A stretch of 63,674 bases of DNA, the filler included, from Stramenopiles sp. TOSAG23-2 (taxonomy: Eukaryota), in NCBI GenBank assembly GCA_900128395.1. It is 13 parts of 13 records of this genome, joined end to end, with 100 filler letters (N's around TTAATTAATTAA, not from the genome) between each part and the next. Parts side by side here need not be neighbours in the genome. Positions count along the whole stretch, not along the records: positions 1 to 5,084 come from LT650738.1; positions 5,185 to 10,261 come from LT650739.1; 11 more parts are not named here. The stretch is one strand, 5' to 3'. The translations under genes were made by a program, and so were the position numbers. The notes below the pieces were generated by a model, which saw only the letters and a list, made by a program, of their open reading frames with translations, made no database searches and was not told the DNA's origin. This document shows positions 1-63,674 of the stretch, in pieces (the first letter of the stretch is position 1; each line of letters begins with the position of its first letter).

Positions 1-170
1 CGCGAAAAATGAAAAAAGTTGAAAAATTTAATAATGGCGATTTCAACCTATCAAATGGCACGTAATTTGTACTTGATTGGGAAATTAGATTATTAAAAAA
101 TATCAAAAAGAAATTATTATCTTATATAGGATATTGTAGTTGGTAGTATATAAATATATATATATATTAA

Positions 171-2283
171 TTATTGTGTGAATATCCACATCCCTACCAC
201 TTGTTGATACCCGTTTGATCCATCTCTTTTATATTGTTGTATAGCATTTAATTGTGATTTCATTTTATCACTAAGTTGATTATTACCTAGTTCCAACCAA
301 TATAATGTATTGTTTGTTTTTAATACATCAATAATACTTTGTATTCCACTATCATCAGTAATATTATTATTATGTAGGTACAATAACGTTAATGTACTGT
401 TTGTTTTTAATCCTTCACCAATACTTTGTACATCAGTAATATGATTATTATATAGGTGCAATGTCGTTAATGTATTGTTTGTTTTTAATCCATCACCAAT
501 ACTTTGTACATCAGTAATATGATTATTATATAGGTGCAATGTCGTTAATGTATTGTTTGTTTTTAATCCATCTGTTTGTTTTTAACAATTCACCAATAGC
601 TAATGCATCCTCATCCGTGAGATTCTTTTTGCTTAAATTCACTTCCGTCTTCCCATCAAATTCTTTCTTCCATTTCGTATACGCAGCACTATTAATAACA
701 CTATTATCATTGCTATTATTATTATTATTATTATCGAGCGCACTTGCCTCCTCTCTTTTCTTTACTAATTTCTTTTCATGTGGTGGGGGCGGGCCGGGTG
801 GTACCTTTTTTCTATCAGCTAATTTCTTTCCACGTGGTGATGGATTATTGATATTTGATTTATTTATAGTTGGTCGTTTTGCTACATGTTCTTCACATTC
901 AGCAACAATTGCACTAAAGTCAGGTCGTTTATCTGGATTTTGATCCCAACATTTACACATTAAATTGTATAAAAATGCCCCATATTTATCTGTAATATGT
1001 TGTCTTATGAAATCAGATTTATTGCTTGTAGGTCGTTTGTTTCGAAGAACTGCACTGATGATTTTGCCAGGACTCATACCTTCCCATGGTACCTCACATG
1101 TCATTATTTCATACAATAAAATACCAAATGAATATACATCACATTTTTCCATAAATGGTTTATCATCATGCAATTCAGGTGCCATAAATCCAACCGTACC
1201 GGCCATTGACCCACCTTTTGAATGTTGTGTTGTATGCGTTACTAATGATTGTGCTTTTGAAATACCAAAATCACTTACTTTAGCCATTAAGATTGTAGAA
1301 CCATTACTATTATTATTATTACTTGAAACTAATAATATATTGGATGATTTTAAATCACGATGTTGAATATTATGTCTACCATATAATAATTTCATACCAT
1401 AGGCAATATCAAGTACAAAACGTTCCACTTCTTCTTTATCAAGTTCTTCTTCACGTGTATTTAAATATTTACGTAAACTTCCATGTTCCGCATACTCCAT
1501 AATTAATATTAATTTATCTTTCATGGTCGTGATAGCACCATTGACACATATGATTCCACGTGGTGCTGTACTAACTTGACACATTAATGCTAATTCACGA
1601 TTAAAATCTTTATATATTTTAGTTTGCTCCGGTATTGTAGCTTGGCTTAAATCAGCAATTTTAGCCGCACATTCAAGTCCTTGGTATTTTACTTTAAATA
1701 CTTCAGCTTGACCACCTTTACCAAGTTTATATTGATACTTTAAAAAATCAACATCGTTTTGTTTAATTTCATTTGATGCTGTTATATGATTAATAGCAAC
1801 TCTGGCTATTTTTTTATTTTCTGATTTTTCAATACGATGTTCTAATTTATCTAAACGTTCTTCAATTAATGGTATAGCATCCAATTTTTTATTTAATGCA
1901 TTGATTTGTTGAATGGTATTTTGATTTAAACCAATATGAATTAATGTCATTGCATCACGTAATTTTTCATTTAATTTTTTATATTTTGTTAAAAATGTTT
2001 TTGCAGTAAGAAATTTCGTTAAACCCCATTTTCCTTTATATTTATTTATGTGTTCATACAGTTCGTTCATGATTAGATTTAAATCATTTAATCCCTTTGT
2101 TTGTTCACGTGTAGGAATACTACCCTTTTGTTTCTCGTATTCATGTTTACATAATAATAATTGTTGTTGATATATCATTAATTGTTCTGATATTTTTAAA
2201 CATAAATCTTTATTTTCTTTCATTTGTTTTAATTGATCATATGTTTTTTTCGCAGCAGTTAATATGTTTGTAATCGTATCCAT
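171..2283 (-). CDS. MLKL-like N-terminal four-helix bundle + TKL-type Ser/Thr kinase + C-terminal RI-like leucine-rich repeats; one gene split by a frameshift at ~572
   Basis: ATG at 2283 (MDTITNILTAAKK...KFLTAK...KKLNEKLRD) resembles the MLKL N-terminal domain. Kinase motifs GKGGQAEV, AAK, HRDLKSSN, DFG, APE and DVYSFG are present. The LRR starts at VNLSKKNLTDEDALAIGELLKTN and continues in the 171..539 ORF frame (LHLYNNHITDVQSIGDGLKTNNTLTT). Confidence 0.85.
415..572. repeat. Two identical 78-nt (26-aa) LRR-coding units, with diverged copies toward position 300
   Basis: 421-498 is repeated at 499-572 (atactttgtacatcagtaatatgattattatataggtgcaatgtcgttaatg...). Confidence 0.9.
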
Positions 2284-3363
2284 GGTCTTATAAGCTATAT
2301 ATTTCCTCGCTCTCAAAACTAATAATAAAATTATATAATCAAAAATGAAAATTAACACAAAACAAACAAAACAACAACGTTTTTCAAAATATTAAAAAAA
2401 AAAAGAGTACGAATCGTAACAAAAGATGAATTCTATTCAAATTATTGCAAAAGTATAAAATATACAAGTACAATTAGAACAATAAATGATATATACACAT
2501 TTAATGCTTACTATGTACACCGATCGATCGATGTATGTATGTGTGTGTAGATATGTGTAGATATATATTTTATGAAATGTCTCCTATACTGTGTCCATGT
2601 TAATTGAATTAATGTCGGAGGGATATTTAATTTATATTCGACAAACACAAAATAAATAGATAGAAATGTGTACTCAAATGTATACCGGTGTATTGAAAAG
2701 ACTATTTTCGATAAGATGCATTTATACATACATTTACCCTTAACACATCTAATTATGGTACGAACTAAAGGACATTAGATCATATAATTAATTAACTAAC
2801 TAAAATATATATGAAGATTACATCACAGCAAAGATAAGGTAATTGGTTTATTTATGTATTTTTTTCCCTAATTGTCCCATAAATTGGAATAGTTCTCTAT
2901 AAAATATGAAAAAGTAACGAACCTCTAACTTATACGCCATCGTACTTGTAGGTCAAAAGTATATACTAAAAAATATGGATATTCCTATATATAAAAAACT
3001 CAACAAATTTTTTCGAGATTTCGATTTTGATCTTGATATTCTTGATTTGTTGTGTGGCTTTACGCTTTACGCTTTACATAGCATCAGAAATAATATAATA
3101 CCATTTAATCCATTATAAAGCATGATGGGTGTGAAAATTGGAAAAAATGTGGAAAATAAAATACATCACGGATTGTCACCTCTGGAGGCTATAAGATGTA
3201 TTTCATATGACCAATAATTTATATTAAAAATGGATAATTAGAAAATATCAAAAAGTCAAAAAATACTCATCTCTCTAAGCACAGTTCATGATATTATTAT
3301 TTGATAAATGATGAGAAATATTTGATGAATAATTTGAAATTCATCGTTTTCTATACGATAATC

Positions 3364-3560
3364 GAAGGTGAAATCTGGATATGGAAATCCACCAACAAAA
3401 ATTAAAAATATAAGATGAAATCAATAGATGAATATAAGACTTATTTCAATGCCTTAAATTACCAATATTACCATTATAGTATAACTATTTTTATATATAT
3501 CCGAACCATTGTTCAATGATCTCAAAAATAACACTATTCACTATTGAAAAAAAGGGAGGA
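3364..3560 (+). repeat. Dispersed non-coding repeat, copy 1 (homologous to 32674..32890)
   Basis: Colinear shared blocks: tgaaatctg..atggaaatcca, ttaaattac.aatatt.ccatt, tatatatccgaa, aaaataacactattca, aaagggagga. Confidence 0.7.
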
Positions 3561-3718
3561 TGCAAATATATAATATATATATATAATATAATAATAATAA
3601 ATACAAAGGCGGAACAAAAGGAAAGATGTAACACAAAGAGTTATTGATAATGTTTAACAACAACAAAAAAAGACTGGATAATTTATTTATTTTGTAGTTC
3701 ATTATACATTTATTAACC

Positions 3719-4330
3719 ATGCCAAAACGTAAACAATTTAGTAACGAGGAGGAGGATAGTAATAATACACCACGACGACGGAAAAGTAGTAGAGGAAATA
3801 ATAATCCAGATGGTGCATTATCGTCACCACCGATAAAAAATGTGACATCTAATAAAAAAAATAATAGTGAAAAGAAAAAAGGATTAGGTATAAAAGGTTT
3901 TGGATGGAAAGAACAAGATGCATGTATTGTTTGTAAACATTTTCGCGCAAAAAAACAATGTATTTATAATAAATGTAGGCGTTGTTGTGGTAAAGATGGG
4001 ACAACACGATGTCCATATCATCATGAAGAATATGAAGAGGAAAGACGTATTATTGAATTAGCAAATAATAATAGAAATAATATTTTATTAAATAATAGTA
4101 AAAATAAAAAGAATAGTGGAAATCAATACATGACAAAACATGCAAAACTGGATATATTTCAACCAATACCACGTGGCATGTTTCATGAAAAATCATTTAA
4201 AAACATTGGCGATACCGCATGTATATTTAATATCAATACAATGTTTATCAATGAAAAAAATGATTGGTTAGAAAATCAAGAACGTAAATATTTACGTAAT
4301 TTGAAATTTAATAATAGGAAATCTAGGTAG
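3719..4330 (+). CDS. Small basic protein with a SHI/STY (DUF702)-like Cys/His zinc finger
   Basis: CIVCKHFRAKKQCIYNKCRRCCGKDGTTRCPYH; basic NLS-like N-terminus (PKRK, RRRK). Confidence 0.65.
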   Translation: MPKRKQFSNEEEDSNNTPRRRKSSRGNNNPDGALSSPPIKNVTSNKKNNSEKKKGLGIKGFGWKEQDACIVCKHFRAKKQCIYNKCRRCCGKDGTTRCPYHHEEYEEERRIIELANNNRNNILLNNSKNKKNSGNQYMTKHAKLDIFQPIPRGMFHEKSFKNIGDTACIFNINTMFINEKNDWLENQERKYLRNLKFNNRKSR

Positions 4331-4504
4331 TTCTTTCGTAAACAAGAAAAGAGTAATCTCCGCGATGATTAGGTGGCGGTTTTTGAGAGAGATGTTTTGC
4401 TGCAATAATTTTAGTTAATCTATACTTAGTCATAGAACAAGGTTAAGAACATCATTTAAAAGTTTTTTATTAAACTCCCTGTGTTTTTGTATTTTTTAAT
4501 TTTT

Positions 4505-5084
4505 TTAATGATTTAAATCACCATTACCTCTTCCTACCCATCTACCATTTTCATCAAAACAATTTGCTTTTCCACCTTTTGAACGTAAAAGTGCAATGAC
4601 CTCTTGGCGAAGTGGACTATCATTATTATGATATGCCCATCGTCTTCTGATTCTGATTCTATACGATTACCATTTGCATCAAATTTATTTGCTTTTCCAC
4701 CTTTTGAACGTAAAAGTGCAATGACCTCTTGGCGAAGTGGACTACGATTATAATGATATGCACAGTCCAGGGGAGTGAACCCCCTGTCCTTCTTATTAAT
4801 GCTATCAAGAGTCATATGAGTTAATAACAATTTATTCAACTCAGTATTCGTTCTATTATACTCTGCTGCATAATGTAATGCATTCTCTCCATACCTATTT
4901 GCAATATTAGGATCAGCTTCACCTTGTTCAATTAAATATTTAACTACTTGGAAATGTTCGACCAATGCAGCTATCATTAAAGGTGTACGTTCCCAACCAT
5001 AACTATTTGTACCGACTTGACTCACCATATCTTTCAATGTCATATCATCTCTGTAGCCATTCACATCACCATTAGTAATATACT
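4505..5084 (-). CDS. Ankyrin-repeat protein, C-terminal fragment (5' end lost at contig edge), with a duplicated out-of-frame C-terminal module
   Basis: TPLMIAA..EHFQVVKYLIEQGEADPN, NALHYAA and TPLDCA ankyrin motifs; the frame is open to the contig edge. Confidence 0.8.
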
Positions 5085-5184
5085 NNNNNNNNNNNNNNNN
5101 NNNNNNNNNNNNNNNNNNNNNNNNNNNNTTAATTAATTAANNNNNNNNNNNNNNNNNNNNNNNNNNNNNNNNNNNNNNNNNNNN
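5085..5184. other. Artificial contig linker (N44-TTAATTAATTAA-N44)
   Basis: Identical 100-bp spacer with stops in all six frames. It recurs at 10262, 15428, 20588, 25745, 30901, 36055, 41198, 46338, 51476, 56607 and 61737. Confidence 0.98.
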
Positions 5185-6925
5185 CTAATAAATCATTTTT
5201 ACCATTATGATCACATTCATCTAATGCATCAATTAAAATAATTTGGCGTTTTGATGTAAATTCATCAGGTCGTTTTATATTTGCTAATGGTGCTCTTAAA
5301 ATTTTATCAAATAGTCCCGTCACATTTAATTCACTTAAACTTGCATTACTTAATCCTAATTCTTCTAATTTCTTACGATATTCTGGTATTTTCTCCGCTA
5401 ATTGATATGCAATAGAACATAATACATGTTTTGGATCACGTTTACGACTATCATCATGTCTACAAAAATGATGTGCAATGACAATTCCCATTCTAGTACG
5501 TACTAACATACTCATAATGCCAGTTTTACCCATACCAGCACCACCAGATAACAGAAATATACGTGAATTTAATTTAATTTCAACCCAATTATCAAAATCA
5601 TCGAAAGCCCATTTTCTTGTACCATTGTGAAAACGTACAACGGCACCATCAATTTCTAAATTGAAATTGAGAGGGTCTAAAATTGTTTTTAATGAGGTGG
5701 TAATTTCTAATTTTTGTAAAATTTGTGTTTGATTTTGTAATGATTGATCAACTTTCCCATCTAATATTTGAATACCTTTCATAATTTCATTAAATTCATG
5801 TTTTAATTCATCTTCTTTTAAATTTAAATGTTGTAATATTTCATTTTTTAAATTAGTATTACTATCATCAAATAACATTTTCAACGCTTCTTCTGATGTA
5901 CCCGAAAATTTATTACGCAAGTTATCATCTTTTTCTAACATTTTTACAATATCTTCTTTTGTATCAATTTGCATCGTAAATTGTGCAATTTTCATAGTTT
6001 CCATCATTTCTCCTTTTATTTCAATTAATGTTTCACGATCTATCTTTGCATTCCACCACGCCATAAATCCTGTACGTTTTTGTGATTCATCAATCGTTTT
6101 TATACCTTTCATTAATGCTGTATTAATTATACGCAATGGTTCAGTTTCTTGAAATAGTTTTAATCCTTTGATAATACTTTTTTCCATTAATTGTACAAAA
6201 TGTAAAAAATCTTGAATTTCAGCACGTAAACGATCTGGTTCTTGACATCGATCATAAATAGCTTTACAAGTTGTTACAAATACTTTTGCAAATGGTATTA
6301 CTTCAGAAATAACTTCAATACCATCTAATACATCGTTTAATAAAGCTTTTGATGTATCATCTAATGTTATGAAAGATGGTGTACGTATTTGATCTTCTTT
6401 TGTTATTGTACCATCTTTTTCTACTTTTTGTATTTCCTCTGTTGTATTATCAACGATAACGTTGGTTATTTCATCTACTGCATCAATGGTAGTTTCGGTA
6501 TAATCTAATGTATTTTCAATTTTATTTTCTTCTTCTTCTTCTTCTTCTTCTTCTTCTTCTTCTTTTACTTGTAGTAATAGATTTTTTGTTTCTTCTTTTG
6601 TTGTTTGTTTAGTTACATTATTGCTCTTTGCTTCCTCTGATAGTACTGTTTCATCTAATTTTGGTATTAATATTAACCTAGAATCACTTCCAGCAACTTC
6701 ACGTACAGTCCGTAAATTTTCTTTTCGTATTGAAAATGGTACTCCTTTATAACGAAAATGATAGTCATTTGGTAAGTTCGGAAAGTCTTTACTTTCTAAT
6801 AATATTTCTTTCCTTGCATCTTTTAATGTAGCATCTTCACATACATCAATAGCTACTATAGCTTCTCCATTGATAACAATAGTTACCGTGAATTGTGGCA
6901 TGATTTTTGTTTGTTTTTTCCCCAT
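5185..6925 (-). CDS. NLR/STAND-type protein: ubiquitin-like N-domain + acidic linker + MLKL-like helical domain + NACHT (NPHP3_N-type) NTPase; 3' truncated
   Basis: Walker A LSGGAGMGKT, HHFCRHDD..RDPKHVLCSIAYQLA and Walker B IILIDALDEC. The N-terminal beta-grasp-like segment is FTVTIVING..IDVCEDATLKDARKEI..YHFRYKGVP. First ATG in frame is at 6925. Confidence 0.85.
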
Positions 6926-7447
6926 AATTGTTGTTGACAATAGTAAAAAAGAAGATGGAAGGTATATATTATGTATCTATGAAACTATTCCTTTTTCAAA
7001 TTACATGCACAAATATTGTTTGTTGATAAACGAAAGGTCATTTATAAATATAGACTTATCAAGTGTAGCTATATAGTTGTACCGTTGTTGATCTATACAA
7101 ATCTGAATGCTGTATAGTATTATACCTGGTATATTATTATACTACCCGCACACTGTGTATAACTGATGGGAATGGAGATACGAAAAAGTCTGGGGGCATA
7201 TAAGTATGTATAAAAGGTAGAGTAAATGATTTTTGCCTATCAAAAGTTTGTAAACAAACTTGAACACAACTTTACTTGAACACCTTCATATAACCTTTTA
7301 AAGAAAAAGATTTAATAAAGACACGGGGTGTGTGAAGTCACGGTTCTTGATAAAAGAAAACACACACATCGCCAAAATACAGTTGTATAATATTTTACAA
7401 CGTAGCTACCATATTAAACACACCACAAAAAAATTATACCCTTCTTT

Positions 7448-9961
7448 TTAATCTTCACCACCACCTCCTCCTTCTTCGCTTTCTTTTTTTTTACGTTTTT
7501 CCTCTGCTATTTTCTTTCTTCTTTCCGATTTTGCTGTCATTTCCTCTGCATATGTTTTAAACGACTTCATATCCTTCCAAGTTTTTATTTTATCGATATC
7601 ACCATATAACTCTGTACGAGATGGCAATCTCTCACCAGTCTCTTCATCAATTAATTCATCTAAATTTGGTGGTGCCATTACTTGTGCAATAATCTCGCCT
7701 TTATCATCCACTAAAAAGCCATTTTCTTTCAATATTTTTTGACGAAACTTGTCATATTCTTCTGGATCATCTACTAATGATTTAGTCGTTTCTTTTAATT
7801 TTTTAATAGCCTTCATCGCTTGTTTTTCAAAGTAATTTTCTCCTTCATTATTGTCATTCTCATCATCGTTATCGTCGTCGTCGTCGTCACTGCTAGTATC
7901 CCCACCTTCGTTTCCACTCATCGTGTCTCCATTATTATTAGTTTGATGTTGTGCATGTTCCTCCTCAGCAATATCATGCATCGCATTTTGGATATCTTTC
8001 ATAGTTTCCTTCATATCTTTTAACATGCCCTGAGTTTCTAAATCAATATCTTCCTCTTCAGCTTCCATTGCTTCAAATAGATGATCTATTTTATTCTTTA
8101 AAAATTTCTCATATTTAGCTTGTATTTCTTCGCAGTCTTTTTCAAATTGTTTATGTGCATCACCCATGTTATTTTCATATTCGCGCTGAATTTCAATGAA
8201 ATTTTTAGCCATTTCTTCATCTCCACCTATAGCCATTTCTGTATATTTTCTCATTACCTCATCCATGTTTTCTCTGATACCACCAAACCGATTTAAATCA
8301 CCATCTGGATCTTTCTCTACTTTTGCATTTTTATATTTTTCTGAATTTAATTCGACCTGCTTCAACTCCTCTTCTCGACGTCCAGTTTGATTTTTTAACA
8401 ACGATAGGCTTTTCACTTGTGAATCCAGTTCTTCTTGTGGTTTAAAAATAGATATTTCTGATGACGGTTTTGAATTTTCAAATATATCAACAGGATCCGT
8501 TCCAACTGTTTTTCTCATATTTAGTTCAAATGCTTCTACTTCTTTTTTTGACATATAACCATGACCTGGCATATCATCACTATTTAAAAAATGCAGTTTG
8601 TCTGCCATCTCTTCTAAATCGTCGTCCAAAACCTTATCCCTTGCTTCCTCATCTGTGACTTCAAATGGATTTATCATATTTTTCAAATCATCTTTTGATT
8701 TCATATTTTCAAATTGTTCATTTAATGTTGCAAACTTCTCTTTTTGTGTCATCTTCTTCTTCTTCTTCGTATTTTCATTTGTTGATGATGGTACATATTC
8801 TAAATTTATTTTTTCCATATATACCATACGTGTAAATTTAGTCTTTGCCATATTCATTGGCAATTCATATCCAATTTCTTTTTTCTTAAATCCTTTGGAT
8901 TCAAATAATTGAATTTTTGAATAACATTCCCAATCAGCCAATACCATGAATTTTTCACAACGTTTACGTGGTAATGGTAAACCAGCTAATAATGCTGGCG
9001 CATAATCCCAATACTTTTGATGGCAAAAACAATCAATCAATACAGTATTTTTATAATTTGGCTCCCATTGCCACATGGCAAATCCAACCAATGCATTTGT
9101 TCTCGTATTTGTCAATACTTGAACTTGGTGTAAATCTCTTTTTTTAATACGTTTTATTTCATTATGAATCAATTCAATAAATGGCAATTCAGGTGATATT
9201 CTACCCATTAAATTTAATGGCGCAGAACGTATAATACCTTTCACATTGCCGGAAAGAAACAAAGGCACGGAAACTGGATAATGCTGCCATCCTAAATATT
9301 CTATGATAATTTCATCATCATTTAATTTCTTATCATTTGTACAAAAAAACTCTTTTTCAAATGCATCCCGCAATTGATTGGAACGTTGAATATCATGTAT
9401 ACCATCTTCACCATAATATTCCATATAGCCACTTTGCATTTCTATTGGATGCCAACCTAATTTCATATAAATTTGATATGCTAAGCTATTAAACCCGGTA
9501 CCTAAATACAGTGCTTTCCACTTGCGTTTTTTAAAATCATCTTTTACACATGACATAATTTCTTTTAAACAACCTCTACGACGATGATCAGGGGATGTCC
9601 AGACATTTCCCACAATACCAACGCCATTTCGTACTAAAACAGTCACCTGTGAAATAGGTTTAACGTCTGGTTCAATATGTATAAAATAGAAAAACCTTTC
9701 ATAAAAACCAACATATTCAAGGGGTTCTAATAACATTGCTTTTAATTGCAAGGTCCAAGGATGTCCCCAAATTTTCGTATAATCATATAAACGTGTGGCC
9801 CATAATACCTCAGCTTCAACATCTGGCTCTGCAAATATATCTTCCTCTTCCTCTGAATCTGGTGGTATATTGAAACGAGCTACCGTCGCGATGTTATTTT
9901 CATTATTATTATTATTATTATTACGACGTAATTCAATTTTTTGTAAAACAACGTATACCAT
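7448..9961 (-). CDS. GNAT-family acetyltransferase domain(s) fused to a long acidic coiled-coil region
   Basis: Acetyl-CoA-binding motif A VGNVWTSPDHRRRGC, then LYLGT..SLAYQIYMKLGW; a second degenerate GNAT-like fold ends KIQLFESKGF; the C-terminal half is E/K/D-rich. Confidence 0.7.
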   Translation of the reverse strand: MVYVVLQKIELRRNNNNNNNENNIATVARFNIPPDSEEEEDIFAEPDVEAEVLWATRLYDYTKIWGHPWTLQLKAMLLEPLEYVGFYERFFYFIHIEPDVKPISQVTVLVRNGVGIVGNVWTSPDHRRRGCLKEIMSCVKDDFKKRKWKALYLGTGFNSLAYQIYMKLGWHPIEMQSGYMEYYGEDGIHDIQRSNQLRDAFEKEFFCTNDKKLNDDEIIIEYLGWQHYPVSVPLFLSGNVKGIIRSAPLNLMGRISPELPFIELIHNEIKRIKKRDLHQVQVLTNTRTNALVGFAMWQWEPNYKNTVLIDCFCHQKYWDYAPALLAGLPLPRKRCEKFMVLADWECYSKIQLFESKGFKKKEIGYELPMNMAKTKFTRMVYMEKINLEYVPSSTNENTKKKKKMTQKEKFATLNEQFENMKSKDDLKNMINPFEVTDEEARDKVLDDDLEEMADKLHFLNSDDMPGHGYMSKKEVEAFELNMRKTVGTDPVDIFENSKPSSEISIFKPQEELDSQVKSLSLLKNQTGRREEELKQVELNSEKYKNAKVEKDPDGDLNRFGGIRENMDEVMRKYTEMAIGGDEEMAKNFIEIQREYENNMGDAHKQFEKDCEEIQAKYEKFLKNKIDHLFEAMEAEEEDIDLETQGMLKDMKETMKDIQNAMHDIAEEEHAQHQTNNNGDTMSGNEGGDTSSDDDDDDNDDENDNNEGENYFEKQAMKAIKKLKETTKSLVDDPEEYDKFRQKILKENGFLVDDKGEIIAQVMAPPNLDELIDEETGERLPSRTELYGDIDKIKTWKDMKSFKTYAEEMTAKSERRKKIAEEKRKKKESEEGGGGGED

Positions 9962-10075
9962 TATTATATTACTGTATATTATTCACAAAATGTATAGTAG
10001 AGGGGGTTAAAAAAATTATTAAAAAAAAGAGTATACAAAAACCAAACCAAATGCAAGCCACTATACAAAATACAC

Positions 10076-10087
<12 letters not shown>

Positions 10088-10117
<30 letters not shown>
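10088..10117. repeat. (AG)n microsatellite
   Basis: agagagag run upstream of the GNAT gene. Confidence 0.9.
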
Positions 10118-10120
<3 letters not shown>

Positions 10121-10261
10121 AAAAGATATAAATATATACATATATGTACATGAACACATCAACAACCTATGTAATCTACACACGTTTGTTCTCTCTCTGA
10201 AAAAGAAGAAAAGAAAAAAAGATATTTTATTTTTTTTTTTTTGTATTTTTTTTTTTTTTTG

Positions 10262-10361
10262 NNNNNNNNNNNNNNNNNNNNNNNNNNNNNNNNNNNNNNN
10301 NNNNNTTAATTAATTAANNNNNNNNNNNNNNNNNNNNNNNNNNNNNNNNNNNNNNNNNNNN
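10262..10361. other. Artificial contig linker
   Basis: N44-TTAATTAATTAA-N44. Confidence 0.98.
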
Positions 10362-10516
10362 GTCTTATTATTATATATATATAAATAAAATTTATGAATG
10401 GTCTTTTCACTCTTTATAATATGATAATTTTTTACAGATAATAAACAACGATTGCTGTTTGTCTTTCATTAATGAATTTTTTTTCTATTCAGTAAAGGTA
10501 ATGAACGAATGTACAT

Positions 10517-12052
10517 ATGTATATAACAAAAATCTTTTCTTTTGTGAAAGACAATGCTGCATTTATCAGAGAGAATGAGTCACTGTTGCCACAATCTTGT
10601 TTGGATCTAGGTCATATCCGTAAACCACGTAAGGTATATGGCAAAAAAAAAAGGAATATTAAAGTATTCGAAAAAATCAGAATCAATGCACTGCCGTGCA
10701 TTCCAATTTTATTTGTATTTGCAAATGCAAAAGATGTTCTTGAGGTACCAGTGGTACAATCACACACTTATTCCTCAAATAAAGATTTAATTCGAGAGGC
10801 CTTTGAAAGAAATAATATGTGCAAAAAGGGTGAAGAATTTATTTTAATCAACAACAAATCGCCAGGAGGATTAAAAGTAAATCCTGGCCACAAATTTGAA
10901 AGTGGTGATACATATCTTGTTGAGTTCAAAAAACAAGTGAAAATTAAAGTTGCTTTTAAATATACATCTCGAACAGGTTATTCTTCATGGAGCGAGAAGG
11001 ATGCTAATACATTGGATGTCAATGTCTTTAACTCAGCTTCATACACTGAAAATGCTAAAATCATATCGCAACGATTAGAAGAAGAAGTTTTGCATGATCG
11101 TGAAGGTGTTAATTTTTATAGTCTTATGAAAACTTTGAAAAATTCTTCTGGTGAATCGATGAATTCCAACATGCAATTTATGGAAAACGAAATTTACACA
11201 GCATCGTGTATTGTTACATGGCGCAATATGACGCTTTTTGTTAAAACTTTAACTGGTAAAACCATCACTCTTGATGTAGAACCATCTGATACAATTGCAA
11301 ATATAAAACAAAAAATACAAGATAAAGAAGGTATCCCTCCAGGTCAACAACGTTTGATATATGCGGGACTACAATTGGAAGATTGGAAGTGCGTAAGTGA
11401 ATGCATATTATATAAGGAACAAACGATACATTTAGTATTACGTTTGCGCGGAGGCATGTATCATTGGTCATCTGGGCGTTTCGATGATTTAAAGGCTGGT
11501 GAAAATTTTGTCCAACAAATCCAATTATGTGATGATAACAGATTAGAAAAAAAAAATATCGAAATCAATGTTAACGAAGAATTGTCATACAATGAATTAT
11601 TTGCATTATTTAATAGTGCTACTGTTGTTGCAGAAGATGGTGAAGTCTCAAACAAAAAACGACAAAGATGCGATGCTGACAACAATAATAAATACAATGT
11701 CGTTGATTCGGTTAGCGATAGTAATGATGACAGTGATAAAGATGGAGATGTAGTCGCAAAAAAAACAAAAATTAATGGTAGGTATAAAAGGTCACACATG
11801 GAGAACGACAATCCTATCGTACAAAAAGTGAGGCGCAACATTGCCCTAGCATATGTCCAGCATCAAAAGGCGAGACAGCACCGGGACGATCATCCGCGCA
11901 GCGCACAGCATGCGCAAAAGGCGGCGGCGTTCATGGCCACGGTAGCCACGCACGTGCAACAAATGGACGCCGCCATGTACGATCGTACCATAAAACCGTT
12001 GATCTCAAACTTGCACTTTCCACCGGCCCTGGCCCGGTTCCTTGTTCCTTGA
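10517..12052 (+). CDS. Protein with an internal ubiquitin domain (11228..11455)
   Basis: [47 protein letters not shown]...HLVLRLRGG. The 3' end from 11798 is compositionally foreign. Confidence 0.8.
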
Positions 12053-12933
12053 GGTTCCACAGACGCAGTTTTTAAGGGGCGGGAATGCAGACCATGCACC
12101 AAGGTAATTCTATTATTTATTATATATATATTATGATAACTATGATAAATTATTAAGATACTGATGTGACTAAATTATAAGTATGACGAAGATGAATCTC
12201 TTGATATTTTAATATGATACATGTATGTTCTACTCCCTCTTCTACATATGATATATAGCAAATATATTTATGGATATACATTTCAAATGTTTACCAATTG
12301 CAACTACTACAAATACCCACTATTGATGGGCCACACACTTTTTGCACACTGATGGCACACCAGCACACTCACCAAGATTCATTTTTATCCTCAAATGCCA
12401 CACAGGCTGGGCTGGCCAGGCAAAAATAATAAGACCCTTTATGTTTATTTATATTAAGTTTGCGAAGTTAAAGTCTGTATTAGTAGTATGGTATGCTCTG
12501 ATAAAAAACCTTATTTGATAGGTCTTTTTTTGGGATTTTTTGTCGCTTTATTATTATAGTAGTCGTCTGGTACAGTAGTACCTGGTAGTATAGAAAAAAA
12601 ATAAAAAATTCTATCTCTATTCTGATCTATAGGTGCATAGGTCTAACAGGTACTGTTCTGAACTGTGGACTGTTGTGCGACTGCTGGATTTTCTACCAGT
12701 CTTCTACTTACACTATACAAAACACTTTTTTAAATTTCAACAACAAAATAAAACACAAAAACGAAGCATCAACAACAACAGATATAGATAGACGTGCAGC
12801 AAAAATATACAATAAGACGCACAATAACAAATTAGACAAATAAATTTATAAGTAGATTTATAACTTTGAAAAATAGAAAATAATAAATAGATACAATATA
12901 GATATATAGACGTTCCATAATACATATAGAGTG

Positions 12934-14658
12934 ATGACAAGTATATCGAAATCATCACCAACATTGTTAAAAAAAAAGAAGAAAAAGGACAATAATACCA
13001 GTGATGAATTTAAAAAAGAAATAATACAGCATCTTTTGCCATGGCCTGGTGAAGTTAGGCAAGGACAACTATTTACATGGGGACGTGGATCGCATGGACA
13101 ATTAGGTCATGGAATGTATTATCCAAAAGAAAATTGTGCTATACCATATCCTGTGCCAAAAATGAATAATGTTATTTGGGTTTCATGTGGTGGTGGACAA
13201 CAAGGTTGTACTGCATGTGTTACAAACCTAGGCGCTGTATATACGTTTGGTAACAATAGTGGTCATCGATTGGGACATAAAGATGTAAAGACACCAAATG
13301 AACGTGTTCGGCAACCAAAATTAGTAAAATATTTAGATCACGATCCGATTATCCAAGTATCATGTGGCTTGTATCATATGTTAGCATTATCGCGTCTTGG
13401 AACTGTATATAGTTGGGGAACCAACCGTTCTGGTGTATTAGGTGTTGGTGTGCAAGATCAAAAACACGTGGAACATCAACCTATATTAATTCAACGATTA
13501 GATAATATATTATGGATTAATTGTGAAAGTGATTATTGTGGCTGTTTAAATAATACAGGACGTGTTTATATGTGGGGAAGTAATTTATGGGGTGGCGGTG
13601 TTGGTGGGCGAACAAAAGGTCCAAAATGGACTGGGAAATTAGGACTAGGTGAGGAAGCTGGTAAATATAAAAGTGTCCCTCAAGTTCTTTCCAGTTTATC
13701 TAATGCTTTTATACAACGATTAAATTTAGGTTCTGTTTATGCGGGATGTTGCTCGGAAGATGGTGCATTGTATATGTGGGGTTATGGTGGTCATGGTAAC
13801 TTAGGCTTAGGAAACAGAAAGAGTTATTCATCGCCACAACGTGTTGAATATTTAAAAGATGAATCAATAATAGACGTCGCGTGTACTGTTGGACAAGAAG
13901 GCCCAAAAGGAGATTTTTATCCAAAGAAAACAGGCGGTGAGGGTCCACATACGATTTGCCTCAGCTTAACAGGGGATATATATACATTTGGTACGTGTCA
14001 TAAAGGTGTCTTATCGAATTTAGCAGCAAAAACAGGTGCATTTAATGAACCATTTGATGAGTTGTTACCATATAAAGTTGGTTATGATAAAATAAAAAAT
14101 GCAACAAATAAACCACCAATAAGTCCACATGCTGCTTGGCCACCACCATATGCCAAAGCAATGGGGGCACCCGTATGCTCTATTGTCAGTGCTCATATAC
14201 ATTGTGGATTAATAACATCTAAAGGTGAAGCGTGGGCATGGGGTTGTGGTAGCAACGATGGCCGATGTGGCGTTGAACGTTTCTTAAATATGTCTGGTGA
14301 TGATCGCCCACCAAAAGTTGATGAAATGAAATGTTACCTGATGCAACCGCATCGTATAGGGGTGGCAAGAAAGGAATATTGGAAATATGGCAAAGGTTTG
14401 CAAGATGTTAATGTATTGCAAATTGCCAGTGGAAGAAATCATATGGCAGCAATTGGCTTAGTCAAAGACGATTTAATAAAAAATACAAAAGAATATTTAG
14501 ATCAAAAGAAAAAAGCGGATGAAGTTAGTAGCAATTTATCTATTACCAGCAGTAGTAGTGATGATGATGAGAATGAAAAGGATCAGGATAATAATCATAC
14601 TAGCACAACAAATATAGAATATAGCGAAAGTATGATTTCCATAAAGGGTCAAAAATAA
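12934..14658 (+). CDS. RCC1/BLIP-II repeat protein
   Basis: Repeated motifs such as LFTWGRGSHGQLG, VSCGLYHMLAL..VYSWG and LYMWGYGGHGNLGLG. Confidence 0.9.
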   Translation: MTSISKSSPTLLKKKKKKDNNTSDEFKKEIIQHLLPWPGEVRQGQLFTWGRGSHGQLGHGMYYPKENCAIPYPVPKMNNVIWVSCGGGQQGCTACVTNLGAVYTFGNNSGHRLGHKDVKTPNERVRQPKLVKYLDHDPIIQVSCGLYHMLALSRLGTVYSWGTNRSGVLGVGVQDQKHVEHQPILIQRLDNILWINCESDYCGCLNNTGRVYMWGSNLWGGGVGGRTKGPKWTGKLGLGEEAGKYKSVPQVLSSLSNAFIQRLNLGSVYAGCCSEDGALYMWGYGGHGNLGLGNRKSYSSPQRVEYLKDESIIDVACTVGQEGPKGDFYPKKTGGEGPHTICLSLTGDIYTFGTCHKGVLSNLAAKTGAFNEPFDELLPYKVGYDKIKNATNKPPISPHAAWPPPYAKAMGAPVCSIVSAHIHCGLITSKGEAWAWGCGSNDGRCGVERFLNMSGDDRPPKVDEMKCYLMQPHRIGVARKEYWKYGKGLQDVNVLQIASGRNHMAAIGLVKDDLIKNTKEYLDQKKKADEVSSNLSITSSSSDDDENEKDQDNNHTSTTNIEYSESMISIKGQK

Positions 14659-14878
14659 TAAAATAAAATATTTTTAAATATTTTATATAATACGCTTGTA
14701 TAAAAAAAAAAGAATCAAAAAAATAATTTTACGCCCCAAATAAACGCCACACACATAAAATATATAAAATATACGACTTCGTAACAGAAACGACGACGGG
14801 ATTCAAAAAATATGTTTTATTTTCCAAATGGTAAATTTTATACACACAGAGAAGTGTTCTTCTTCTTTTCTTCTTTTT

Positions 14879-15194
14879 TTAAGTTTTTTTCTTCATTAAT
14901 TCATCGTATGTACGGATCAATGTTTGCCATTTATCTTTTTCAGTCAAATAAGGCATTAGATTTTTTCTCCTCTTACTTTTATTCCCTGGATTTGGTGCCT
15001 TCATTAAACGTAACCAGTGCCCCAATTGTGCTGTGGTAAAGCCATTAATATCCACCCACGTACCCCGTTGTTTATTTATATGTTTATTATTCCTTCTCAT
15101 ATAAAGGCATCCCACAATATCACGTTTCAGTTTTACATGTCGAAGATCTTTTTTCAATTGGTTTTGAGGATCAAGAACATCCGTGTCATCATAC

Positions 15195-15225
<31 letters not shown>

Positions 15226-15427
15226 AAACATCATCGTCGTCGTCGTCTAAGTCGCTAAAATGACCACCCTTGCTTTGCCTGTCCTCCTCCTCATCCGATT
15301 CTTCCTTATCCGATTCTTCCTCATCGCTGGATTTTCCCTCTTCTTCTGACTCTTCCGATCCCTCTTCCGATTCCGATTCCGATTCCTCCTCGCTGTCTTC
15401 ATCATCTCCATCAACTTTATCCTCTGC
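14879..15427 (-). CDS. C-terminal fragment of an acidic protein ending in a SAP/HEH-like motif (5' truncated)
   Basis: The frame is open from the contig edge (AEDKVDGDDEDSEEES...DDDD) into INGFTTAQLGHWLRLMKAPNPGNKSKRRKNL. Confidence 0.55.
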
Positions 15428-15527
15428 NNNNNNNNNNNNNNNNNNNNNNNNNNNNNNNNNNNNNNNNNNNNTTAATTAATTAANNNNNNNNNNNNNNNNN
15501 NNNNNNNNNNNNNNNNNNNNNNNNNNN
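15428..15527. other. Artificial contig linker
   Basis: N44-TTAATTAATTAA-N44. Confidence 0.98.
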
Positions 15528-15528
15528 T

Positions 15529-18081
15529 GGTATGGATGTATGTTCCAGAAAGCCATTATTAGTGACCTGTGGTGTGGATCGTAGTGTCAGAATATGGAAT
15601 TACACGACGAAAAAGTGTGAACTAGTGAAGTTTTTCGCAGATGAGCCATCTAGCGTATCAATGCACCCATCTGGTTTACATGTACTTGTTGGGTTTACTG
15701 ACAAATTGCGTATGATGAATTTGTTGATGGATGACATACGTATTGTGAAAGAATTTCCAATTAAAAGTTGTCGGGAAAGTAAATTTTCAGTTGGTGGGCA
15801 TTACTTTGCAGCTGTTAATGGCAATGCAATCAATGTTTATACAACATATACGTGTGAATTAGTCAATGTGCTACGAGGCCACAATTCACGTGTCAATTCC
15901 TTGCGATGGACACACAATGATCAACGTTTGTTATCAGCTGGTAAGGATGGTGGTATTTACTCATGGAATTACATGGCAGCTACGCAGCAACGGGAAGGTG
16001 AAAGTGTTTTAAAAGGATGTCAATACACATCTGTCACTAGTAATGTAGAAGGCAACCAAGTATTTGCAGTTGGTTCCGATAGCCAAGTGAAAGCAATGGA
16101 ATTTCAAGGTACAAGCACGAACACGGTAACGGAATTGACTGTTGATGTTCTCCCTGGCCACGTTACCATCACTCGCAGTGCTCGATTTCTATTTGTCGGT
16201 ACGATTACTTCTGGTTCCCCTGGTCATGTCATTCCATATAAAATGCCAATTGTTGGTGACGTCGCGCCAATTCCTGCTTTGGGTGCACCCATTACTCGCA
16301 TGGCAGTGTCATTTTGCGATCAATTTCTTTTCGTTGCTGGTGAGGATGGATGTGTTATGATGTACGATGTGAAAGATAAGGATGGGCGTGGCCGTAGCAA
16401 TATTGGTTTAGGTCGTGATCAAAAAGGGCGTTTGATTTACTCGGAAGAAATTTTAGTTACCAAAGGTGATTTAGAAGATCAAAATTCTCAAATGCATGAG
16501 TTGGAATCGCAAGTAGATGAGTTAACTTTACATAATGAATATCAATTGCGTTTGAAAGATATGGATTACAACGAAAAGATCAAAGAGGTGACGGAGAAAT
16601 TTACACAAGATTTAGAACACCATAAAAATCGATACGAGTTACTTCGCGAGGAGAAAAATGATTTGGAAATGGAGGAAGAAGAGAAAATCAAACACATGGA
16701 AGAAGCTCATTTGCATAAATTGCAACAAATTGAAGCAAGTTACCAACAAAAAATCATGGAAGAAGTAGAGCGTTTCCAACAATTAGTGGAAGAGCGTGAT
16801 ATTCAACAGCAGCGTTGGGATCAGCAACAAAAAGAATTAATCGAGGCAAACGAAGGGCAAATTTCAGCATTAGTGGATGATTATGAACAAAAATTGCAAG
16901 AGGACAAAGAAGTTAGAAAAGCAATGGATGAGCAAAAGCGTGAATTGGGCCGCGTATTCGATGAAACACAGCGGCAATTGGAGGAAGATGTTGATCAAGA
17001 AATTGAGGATTTGAAAAAAAATAACGAAAACAAGTTAAGTGCTGAGCGTGAAGCTACTTTGCGTTACAAAGGTGAAAATGGTATCATGAAGAAGAAATTC
17101 AGTGCATTGACCAAAGACATTGAGGTCCAACGGGAAGATTTAAGAGCCATGAGTGAGAAGGAAGAAGAATTGAAAACTACTATTTCCGATTTAGAAAGTG
17201 AAATTCAATTACATAAAAAAGATATTCGGGAACGCGATGAGACGATTGGTGAGAAGGAAAAGAAAATTTACGAGTTAAAGAAAAAGAACCAAGAATTGGA
17301 AAAATTCAAATTTGTATTAGATTATAAAATTAAAGATTTAAATAGGCAAATTGAGCCACGTGAAAATGAAATTACAGACATGAAAGAAAACATTACCGAA
17401 ATGGACCATGAATTGGAACAATATCATAAAATGAACGCTGCATTAGATCAAATGATTGGTGAAAACCGTGAAAAATTAGACACCATGCAACGTGAAATAA
17501 TGAAACGCAGGCAAAAAATTCGTGACCGTTTATCGTTTATCGATTCATTCCAAAGTGAATTGCATGAATGTGTACAATTGATTCAAGAACCAGCAAAATT
17601 GAAAATTGCAGTGGAACATTTATATAAGAAATTCGTTAGGAAAGAAATCAAAAGTGGCGAATTAGATGCTGATATTACAAGCGAATATCAAAGGCAAAAG
17701 GAATATTTGGAAAAAAGTGTAGATGCGTTAAAACGCCGTTTGACTCGTGACAGTGCGTTGCATAAAGCAGATAATCAACGTGTTATGATGGCAAATATGG
17801 GTTTAGTTAAAGAAATTAATACTCTTAGGAAAAATGTTCGAGCCATACGTATGCAAGCGAAAGATAGTGATAGTAGTTCATCAGGCCCTGCAATTAATGT
17901 GCCAGGACCTTCCACACAGCAAGGTGGATCGATAGGAGACCGATTGAAACAACAGAAAAATGATATTGGTCAATTGAAAAATTATATAAAAAAATTGGAA
18001 AACAGTATGGTTGCAAGTCGACCAATATCAAGAGAAAAATTGCCACCGATGGAATTATCTGGTGGTGGTTATAACCAGTAA
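15529..18081 (+). CDS. CFAP57: Cilia- and flagella-associated protein 57 (WD40 + coiled coil), 5' truncated
   Basis: GMDVCSRKPLLVTCGVDRSVRIWNY, HPSGLHVLVGFTDKLRMMNLLMDD and the conserved coiled coil IYELKKKNQELEKFKFVLDYKIKDL..QIEPRE. Confidence 0.93.
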   Translation, partial: GMDVCSRKPLLVTCGVDRSVRIWNYTTKKCELVKFFADEPSSVSMHPSGLHVLVGFTDKLRMMNLLMDDIRIVKEFPIKSCRESKFSVGGHYFAAVNGNAINVYTTYTCELVNVLRGHNSRVNSLRWTHNDQRLLSAGKDGGIYSWNYMAATQQREGESVLKGCQYTSVTSNVEGNQVFAVGSDSQVKAMEFQGTSTNTVTELTVDVLPGHVTITRSARFLFVGTITSGSPGHVIPYKMPIVGDVAPIPALGAPITRMAVSFCDQFLFVAGEDGCVMMYDVKDKDGRGRSNIGLGRDQKGRLIYSEEILVTKGDLEDQNSQMHELESQVDELTLHNEYQLRLKDMDYNEKIKEVTEKFTQDLEHHKNRYELLREEKNDLEMEEEEKIKHMEEAHLHKLQQIEASYQQKIMEEVERFQQLVEERDIQQQRWDQQQKELIEANEGQISALVDDYEQKLQEDKEVRKAMDEQKRELGRVFDETQRQLEEDVDQEIEDLKKNNENKLSAEREATLRYKGENGIMKKKFSALTKDIEVQREDLRAMSEKEEELKTTISDLESEIQLHKKDIRERDETIGEKEKKIYELKKKNQELEKFKFVLDYKIKDLNRQIEPRENEITDMKENITEMDHELEQYHKMNAALDQMIGENREKLDTMQREIMKRRQKIRDRLSFIDSFQSELHECVQLIQEPAKLKIAVEHLYKKFVRKEIKSGELDADITSEYQRQKEYLEKSVDALKRRLTRDSALHKADNQRVMMANMGLVKEINTLRKNVRAIRMQAKDSDSSSSGPAINVPGPSTQQGGSIGDRLKQQKNDIGQLKNYIKKLENSMVASRPISREKLPPMELSGGGYNQ

Positions 18082-18474
18082 AAAGACGTTTACATTATAT
18101 ATCATATATATGTGTCCAAGAATGTTTAAAATTAAAAAAGTGTTTTTTTTTATTTTTAAAAAAATACGAAATAGAATACGAACATAATTTTTTATTATCT
18201 CCTCTGAAAAAATATTGTGCGCAATACTCAATCTATAAGAAAAGTAATTTAATCCTAATTCTCTGGGAGAGATATAATAAAGCTCTCATGCGCCGCCGCA
18301 AGCTAATACTCTATTACACCTCGATGAAAGTGAAATGTGAAACCCAGCATATGATATCAATTCGATTTCCAGTGCACACATATTACTTCGTACATTTTAT
18401 ACCACACTAGCGTCGAAAAATGTATTACAAAAAAGTGTTCGAGAGCTCTTCTCGCACATACTTGTTTTCTTTTT

Positions 18475-19923
18475 CTAATCCGCTTGTTGTGGATTATTTT
18501 GTTGAGCTTCGTTTGCTTTATTTTTAATTTTATTCAGACTAATTAATAATGACGATGCATCTGGTCTTTTAATACAATCTTTATCAAACATGGATAGCAA
18601 AAGTTGTTTATATTCATTTGATAAATGTTTTAACACTTTATCCATAATTAACTTTACACTGTCTGGATGTCGATATAAAGCATTATGATTCAAAACTACT
18701 TCGGCTGCTCCAAGTAAACTGAGACAAACAACTCCCAATGCCCAAATGTCACTTGGAGTTCCACGACTACGAAATTGTTTATCTTCCGGTGAAATATATG
18801 CTTTCGTACCAACACGTTTGCTTCGTGTAGAATGCATATTCAAATTTTCATTGCTTGTAAATGTATCAAAATCAATAAAAGCAACGTCGCCGAAGTTTTT
18901 CCTATCTTTTTTCAAAATTATATTTTCCAATTTAATATCACGATGTGATCCAACTTTGTGTACATTTTTTAAAATTTTCAAACAACCAGGTAAAAATTCT
19001 TCCATAATTGTTTCTTCTGGGCATGGATATTTTATTTCACGAGTATTCATCAAGGCATCAAATAGATCGACGCCTTCAAAACGTTCCATAATTAGTCCTC
19101 TTTGAAATGCACCTGCAGAGGAGGAATGCAATAGCTGGCTATCATTACTACTTTCTGGCGATACCATAACATTTTTCGTATAATTAATAAATTTTGGAAC
19201 ATTAGGAATATCTTTTAATAAAAGTAATGTCCGCATTTCTGAATTAATTTTTCGTTGTGCCGCTTTATTTTTGTACACTTTGATTGCAATTTTATTTGAT
19301 AAACCATAAACGTCGGAATTAGCACCAGATCCTAAAAGCGTCTTCGTATTTCCTTTTTCTTTCAAATCAATGTAAACTGGGCAATCTTCTTGCGCATATA
19401 ATCTAGTCATTGCTAAATTAAAACTGTCCTCATCATTTTGATTAATACTCATTTTAAATTTCTTTTTTTCACCTCCTTCTTCTACTTGTTGTGAATAATT
19501 AGAGGAATCACAAGAACCTATTGAACTCGAAGTAGATTTTACTCTCATGATGTTATCACTAGAATTGTATAAATTACTTTCATCCGACTCTTCAAGCGGA
19601 TCATTCACTTGTACAAGTTTTTTTTGTTTTTTACGTTCTGGACTTGCAATGGGAGATGATTCTTCGATTCCATTGTTGCAATTATTTTCATTCGAAGTTG
19701 GGGTATTTTCCTTTACTTCGTCGTCACATACATACATATCTGCTGCTTGACTAGCAAATATAAAATTTGACATTTTACTAAAAATTAAATTTGCTTTTTT
19801 TCTGAAGAAATTATTTAAACTATGACTTGATTTGTGTACGGAATGTCCGGTGTGCGATGAATTCGAGGAATGTACACGTCGTTTATTTTGGTTTTTATAA
19901 TAAAAATTTAATATTGATGACAT
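18475..19923 (-). CDS. Ser/Thr protein kinase (CAMK-like) with DFD in place of DFG
   Basis: LGSGANSDV, IAIK, HRDIKLEN, IDFD, VGTKAYISPE and SDIWALG. The start may instead be the ATG at 19773. Confidence 0.85.
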   Translation of the reverse strand: MSSILNFYYKNQNKRRVHSSNSSHTGHSVHKSSHSLNNFFRKKANLIFSKMSNFIFASQAADMYVCDDEVKENTPTSNENNCNNGIEESSPIASPERKKQKKLVQVNDPLEESDESNLYNSSDNIMRVKSTSSSIGSCDSSNYSQQVEEGGEKKKFKMSINQNDEDSFNLAMTRLYAQEDCPVYIDLKEKGNTKTLLGSGANSDVYGLSNKIAIKVYKNKAAQRKINSEMRTLLLLKDIPNVPKFINYTKNVMVSPESSNDSQLLHSSSAGAFQRGLIMERFEGVDLFDALMNTREIKYPCPEETIMEEFLPGCLKILKNVHKVGSHRDIKLENIILKKDRKNFGDVAFIDFDTFTSNENLNMHSTRSKRVGTKAYISPEDKQFRSRGTPSDIWALGVVCLSLLGAAEVVLNHNALYRHPDSVKLIMDKVLKHLSNEYKQLLLSMFDKDCIKRPDASSLLISLNKIKNKANEAQQNNPQQAD

Positions 19924-20587
19924 TTTATACTTTGTTTTGTTGTTTATGTTTTGGTGTCTATCACAGTGTTGCTCTTGTATATATATCAGTAGTTTTGTGT
20001 GAGTGAGTGATGGTACCTGCTACTGCAAGGCTATAGCTTTTATTAAAATTTTGATATCCTCATCAAGAGTCCTGAAAATAGAGGTAAATAGCATTAAAGT
20101 GGGAGAGATATAAAAAGACAATCACCGATCCGCAAACTCCCTCCTCCATCTTATATACTGTAAGTATAAGAAAAGCACTCCTAACAAATATAAAATTTCC
20201 AGTGATCAGTGATCTTTTTGGGAATGATTTAGTATGGTCATAGCATTATGCACCACAGGTTTGCAGTTTTGGCGGCGTTACTCAACTCAAGTAGGCCTCT
20301 CTTTATCATACGGACACCTATCAAAATAGCAGGTAGATATCATTAAGCGTTATATATAGCATGGGAATAGGCCGTATAAAACTAACAAGAGCGACGACTC
20401 TTCATTTTTCGCTGCACATCACTTAATCACCGATCACCATCAAATTAAAAATCTCTTCTTCTTCTTTTTTATTATTATATTTTTATTTTTTTTTTGAATA
20501 ATAAATATGTAACCAGGTTTATAAAATAGCATTGCAATACAAGTAAAATTAATGACGACTAATAATAATTAAATAATTAATATTATC

Positions 20588-20687
20588 NNNNNNNNNNNNN
20601 NNNNNNNNNNNNNNNNNNNNNNNNNNNNNNNTTAATTAATTAANNNNNNNNNNNNNNNNNNNNNNNNNNNNNNNNNNNNNNNNNNNN
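20588..20687. other. Artificial contig linker
   Basis: N44-TTAATTAATTAA-N44. Confidence 0.98.
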
Positions 20688-21041
20688 TTTCTCATTGTCG
20701 TTATCCAATTTAACTTTCAATTTTCCATCCTTACGGGAGGGCGCCGCAATAACTGTCCCTCTACTTCCTTGTTTAAATGTTGCATTACCTGTTGTATAGA
20801 TATACTTCGCATTATACTGCGACGTTCGTATAAATCATTACATTGTACGAACTCGCGCTCCGTATAAATAATTCGTTTTCTTTTTTATTTCGTAAAAAAT
20901 ATTAAATAAAAATATATAAAAAAATATAAAATCTCCTCTCTCTCTCTCTCTCGATTTCCTCATTCTGGCATTTTTGAAAATTAATGTGTGTGTTGTGTCA
21001 GTCCAAGACTAAGAAAAAAAAAAAACAATCGGCACAAGTTT

Positions 21042-23219
21042 TTACATTTTAGCTTTTCTTGCTCTGGTAGGATGAGTTTGTCCTTTTGCAGCTGCCCATT
21101 GTTTCCCGCCATGTTTACCCCAATATTGAGTCAATGACATATCTGCTGCGATACAATCTTCCAATAATTTTGCTGGTTTAATACCTAACGTTTCCAATGT
21201 TTTTTTAACTGTTGGTAAGCCAACAGTATCAGCATAGAACATTGGCCCACCTCTGACTTTTGGGAAATTGTAACCGTATACATAACATACATCGATATCA
21301 CTTGGTTTTTGTGCCATGCCTTCTTCCAAAATTTTGAAGCCTTCATTGATCATTGGCATGTACAATGATAGTGTAATTTCTTGTTGACTTGGTGGGGAAC
21401 CTTTCAATGGGTACATTTTGCGCAACATATCATTTACAACTTTTGATGGTGTGCCATTTCTATTATCTTCATAATCAAACCATCCAGCATTTGATTTTTG
21501 ACCTAAACGACCCATTTCGATCAATCCATGTTGTGGCACATTTTCTGGATTGTACGTACCAGCTTTTTTCCATGCTTGAATACCTAAATCCAAACCAACT
21601 AAATCTGCCATTGCCATTGGTCCCATTTTCATACCAAACTCAGTGGCGGCATAATCAACTTCTTCTGGCAATGCACCTTGTGCAATAGCACCTCTTGCTG
21701 CACCAGAGTAAAATGCAACCATGCGGTTCCCAACAAATCCTTGGCAATTACCCGCAAGAATGCACCATTTACCGATTTCAGTGCCCCATTGCATCATAGT
21801 AGCAATGGTATAATCACTAGTTTCTTTACCGCGTACGTTTTCCAATAGTTTCATAACATTAGCTGGCGAAAAGAAATGTGTTCCCATAACCAATGGACGT
21901 CTTTCTGGTTTGCATACACCGGCAATTGCATCAATATCCAATGCAGATGTGTTTGTGCATAAAAATGCATCAGGTTTACATACACCATCCAATTGTTCAA
22001 AGATCTTTTGTTTTATATCCAATGATTCGAATACGGCTTCAACGATCATATCGCAATGTGCCAAATCATCGTAATTAGTCGTTGGAGTGAAGTTTGCGCG
22101 CGCGGCTGCTTTTTGCTCAGCGCTCATTGAACGCGATCGTGCATAATTTGCATCAATCAATGCCATACCACGATCTAAATTTTTTTGATCGATATCCAAG
22201 ATGGTAACTTTCATGCCAACGTTGGCACAACACATCGCAATGCCTCCACCCATCAAACCAGCGCCAACAACACCAACGGTTTTGATCTTTTTACCTTTTA
22301 CACCTTTTGGCAAATCGCTAACTTTTTTCCCAGCACGTTCCGCACTGAACATGTGTAACATAGCCCTGCCTTCCGGGGAACCAGCCAATGGCCCAAACAA
22401 GACACCTTCTTGTTTACGACCGTAATCCCATGGTCCTTTGCATGCTGCTTCAACACATTTAATAATTGCTTCTGCTGCTGGTTGGCCTTTTCTTTTACTT
22501 GCCATGCGTTTTCTAAAACTATCAAAATCACATGGTGCTGGTGGTGGCATTTTAGCAATGGATGGTTGCGCTGCTTTGCCCCTATTTTTCCTTGCCATTG
22601 CAATGGCTGCATCGATTAATTCTGCTTTTGATGGTACCATTTCATTAATGATGCCTAGCTCTAATGCTTTTGGTGCTGGAATTTGATCCCCACTTAAAAT
22701 AGCTTCAAGTGCTTGTTCCGATCCAATAATTCTTGGCAAACGTTGTGTACCTTGGCCTCCAGGAAGTAATCCAATGTTTACCTCTGGCAAACCAACATTC
22801 GAATTGGCAGTCGCGACACGGTAATGGCATGTCAATGCTAATTCCAACCCACCACCCAATGCAAATCCATTGATAGCAGCAACAACAGGGATATTTACAC
22901 CACCTATCTGGTTGTCTTCTAATCCCATACCAAACGGACCAGTTGTTGGTCTGTCGATGGATACAGGTTTTCCACGGTTAGTATTAAATGCCATAATATC
23001 AGCACCTGCACAAAATGCACGGTCACCGGCACCAGTAACGACAAGCCCGGTAACTTTTTGATCAATGCCAGGATCTCTTCCTTCCAATTGCCTTATAACA
23101 GTTTTCACACCATTAGTTAGTCCTGCACTAAGTGCGTTTACAGGGAAATAATCAATAACCATAACTGCAATTCCATCATCAGTAATGTGGTCAATATATG
23201 CTGTACCAGTTTTAGACAT
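21042..23219 (-). CDS. EHHADH: Peroxisomal bifunctional enoyl-CoA hydratase / 3-hydroxyacyl-CoA dehydrogenase (MFE-1 type)
   Basis: Crotonase motifs FCAGADI, GFALGGGLELAL and LPEVNIGLLPGGQGTQRLPR; Rossmann motif VVGAGLMGGGIA, EAVFE and HFFSPAN; C-terminal PTS1 AKM. First ATG is at 23219. Confidence 0.92.
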   Translation of the reverse strand: MSKTGTAYIDHITDDGIAVMVIDYFPVNALSAGLTNGVKTVIRQLEGRDPGIDQKVTGLVVTGAGDRAFCAGADIMAFNTNRGKPVSIDRPTTGPFGMGLEDNQIGGVNIPVVAAINGFALGGGLELALTCHYRVATANSNVGLPEVNIGLLPGGQGTQRLPRIIGSEQALEAILSGDQIPAPKALELGIINEMVPSKAELIDAAIAMARKNRGKAAQPSIAKMPPPAPCDFDSFRKRMASKRKGQPAAEAIIKCVEAACKGPWDYGRKQEGVLFGPLAGSPEGRAMLHMFSAERAGKKVSDLPKGVKGKKIKTVGVVGAGLMGGGIAMCCANVGMKVTILDIDQKNLDRGMALIDANYARSRSMSAEQKAAARANFTPTTNYDDLAHCDMIVEAVFESLDIKQKIFEQLDGVCKPDAFLCTNTSALDIDAIAGVCKPERRPLVMGTHFFSPANVMKLLENVRGKETSDYTIATMMQWGTEIGKWCILAGNCQGFVGNRMVAFYSGAARGAIAQGALPEEVDYAATEFGMKMGPMAMADLVGLDLGIQAWKKAGTYNPENVPQHGLIEMGRLGQKSNAGWFDYEDNRNGTPSKVVNDMLRKMYPLKGSPPSQQEITLSLYMPMINEGFKILEEGMAQKPSDIDVCYVYGYNFPKVRGGPMFYADTVGLPTVKKTLETLGIKPAKLLEDCIAADMSLTQYWGKHGGKQWAAAKGQTHPTRARKAKM

Positions 23220-24187
23220 GTTATTATTTTCTTTCTTACTTTTCTTGTGTTGTTTGTGTTGTTTTCTTTTTGCTTTTACTTCTTTTATGTTTTTCACATT
23301 TCACACTTCATACTCCATCTTCACATATATATGTTTCTTTTGTATTCATTATTGCGAATCCGAAGATCAAAAAGATCAGAAAAAAATTAAAAAATAATAG
23401 GATTTTATATAGGCGAAATTTTGAACAGTACGGAAATGTTATACTTGAAGGTCTTTGCGCGAGTTTAGTTCGAAGATATTTTTTTTAGATTTTCTGTGTG
23501 GTAAGACACACATCTGCTGGATGTGTTGTGGCGATGATATAATTACTATATTTGGATACAAATTTCCATTTATTTATATATACATTGTAATTATTATACA
23601 TGATAAAAATGAATATAATTTTAAACTATAAATCAACCAAAAAACAATACCTAGAGGGAAATTTGGGCCTAGTTATAATTTTTTGGAGATTTTTCATAAA
23701 AAGTAAATTTAGTCCATAGTAAACAGTGTTATTTTAACCGATTTTAAAAATTTTATTCCTTTTTCCCAGTGCTATTTACCTAGTATCCGTCCCTATACTT
23801 AAGACCTTAGTATACAATAAGTACGAATTTGGGCACGGTGTTCTTTTAACTTTAAAAACAAAACATGTATCGATATAGAAATAAATGTGTGTGTGAACGC
23901 GATATGGATGGGGGAAGGATAAGCATTACAAATATCATTTCAAATAACCACTCTTTTATTTTATTTATTTTACATATATATATATATATACACGTTGTAG
24001 TAAGATTTTCGTCGTTTAATATAATATTGAACTACAAACATCCTTTGAACCACCACGTGAAAAAAAAAAAAGTTATCATCATACACATTTTGTAAATATT
24101 TAGAAAAAATAAATATATATATAAGCATTGGACTGTAAAAATAATAATTAATAATAATATAATATAGTTAAAACAAAAAAATAAAAT

Positions 24188-25201
24188 ATGAAAGTATTGA
24201 TTATAAGGCATGGATTGACAAAATCAAATGTAAGAGACTATGAAGCAGGCTTTCGCTTTCCAAATAATGAGGAGAAACAGAGTGAATATAAACAAAAAGT
24301 TAGGGAACAACAAGGTGCACGTGAGTTGTCAGAGGATAGTGTTTTAACAGATGTTGGTGAGCAAGAGGCTGTTCGGCTAGGACAATATTGGGGTCCATTA
24401 CTTGAAACGACTGCTAAAAGAAATAAATTGGAAGTTTTAATTAGCCCAATGTATCGAACTTTACAGACAATACACCCGCTAATGACATATTTACATGAGA
24501 AAACGAATTTGACTGCAAATGTATATGGTGAATTCTTTGAATGTGGTGGTTTAATGTCTGCAAATGATAGGGCATTTATGGATGATTTAGAAATACGGGT
24601 TGCCAATGAAAATAATGAAAATGATCCAAAGAAAAAAGCTCAATTGAGACAAGAAAGAATTCAATTATATCGTTCCCATAATTTTTCACAAGTTGGTTTG
24701 ACTATGAATGAAATGAACGCGATGTATCCATGGTTAGGAAAAGACTTTACAGGTATGAAGATCGATGATCCAAATACACCATGGCATTTAAGTAATTCAG
24801 ATTGGTCTGATAAGTATATCGCAGAACGTGTTGAAAGGGTAGCAAATATGTTGCGTGAAAAAGCAAAACATGTTGCACTAAATCATATCGTCGTATTAGT
24901 TGGTCACGGTGATATGAACAAACGTGTATTATTTAACTTATTGGGTATTGATACAAATAAAGTGTCGACAAATTTACAAAACACATCATGTTCTTTGCTA
25001 ACATTAAACTCAAAAGAAAATATGACCAATTTAAATTTTTTTAATCGTACACCACATTTAGTAAATAACATTGAAGGTGATTCTCGAAATTTAACATCAT
25101 ACGCAACAGATCATGGTTTATATATGCCTGGTGGAAAAGAAATGAGAAAACAAATGTTTGAATATTTCCCACATAGTTTTGAAGGTAAATCCAGGTTGTG
25201 A
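24188..25201 (+). CDS. Histidine phosphatase (phosphoglycerate mutase-like) family protein with PTS1
   Basis: IIRHG, ISPMYRTLQT, LVGHG and LQNTSCS motifs; C-terminal SRL. Confidence 0.85.
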   Translation: MKVLIIRHGLTKSNVRDYEAGFRFPNNEEKQSEYKQKVREQQGARELSEDSVLTDVGEQEAVRLGQYWGPLLETTAKRNKLEVLISPMYRTLQTIHPLMTYLHEKTNLTANVYGEFFECGGLMSANDRAFMDDLEIRVANENNENDPKKKAQLRQERIQLYRSHNFSQVGLTMNEMNAMYPWLGKDFTGMKIDDPNTPWHLSNSDWSDKYIAERVERVANMLREKAKHVALNHIVVLVGHGDMNKRVLFNLLGIDTNKVSTNLQNTSCSLLTLNSKENMTNLNFFNRTPHLVNNIEGDSRNLTSYATDHGLYMPGGKEMRKQMFEYFPHSFEGKSRL

Positions 25202-25581
25202 ACAATATCATAACATATATTGGTATATAATAGCGTGTCGTATTTTTTTTTGAAGACACAACGACGGGAGCTACATCAGTAAAAATATATGGTATTTTGT
25301 TGAGTAATTATTATAAACGACGTATGCATATGCATATGATATGATAATAATGATATATATTGGTTAAGGGTTATAATGATTATACACACGCACGTAATTA
25401 TTTATAAAATTATATTTACTCGGATACGAAGTTCGTATACTGTATAAAATTATTTTATCAAATAGGGCCACACTTTTCAAAAAACAATAATCTCTCTCTC
25501 TTTAATTCGGTTGTATTACCTTTCACAAAAGTAGAGGGATAATATTTCATTTATAATGGATAAGATATCATATGATACACT

Positions 25582-25743
25582 CTAATTTCTTGCACGTTTT
25601 TTCCTACGTATACGTTTTAATGCATCTTCACTTAATGGTAACTCTAATTTTAATCCATCGACCGCTATGCTTATTTTTTCAATGATTACAACAAATTCTT
25701 TTTCATTGATTAATTTACCGTTGATGCATAAAAATAATTTACT
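25582..25743 (-). CDS. 3' end of an unknown gene (truncated at contig edge)
   Basis: Open frame SKLFLCINGKLINEKEF...LKRIRRKKRARN* from the edge. Confidence 0.4.
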   Translation of the reverse strand, partial: SKLFLCINGKLINEKEFVVIIEKISIAVDGLKLELPLSEDALKRIRRKKRARN

Positions 25744-25744
25744 A

Positions 25745-25844
25745 NNNNNNNNNNNNNNNNNNNNNNNNNNNNNNNNNNNNNNNNNNNNTTAATTAATTAA
25801 NNNNNNNNNNNNNNNNNNNNNNNNNNNNNNNNNNNNNNNNNNNN
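25745..25844. other. Artificial contig linker
   Basis: N44-TTAATTAATTAA-N44. Confidence 0.98.
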
Positions 25845-25846
25845 AA

Positions 25847-28132
25847 GAAAAATTACCACCATGGCCATTACCAAAAGTTAATCTGGATATAAAATCTGAT
25901 CATGAAGAATCTGTATTCGTTATTGATGCTATAGGTGATCTATTGGAAAAAAATCAAACAATACAATTATTGGATTTAAGTTATAATAATTTTGATGCGG
26001 ATACCATTGGAGTATTTAATGAAAAATTAAAGAATAATCATACATTATTAGAAATTAGATTGAAAGGATTAAATGTTGAAATTGATTCTTGTGGTTTTTT
26101 AAATGCAAATACAGGTAATGTGAAGGATATAATAAAAGCACAATATCATGTTGAAGAAAAATCAATGAAAAAGTCAAATAATAATGATGTAATACCAGGC
26201 GCAAAATCATACCGTTCAGGAGCCTGGATAGACCATGCATGGCCTACAGAAGTATATGATACTCAATATCCAAATGGTTGGATAAGTGGTGGTTGGGACG
26301 AAATCAAAATATCTTTCTCCCCGTCAACTTATTATGCAACAAAAGAAAGTGAAGAATTAGGAACATGGGACGATATTGAAGATGTATACATACGTTTCGA
26401 AATAGATGGCTGGAAACCTATTAAAATGCAAAAAGTTTGGGATACAGATAATAATAATAAACGAATGAGGAATAGTAGTAGTAGGGCGTCTGCAATAAAT
26501 TCTCCGAATAATAATAAAAATTCTAGTGGTGCAGATGCAAAGAAGAAAAAGAGATCCAATAGAAATGGGTATTGTTCATTTGAGACAGTAAGAATATTAC
26601 CACCAGGTAAAAATTTCTTTTGTTTTTCACTCAAATTTGATGAAAACGATGAGGAAGAAAGTATTGTTCCAAGTACGTTACCATGCTTATCCTCCGAATA
26701 CAACACGTGGAATCGTAATGAAAATGTTTTTGAAAAATATGCTACATTGCCACAGTGTAAGCACAATTTTTTTGAAACAGAATTGACAAGATTAGAATCC
26801 GTTGAAAAAACATTGTGCCCAAAATGCAATACACCGTTTCGATATGAAGACTTGGAATTTAACCATTCAATCAATGTAAGCACGACCAATTACATCATAG
26901 TTCAAAAACGAATTGGTCCATTAGTATTAACAAAACAATTTCCAAGAATAAGAGTCGGTGGTCCAAATAATTTATCAAATACAGGTTTTGTTGGCTGGAC
27001 CGTACGTACAAGTATTTTTGCTCCAAGATTATTAGAATCCACTACATTTAACTTATTGAATGACTCGGATGTTTATGATGATTGTGCAAAAATTGATTTT
27101 CAGTCGTTTCGTCTATCAGACGATGTGAAAGACAAAAGAGAATGTAGAATCATCTTTGATTGTGTACAATCATATTATTTAGAATTAGTGGATGTATTTA
27201 CATACCAAGCATTACAATCTACTACACCTAATATATTTGTAATGGACTTGCAAAGTTTCATATCGTGGATTAATACATTAGAAGATTTAGATAACCAATA
27301 TAGCGAGGACAACATTCGTTCGTTATGGAACAAAGCAAAACAATATGGTGAAGTTGCTACAAAACGACATGCAAATGAACGTCAAAATTTTGATGATAAT
27401 GAAGAACATAAGGATCCGATTGGTTGTATATGCAGAAGACACTTTATTGCATTATTAGTTCGCGTTGCTATTGATCGATATTTTGTTCATGGTGAAGAAT
27501 CTTCCGCCGTCGATGCAGTAAGGCATTTCTTGATCAACGTTGTTTTCAAAACTAGTTTCGTACCAAATATTAATGGTGATGAATTTCGTCAATCAAAGTT
27601 ATATACGTCTGATTGTGACCATATATTAAAACGATTTTATATGGAAATAAAATCCTTGTTTTCAATATATTCTACAACTGTTACCACTGAATTAGGATCA
27701 GTACATTACATCGTAACATTTGAGAAAGCAATGCAATTAGCCCATGAAATGACATTGTTCAACATAGACGATGTGACAGAAGAAGGTGTAAATAGATTCC
27801 ATGAACGAATGGAAAGCATACGAATTGCATATGTATCTTCGTTGTTATTAATTGATGATGAAGAGCGAGTTGATGCAACGTTGAGGCACAGCTTATCATT
27901 AGTTGGATTTTTAGAATACATAAGTCGCTTAGCATTATTAGAAAAATTAGACTTACGTTTGGCAAAAGAGCGGGTTGTAGTGAAAGGTAGAAGACATGGT
28001 AATGTTGTTCCAGAAAATTTTTATGAGATTGATTTTATTGATAAATTAGAACGGTTTTTAAAAGCATATGTTCTGGAAGTATTGTCCAGACAAAAACGGG
28101 GAGATGGTGGTGCTGGTGGGGAAGGAGAGTAA
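25847..28132 (+). CDS. LRR-containing protein with a CBM48/AMPK-beta-like module and a helical (EF-hand-like) C-terminus; 5' truncated
   Basis: NQTIQLLDLSYNNF..NHTLLEIRL LRRs; VYIRFEIDGWKPIKM...RILPPGKNFFCF; the frame is open to the contig edge. Confidence 0.65.
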   Translation, partial: EKLPPWPLPKVNLDIKSDHEESVFVIDAIGDLLEKNQTIQLLDLSYNNFDADTIGVFNEKLKNNHTLLEIRLKGLNVEIDSCGFLNANTGNVKDIIKAQYHVEEKSMKKSNNNDVIPGAKSYRSGAWIDHAWPTEVYDTQYPNGWISGGWDEIKISFSPSTYYATKESEELGTWDDIEDVYIRFEIDGWKPIKMQKVWDTDNNNKRMRNSSSRASAINSPNNNKNSSGADAKKKKRSNRNGYCSFETVRILPPGKNFFCFSLKFDENDEEESIVPSTLPCLSSEYNTWNRNENVFEKYATLPQCKHNFFETELTRLESVEKTLCPKCNTPFRYEDLEFNHSINVSTTNYIIVQKRIGPLVLTKQFPRIRVGGPNNLSNTGFVGWTVRTSIFAPRLLESTTFNLLNDSDVYDDCAKIDFQSFRLSDDVKDKRECRIIFDCVQSYYLELVDVFTYQALQSTTPNIFVMDLQSFISWINTLEDLDNQYSEDNIRSLWNKAKQYGEVATKRHANERQNFDDNEEHKDPIGCICRRHFIALLVRVAIDRYFVHGEESSAVDAVRHFLINVVFKTSFVPNINGDEFRQSKLYTSDCDHILKRFYMEIKSLFSIYSTTVTTELGSVHYIVTFEKAMQLAHEMTLFNIDDVTEEGVNRFHERMESIRIAYVSSLLLIDDEERVDATLRHSLSLVGFLEYISRLALLEKLDLRLAKERVVVKGRRHGNVVPENFYEIDFIDKLERFLKAYVLEVLSRQKRGDGGAGGEGE

Positions 28133-28331
28133 TTGAGTTTTTATTACAATAATTTATTATCGATAACTTAGATTTTAACCGCACATCCTTTTTAATATAC
28201 TTTTTAAGACACACGTATATTTTTTAAAATAAACACATCATTTTTATTTTTTCAGAGTAAAAAAATATATCAATATTTTATTTTAAATAACATACATGTT
28301 TTTTATTTTTATCATAGTAGAGATATATAAT

Positions 28332-29078
28332 TTACTCAGTAGCTTCCTCTTCTCCAACTTCTTGGCTTTCTCCTTCCTCATTTTTTTCTTCTACTTTACT
28401 ACTAATATCCTCAATTTGTTGAGTGATTTCCATTTTTGTATTTTCATAATTTTGTAACGTAGATGCCAAACGCTGGGAAACTGCACGTTGTACAAGTTCC
28501 TCCTCTTCCTCCGTCAGTGCTACATCATTTATTTTACCTGTAACTTCAACACCATCCATTAATGATATAGGTTTTTTAGGCATTTCTACTTGACCAAGTG
28601 GCTTTTGTTCCAAAATTAGTTGCGCTCGCTTGGCTAATACCGCGCGGTATAGACTAAAATGTCTATAATAACTATTGGTTACATACGTTGCAATTAATTT
28701 AACATCATCCATCTCAAATATACATTCACTACGTGGTGGTCTTGCTATACTATGTCTTAAAATTAACTTCTTTAACTCTTCGAAACTATGTTCACAACGT
28801 CTATGAACTGCATTTACATCACTATCCAATAGATCTTTCATCATACCACAAAATGTTGAAGTTTTTTCAGGCGTAAAACCATTTTCACGGCAAAATGCTA
28901 AATTATAAAAATGAAAGTCAAGGATAATATTGACTCTTCCATCGTTATTTCCGGAACCTATTTTTAAATATTCTGTTAGTAATGTTTTACATTCTTCCGC
29001 TGACTTCACTTCTTGTAATGTATTTAATTGATCTAATTTTAAATCTTTAAATTTTAACGAATCTACCATTTTTGTCAA
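28332..29078 (-). CDS. CFAP119: Flagellar central-pair C1a protein with CLAMP domain (CFAP119/CCDC189-like)
   Basis: IILDFHFYNLAFCRENGFTPEKTSTF, HSIARPPRSECIF and YVTNSYYRHFSLYR. Confidence 0.8.
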   Translation of the reverse strand: MTKMVDSLKFKDLKLDQLNTLQEVKSAEECKTLLTEYLKIGSGNNDGRVNIILDFHFYNLAFCRENGFTPEKTSTFCGMMKDLLDSDVNAVHRRCEHSFEELKKLILRHSIARPPRSECIFEMDDVKLIATYVTNSYYRHFSLYRAVLAKRAQLILEQKPLGQVEMPKKPISLMDGVEVTGKINDVALTEEEEELVQRAVSQRLASTLQNYENTKMEITQQIEDISSKVEEKNEEGESQEVGEEEATE

Positions 29079-29989
29079 TTATATATATGTGTATATATGT
29101 TGCGTTATTCTTGTTCTTATTTTGAAATTGGTTATATATAATAATGATGATGATCTAACTTGGTATTTGTCTATATCGATATATATATTTCTAATTTGAC
29201 TTCAATAATAATTATTAGCATTACTCGACGAATAGTGCAATACCAGAGGTAGTGCAATAACGGAAAGTATTTTTTTAAATAAGAAACGGTGATGAGATTT
29301 AAATGGGCCTTAAAATTTTCAAGTACGAATTTACCAGGTGTTTTAGTATACTAAATAATGAAGTATTTGATAGGCGCGGTATTTTATTTTTCGCATACAC
29401 GCATACAGCATACAGCATACAGGATGATACAGGTATTATACACACTGTATCACTGTATCGCTATTTTCATATTTTTGAGCCGGGAATAGTTGTGCATCAG
29501 CCATCAGCTACATAGACTAGACGACTTAGACTATTGAACAAGTATACTGGAATAGGAATAGCTGCTAATTCTACTAATACCAGGAATATAATACCACAAT
29601 CCACAATACTGGAATAGGAATGCCATGCATTGCATGCCTGCCAGCATGCCTAAGGCATGGCGGCATGCTGTGTGCTTCTCTGGACACCAGAGGCATTTCC
29701 AGGTCCAAATCTACGTTTTCCCAGGAAAGCACCTGTGTGGAATGCTGGAATGCAAATTCTATGTTTTTAGTCTTTTTTGGTCCAATACTATTTACATGCT
29801 ATTATTTTAAGAAAAATACCACTTGACCTCCGGATAAAAAGTAGAGATACAATATACAGATATACAGATATACATACATATATATATACAGAAATCATTC
29901 AACATTAAAAACACATTTATTGTCATAAAAACGTAGTTCAAACCAAGTATTAAAAACCGACATATCAAAAAGAGAAAAAAGTAAACGAA

Positions 29990-30900
29990 ATGTCTTCGTG
30001 TAAAAACGACGTAGAAGATGATGAGAATAAGAAAATCTTAGATTTGAAAAAGGAAGAAAAGAGTAACTACCTTGTCGAAGATCATTGTCATGTAGTTGTG
30101 GGCACTATATTACTCTTAGGTGGAATGACTGGGCAAAAGATTTTTGAACAAGTATTAGTAATGTTAGATTGTGAATCATTGGCAAAAGTATTGCAATCCA
30201 GCCTTTTAAAACAGATCGACACAAAGTATGAGAATTCATATTTACAAGCAGTTGCGGACAGATGCATTTCAAATTTTCATAAAGAAAATGTAAAATATTG
30301 CCGATATCATGTCGAGCAAGCCAAGGAATGGTGTAATTTGCGAAATACGACGAATGCGTTTCTATTGGGATGCAATCGTATCAATAGTGACAAACAACGT
30401 GTAAGAAATGCTACAAACGAACATAAAAACGGTGAAAACGAGAAAAATATCATACAATTAATATGTTATTCTTTTTTACATCGTTACGATACTCGCAATG
30501 TCGGTGAAACCAAACGTGTACATGCCGTAGTAAGACAATTACGAAGGTTGTTTAATGTTAACCAACCGCAAATAATAATTCAAGAACATGTAAAATTAGG
30601 TCTTGTACCCAGACTTGTAGAATGTTTGGGCGATGATAAAAACGAACAGATACAACTTGAAGCTGGCTGGATTTTAACAACTATTACTTCTGGCACTACT
30701 GAACAATTACGTGTTGTTATTGAACATGGTGCGGTACCTAGATTTGTTGATTTGTTATTATCAAAAAATGCTGATTTGCGTGGACAAGCTGCCTGGGCAC
30801 TTGGAAACATTGCTGGCGAAGGGCCACAAGCCAGGGATATCGTTTTACAAGCACGACAAGCATCTGCTTTACCAAATTTATTAAAAATGTTACAGCAAAC
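29990..30900 (+). CDS. Importin-alpha-like ARM-repeat protein with an atypical N-terminus; 3' truncated
   Basis: GLVPRLVECL..QIQLEAGWILTTITSGTTEQLRVVIEHGAVPRFVDLL..QAAWALGNIAGEGPQARDIVL. Confidence 0.8.
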
Positions 30901-31000
30901 NNNNNNNNNNNNNNNNNNNNNNNNNNNNNNNNNNNNNNNNNNNNTTAATTAATTAANNNNNNNNNNNNNNNNNNNNNNNNNNNNNNNNNNNNNNNNNNNN
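30901..31000. other. Artificial contig linker
   Basis: N44-TTAATTAATTAA-N44. Confidence 0.98.
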
Positions 31001-31407
31001 AATAATTTACATTTGTATAAAGATGATTGAATCATATGATTTCAGCAAGGGAAAGGGGATGAAGAGAGAAGATCAAAAGGTTCAAAAATGCACTACAAAA
31101 TATTTCTGTGTGTGTGTGTGGAGAGAGAGTGGAGAGTTATCATATGATACGAGAGTACGTGTGGAGGATTGGTTAAAACGCGTGGTGGTGTGTTTACCAA
31201 TATATACGAAGACGTTTCGTATTGAGATATGTGTGTGTTTTAAAATTTTACGAACGTAATTGTTTTTCTTTTTGTAAATATTTAATGATTACCTGGGGGA
31301 GTAAAAGTAAAAAATTATTTTTATCTCTTGATTACGACTACACTTCTTGCACACTCTTCTCTGATTTTTTGTTTTACTTTTTTCTTTGTTTTTTATTTTT
31401 TATAAAG

Positions 31408-31629
31408 TTTAAATGCATCCCTTGACGTGTTCACATTACGTTGTTCGTCATAACTACAATATTGAACCATTATCTTCACACACATTCAAAATACTTCTTT
31501 TTTTTTTTCCATTTTATTTAAATGCATCCCTTGACGTGTTCACATTACGTTGTTCGTCATAACTACAATATTGAACCATTATCTTCACACACATTCAAAA
31601 TACTTCTTTTTTTTTTTCCATTTTATTTA
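31408..31629. repeat. Perfect 109-bp tandem duplication downstream of Rac
   Basis: aaatgcatcccttgacgtg... starts at 31411 and again at 31520. Confidence 0.9.
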
Positions 31630-31670
31630 TATTCGTGTATAATATATATATATATATAACATATACTCCT

Positions 31671-32258
31671 TTACAAAATGGCACATCCTTTCTTTTTTCT
31701 TTTTTTCTTTCCACTATCTTGAGATCGTAATACTTCTTGTATTGCTTTATCAAATACTTCTTTTAAACCTTGTTGTGTTAAAGCACTACATTCTAAATGA
31801 AGTTTTGCACCAATTTGATTTGCAACTTCTTGTCCTTCCTCTTTTTTCAATACACGCTTGCCTTTTGCTTCCAAGTTTGCAACGTATTCGGAATCGTGTC
31901 TTAAATCTAATTTCGTACCGACCAATATGATTGGAACACCGTCTGCATGGTATTTGATTTCATCGGACCATTTGTGCTTGACGTTTTCCAACGATGTTTC
32001 ATCTACAATACTATAACAAATAAGGAAAACATCCGTTTGTGGATAAGATAAAGGACGCAAACGATCGTAATCTTCTTGACCAGCAGTATCCCACAATCCC
32101 AATTGGATTGGTTGACCATTGATCATAATATTTGCGGAATAATTATCAAATACGGTTGGTATATATTCCCCTGGAAATGCATTAGTTGTATAACTAATTA
32201 ATAAACATGTTTTTCCAACTGCACCATCCCCAACAACTACACACTTGACGTTTTGCAT
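31671..32258 (-). CDS. RAC1: Rac/Rho-family small GTPase
   Basis: [59 protein letters not shown], polybasic tail and CAIL CaaX box. Confidence 0.95.
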
Positions 32259-32673
32259 ACTTATATTTTAAATTTTTTTTTTTCTTGGTTTGTAAATTTA
32301 ATACACAATTAATTGTATTATCCGGTTGTTATTATTATAATAAAATGTATTTTGTATAAATGGAAAATAAGTATCTATGAAATGTTTGATCTAACTAATC
32401 TATTTCTTTTTTTAGTTGTGTAGTTAGTTTATTTTTAGTTTGTTTATTTATTTATTCTTTTTTTATGTAAATTATTTCTTCTGATCAAATCATTCCCCGA
32501 CACCTCCTGATTAAGTACAACATATATTTACATATATGATATATACAGCACTGTTTATCTTAGTATATAAAAAAACATGCCTATTAGTTTCTCCATTTTT
32601 TATCCATCAAATAATTTATTATTATTACTTTACATTTATTATTATCCCCCCCATATTTCTATGGTCCACTCTG

Positions 32674-32890
32674 GAAAGATGAAATCTGAATGGAAATCCA
32701 ATGTTACATATCAAAAACAAAATAGTTAAGATAAAAAGCAATGCTCCTACCATACTAATAATATTATATGTCAATGTTGTTAAATTACTAATATTTCCAT
32801 TTTGGTATATCTAGGTTTGTATATATCCGAAACTTTTTTCGTGATATTTTTGATCCAAAATAACACTATTCATCATTGGAAAGGGAGGAG
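32674..32890 (+). repeat. Dispersed non-coding repeat, copy 2 (homologous to 3364..3560)
   Basis: Same ordered blocks as copy 1, on a different contig. Confidence 0.7.
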
Positions 32891-43696: not shown

Positions 43697-45131
43697 CTAA
43701 AACCCATCAATATCATCATTCTCATCATCTTGCCATCCTAATATCCATTTCACACGTTCATAAATAGTAAATGTAATACCAGCAAGAAACATGAACCGTA
43801 TCATTCTTGGTTGCCAACCTTGATACCATCAATATCATCATTCTCATCATCTTGCCATCCTAATATCCATTTCACACGTTCATAAATAGTAAATGTAATA
43901 CCAGCAAGAAACATGAACCGTATCATTCTTGGTTGCCAACCTTGATATAATGATAATAAACCTTCTTCATGATACATTTTTGTACAACAATCAATAATTC
44001 CATTATAATAATAACCACCACCATGTTCCATGGAAAGTTTTTGTTGTGTCATTATTCTTGCTGTAAATACATCTAATGGATTTGTAATAACAGATGCAAT
44101 ACCACCAGCTAAACCACCTATTATTAATATTTGCGTATCATTAAAATCAATTTTAATACCATCATGTTTGGTGTAATATCGTTCTTCAATTTGTTGTTTT
44201 AATTTTTCATAGACAAGAAATTGCAATGCAGAATATGTACAATCAGTTAATATGCAAGCTCTATATCCAGAATATAATCCCAAAAATCCTTCATTATTTA
44301 ATATTGTTTTAAATGCATTGAAGGTACCTGTATATACACGTGGTGATACTTCCCCTGCATTGAGCCATGAATTGCCTAATTGCATTCTTGTTTTGACTAC
44401 TTCAAAAGGTGTATATACAATAGATGCAGCAAGTTCACTCATTGCACCTGCTGCTAAATATGTTGTTGATGTAATTTTTGCATTTTCCGTACCAAAATAT
44501 TTAAAACTTTGTGATTTAATAAATTCATAGGATCCAAAATAAATTGCATTACTAGGCAACGCGGACAATGCTGCTGCACTAACACCATTAAACCAACCTT
44601 TGATACCTTCTGTACGTAAGATATGAGCAGCCGTAAAGGTCATACTACGATATAACATGGAAGGACCACGTTTAACTTTTTGTCTAGTATTTACTGTATC
44701 AAATGGATGCATAATAATATCTGCTAAACTACCAGCAATGGAACCTGCAACGACACCATCTCTAACAGTATGATCCGTTGTTGTTGTATGATTTATATTG
44801 TTATTATTATTATTATTTCCATTGGATGAATTATTATTGTTTCTGCTAAACTACCAGCAATGGAACCTGCAACGACACCATCTCTAACAGTATGATCCGT
44901 TGTTGTTGTATGATTTATATTGTTATTATTATTATTATTTCCATTGGATGAATTATTATTGTTTTTTTTATTATTATTATCATTGTTTACATCATTTTCA
45001 TTTGTTTTTGCAATTACTTTTTTATTATTACCACGTCTAGCTTTTCTTGTCGATACACGTCTACGTAGTTGTACACCATCTTCAATGGTAAAACCTATTC
45101 GTTTTTTTCTTGGTTGATTTGGGTTTTCCAT
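43697..45131 (-). CDS. Mitochondrial carrier (SLC25) family protein, interrupted by two 122-bp duplications
   Basis: Three PxD/ExxK/xR signatures (HPFDTVNTR, TPFEVVKTR, NPLDVFTAR). Duplications lie at 44720/44842 and 43704/43826; the deduplicated ORF runs MENPNQ...GSLADIIMHPFD...DDIDGF*. Confidence 0.88.
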
Positions 45132-45772
45132 TTTTCTTTGTTGGTTCTCTATTTATTTAAAATAAATGACACTGTCTGTAAATATGCTTTTTTGTAAACA
45201 TACCTATGCCTCTTGTTGTTATATGTTACATCAATTCTCTATCTTCATCAATCAATATCAATTATTAATTCTAATTAAAATGTAGTAAAACAACTTTTTA
45301 TTCAACAAACAACAACAACAACTGCCGGCCACCAACAACCAACAACACACACATCTGACGACTATACAAATCCTTAATAGCCGCAGCCACACAGGACACA
45401 GCAGGCAAATACGATGGAAATAGGAGCTATTAGAATACTATATCCCTTAACTAATCGAGTGTCAATTAAGGTATAACACAACAGGCACACATCATTGTTC
45501 ACAATAATTACAAACAATGCACAGCTAAAATCTCTCCTTCTATCTCACCAAAAAAGAAGGGGGGCGGATATATAATATATCATAAACAAATACATTTATC
45601 AAATTTGCAATTGACGACAATCAACAACAAAACATAAATAATAGAACATATATATCAATATCAATTAGATTATAATCGTATACGTTATCATAATAGAGAT
45701 TTCCAGAGTACGTAGCAGAGAATTAAGAAATAATATAGGCCATAATATAAGGAAAAATAAAAGGTACATATA

Positions 45773-46337
45773 ATGATGATTTGTATATCGATGATGATGA
45801 TATTTTTGACAACTATATCAAACGTATCGGGACAAGGTGGTGTGCCAACATGGATGAGACCACCTGGTGAGCAAAGTAAAATGTTTGGCTCAACATTAGG
45901 AAATCCATTAGGTGGTAAAGGTTCTGCAATATTGTCGACAAAGGGCAGTGATGTTATGTCACCAGTTCCATTGCCATCAACATTGTTTGGTTTACATGCT
46001 ACGGATCAAACAACAGCGGAAAGTCCTTTTGCTGGACCAACGCAATATGCATTTGGAGCTCCGCATGAAATGAGAATGAAAGATCCATATCCAACACCGC
46101 ATCAACCAACTGCATGGGGATTAACTAGTAACAGTGCAAACAATCCAATGTATTCCCCACCAGCGTCTGAACTTGGTACTGCACCACCAGCTAATCCAGT
46201 TATCAGTGATGTCAATGAATATTCAATGCCATCAATGTTCCTAGAATTACAAAGAAGAAATTATCGTAATCGTAATACTCGTGAAATACCAGAATTCATG
46301 CACCGCCCTGAAAATCCAAATTTAATGGGACAAATCC
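45773..46337 (+). CDS. Secreted Pro-rich protein, 3' truncated
   Basis: Hydrophobic signal-like N-terminus ending VSG|Q; P/G/S/T-rich body. Confidence 0.6.
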
Positions 46338-46437
46338 NNNNNNNNNNNNNNNNNNNNNNNNNNNNNNNNNNNNNNNNNNNNTTAATTAATTAANNNNNNN
46401 NNNNNNNNNNNNNNNNNNNNNNNNNNNNNNNNNNNNN
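46338..46437. other. Artificial contig linker
   Basis: N44-TTAATTAATTAA-N44. Confidence 0.98.
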
Positions 46438-47229
46438 TTGCCTTGGTGATTTTGGTGGAGAAATGGTTAACGATGCCATCTTTCAATTTTTTATATTATT
46501 GTTCTTCCGTGTGTGTGTGTATGTATGTATGTATGTATATATAATATAGTAATATATATTATAGTTATTATAATAGATGTATATAATACAGTTTTAACAT
46601 CATTCGGATACATATTATACTGTATGTATTATATAGCTCAAGATATATATAACTTATATATTATTTATTATTTGCAACATTTATTCACTCATAAAAAAAA
46701 GTACGCAACAAAAACTCCTTCTCTCTGGCAAACCTGGCAAACAACCATCATCAGCAGCAGCAGCATAAGCAATTACCACCGACTGGTGGTATGCCAGCAT
46801 GCCACAGCATGCATATAATATTTTGTATAGCAGCATCAGCTGTGGTCAGCCAGTCAGCAGCAAAGAAAGAAAAGTGCCAAAAACCAGCAAAGTGCCAAAA
46901 GTTACAAAGTCCACACAGAAGTCGCAAAAAGTTAGTTATAGCTCTAATTTTTTTGGTTTTCTGCACCACCACACACCATATAAAATACAGCACACAAAAA
47001 ACACAAAAAAGAAATTATAGTTTTTTCCTATCCAATTCTTTCAAATCCTACGATTGCTGGATTGCTTTCGCTATATCGACAGTGCTTTTACCCTCTAAAC
47101 CGTACTCGATCCCTACTACACTCATAAAATCGTCTCGTCTCCCCTAAAAATACTCATTCACTTGATTTCACCTATCAACAAAAATGACATTTTTTTAAAA
47201 AAAAAGCTATTCCCCCCCACCTATCCGTT

Positions 47230-50200
47230 CTACACATCTTTGTCATTATTATGTGCATCATTCTCTGTTGTCTCCATCTTCTTCATATTCTTAGCCTCCT
47301 TTTTATGAGTCTTTTCTCTTTGTTCATATTTTTTCTTTTTTATCTCATTTTTACTCCCCTCATTATTATCAACAACATTATTATTATTTTCATTTTGCAT
47401 CGTTTCCTTCTTCGCGGTGGTTATTGCTTTTTTAAATTGTCGTCTTTGAAAGCCACTTAAACCAAGTTCTTCAAGATCTTCTTCTATGATATCATCTAAA
47501 TGTTTGGTTGATTTTATACCATGCTTAGCAAATTTTGTTTTATATTCACTTAATTCAGCAGTATCTAAAATTTCTGCAAATGATTCTCGTACTATTGGTA
47601 TTTCTAGCATGTCATCATTACTGATGCGCTGTTCTTCACCTAAAAGATTTTCTTCAATCGTATTTTTAGTGGAAACTATGTGATCACCTTTACCACCATA
47701 TGCAATCACAGCAAGAAAACCTTTCACAAATCCTAAATCTTTTCTTAATTTACCATTGCGTTTTAATTTCATAAAAATGTAAAATTTATACAACAAGGCA
47801 CATGCTCCGAGGCAACCACTAACGATACCAGCATAACGTAGTATTTTGGAAAATGGGCTTTCTATACAACTGCAATCTGCCGAACGATAATGGCCGGGGG
47901 GGCATTTTTGAAAACATTTGTTGTTGCATTTCTGATAATTAATACCACAAGTATTACACTTCCCATTTTTATTCGACCATTTTATACCGCAAATAGCGCA
48001 TACAGAGCCTGTCCACCCATAACCAACTTCATTACAATTACATTGGCCTGTTTTTTTATTGCAATCCCCTTTTCCTCCACATGGTGGGTAGCCTGGTTGA
48101 GATGGACAATGTGTACACCTTTTTCGCCCTGGTAATGATGCATATTGTCCGTCTGGACAGGGTTTACACATTCCACGAGGGAGTTTCTGGTTATCGTTAT
48201 ACGTTTTAATTGGACAATCGTCACATTTATAACGATTTAGAGCATTTGCGTCTGTGCCTGTCCCTGGTAAGTTGCATATTTTACATCTACGATCTGTTGT
48301 TGGTGTATTATTGACCGCTATATATTTGCCTGCACTACAATTAGTCAAAAATGTACATTTACGATTTGTTATTTGCGTACCATTTGCTTGCATGTATTGG
48401 TTTGCATTACATCTGGTCCAAAAGATACATTTATTTTCATTTTTATTTGCACTAAATTGACCATTGGAGCATGCTTTGCATTCGCGATCGGTTGTTAATG
48501 TGCCTTTTATTGATATATATTGACCTGCCATACAATTTGTCATTAGAGTACAATTATTTTCATTTTTATTTGTACTAAATTGACCATTGGAGCACGTTTT
48601 GCATTTGCGATCGGTTGTTGATGTGCCTGTCGTTGATATATATTGACCTGCGCTACAATTTGTCCAATATTTGCATTCACGATTTGTAGTTGGCGTGCCA
48701 TCTTTTAATATATATTGATTTGCTTTGCACGTAGTCCAAGAGAGACAATTATTTTTATTTTTATTTTTACTAAATTGTCCATCGGAGCATGTTTTGCATT
48801 TGCGATTGTTGGTTGATGTGCCATTTGTGGATATATATTGACCTGCAACACATGTGGTCATTGATGTACAATCATCTTCATTTTTATTTGTGCTAAATTG
48901 TCCATTCGAGCATGCTTTGCATTTGCGATCGGTTGTTAATGTGCCTTTTATTGATATATATTGGCCTGCCACACAATTTGTCATTGGAGTGCAATTATTT
49001 TCATTTTTATTTGTACTAAATTGACCATTGAAACATGCTTTGCATTTACGATCGGCGGTTGATGCGCCTTTCGTTGATATATATTGACCTGCGCTACAAT
49101 TTGTCATTGGAGTGCAATTATTTTCATTTTTATTTGCACTAAATTGTTCATTGTAGCATGCTTTGCATTTACGATCGGCGGTTGATGTGCCTTTTGTGGA
49201 TATATATTGACCTGCCACACAATTTGTATAAACTTTACACACAGAATGCACGCCTTTTTCATTTGGGTTATACATATTTGATGAGCATAAACATATTACT
49301 CCTAATTTTTCATTAGTAGTATTTACTTCATTGCATGTACCAGTAAATGGTGTTTCTGTACATACATTATCAGAACATGTTTTCCATGTTGGTGTACCAC
49401 CCCATTCAAAAATATTTTCATTATTAGGTGGGTTATTGAAATATGTATTTATTAATGATATGGTTGGTGAATCAAATGCATATATTCCATCGCCACCATG
49501 TACAGCCGTATGTTTACTTGTTACTGTGTTGTTGATGAAAGACGTTTCGCGTAGAATCACATCGGTGCCATCTCCGTATGTAGCATACATAGCATTACCA
49601 TCTCCATCATGCATCCGGATAAACATACCACCACCAGCAATCTCAGCTGTGTTCTCTTGGATCAATGAACCCTGTAGATATATATTTACTTGTCCATTAC
49701 GAGTACCTTGTGCATGTATACCGCCACCGCGAGTAGCTGTATTATTATATACAATAGATGAATACAAATATAATTCACCTCCTCGGACATAAACACAAAT
49801 AGATCCCCCATAATTATCAGGATCTTTACTATCAGGATCTGTACCATAAGTACTAACATCCCCACCAACTAATTTAACATAACGTAATATTAATTTCGCA
49901 TTTGCATTATTTAAATGAAAATGACGATGTTTATTCGCAGCAGTTATCGTAATTAAATTGTTCATATCGGTATTACTACCACTAATTTCTAACGTGTTGG
50001 TAACATCTACGTGGGTATTCCCAGAAATTGTACAAACCGTTGAACGTATAAATTTACCTGTATTTGTACTAGACACACAATCCCATTCTGGTGCAGGGAT
50101 GCATTTTAATTCTGTCATTGACGGAACAGATGATGCAACTGATACGTCAACTGGTACTTGATCATAAGAACAAATATCTGCATCAAAATTACACAAAACG

Positions 50201-51102
50201 CCTAATTTCGTATTTTTATTGTCTACTTCATTGCATGTACCAGTAAATGGTGCTTCTGTACATACATTATCAGAACATGTTTTCCATGTTGGTGTCCCAG
50301 TACCACCTTCATAAAAATTCTTCTTGTCCTTTAGATTATTCATAAATGTATTTATTAATGATATTGTTGGTGAATTCTCTGTGTATATTTCATTGCCTTC
50401 CTTCTCTTCACCCACCGCCAATACAGAGTTGGAGATGAAAGATGTTTGACGCAAAATTGCATCAGTATGAGTGTTTTCATCATTTCGTATATACATAGCA
50501 CCACCACGGTTACCGGCAATATTTGAAGCCAAAGTTGAACCTGTTATTCTAAAGGTCCCATCCTCAACTATCATACCACCTCCCCAACCATCACCATCAA
50601 TAATGGCTGAATTATCTATAATTCTTGAATCTTGTACATTTACATGAACTTGAACATTAGTTGCACCTTTTGCAAATATTCCACCCCCATTCTTAGCTTT
50701 ATTAGTAGAAATGATAGATGAATATAAATTTAATTCACCACCGTTTGTATAAATACATATTGATCCACCATCCCAATCAGGATAATCACTATAACTACTA
50801 ACATCCCCACCAACTAATTTAACATATCGTAATATTAATTTCGCATTTGCATTATTTAAATAAAAATGACGATGTTTATTCGCAGCAGTTATCGTAATTA
50901 AATTTTCCATGTCTGCCCGAATACCATTAATCTCTAAGGTCCCAGAAACTTCGATATGGTTATCACCCTTTATTGTACAATCATTTGATTTGGTAAAGTT
51001 GCCCGTATTTGAAGTGGTTGTACAATTCCATTCGTTTCCGCTACCTGCAAATACAGTAACTACACATATCTGGAGTATTATAACTACTTTCAACTTCATC
51101 AT
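47230..51102 (-). CDS. Type I surface protein: signal peptide, two pectin-lyase/Pmp-like beta-helix modules, TNFR-like Cys-rich repeats, EGF-like region, TM helix and cytoplasmic SAM domain
   Basis: GGxI / FxxN repeats (NKAKNGGGIF, NRGGAMY, SFISN); 41-aa CxAGQYIS..GT.T.DRKCK.C..GQFS repeats; TM YAGIVSGCLGACALLYKFYIF; SAM-like LSEYKTKFAKHGI..LDDIIEEDLEELGLSGFQRRQF. Confidence 0.85.
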   Translation of the reverse strand: MMKLKVVIILQICVVTVFAGSGNEWNCTTTSNTGNFTKSNDCTIKGDNHIEVSGTLEINGIRADMENLITITAANKHRHFYLNNANAKLILRYVKLVGGDVSSYSDYPDWDGGSICIYTNGGELNLYSSIISTNKAKNGGGIFAKGATNVQVHVNVQDSRIIDNSAIIDGDGWGGGMIVEDGTFRITGSTLASNIAGNRGGAMYIRNDENTHTDAILRQTSFISNSVLAVGEEKEGNEIYTENSPTISLINTFMNNLKDKKNFYEGGTGTPTWKTCSDNVCTEAPFTGTCNEVDNKNTKLGVLCNFDADICSYDQVPVDVSVASSVPSMTELKCIPAPEWDCVSSTNTGKFIRSTVCTISGNTHVDVTNTLEISGSNTDMNNLITITAANKHRHFHLNNANAKLILRYVKLVGGDVSTYGTDPDSKDPDNYGGSICVYVRGGELYLYSSIVYNNTATRGGGIHAQGTRNGQVNIYLQGSLIQENTAEIAGGGMFIRMHDGDGNAMYATYGDGTDVILRETSFINNTVTSKHTAVHGGDGIYAFDSPTISLINTYFNNPPNNENIFEWGGTPTWKTCSDNVCTETPFTGTCNEVNTTNEKLGVICLCSSNMYNPNEKGVHSVCKVYTNCVAGQYISTKGTSTADRKCKACYNEQFSANKNENNCTPMTNCSAGQYISTKGASTADRKCKACFNGQFSTNKNENNCTPMTNCVAGQYISIKGTLTTDRKCKACSNGQFSTNKNEDDCTSMTTCVAGQYISTNGTSTNNRKCKTCSDGQFSKNKNKNNCLSWTTCKANQYILKDGTPTTNRECKYWTNCSAGQYISTTGTSTTDRKCKTCSNGQFSTNKNENNCTLMTNCMAGQYISIKGTLTTDRECKACSNGQFSANKNENKCIFWTRCNANQYMQANGTQITNRKCTFLTNCSAGKYIAVNNTPTTDRRCKICNLPGTGTDANALNRYKCDDCPIKTYNDNQKLPRGMCKPCPDGQYASLPGRKRCTHCPSQPGYPPCGGKGDCNKKTGQCNCNEVGYGWTGSVCAICGIKWSNKNGKCNTCGINYQKCNNKCFQKCPPGHYRSADCSCIESPFSKILRYAGIVSGCLGACALLYKFYIFMKLKRNGKLRKDLGFVKGFLAVIAYGGKGDHIVSTKNTIEENLLGEEQRISNDDMLEIPIVRESFAEILDTAELSEYKTKFAKHGIKSTKHLDDIIEEDLEELGLSGFQRRQFKKAITTAKKETMQNENNNNVVDNNEGSKNEIKKKKYEQREKTHKKEAKNMKKMETTENDAHNNDKDV
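48270..49230 (-). repeat. Coding tandem array of 123-nt (41-aa) Cys-rich units with interspersed shorter units
   Basis: Unit offset is 123 nt (e.g. tgacctgc at 49085 and 49208); six full units plus partial ones. Confidence 0.85.
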
Positions 51103-51326
51103 GTTGTTCTTTTTTTGTTATATATTATCTATACTAATATAGTATATGAATCTTAATATCAATATTCTTTCTGAAACTCTGAAACATGTAAAACTGTAAT
51201 AAATTATTATTCACATGGAGAATATCAGAAAATAGCTAAGCCTTCGCTTCATTAACATAATGTACACTATAACAAAATTAACACTATTTTATTTTTCATA
51301 TGTATTTGTAACAAATATAGCAAACT

Positions 51327-51418
51327 GCAACTTAAACTGCCACTATCGCACTACTATCCAGCTATCCTCCGAGCAACTTAAACTGCCACTATCGCACTAC
51401 TATCCAGCTATCCTCCGA
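51327..51418. repeat. Perfect 46-bp tandem duplication
   Basis: gcaacttaaactgccactatcgcac... at 51327 and 51373. Confidence 0.9.
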
Positions 51419-51475
51419 AAATATTAGAAAAAAAAATGATGAAGGTAGATCTTTGGAGATAATAAATCCATAAAT

Positions 51476-51575
51476 NNNNNNNNNNNNNNNNNNNNNNNNN
51501 NNNNNNNNNNNNNNNNNNNTTAATTAATTAANNNNNNNNNNNNNNNNNNNNNNNNNNNNNNNNNNNNNNNNNNNN
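51476..51575. other. Artificial contig linker
   Basis: N44-TTAATTAATTAA-N44. Confidence 0.98.
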
Positions 51576-51955
51576 GGAGTTTAGAGATACAAGTTATATA
51601 TATAAAGAAAGGATGTGGAAGTTTATATGGGGTGAAAATGTTCGGAATGATGTTCGGAGACGTATTGCAAAATTTATATATCTGATGAAATTTCTCAATT
51701 TTCGTACCCACTTTGGCGGAACTTTTAAAAATGAAAATAAAATTGGCAAAAATATTTGTGTTTGAGGTGTTATAGAAGTGTAGTATAACTTTTGTAGTCT
51801 AATTTACATAATTTTGTGAGAGTACTTAAAATTATAGTATGGAGATTTTTTGATATTTTCTATAGTAATGATAATTGTTCCTATGAAGTTTTTTTAATAT
51901 ATGGAAATAGCATTATAAAAATAGCATGGGTAGAGCCCTTTCAACATTTTCTGGT

Positions 51956-52978
51956 GCCTCTACTTTCAAAACGAGTCATTATGACTGGTTTACAAATCGT
52001 GAAATCCTAACCGGTCATAATGACCGGTTTAGAGTTTTAGCAAGTAAATACTGCAGGGAAAAAAAAAATTTCACGGTTTTTTGATGTAATTATGGATGTT
52101 TTTTTCTGTTGCAATTGGCTGTAACTATTACCATTGCATACAATTGTGAAATTAGTGTTTTAAGTGGTTTGCATTTTGCAAGCGATGGATATTAAAACTG
52201 GATGGCCAGTGGGCAGAAAGGCAATGTCATAAAATATTAAGTATTTTAATAACTTTATACAATATTCGTATACTTTGGATTTTTCATGTTTTGGCGTGAT
52301 TTTTACAATGTATTTTGTATACTTTTTTGTACTTAATTATATATTGTATCGATTCTATGCCAAAATTCAGTATGTTTAATTTTTAAGTATAAATTTGATA
52401 GGTAAATATAAATTTATCAAAATACATTTCATGTCTTGTCCTCCACTTTCAAGGCAAAAATAGAGGTTTTTCATGAAAGATATAGGGAACACCAATGAAA
52501 TTTATATAAATCATTGGTATCAATTTTGATATTTACAGATCTGGGAGATCAAATTATGAATAAATATTTGTATACAATTATACTTAATATAGTATATAAA
52601 TATAAATCTACCTATGTAATTCTACAAAATAAGATCATAAAAGTTGAAATTATTGCCTTAAAAATGCAATTTTACAAAATACTGTGGTTGTGATCCAACA
52701 TTCGGTAAATCAACATGAACTCAGTGTGGAAAAAAATCTCCAACTATGATGATTTTAAGATACAACACTGTATATATGTTAAATGGATATAAAATAAAGC
52801 ATATTATCTTATTAAGTTTTCCTTACCTATTTTATCAAAAATAGATATTTTAGGCAATTGTAATTTTCAGTTTGGAAGAAAAGAGTCAAAATTAACAATT
52901 TCCTTAACAAATTTAGCAGCCATACCACCATTTAGCACAGAAACCGGTCATGGGTGACCGGTTTAGCAAAGTAGAGGC
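51956..52978. mobile_element. Putative non-autonomous DNA transposon with imperfect terminal inverted repeats (piggyBac-like ends)
   Basis: Left end gcctctactttcaaaacgagtcattatgactggttt versus reverse complement of the right end gcctctactttgctaaaccggtcacccatgaccggttt; an extra palindrome aaccggtcataatgaccggtt at 52009; no internal ORF. Confidence 0.55.
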
Positions 52979-53505
52979 TCGCACGATTTTTCTGCATCAG
53001 TTCAAGTATAAAAATAATAAAATAAAATCCTATATAAAAATATTAATTTCAGACGGCAGCCGGGCCAAAAGGAACTTCCATTAGCACGGCACAGGCTCCG
53101 GAGGCACACGCGTCCTCCAATAGCATATACATAGCAGGTATTACCACTCCAGAAAAGGTTGAAAATATACCACAACCAGCCACAATAATTCTGTGTGTTT
53201 TCATTGGGATAAGATTAGTAGGTGCATACGATGGTAACTATTACATGATAGGAACTTCATAATCATTTAAGTACAATTAAATATTAGTCTAAATCAAACG
53301 GTTTGAGTTTAAAAATTGCATTTTGTGCTTATAATGAATAATATATACATATATATATATTACAGAGACTGGTATGTGTAGAAATGTATATCGTATTTAT
53401 AGATATATATTGTAAGGAATATTATTCATTTTAAGAAGAATTATTATTTATTAAAACGCATTGAAGAGATTCACTTTGAACGAAAAAAAACTAATTTTAA
53501 AAAAG

Positions 53506-54582
53506 ATGGCACCACCAGCACAAGCACAAGATCCACCACAAATTACCGATTATTCCGTATTTGACGGTGACCATGCATTAGAAAAACCAACCAATAAAGG
53601 TGATTTTATATGGTCTGAACAAGAGGAACCACATGCATCCAGAAGAAAAGCAATATTGAAAAAATACAGTTCCAAAGTCAATAAATTGTATGGGTATGAA
53701 CCGTTAACTAAATATATTGCTGCTGCAGTGGTATTCTTGCAACTTGGCACGGCATATTACATGCGCGATAAAGCGTTTACATTGGAATTTTGGGTTATTG
53801 CATATATTATTGGTGCTACTTGTACACAAAATTTATTCTTAGCAATACATGAATGTTCCCATAATTTATTATTTAAAAAAAGACAACATAATGAATTATA
53901 TGGCATGTTCATGAACTTGCCAATTGGATTGCCATATTCCACGAAATTCAAATTGTACCACATTGAACACCATAAATTGCAAGGTGTTGATGGTATCGAT
54001 ACGGATGTACCAACGAAATTGGAACTTGTTTTATTCAATAACGTATTTGGTAAATTGTTTTTTGCAATTTGTCAAATATTATTTTATGCAGTAAGACCAA
54101 TGACAGTACGACAACAAATTGTAAATGATGTAACCATCAAAAATTTCATCACGCAATTTACTTTCAACGGCTTAGTAGTATATTTCTTTGGTTTAGGACC
54201 AATTTATTATTTACTTGCTAGTGATTTCCTTGCTGGATCATTACATCCATGTGCATCGCATTTCATTGCGGAACATTATGTATTTGTTGGTGATGCAGAA
54301 ACATATTCATATTATGGACCATTGAATATTTTATGTTACAATGTTGGATATCATAATGAACATCATGATTTCCCAAATATCCCATGGAGTAGGTTGCCAC
54401 AATTAAGAGAAATTGCATCTGAATTTTATGATGATTTACCATATCATAAAAGTTGGCCAATGGTATTGTACCATTTCATCTTTGATAGTAGTATTGGTGC
54501 AAAAAATCGTGTGAAAAGACCTGATGTGAAAAATTTAGCAAGTACTACTATTTGTGGTGAAAATTTAGCTGGACGTAAATAG
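53506..54582 (+). CDS. DEGS1: Sphingolipid delta(4)-desaturase / C4-hydroxylase
   Basis: DFIWSEQEEPHASRRKAIL; His boxes HECSH, HIEHH and HNEHHDFP; ETYSYYGPLN. Confidence 0.93.
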   Translation: MAPPAQAQDPPQITDYSVFDGDHALEKPTNKGDFIWSEQEEPHASRRKAILKKYSSKVNKLYGYEPLTKYIAAAVVFLQLGTAYYMRDKAFTLEFWVIAYIIGATCTQNLFLAIHECSHNLLFKKRQHNELYGMFMNLPIGLPYSTKFKLYHIEHHKLQGVDGIDTDVPTKLELVLFNNVFGKLFFAICQILFYAVRPMTVRQQIVNDVTIKNFITQFTFNGLVVYFFGLGPIYYLLASDFLAGSLHPCASHFIAEHYVFVGDAETYSYYGPLNILCYNVGYHNEHHDFPNIPWSRLPQLREIASEFYDDLPYHKSWPMVLYHFIFDSSIGAKNRVKRPDVKNLASTTICGENLAGRK

Positions 54583-54875
54583 GAATTAAATAAAAGACAC
54601 ACACGGCTCAAGCGGAAAAAAAAGAGAGAGTGGGGAGAGGGAAAGAGATTGTTGCAATTATGTGTTGTGTGGCATTTGTCTTACAAAACCAAAAATTTAG
54701 TTTAATGTGTGTGTGTGGTATATATAGTATATTAAGAGTATCATACGAAGTATGCTTATCATATCGAATATAATTTTTTTTAAAATAAAATATCATAAAA
54801 ATTTGTACATCATGTGATATATATTTTTTTAGACTATACCGCCTCTCAGTTAATTGTAAAATTTCTTTTGAAGAG

Positions 54876-54985
54876 TACGTACCACGCACGTTCGTATAGG
54901 AATTAGGATTGAGTAAATTAAAAAATAAATTACGTACCACGCACGTTCGTATAGGAATTAGGATTGAGTAAATTAAAAAATAAAT
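54876..54985. repeat. Perfect 55-bp tandem duplication
   Basis: tacgtaccacgcacgttcg... at 54876 and 54931. Confidence 0.9.
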
Positions 54986-55086
54986 ATTATATATGTGCGT
55001 ATTATTTTATATTAAACTCCCCACAGCCGTACTACAATATTATTTGATCAATAAATTCCTCTTTTATCTCTCGAGATGTCCAACTT

Positions 55087-63674: not shown

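What the first reader, a model, noticed from the sequence alone, without database searches (positions are those of the whole stretch)
171..6925. Two independent MLKL-like effector genes in 13 arbitrarily sampled contigs suggest an expanded immune repertoire
Seen: the contigs are ordered by length, so they are effectively a random genome sample, yet two carry MLKL-like domains on different scaffolds (kinase-LRR and NACHT). An ankyrin gene and an LRR array with signs of repeat turnover are also present. Inference: this lineage has a large, modular NLR/MLKL-like family built by domain shuffling, comparable to fungal NLRs, possibly as defence against giant viruses.
Basis: inference. Interest (0 to 1): 0.72.

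Follow-up and report, generated by a model that had tools for sequence, protein, structure and literature searches.

The report
Two MLKL-type helical-bundle receptor genes
Two genes on separate small contigs of an AT-rich marine protist each join an MLKL-type "killer" helical bundle to a sensor scaffold, much as in fungal and plant immune receptors, but whether the family is large could not be tested.

Summary
The window is 13 contigs of about 5 kb, sorted by length and joined by N spacers.

Gene A (contig 1, minus strand, 2283 to 171) has:
- a Pfam MLKL_N domain at 39.7 bits, above the cut-off of 27;
- a TKL kinase with intact catalytic motifs;
- 26-residue LRRs. As assembled, 19 extra bases put them out of frame.

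Gene B (contig 2, minus strand, 6925 to 5185, cut by the contig end) has an MGxxxT start, an unassigned ~90-residue N-terminal domain, a helical region and an NPHP3_N/NACHT P-loop. Relatives continue into WD40 repeats, and one adds ankyrin repeats.

Gene B's helical region does not itself match MLKL_N. Four relatives match it at 21-24 bits over nearly the whole profile. A profile-profile comparison links it to gene A's domain (Prob 71-73%, E 3-4e-5; 0 of 100 block shuffles reach that score). Fold searches were uninformative.

The observation largely holds. Module shuffling is supported. The "repeat turnover" signs resemble assembly duplications that also break housekeeping genes. Nothing bears on giant viruses.

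The parts
1924..2271 (-). Gene A: MLKL_N-type four-helix bundle (residues 4-119 of P0001; ATG at 2281-2283)
   Evidence: Pfam PF22215 at 39.7 bits, cut-off 27, profile positions 2-113 of 142. SesA is a weak second match (15.6 bits).
1741..1923 (-). Gene A: ~60-residue linker between the bundle and the kinase, brace-like by position
   Evidence: The profile of gene B's family aligns collinearly across the later bundle helices and this linker. No structure was predicted for it.
901..1740 (-). Gene A: TKL-type protein kinase with its catalytic motifs present
   Evidence: PK_Tyr_Ser-Thr 160 bits. Best solved relatives are CTR1, MLT/ZAK, B-Raf, MLK and Roco4. Motif strings located: GKGGQAEV 1699-1722, CAAK 1660-1671, HRDLKSSN 1339-1362, SDFG 1264-1275, MAPE 1174-1185.
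574..900 (-). Gene A: low-complexity linker (proline run, Asn run), then a first LRR-like unit ending in ...IGELLKTN
   Evidence: Translation; coordinates.
554..585 (-). Frame break: a 13-nt word occurs twice, 19 nt apart, and 19 extra bases shift the frame. The kinase ORF stops at 526-528.
   Evidence: Read from the sequence. The 78-nt array starts at 572. There is no GT...AG pair of plausible intron size.
174..572 (-). Gene A: LRR array of 26-residue units (78-nt period, 2.8 copies at 95% match, then diverged units) and a C-terminal tail; stop at 171-173
   Evidence: LRR_4 40.8 bits and LRR_1 26.4 bits; TRF; translation P0063.
4534..5084 (-). Ankyrin-repeat ORF whose N-terminus runs off the contig end. 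It holds a 97-nt duplication at 125-nt spacing (D10), which is not a multiple of three.
   Evidence: Ank_2 73.4 bits. Similarity to the ankyrin tail of the L002 receptor is only generic (33% identity).
6908..6925 (-). Gene B: start MGKKQT, which fits the N-myristoylation pattern MGxxx[ST] (pattern recalled, not tested)
   Evidence: Like starts occur in P0025, P0004, P0023 and L001-L003, and internally in P0011. P0005 lacks it.
6656..6901 (-). Gene B: conserved ~90-residue N-terminal domain, possibly a ubiquitin-like beta-grasp, followed by a variable acidic linker
   Evidence: Conserved in P0025, P0004, P0005, L002 and L003. No Pfam match. Atlas leads only, scores 0.77-0.82.
5906..6358 (-). 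Gene B: helical bundle, a divergent MLKL_N / HeLo-like domain (residues ~190-340)
   Evidence: AF2 models are all-helical, pLDDT 75.5 and 73.5. Relatives match MLKL_N at 21.0-24.2 bits over profile positions 2/3-120/126. hhalign to gene A's type gives Prob 71-73%, E 3-4e-5. The family profile finds gene A as the only other hit among 585 window ORFs (E 2.9e-4).
5624..5905 (-). Gene B: second helical stretch between the bundle and the NTPase
   Evidence: Helices H160-232 of the model. Weak fvmX5 match (20.7 bits, below cut-off).
5204..5623 (-). Gene B: NACHT-class STAND NTPase, N-terminal part. Walker A GGAGMGKTG at 5519-5545; Walker B-like IILIDALDECD at 5210-5242. Cut by the contig end at 5185.
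   Evidence: NPHP3_N 83.2 bits, cut-off 24.8; motif coordinates. P0025 (75% identical) continues into an APAF1_C-like helical part and WD40.

Best explanation
Both genes are modular receptor-type proteins. Each couples an MLKL_N / HeLo-like four-helix bundle, the membrane-attacking module of MLKL, fungal HET-S/HELLP and plant CC-NLRs, to a sensing and switching scaffold.

Gene B is an 'all-in-one' NLR-like STAND ATPase. In order it has a probable N-myristoyl anchor, a small N-terminal domain, the bundle, a NACHT-class NTPase and, by its relatives, C-terminal WD40 repeats with or without ankyrin repeats. The inferred mechanism is that ligand binding to the repeats drives nucleotide-dependent oligomerisation. 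That clusters the bundles at a membrane and permeabilises it.

Gene A joins the same class of bundle, through a brace-like linker, to a kinase that looks catalytically competent and to C-terminal LRRs. The inferred mechanism is that LRR-sensed input switches the kinase, which releases the bundle. That would put RIPK3-like and MLKL-like roles in one chain.

Shown here: the domain content, the homology class of the bundles and the architectures of relatives. Inferred: membrane attack, cell death and an immune role. The size of the family in this genome is unknown.
For: Gene A:
- MLKL_N 39.7 bits (cut-off 27), kinase 160 bits and LRRs.
- Kinase motif strings are present.

Gene B:
- NPHP3_N 83.2 bits with Walker A and Walker B-like motifs.
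- P0025 (75% identical, 433 of 578) adds NPHP3_N 98.6 bits, a weak APAF1_C match and the start of WD40.
- Metagenome relatives L001-L003 (54-58% identical in the bundle) are bundle-NPHP3_N-WD40. L002 goes on into ankyrin repeats after an in-frame TAG.

Bundle homology:
- 4 of 23 family sequences scanned match MLKL_N as their top Pfam family. P0007 scores 21.0 bits and L001-L003 score 22.3-24.2 bits, over profile positions 2/3-120/126 of 142.
- The family profile hits gene A alone among the other window ORFs: E 2.9e-4 among 585 ORFs, next best E 2.5.
- hhalign of the family against gene A's N-terminus plus six pre-kinase regions gives Prob 73.2%, E 3e-5, score 40.2 over 98 columns. The reversed control scores 11.3. 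1 of 100 column shuffles and 0 of 100 block shuffles reach 40.2. The extended family gives Prob 70.8%, E 3.8e-5.
- 7 of the 31 weak PDB rows for the family profile are MLKL chains, E 0.026-0.46.

Literature (passages only):
- HeLo-like domains sit on about 20% of annotated fungal NLR N-termini, almost always with NACHT, and HELO-LIKE-NACHT-WD40 is a listed architecture (PMC4986451).
- 'All-in-one' NLRs and the 4HB-HeLo link are described in PMC12881547.
Against: - Gene B itself has no MLKL_N match, even at E up to 1. All matches by relatives are below Pfam's cut-off of 27.
- 19 of the 23 family sequences scanned do not match MLKL_N. These include P0025, P0004, P0005, P0008, P0011, P0012, P0021 and P0023; many are fragments.
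- Direct BLASTP between the two domains finds nothing. hhalign against gene A's domain alone gives Prob 2.9%, E 0.015.
- The reciprocal HMM, built from the kinase-side N-termini, does not find gene B among the 585 window ORFs. It finds gene B's relatives only at 10-15 bits.
- The top PDB row for the family profile is an unrelated lectin neck (E 0.004), and no MLKL row is significant.
- P0012 and P0023 instead give weak SLATT_6 matches (18-21 bits).
- Gene A's LRRs are out of frame as assembled.
- There is no functional, expression or copy-number evidence.
Confidence: 0.6

Rival explanations
1. There is no expansion. The genome holds only these one to three bundle-bearing genes, and their co-occurrence in one window is a coincidence noticed after the fact.
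For: - None of the other 11 contigs holds a further copy.
- Gene B's subfamily is rare in public data: 22 hits at E <= 1e-3 among 1.84 billion representatives.
- Gene A's bundle has no detectable relative by the word-indexed search: 0 of 457 candidates.
- Each of the three metagenome contigs shows one copy among unrelated neighbours within the flanks read.
- The scan covers very many windows, so some coincidences are expected.
Against: - Under random sampling, two or more in about 30 genes has p of about 4e-6 to 7e-4 for families of 2-20 in 15,000 genes.
- Seven distinct sequences, 55-88% identical, cover the same 59 residues of gene B's bundle in public data. It is unknown whether they are paralogues or orthologues.
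Confidence: 0.35
2. Gene B's helical region is an unrelated helical or coiled-coil spacer. Only gene A is MLKL-like.
For: - Gene B has no Pfam match of its own.
- The reciprocal HMM misses gene B.
- The sequences are K/E/L-rich in an AT-rich genome, which can inflate profile scores.
Against: - Four relatives match the same Pfam family over nearly its full length, and it is their top match.
- The hhalign score lies more than 5 SD above the block shuffles: 40.2 against a mean of 19.1 and SD of 3.8.
- No other helical ORF of the window is hit by the family profile.
Confidence: 0.13
3. The proteins are ordinary signalling or ciliary scaffolds, not cell-death or immune receptors. Gene B would be NPHP3/NWD1/TEP1-like and gene A a LRRK-like kinase, with the bundle acting as a regulatory or membrane-docking module.
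For: - The best NTPase model is the N-terminal domain of nephrocystin-3.
- The organism encodes flagellar proteins (CLAMP, TTL).
- Gene A's kinase resembles the MLK, Raf and Roco4 kinases.
Against: In passages of PMC4986451 and PMC12881547, an N-terminal HeLo-class bundle joined to NACHT and WD40 is the architecture of fungal cell-death NLRs. Gene A has no Roc or COR domain.
Confidence: 0.15
4. Gene A is a decaying pseudogene. The 19-nt frame break is real and cuts the LRR sensor off.
For: As assembled, the kinase ORF ends 15 codons after the break and the LRRs lie in another frame. No plausible intron restores the frame.
Against: - Both ORFs are otherwise clean.
- The assembly carries eight head-to-tail local duplications, at least one of which breaks a housekeeping gene. 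An assembly or amplification artefact is at least as likely.
Confidence: 0.3

Closest known systems
Fungal 'all-in-one' NLRs: HeLo-like (HELL)/SesA - NACHT - WD40
   Same: An N-terminal MLKL-class helical bundle is fused directly to a NACHT-class NTPase of the NPHP3_N type, with WD40 repeats in the relatives P0025, L001 and L002. The architecture is listed for fungi in PMC4986451 (passages).
   Different: - The source is a marine protist-like organism, not a fungus.
- There is an extra MGxxx[ST] start, a ~90-residue N-terminal domain and an acidic linker ahead of the bundle.
- The bundle is so divergent that it falls below Pfam's cut-off.
- One relative adds ankyrin repeats after the WD40 repeats.
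Animal MLKL (necroptosis executioner)
   Same: Gene A has the MLKL_N bundle, then a ~60-residue linker, then a kinase-fold domain, in the same order.
   Different: - MLKL's C-terminal domain is a pseudokinase (passage of PMC12881547). Gene A keeps the lysine, HRD, DFG and APE motifs.
- Gene A adds C-terminal LRRs.
- No RIPK3 or RHIM partner was looked for.
Brown-alga LRR kinases with a pre-kinase MLKL_N-like region (for example P0055, P0034, named Ectocarpus siliculosus by their source)
   Same: The bundle lies directly before a TKL kinase, and LRRs sit in the same chain. P0055 scores MLKL_N 25.8 bits at residues 565-653, with the kinase from residue 680. Gene A's N-terminus matches 4 of the 36 kinase hits at E <= 1e-3.
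   Different: The LRRs are N-terminal there and C-terminal in gene A. Identity is only 27-28%.
Plant MLKLs and CC/RPW8-type NLRs (ZAR1 resistosome, Pm13)
   Same: A HeLo / 4HB-class bundle acts as the executioner on a kinase-like or NLR scaffold (passages of PMC12881547; abstract start of PMC10951266 in the listing).
   Different: The NTPase class differs: NB-ARC in plants, NACHT here. No sequence-level link to the plant proteins was tested.

Membership tests
Pfam MLKL_N (PF22215), gene A | HMM score at or above the gathering cut-off of 27 bits | tested here: met
   39.7 bits, E 4.4e-10, residues 4-119 against profile positions 2-113 of 142.
Pfam MLKL_N (PF22215), gene B | HMM score at or above the gathering cut-off of 27 bits | tested here: not met
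   No match at E <= 1 for gene B. Its relatives P0007, L001, L002 and L003 score 21.0, 22.5, 22.3 and 24.2 bits, all below 27.
MLKL_N / HeLo-like superfamily, gene B | Remote homology by profile-profile comparison, and a four-helix-bundle fold | tested here: inconclusive
   - hhalign gives Prob 71-73%, E 3-4e-5, above 100 of 100 block shuffles.
- The models are helical: H27-43, H45-70, H77/78-99 and H102-155/156.
- Fold searches gave only generic helical matches: best Foldseek E 0.2 and 0.43, best VIA Z 9.7 and 9.6.
Animal MLKL orthologue, gene A | C-terminal pseudokinase (catalytic motifs lost) activated by RIPK3 phosphorylation | tested here: not met
   The HRDLKSSN, SDFG, CAAK and MAPE strings are present, so this is not a pseudokinase by motif. 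RIPK3 dependence cannot be tested here.
NLR / STAND NACHT NTPase, gene B | NACHT-class P-loop NTPase domain with Walker A and Walker B | tested here: met
   NPHP3_N 83.2 bits, cut-off 24.8. GGAGMGKTG and IILIDALDECD are present. The classic PF05729 model scores only 14.8 bits, below its cut-off of 26.7.
NLR / STAND NACHT NTPase, gene B | C-terminal ligand-sensing repeats (WD40, ANK, TPR or LRR) | tested here: inconclusive
   The contig ends inside the NTPase. Relatives P0025, L001 and L002 carry WD40, and L002 also carries ANK. L003 ends at residue 849 without repeats.
ROCO / LRRK kinases, gene A | Roc GTPase and COR domains between the LRRs and the kinase | tested here: not met
   No Roc or COR match in P0001 at E <= 1. 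The kinase domain resembles Roco4 (E 6e-22).
N-myristoylated proteins, gene B | MGxxx[ST] start (pattern recalled) and modification by N-myristoyltransferase | not testable with these tools
   The motif is present in gene B, P0025, P0004, P0023 and L001-L003, and internally in P0011. It is absent from P0005.

The most novel reading that the evidence does not exclude
Free-living marine protists of this lineage carry a diversified repertoire of membrane-anchored (N-myristoylated) 'all-in-one' receptors. In these, an MLKL-class bundle has been shuffled onto NACHT-WD40(-ANK), SAM-NB-ARC-like and active-kinase-LRR scaffolds. They act as abortive-infection or cell-death immunity in single cells, for instance against viruses. 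Gene A would be a single-chain equivalent of the RIPK3-MLKL pair.
Probability: 0.2. Interest if true: 0.7.

Novelty: new variant of a known kind. Interest (0 to 1): 0.4.

Why it matters
HeLo / MLKL-class bundles are the shared executioner of necroptosis, fungal incompatibility and plant resistosomes. Documented 'all-in-one' bundle-NACHT-WD40 receptors are mainly fungal.

Finding the same logic in an uncultured marine protist, with a lipid-anchor motif and with a version fused to an apparently active kinase plus LRRs, would do two things. It would widen the known host range of this cell-death module. It would also give compact candidates for testing regulated cell death in unicellular eukaryotes.

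The claim of an expanded repertoire is the more interesting part, and it remains untested. Five literature searches returned no paper describing such receptors in marine protists. That covers only the held library, and supplements were not seen.

Tried and rejected
- Whole-genome scan: no genome is held.

Sequence searches that gave little:
- Direct BLASTP between the two helical domains: nothing.
- Word-indexed search with gene A's bundle: 0 of 457 candidates.
- Gene B against solved structures by sequence: only two chance haemagglutinin rows.
- Protein atlas: scores of 0.77-0.84, which are leads only. For the bundle these were fungal clusters, one with MLKL_N on 36% of members, plus DUF7708, PigL_N and NPHP3_N clusters. 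For the N-terminal domain they were ubiquitin-like folds.
- Metagenome scan with the wide alignment failed because no block was conserved enough. A closer alignment gave three loci.
- Viral contig scan: 108 pattern matches, no relative.

Fold searches:
- Foldseek against PDB with both models: no match at E <= 0.001.
- VIA wide with both models: best Z 9.7 and 9.6 (ALIX). No MLKL chain appears among the 50 rows shown. Plant CC domains (Rx-CC Z 8.1, WeiTsing 8.4, a wheat resistosome 7.5) are tied with unrelated bundles.

Ideas tested and dropped:
- The WD40 ORFs of contigs 4 and 11 as missing C-termini of gene B: no specific similarity to P0025.
- The ankyrin ORF as the C-terminus of a gene-B-like receptor: only generic ankyrin similarity to L002.
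- An intron to bridge gene A's frame break: the only GT...AG pair is 22 nt long and removes a conserved glycine. Rejected as implausible (by eye).

Full report
**What the window is.**
- The 63,674 bases are 13 contigs (5084, 5077... 5030 bases, the last cut at 1838) in descending length. They are joined by 44 N + 12 bases + 44 N.
- GC is 29-35%. ORFs are long under the standard code.
- Gene content is eukaryotic and includes flagellar proteins (CLAMP, tubulin-tyrosine ligase), a mitochondrial carrier, Ras, dynamin and a TNFR-repeat/SAM protein.
- One small DNA run (X1) holds 0.85 of the sampled words of gene A and is probably the source. Thirteen DNA runs hold 0.21-0.35 of the words: twelve are marine, seawater or aquatic metagenomes and one (X10) is labelled organism B. 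None was laid, so they may hold relatives or only parts.

**Gene A (contig 1, minus strand).**
- From the ATG at 2281-2283, the ORF gives Pfam MLKL_N (39.7 bits, cut-off 27; residues 4-119 against profile 2-113 of 142), a ~60-residue linker and a TKL-type kinase (PK_Tyr_Ser-Thr 160 bits).
- The closest solved kinases are CTR1, ZAK/MLT, B-Raf, MLKs and Roco4.
- The glycine loop, the CAAK lysine, HRDLKSSN, SDFG and MAPE are all present. By motif this is an active kinase, unlike the MLKL pseudokinase.
- After a proline- and Asn-rich linker comes a first LRR-like unit ending in ...IGELLKTN. The ORF stops 15 codons later.
- The LRR array proper (174-572) lies in another frame. It has 26-residue units and a 78-nt period, 2.8 copies at 95% match.
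- Read by eye, a 13-nt word occurs twice, 19 nt apart, at 554-585. So 19 extra bases sit exactly at the head of the array. No GT...AG pair of plausible intron size bridges the break.

**Is that break biology?**
- The window holds eight head-to-tail two-copy duplications: 231, 127, 122, 122, 109, 55 and 46 nt, and 97 nt at 125-nt spacing. Their identity is 90-100%.
- The 127-nt duplication breaks an RRM gene, and the 97-nt one sits in the ankyrin ORF.
- Such duplications in housekeeping genes point to an assembly or amplification artefact class. I therefore do not read the LRR and ankyrin irregularities as evidence of repeat turnover.

**Gene B (contig 2, minus strand, 6925 to 5185).**
- It starts MGKKQT. 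A conserved ~90-residue domain follows, then an acidic linker, about 250 residues of helices, and NPHP3_N (83.2 bits) with Walker A GGAGMGKTG and IILIDALDECD. The contig then ends.
- The classic NACHT model scores only 14.8 bits.
- A 973-residue protein from a protist protein set (P0025; 433 of 578 identical) continues into an APAF1_C-like helical part and the first WD40 blade.
- Three metagenome loci, 54-58% identical in the bundle, encode the same layout:
  - L001 has NPHP3_N and then at least four WD40 repeats.
  - L002 has NPHP3_N and WD40, then an in-frame TAG, then more WD40 and seven or more ankyrin repeats.
  - L003 has NPHP3_N/NACHT and ends at residue 849.
- Their neighbours within the flanks read are unrelated genes: an RCC1-like protein, a SASA esterase and a SNF2 helicase.

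**Is gene B's helical region MLKL-like?**

Against:
- Gene B has no Pfam match of its own at E up to 1.
- BLASTP against gene A's domain finds nothing.
- hhalign against gene A's domain alone gives Prob 2.9%, E 0.015.
- An HMM built from gene A's N-terminus plus six pre-kinase regions does not find gene B among the 585 window ORFs. It finds gene B's relatives only at 10-15 bits.
- Fold searches with two AF2 models (pLDDT 75.5 and 73.5; helices at 27-43, 45-70, 77-99 and 102-155) gave only generic helical matches. No MLKL chain appears in the rows shown.

For:
- An exhaustive search found 22 relatives at E <= 1e-3 in 1.84 billion representatives. I dropped one as a cysteine-repeat false positive. 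I left three more out of the alignment because they cover only the NTPase-proximal end.
- Of 23 family sequences scanned with Pfam, four match MLKL_N as their top family: P0007 at 21.0 bits, L001 at 22.5, L002 at 22.3 and L003 at 24.2. Each covers profile positions 2/3 to 120/126 of 142. The other 19 do not match; many are fragments.
- The family profile hits gene A as the only other ORF in the window (E 2.9e-4; next best 2.5). The match is collinear over the later bundle helices and the linker.
- Profile against profile gives Prob 73.2%, E 3e-5, score 40.2 over 98 columns. The reversed control scores 11.3. 1 of 100 column shuffles and 0 of 100 block shuffles (mean 19.1, SD 3.8) reach the real score. 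With the three metagenome proteins added, the result is Prob 70.8%, E 3.8e-5 over 103 columns.
- Seven of the 31 weak PDB rows for the family profile are MLKL chains (E 0.026-0.46). The top row is an unrelated lectin neck.

I put the odds that gene B carries a divergent MLKL_N / HeLo-class bundle at about 85%.

**Modularity.** The same class of bundle occurs in several architectures:
- with NACHT-WD40 and NACHT-WD40-ANK (P0025, L001-L003);
- with a SAM domain and an NB-ARC-like P-loop (P0011: SAM_TNK 38.1 bits, NB-ARC 16.6 bits, which is weak);
- with a kinase and C-terminal LRRs (gene A);
- in brown-alga proteins with N-terminal LRRs, the bundle directly before the kinase. P0055 scores MLKL_N 25.8 bits at residues 565-653, with the kinase from 680.

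That supports module shuffling. The fungal parallel is explicit in the literature. HeLo-like domains are among the commonest fungal NLR N-termini, almost always with NACHT, and HELO-LIKE-NACHT-WD40 rows are tabulated (PMC4986451, passages). 'All-in-one' NLRs and the 4HB-HeLo link are reviewed in PMC12881547 (passages).

**Family size.**
- Within the window, Pfam scans of 32 of the 35 ORFs of 150 aa or more, plus the LRR ORF, found no third copy. Neither did a six-frame search with the family profile.
- Two of about 30 genes gives a Clopper-Pearson 95% interval of 0.8-22%. Under random sampling, two or more hits would be unlikely unless the family had roughly 100-200 members.
- That calculation ignores post-hoc selection of the window. 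It also ignores a likely bias of contig ends towards repeated genes: gene B and the ankyrin ORF are both cut by contig ends.
- Public data hold seven distinct sequences, 55-88% identical, over the same 59 bundle residues. They come from two protist-set proteins and five environmental assemblies. Whether they are paralogues or orthologues cannot be told.
- A scan of viral contigs found no relative. Nothing here bears on giant viruses.

**Mechanism (inferred).**
- For gene B, the repeats would sense a ligand. The NACHT module would oligomerise on nucleotide exchange. The clustered bundles, held at a membrane by the probable myristoyl anchor, would insert and permeabilise it, as in HET-S/HELLP, MLKL and CC-NLR resistosomes. 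The MGxxx[ST] start is found in gene B, P0025, P0004, P0023 and L001-L003, and internally in P0011, but not in P0005. The pattern itself is recalled, not tested.
- For gene A, the LRRs would gate an active kinase whose (auto)phosphorylation frees the bundle from the brace-like linker.
- None of this was tested.

**Verdict.**
- The second MLKL-like call is a remote but reasonably supported homology.
- The 'repeat turnover' signs are probably assembly artefacts.
- Modular shuffling is supported.
- A large repertoire and an antiviral role are untested.
- The architectures are variants of known fungal, plant and animal kinds in an unusual host.
- Five literature searches returned no description of such receptors in marine protists. 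Supplements were closed and could hold relevant tables.

Noticed in passing
window 42269-42522, 43210-43671, 43679-43922, 44711-44954, 31386-31603, 54876-54985, 51327-51418, 4543-4764: Eight head-to-tail two-copy duplications of 46-231 nt at 90-100% identity. The 127-nt one splits an RRM gene into two overlapping ORFs that share the same 40 or so residues. This looks like an assembly or amplification artefact class and warns against reading frameshifts in this assembly as biology.
   Followed up: partly
window 47233-51117 (-): A 1295-residue ORF with six or more TNFR/NGFR cysteine-rich repeats (115 bits) and a C-terminal SAM domain of the SAM_TNK type. The DNA repeats have a 123-nt period (D1). 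The same SAM type heads P0011, a distant relative of gene B with a bundle and an NB-ARC-like P-loop.
   Followed up: no
L002 8737-8739: An in-frame TAG interrupts a WD40 blade motif (DGT*IVSGS). The reading frame continues for 555 more residues of WD40 and ankyrin repeats. It could be a sequencing error, a pseudogene or stop read-through. It is a single case.
   Followed up: no
P0003 (protein from a protist protein set): This gene model joins a tyrosine-recombinase (Phage_integrase) N-terminal half to a gene-B-type bundle that is 86-90% identical to gene B. It is possibly a chimeric gene model or an insertion of a mobile element.
   Followed up: no
P0012 and P0023 (distant relatives of gene B's bundle): Their bundle regions give weak matches to SLATT_6, a bacterial two-transmembrane effector domain of SMODS/SLOG conflict systems. 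Scores are 18.1 and 21.0 bits, below the cut-off of 27.1. This is a possible lead to a link with bacterial membrane effectors, or it may be chance.
   Followed up: no
window 3719-4330 (+): A 203-residue ORF between gene A and the ankyrin ORF has a cysteine/histidine cluster (C-x2-C ... C-x2-C-C ... C-x-x-H-H) and no Pfam match. It is possibly a small zinc-binding protein.
   Followed up: no
window 6656-6901 (-): The ~90-residue N-terminal domain of gene B is conserved in its relatives but matches no Pfam family. The protein atlas gives only weak leads to ubiquitin-like folds (Rad60-SLD, CIDE-N, PB1; scores 0.77-0.82).
   Followed up: partly
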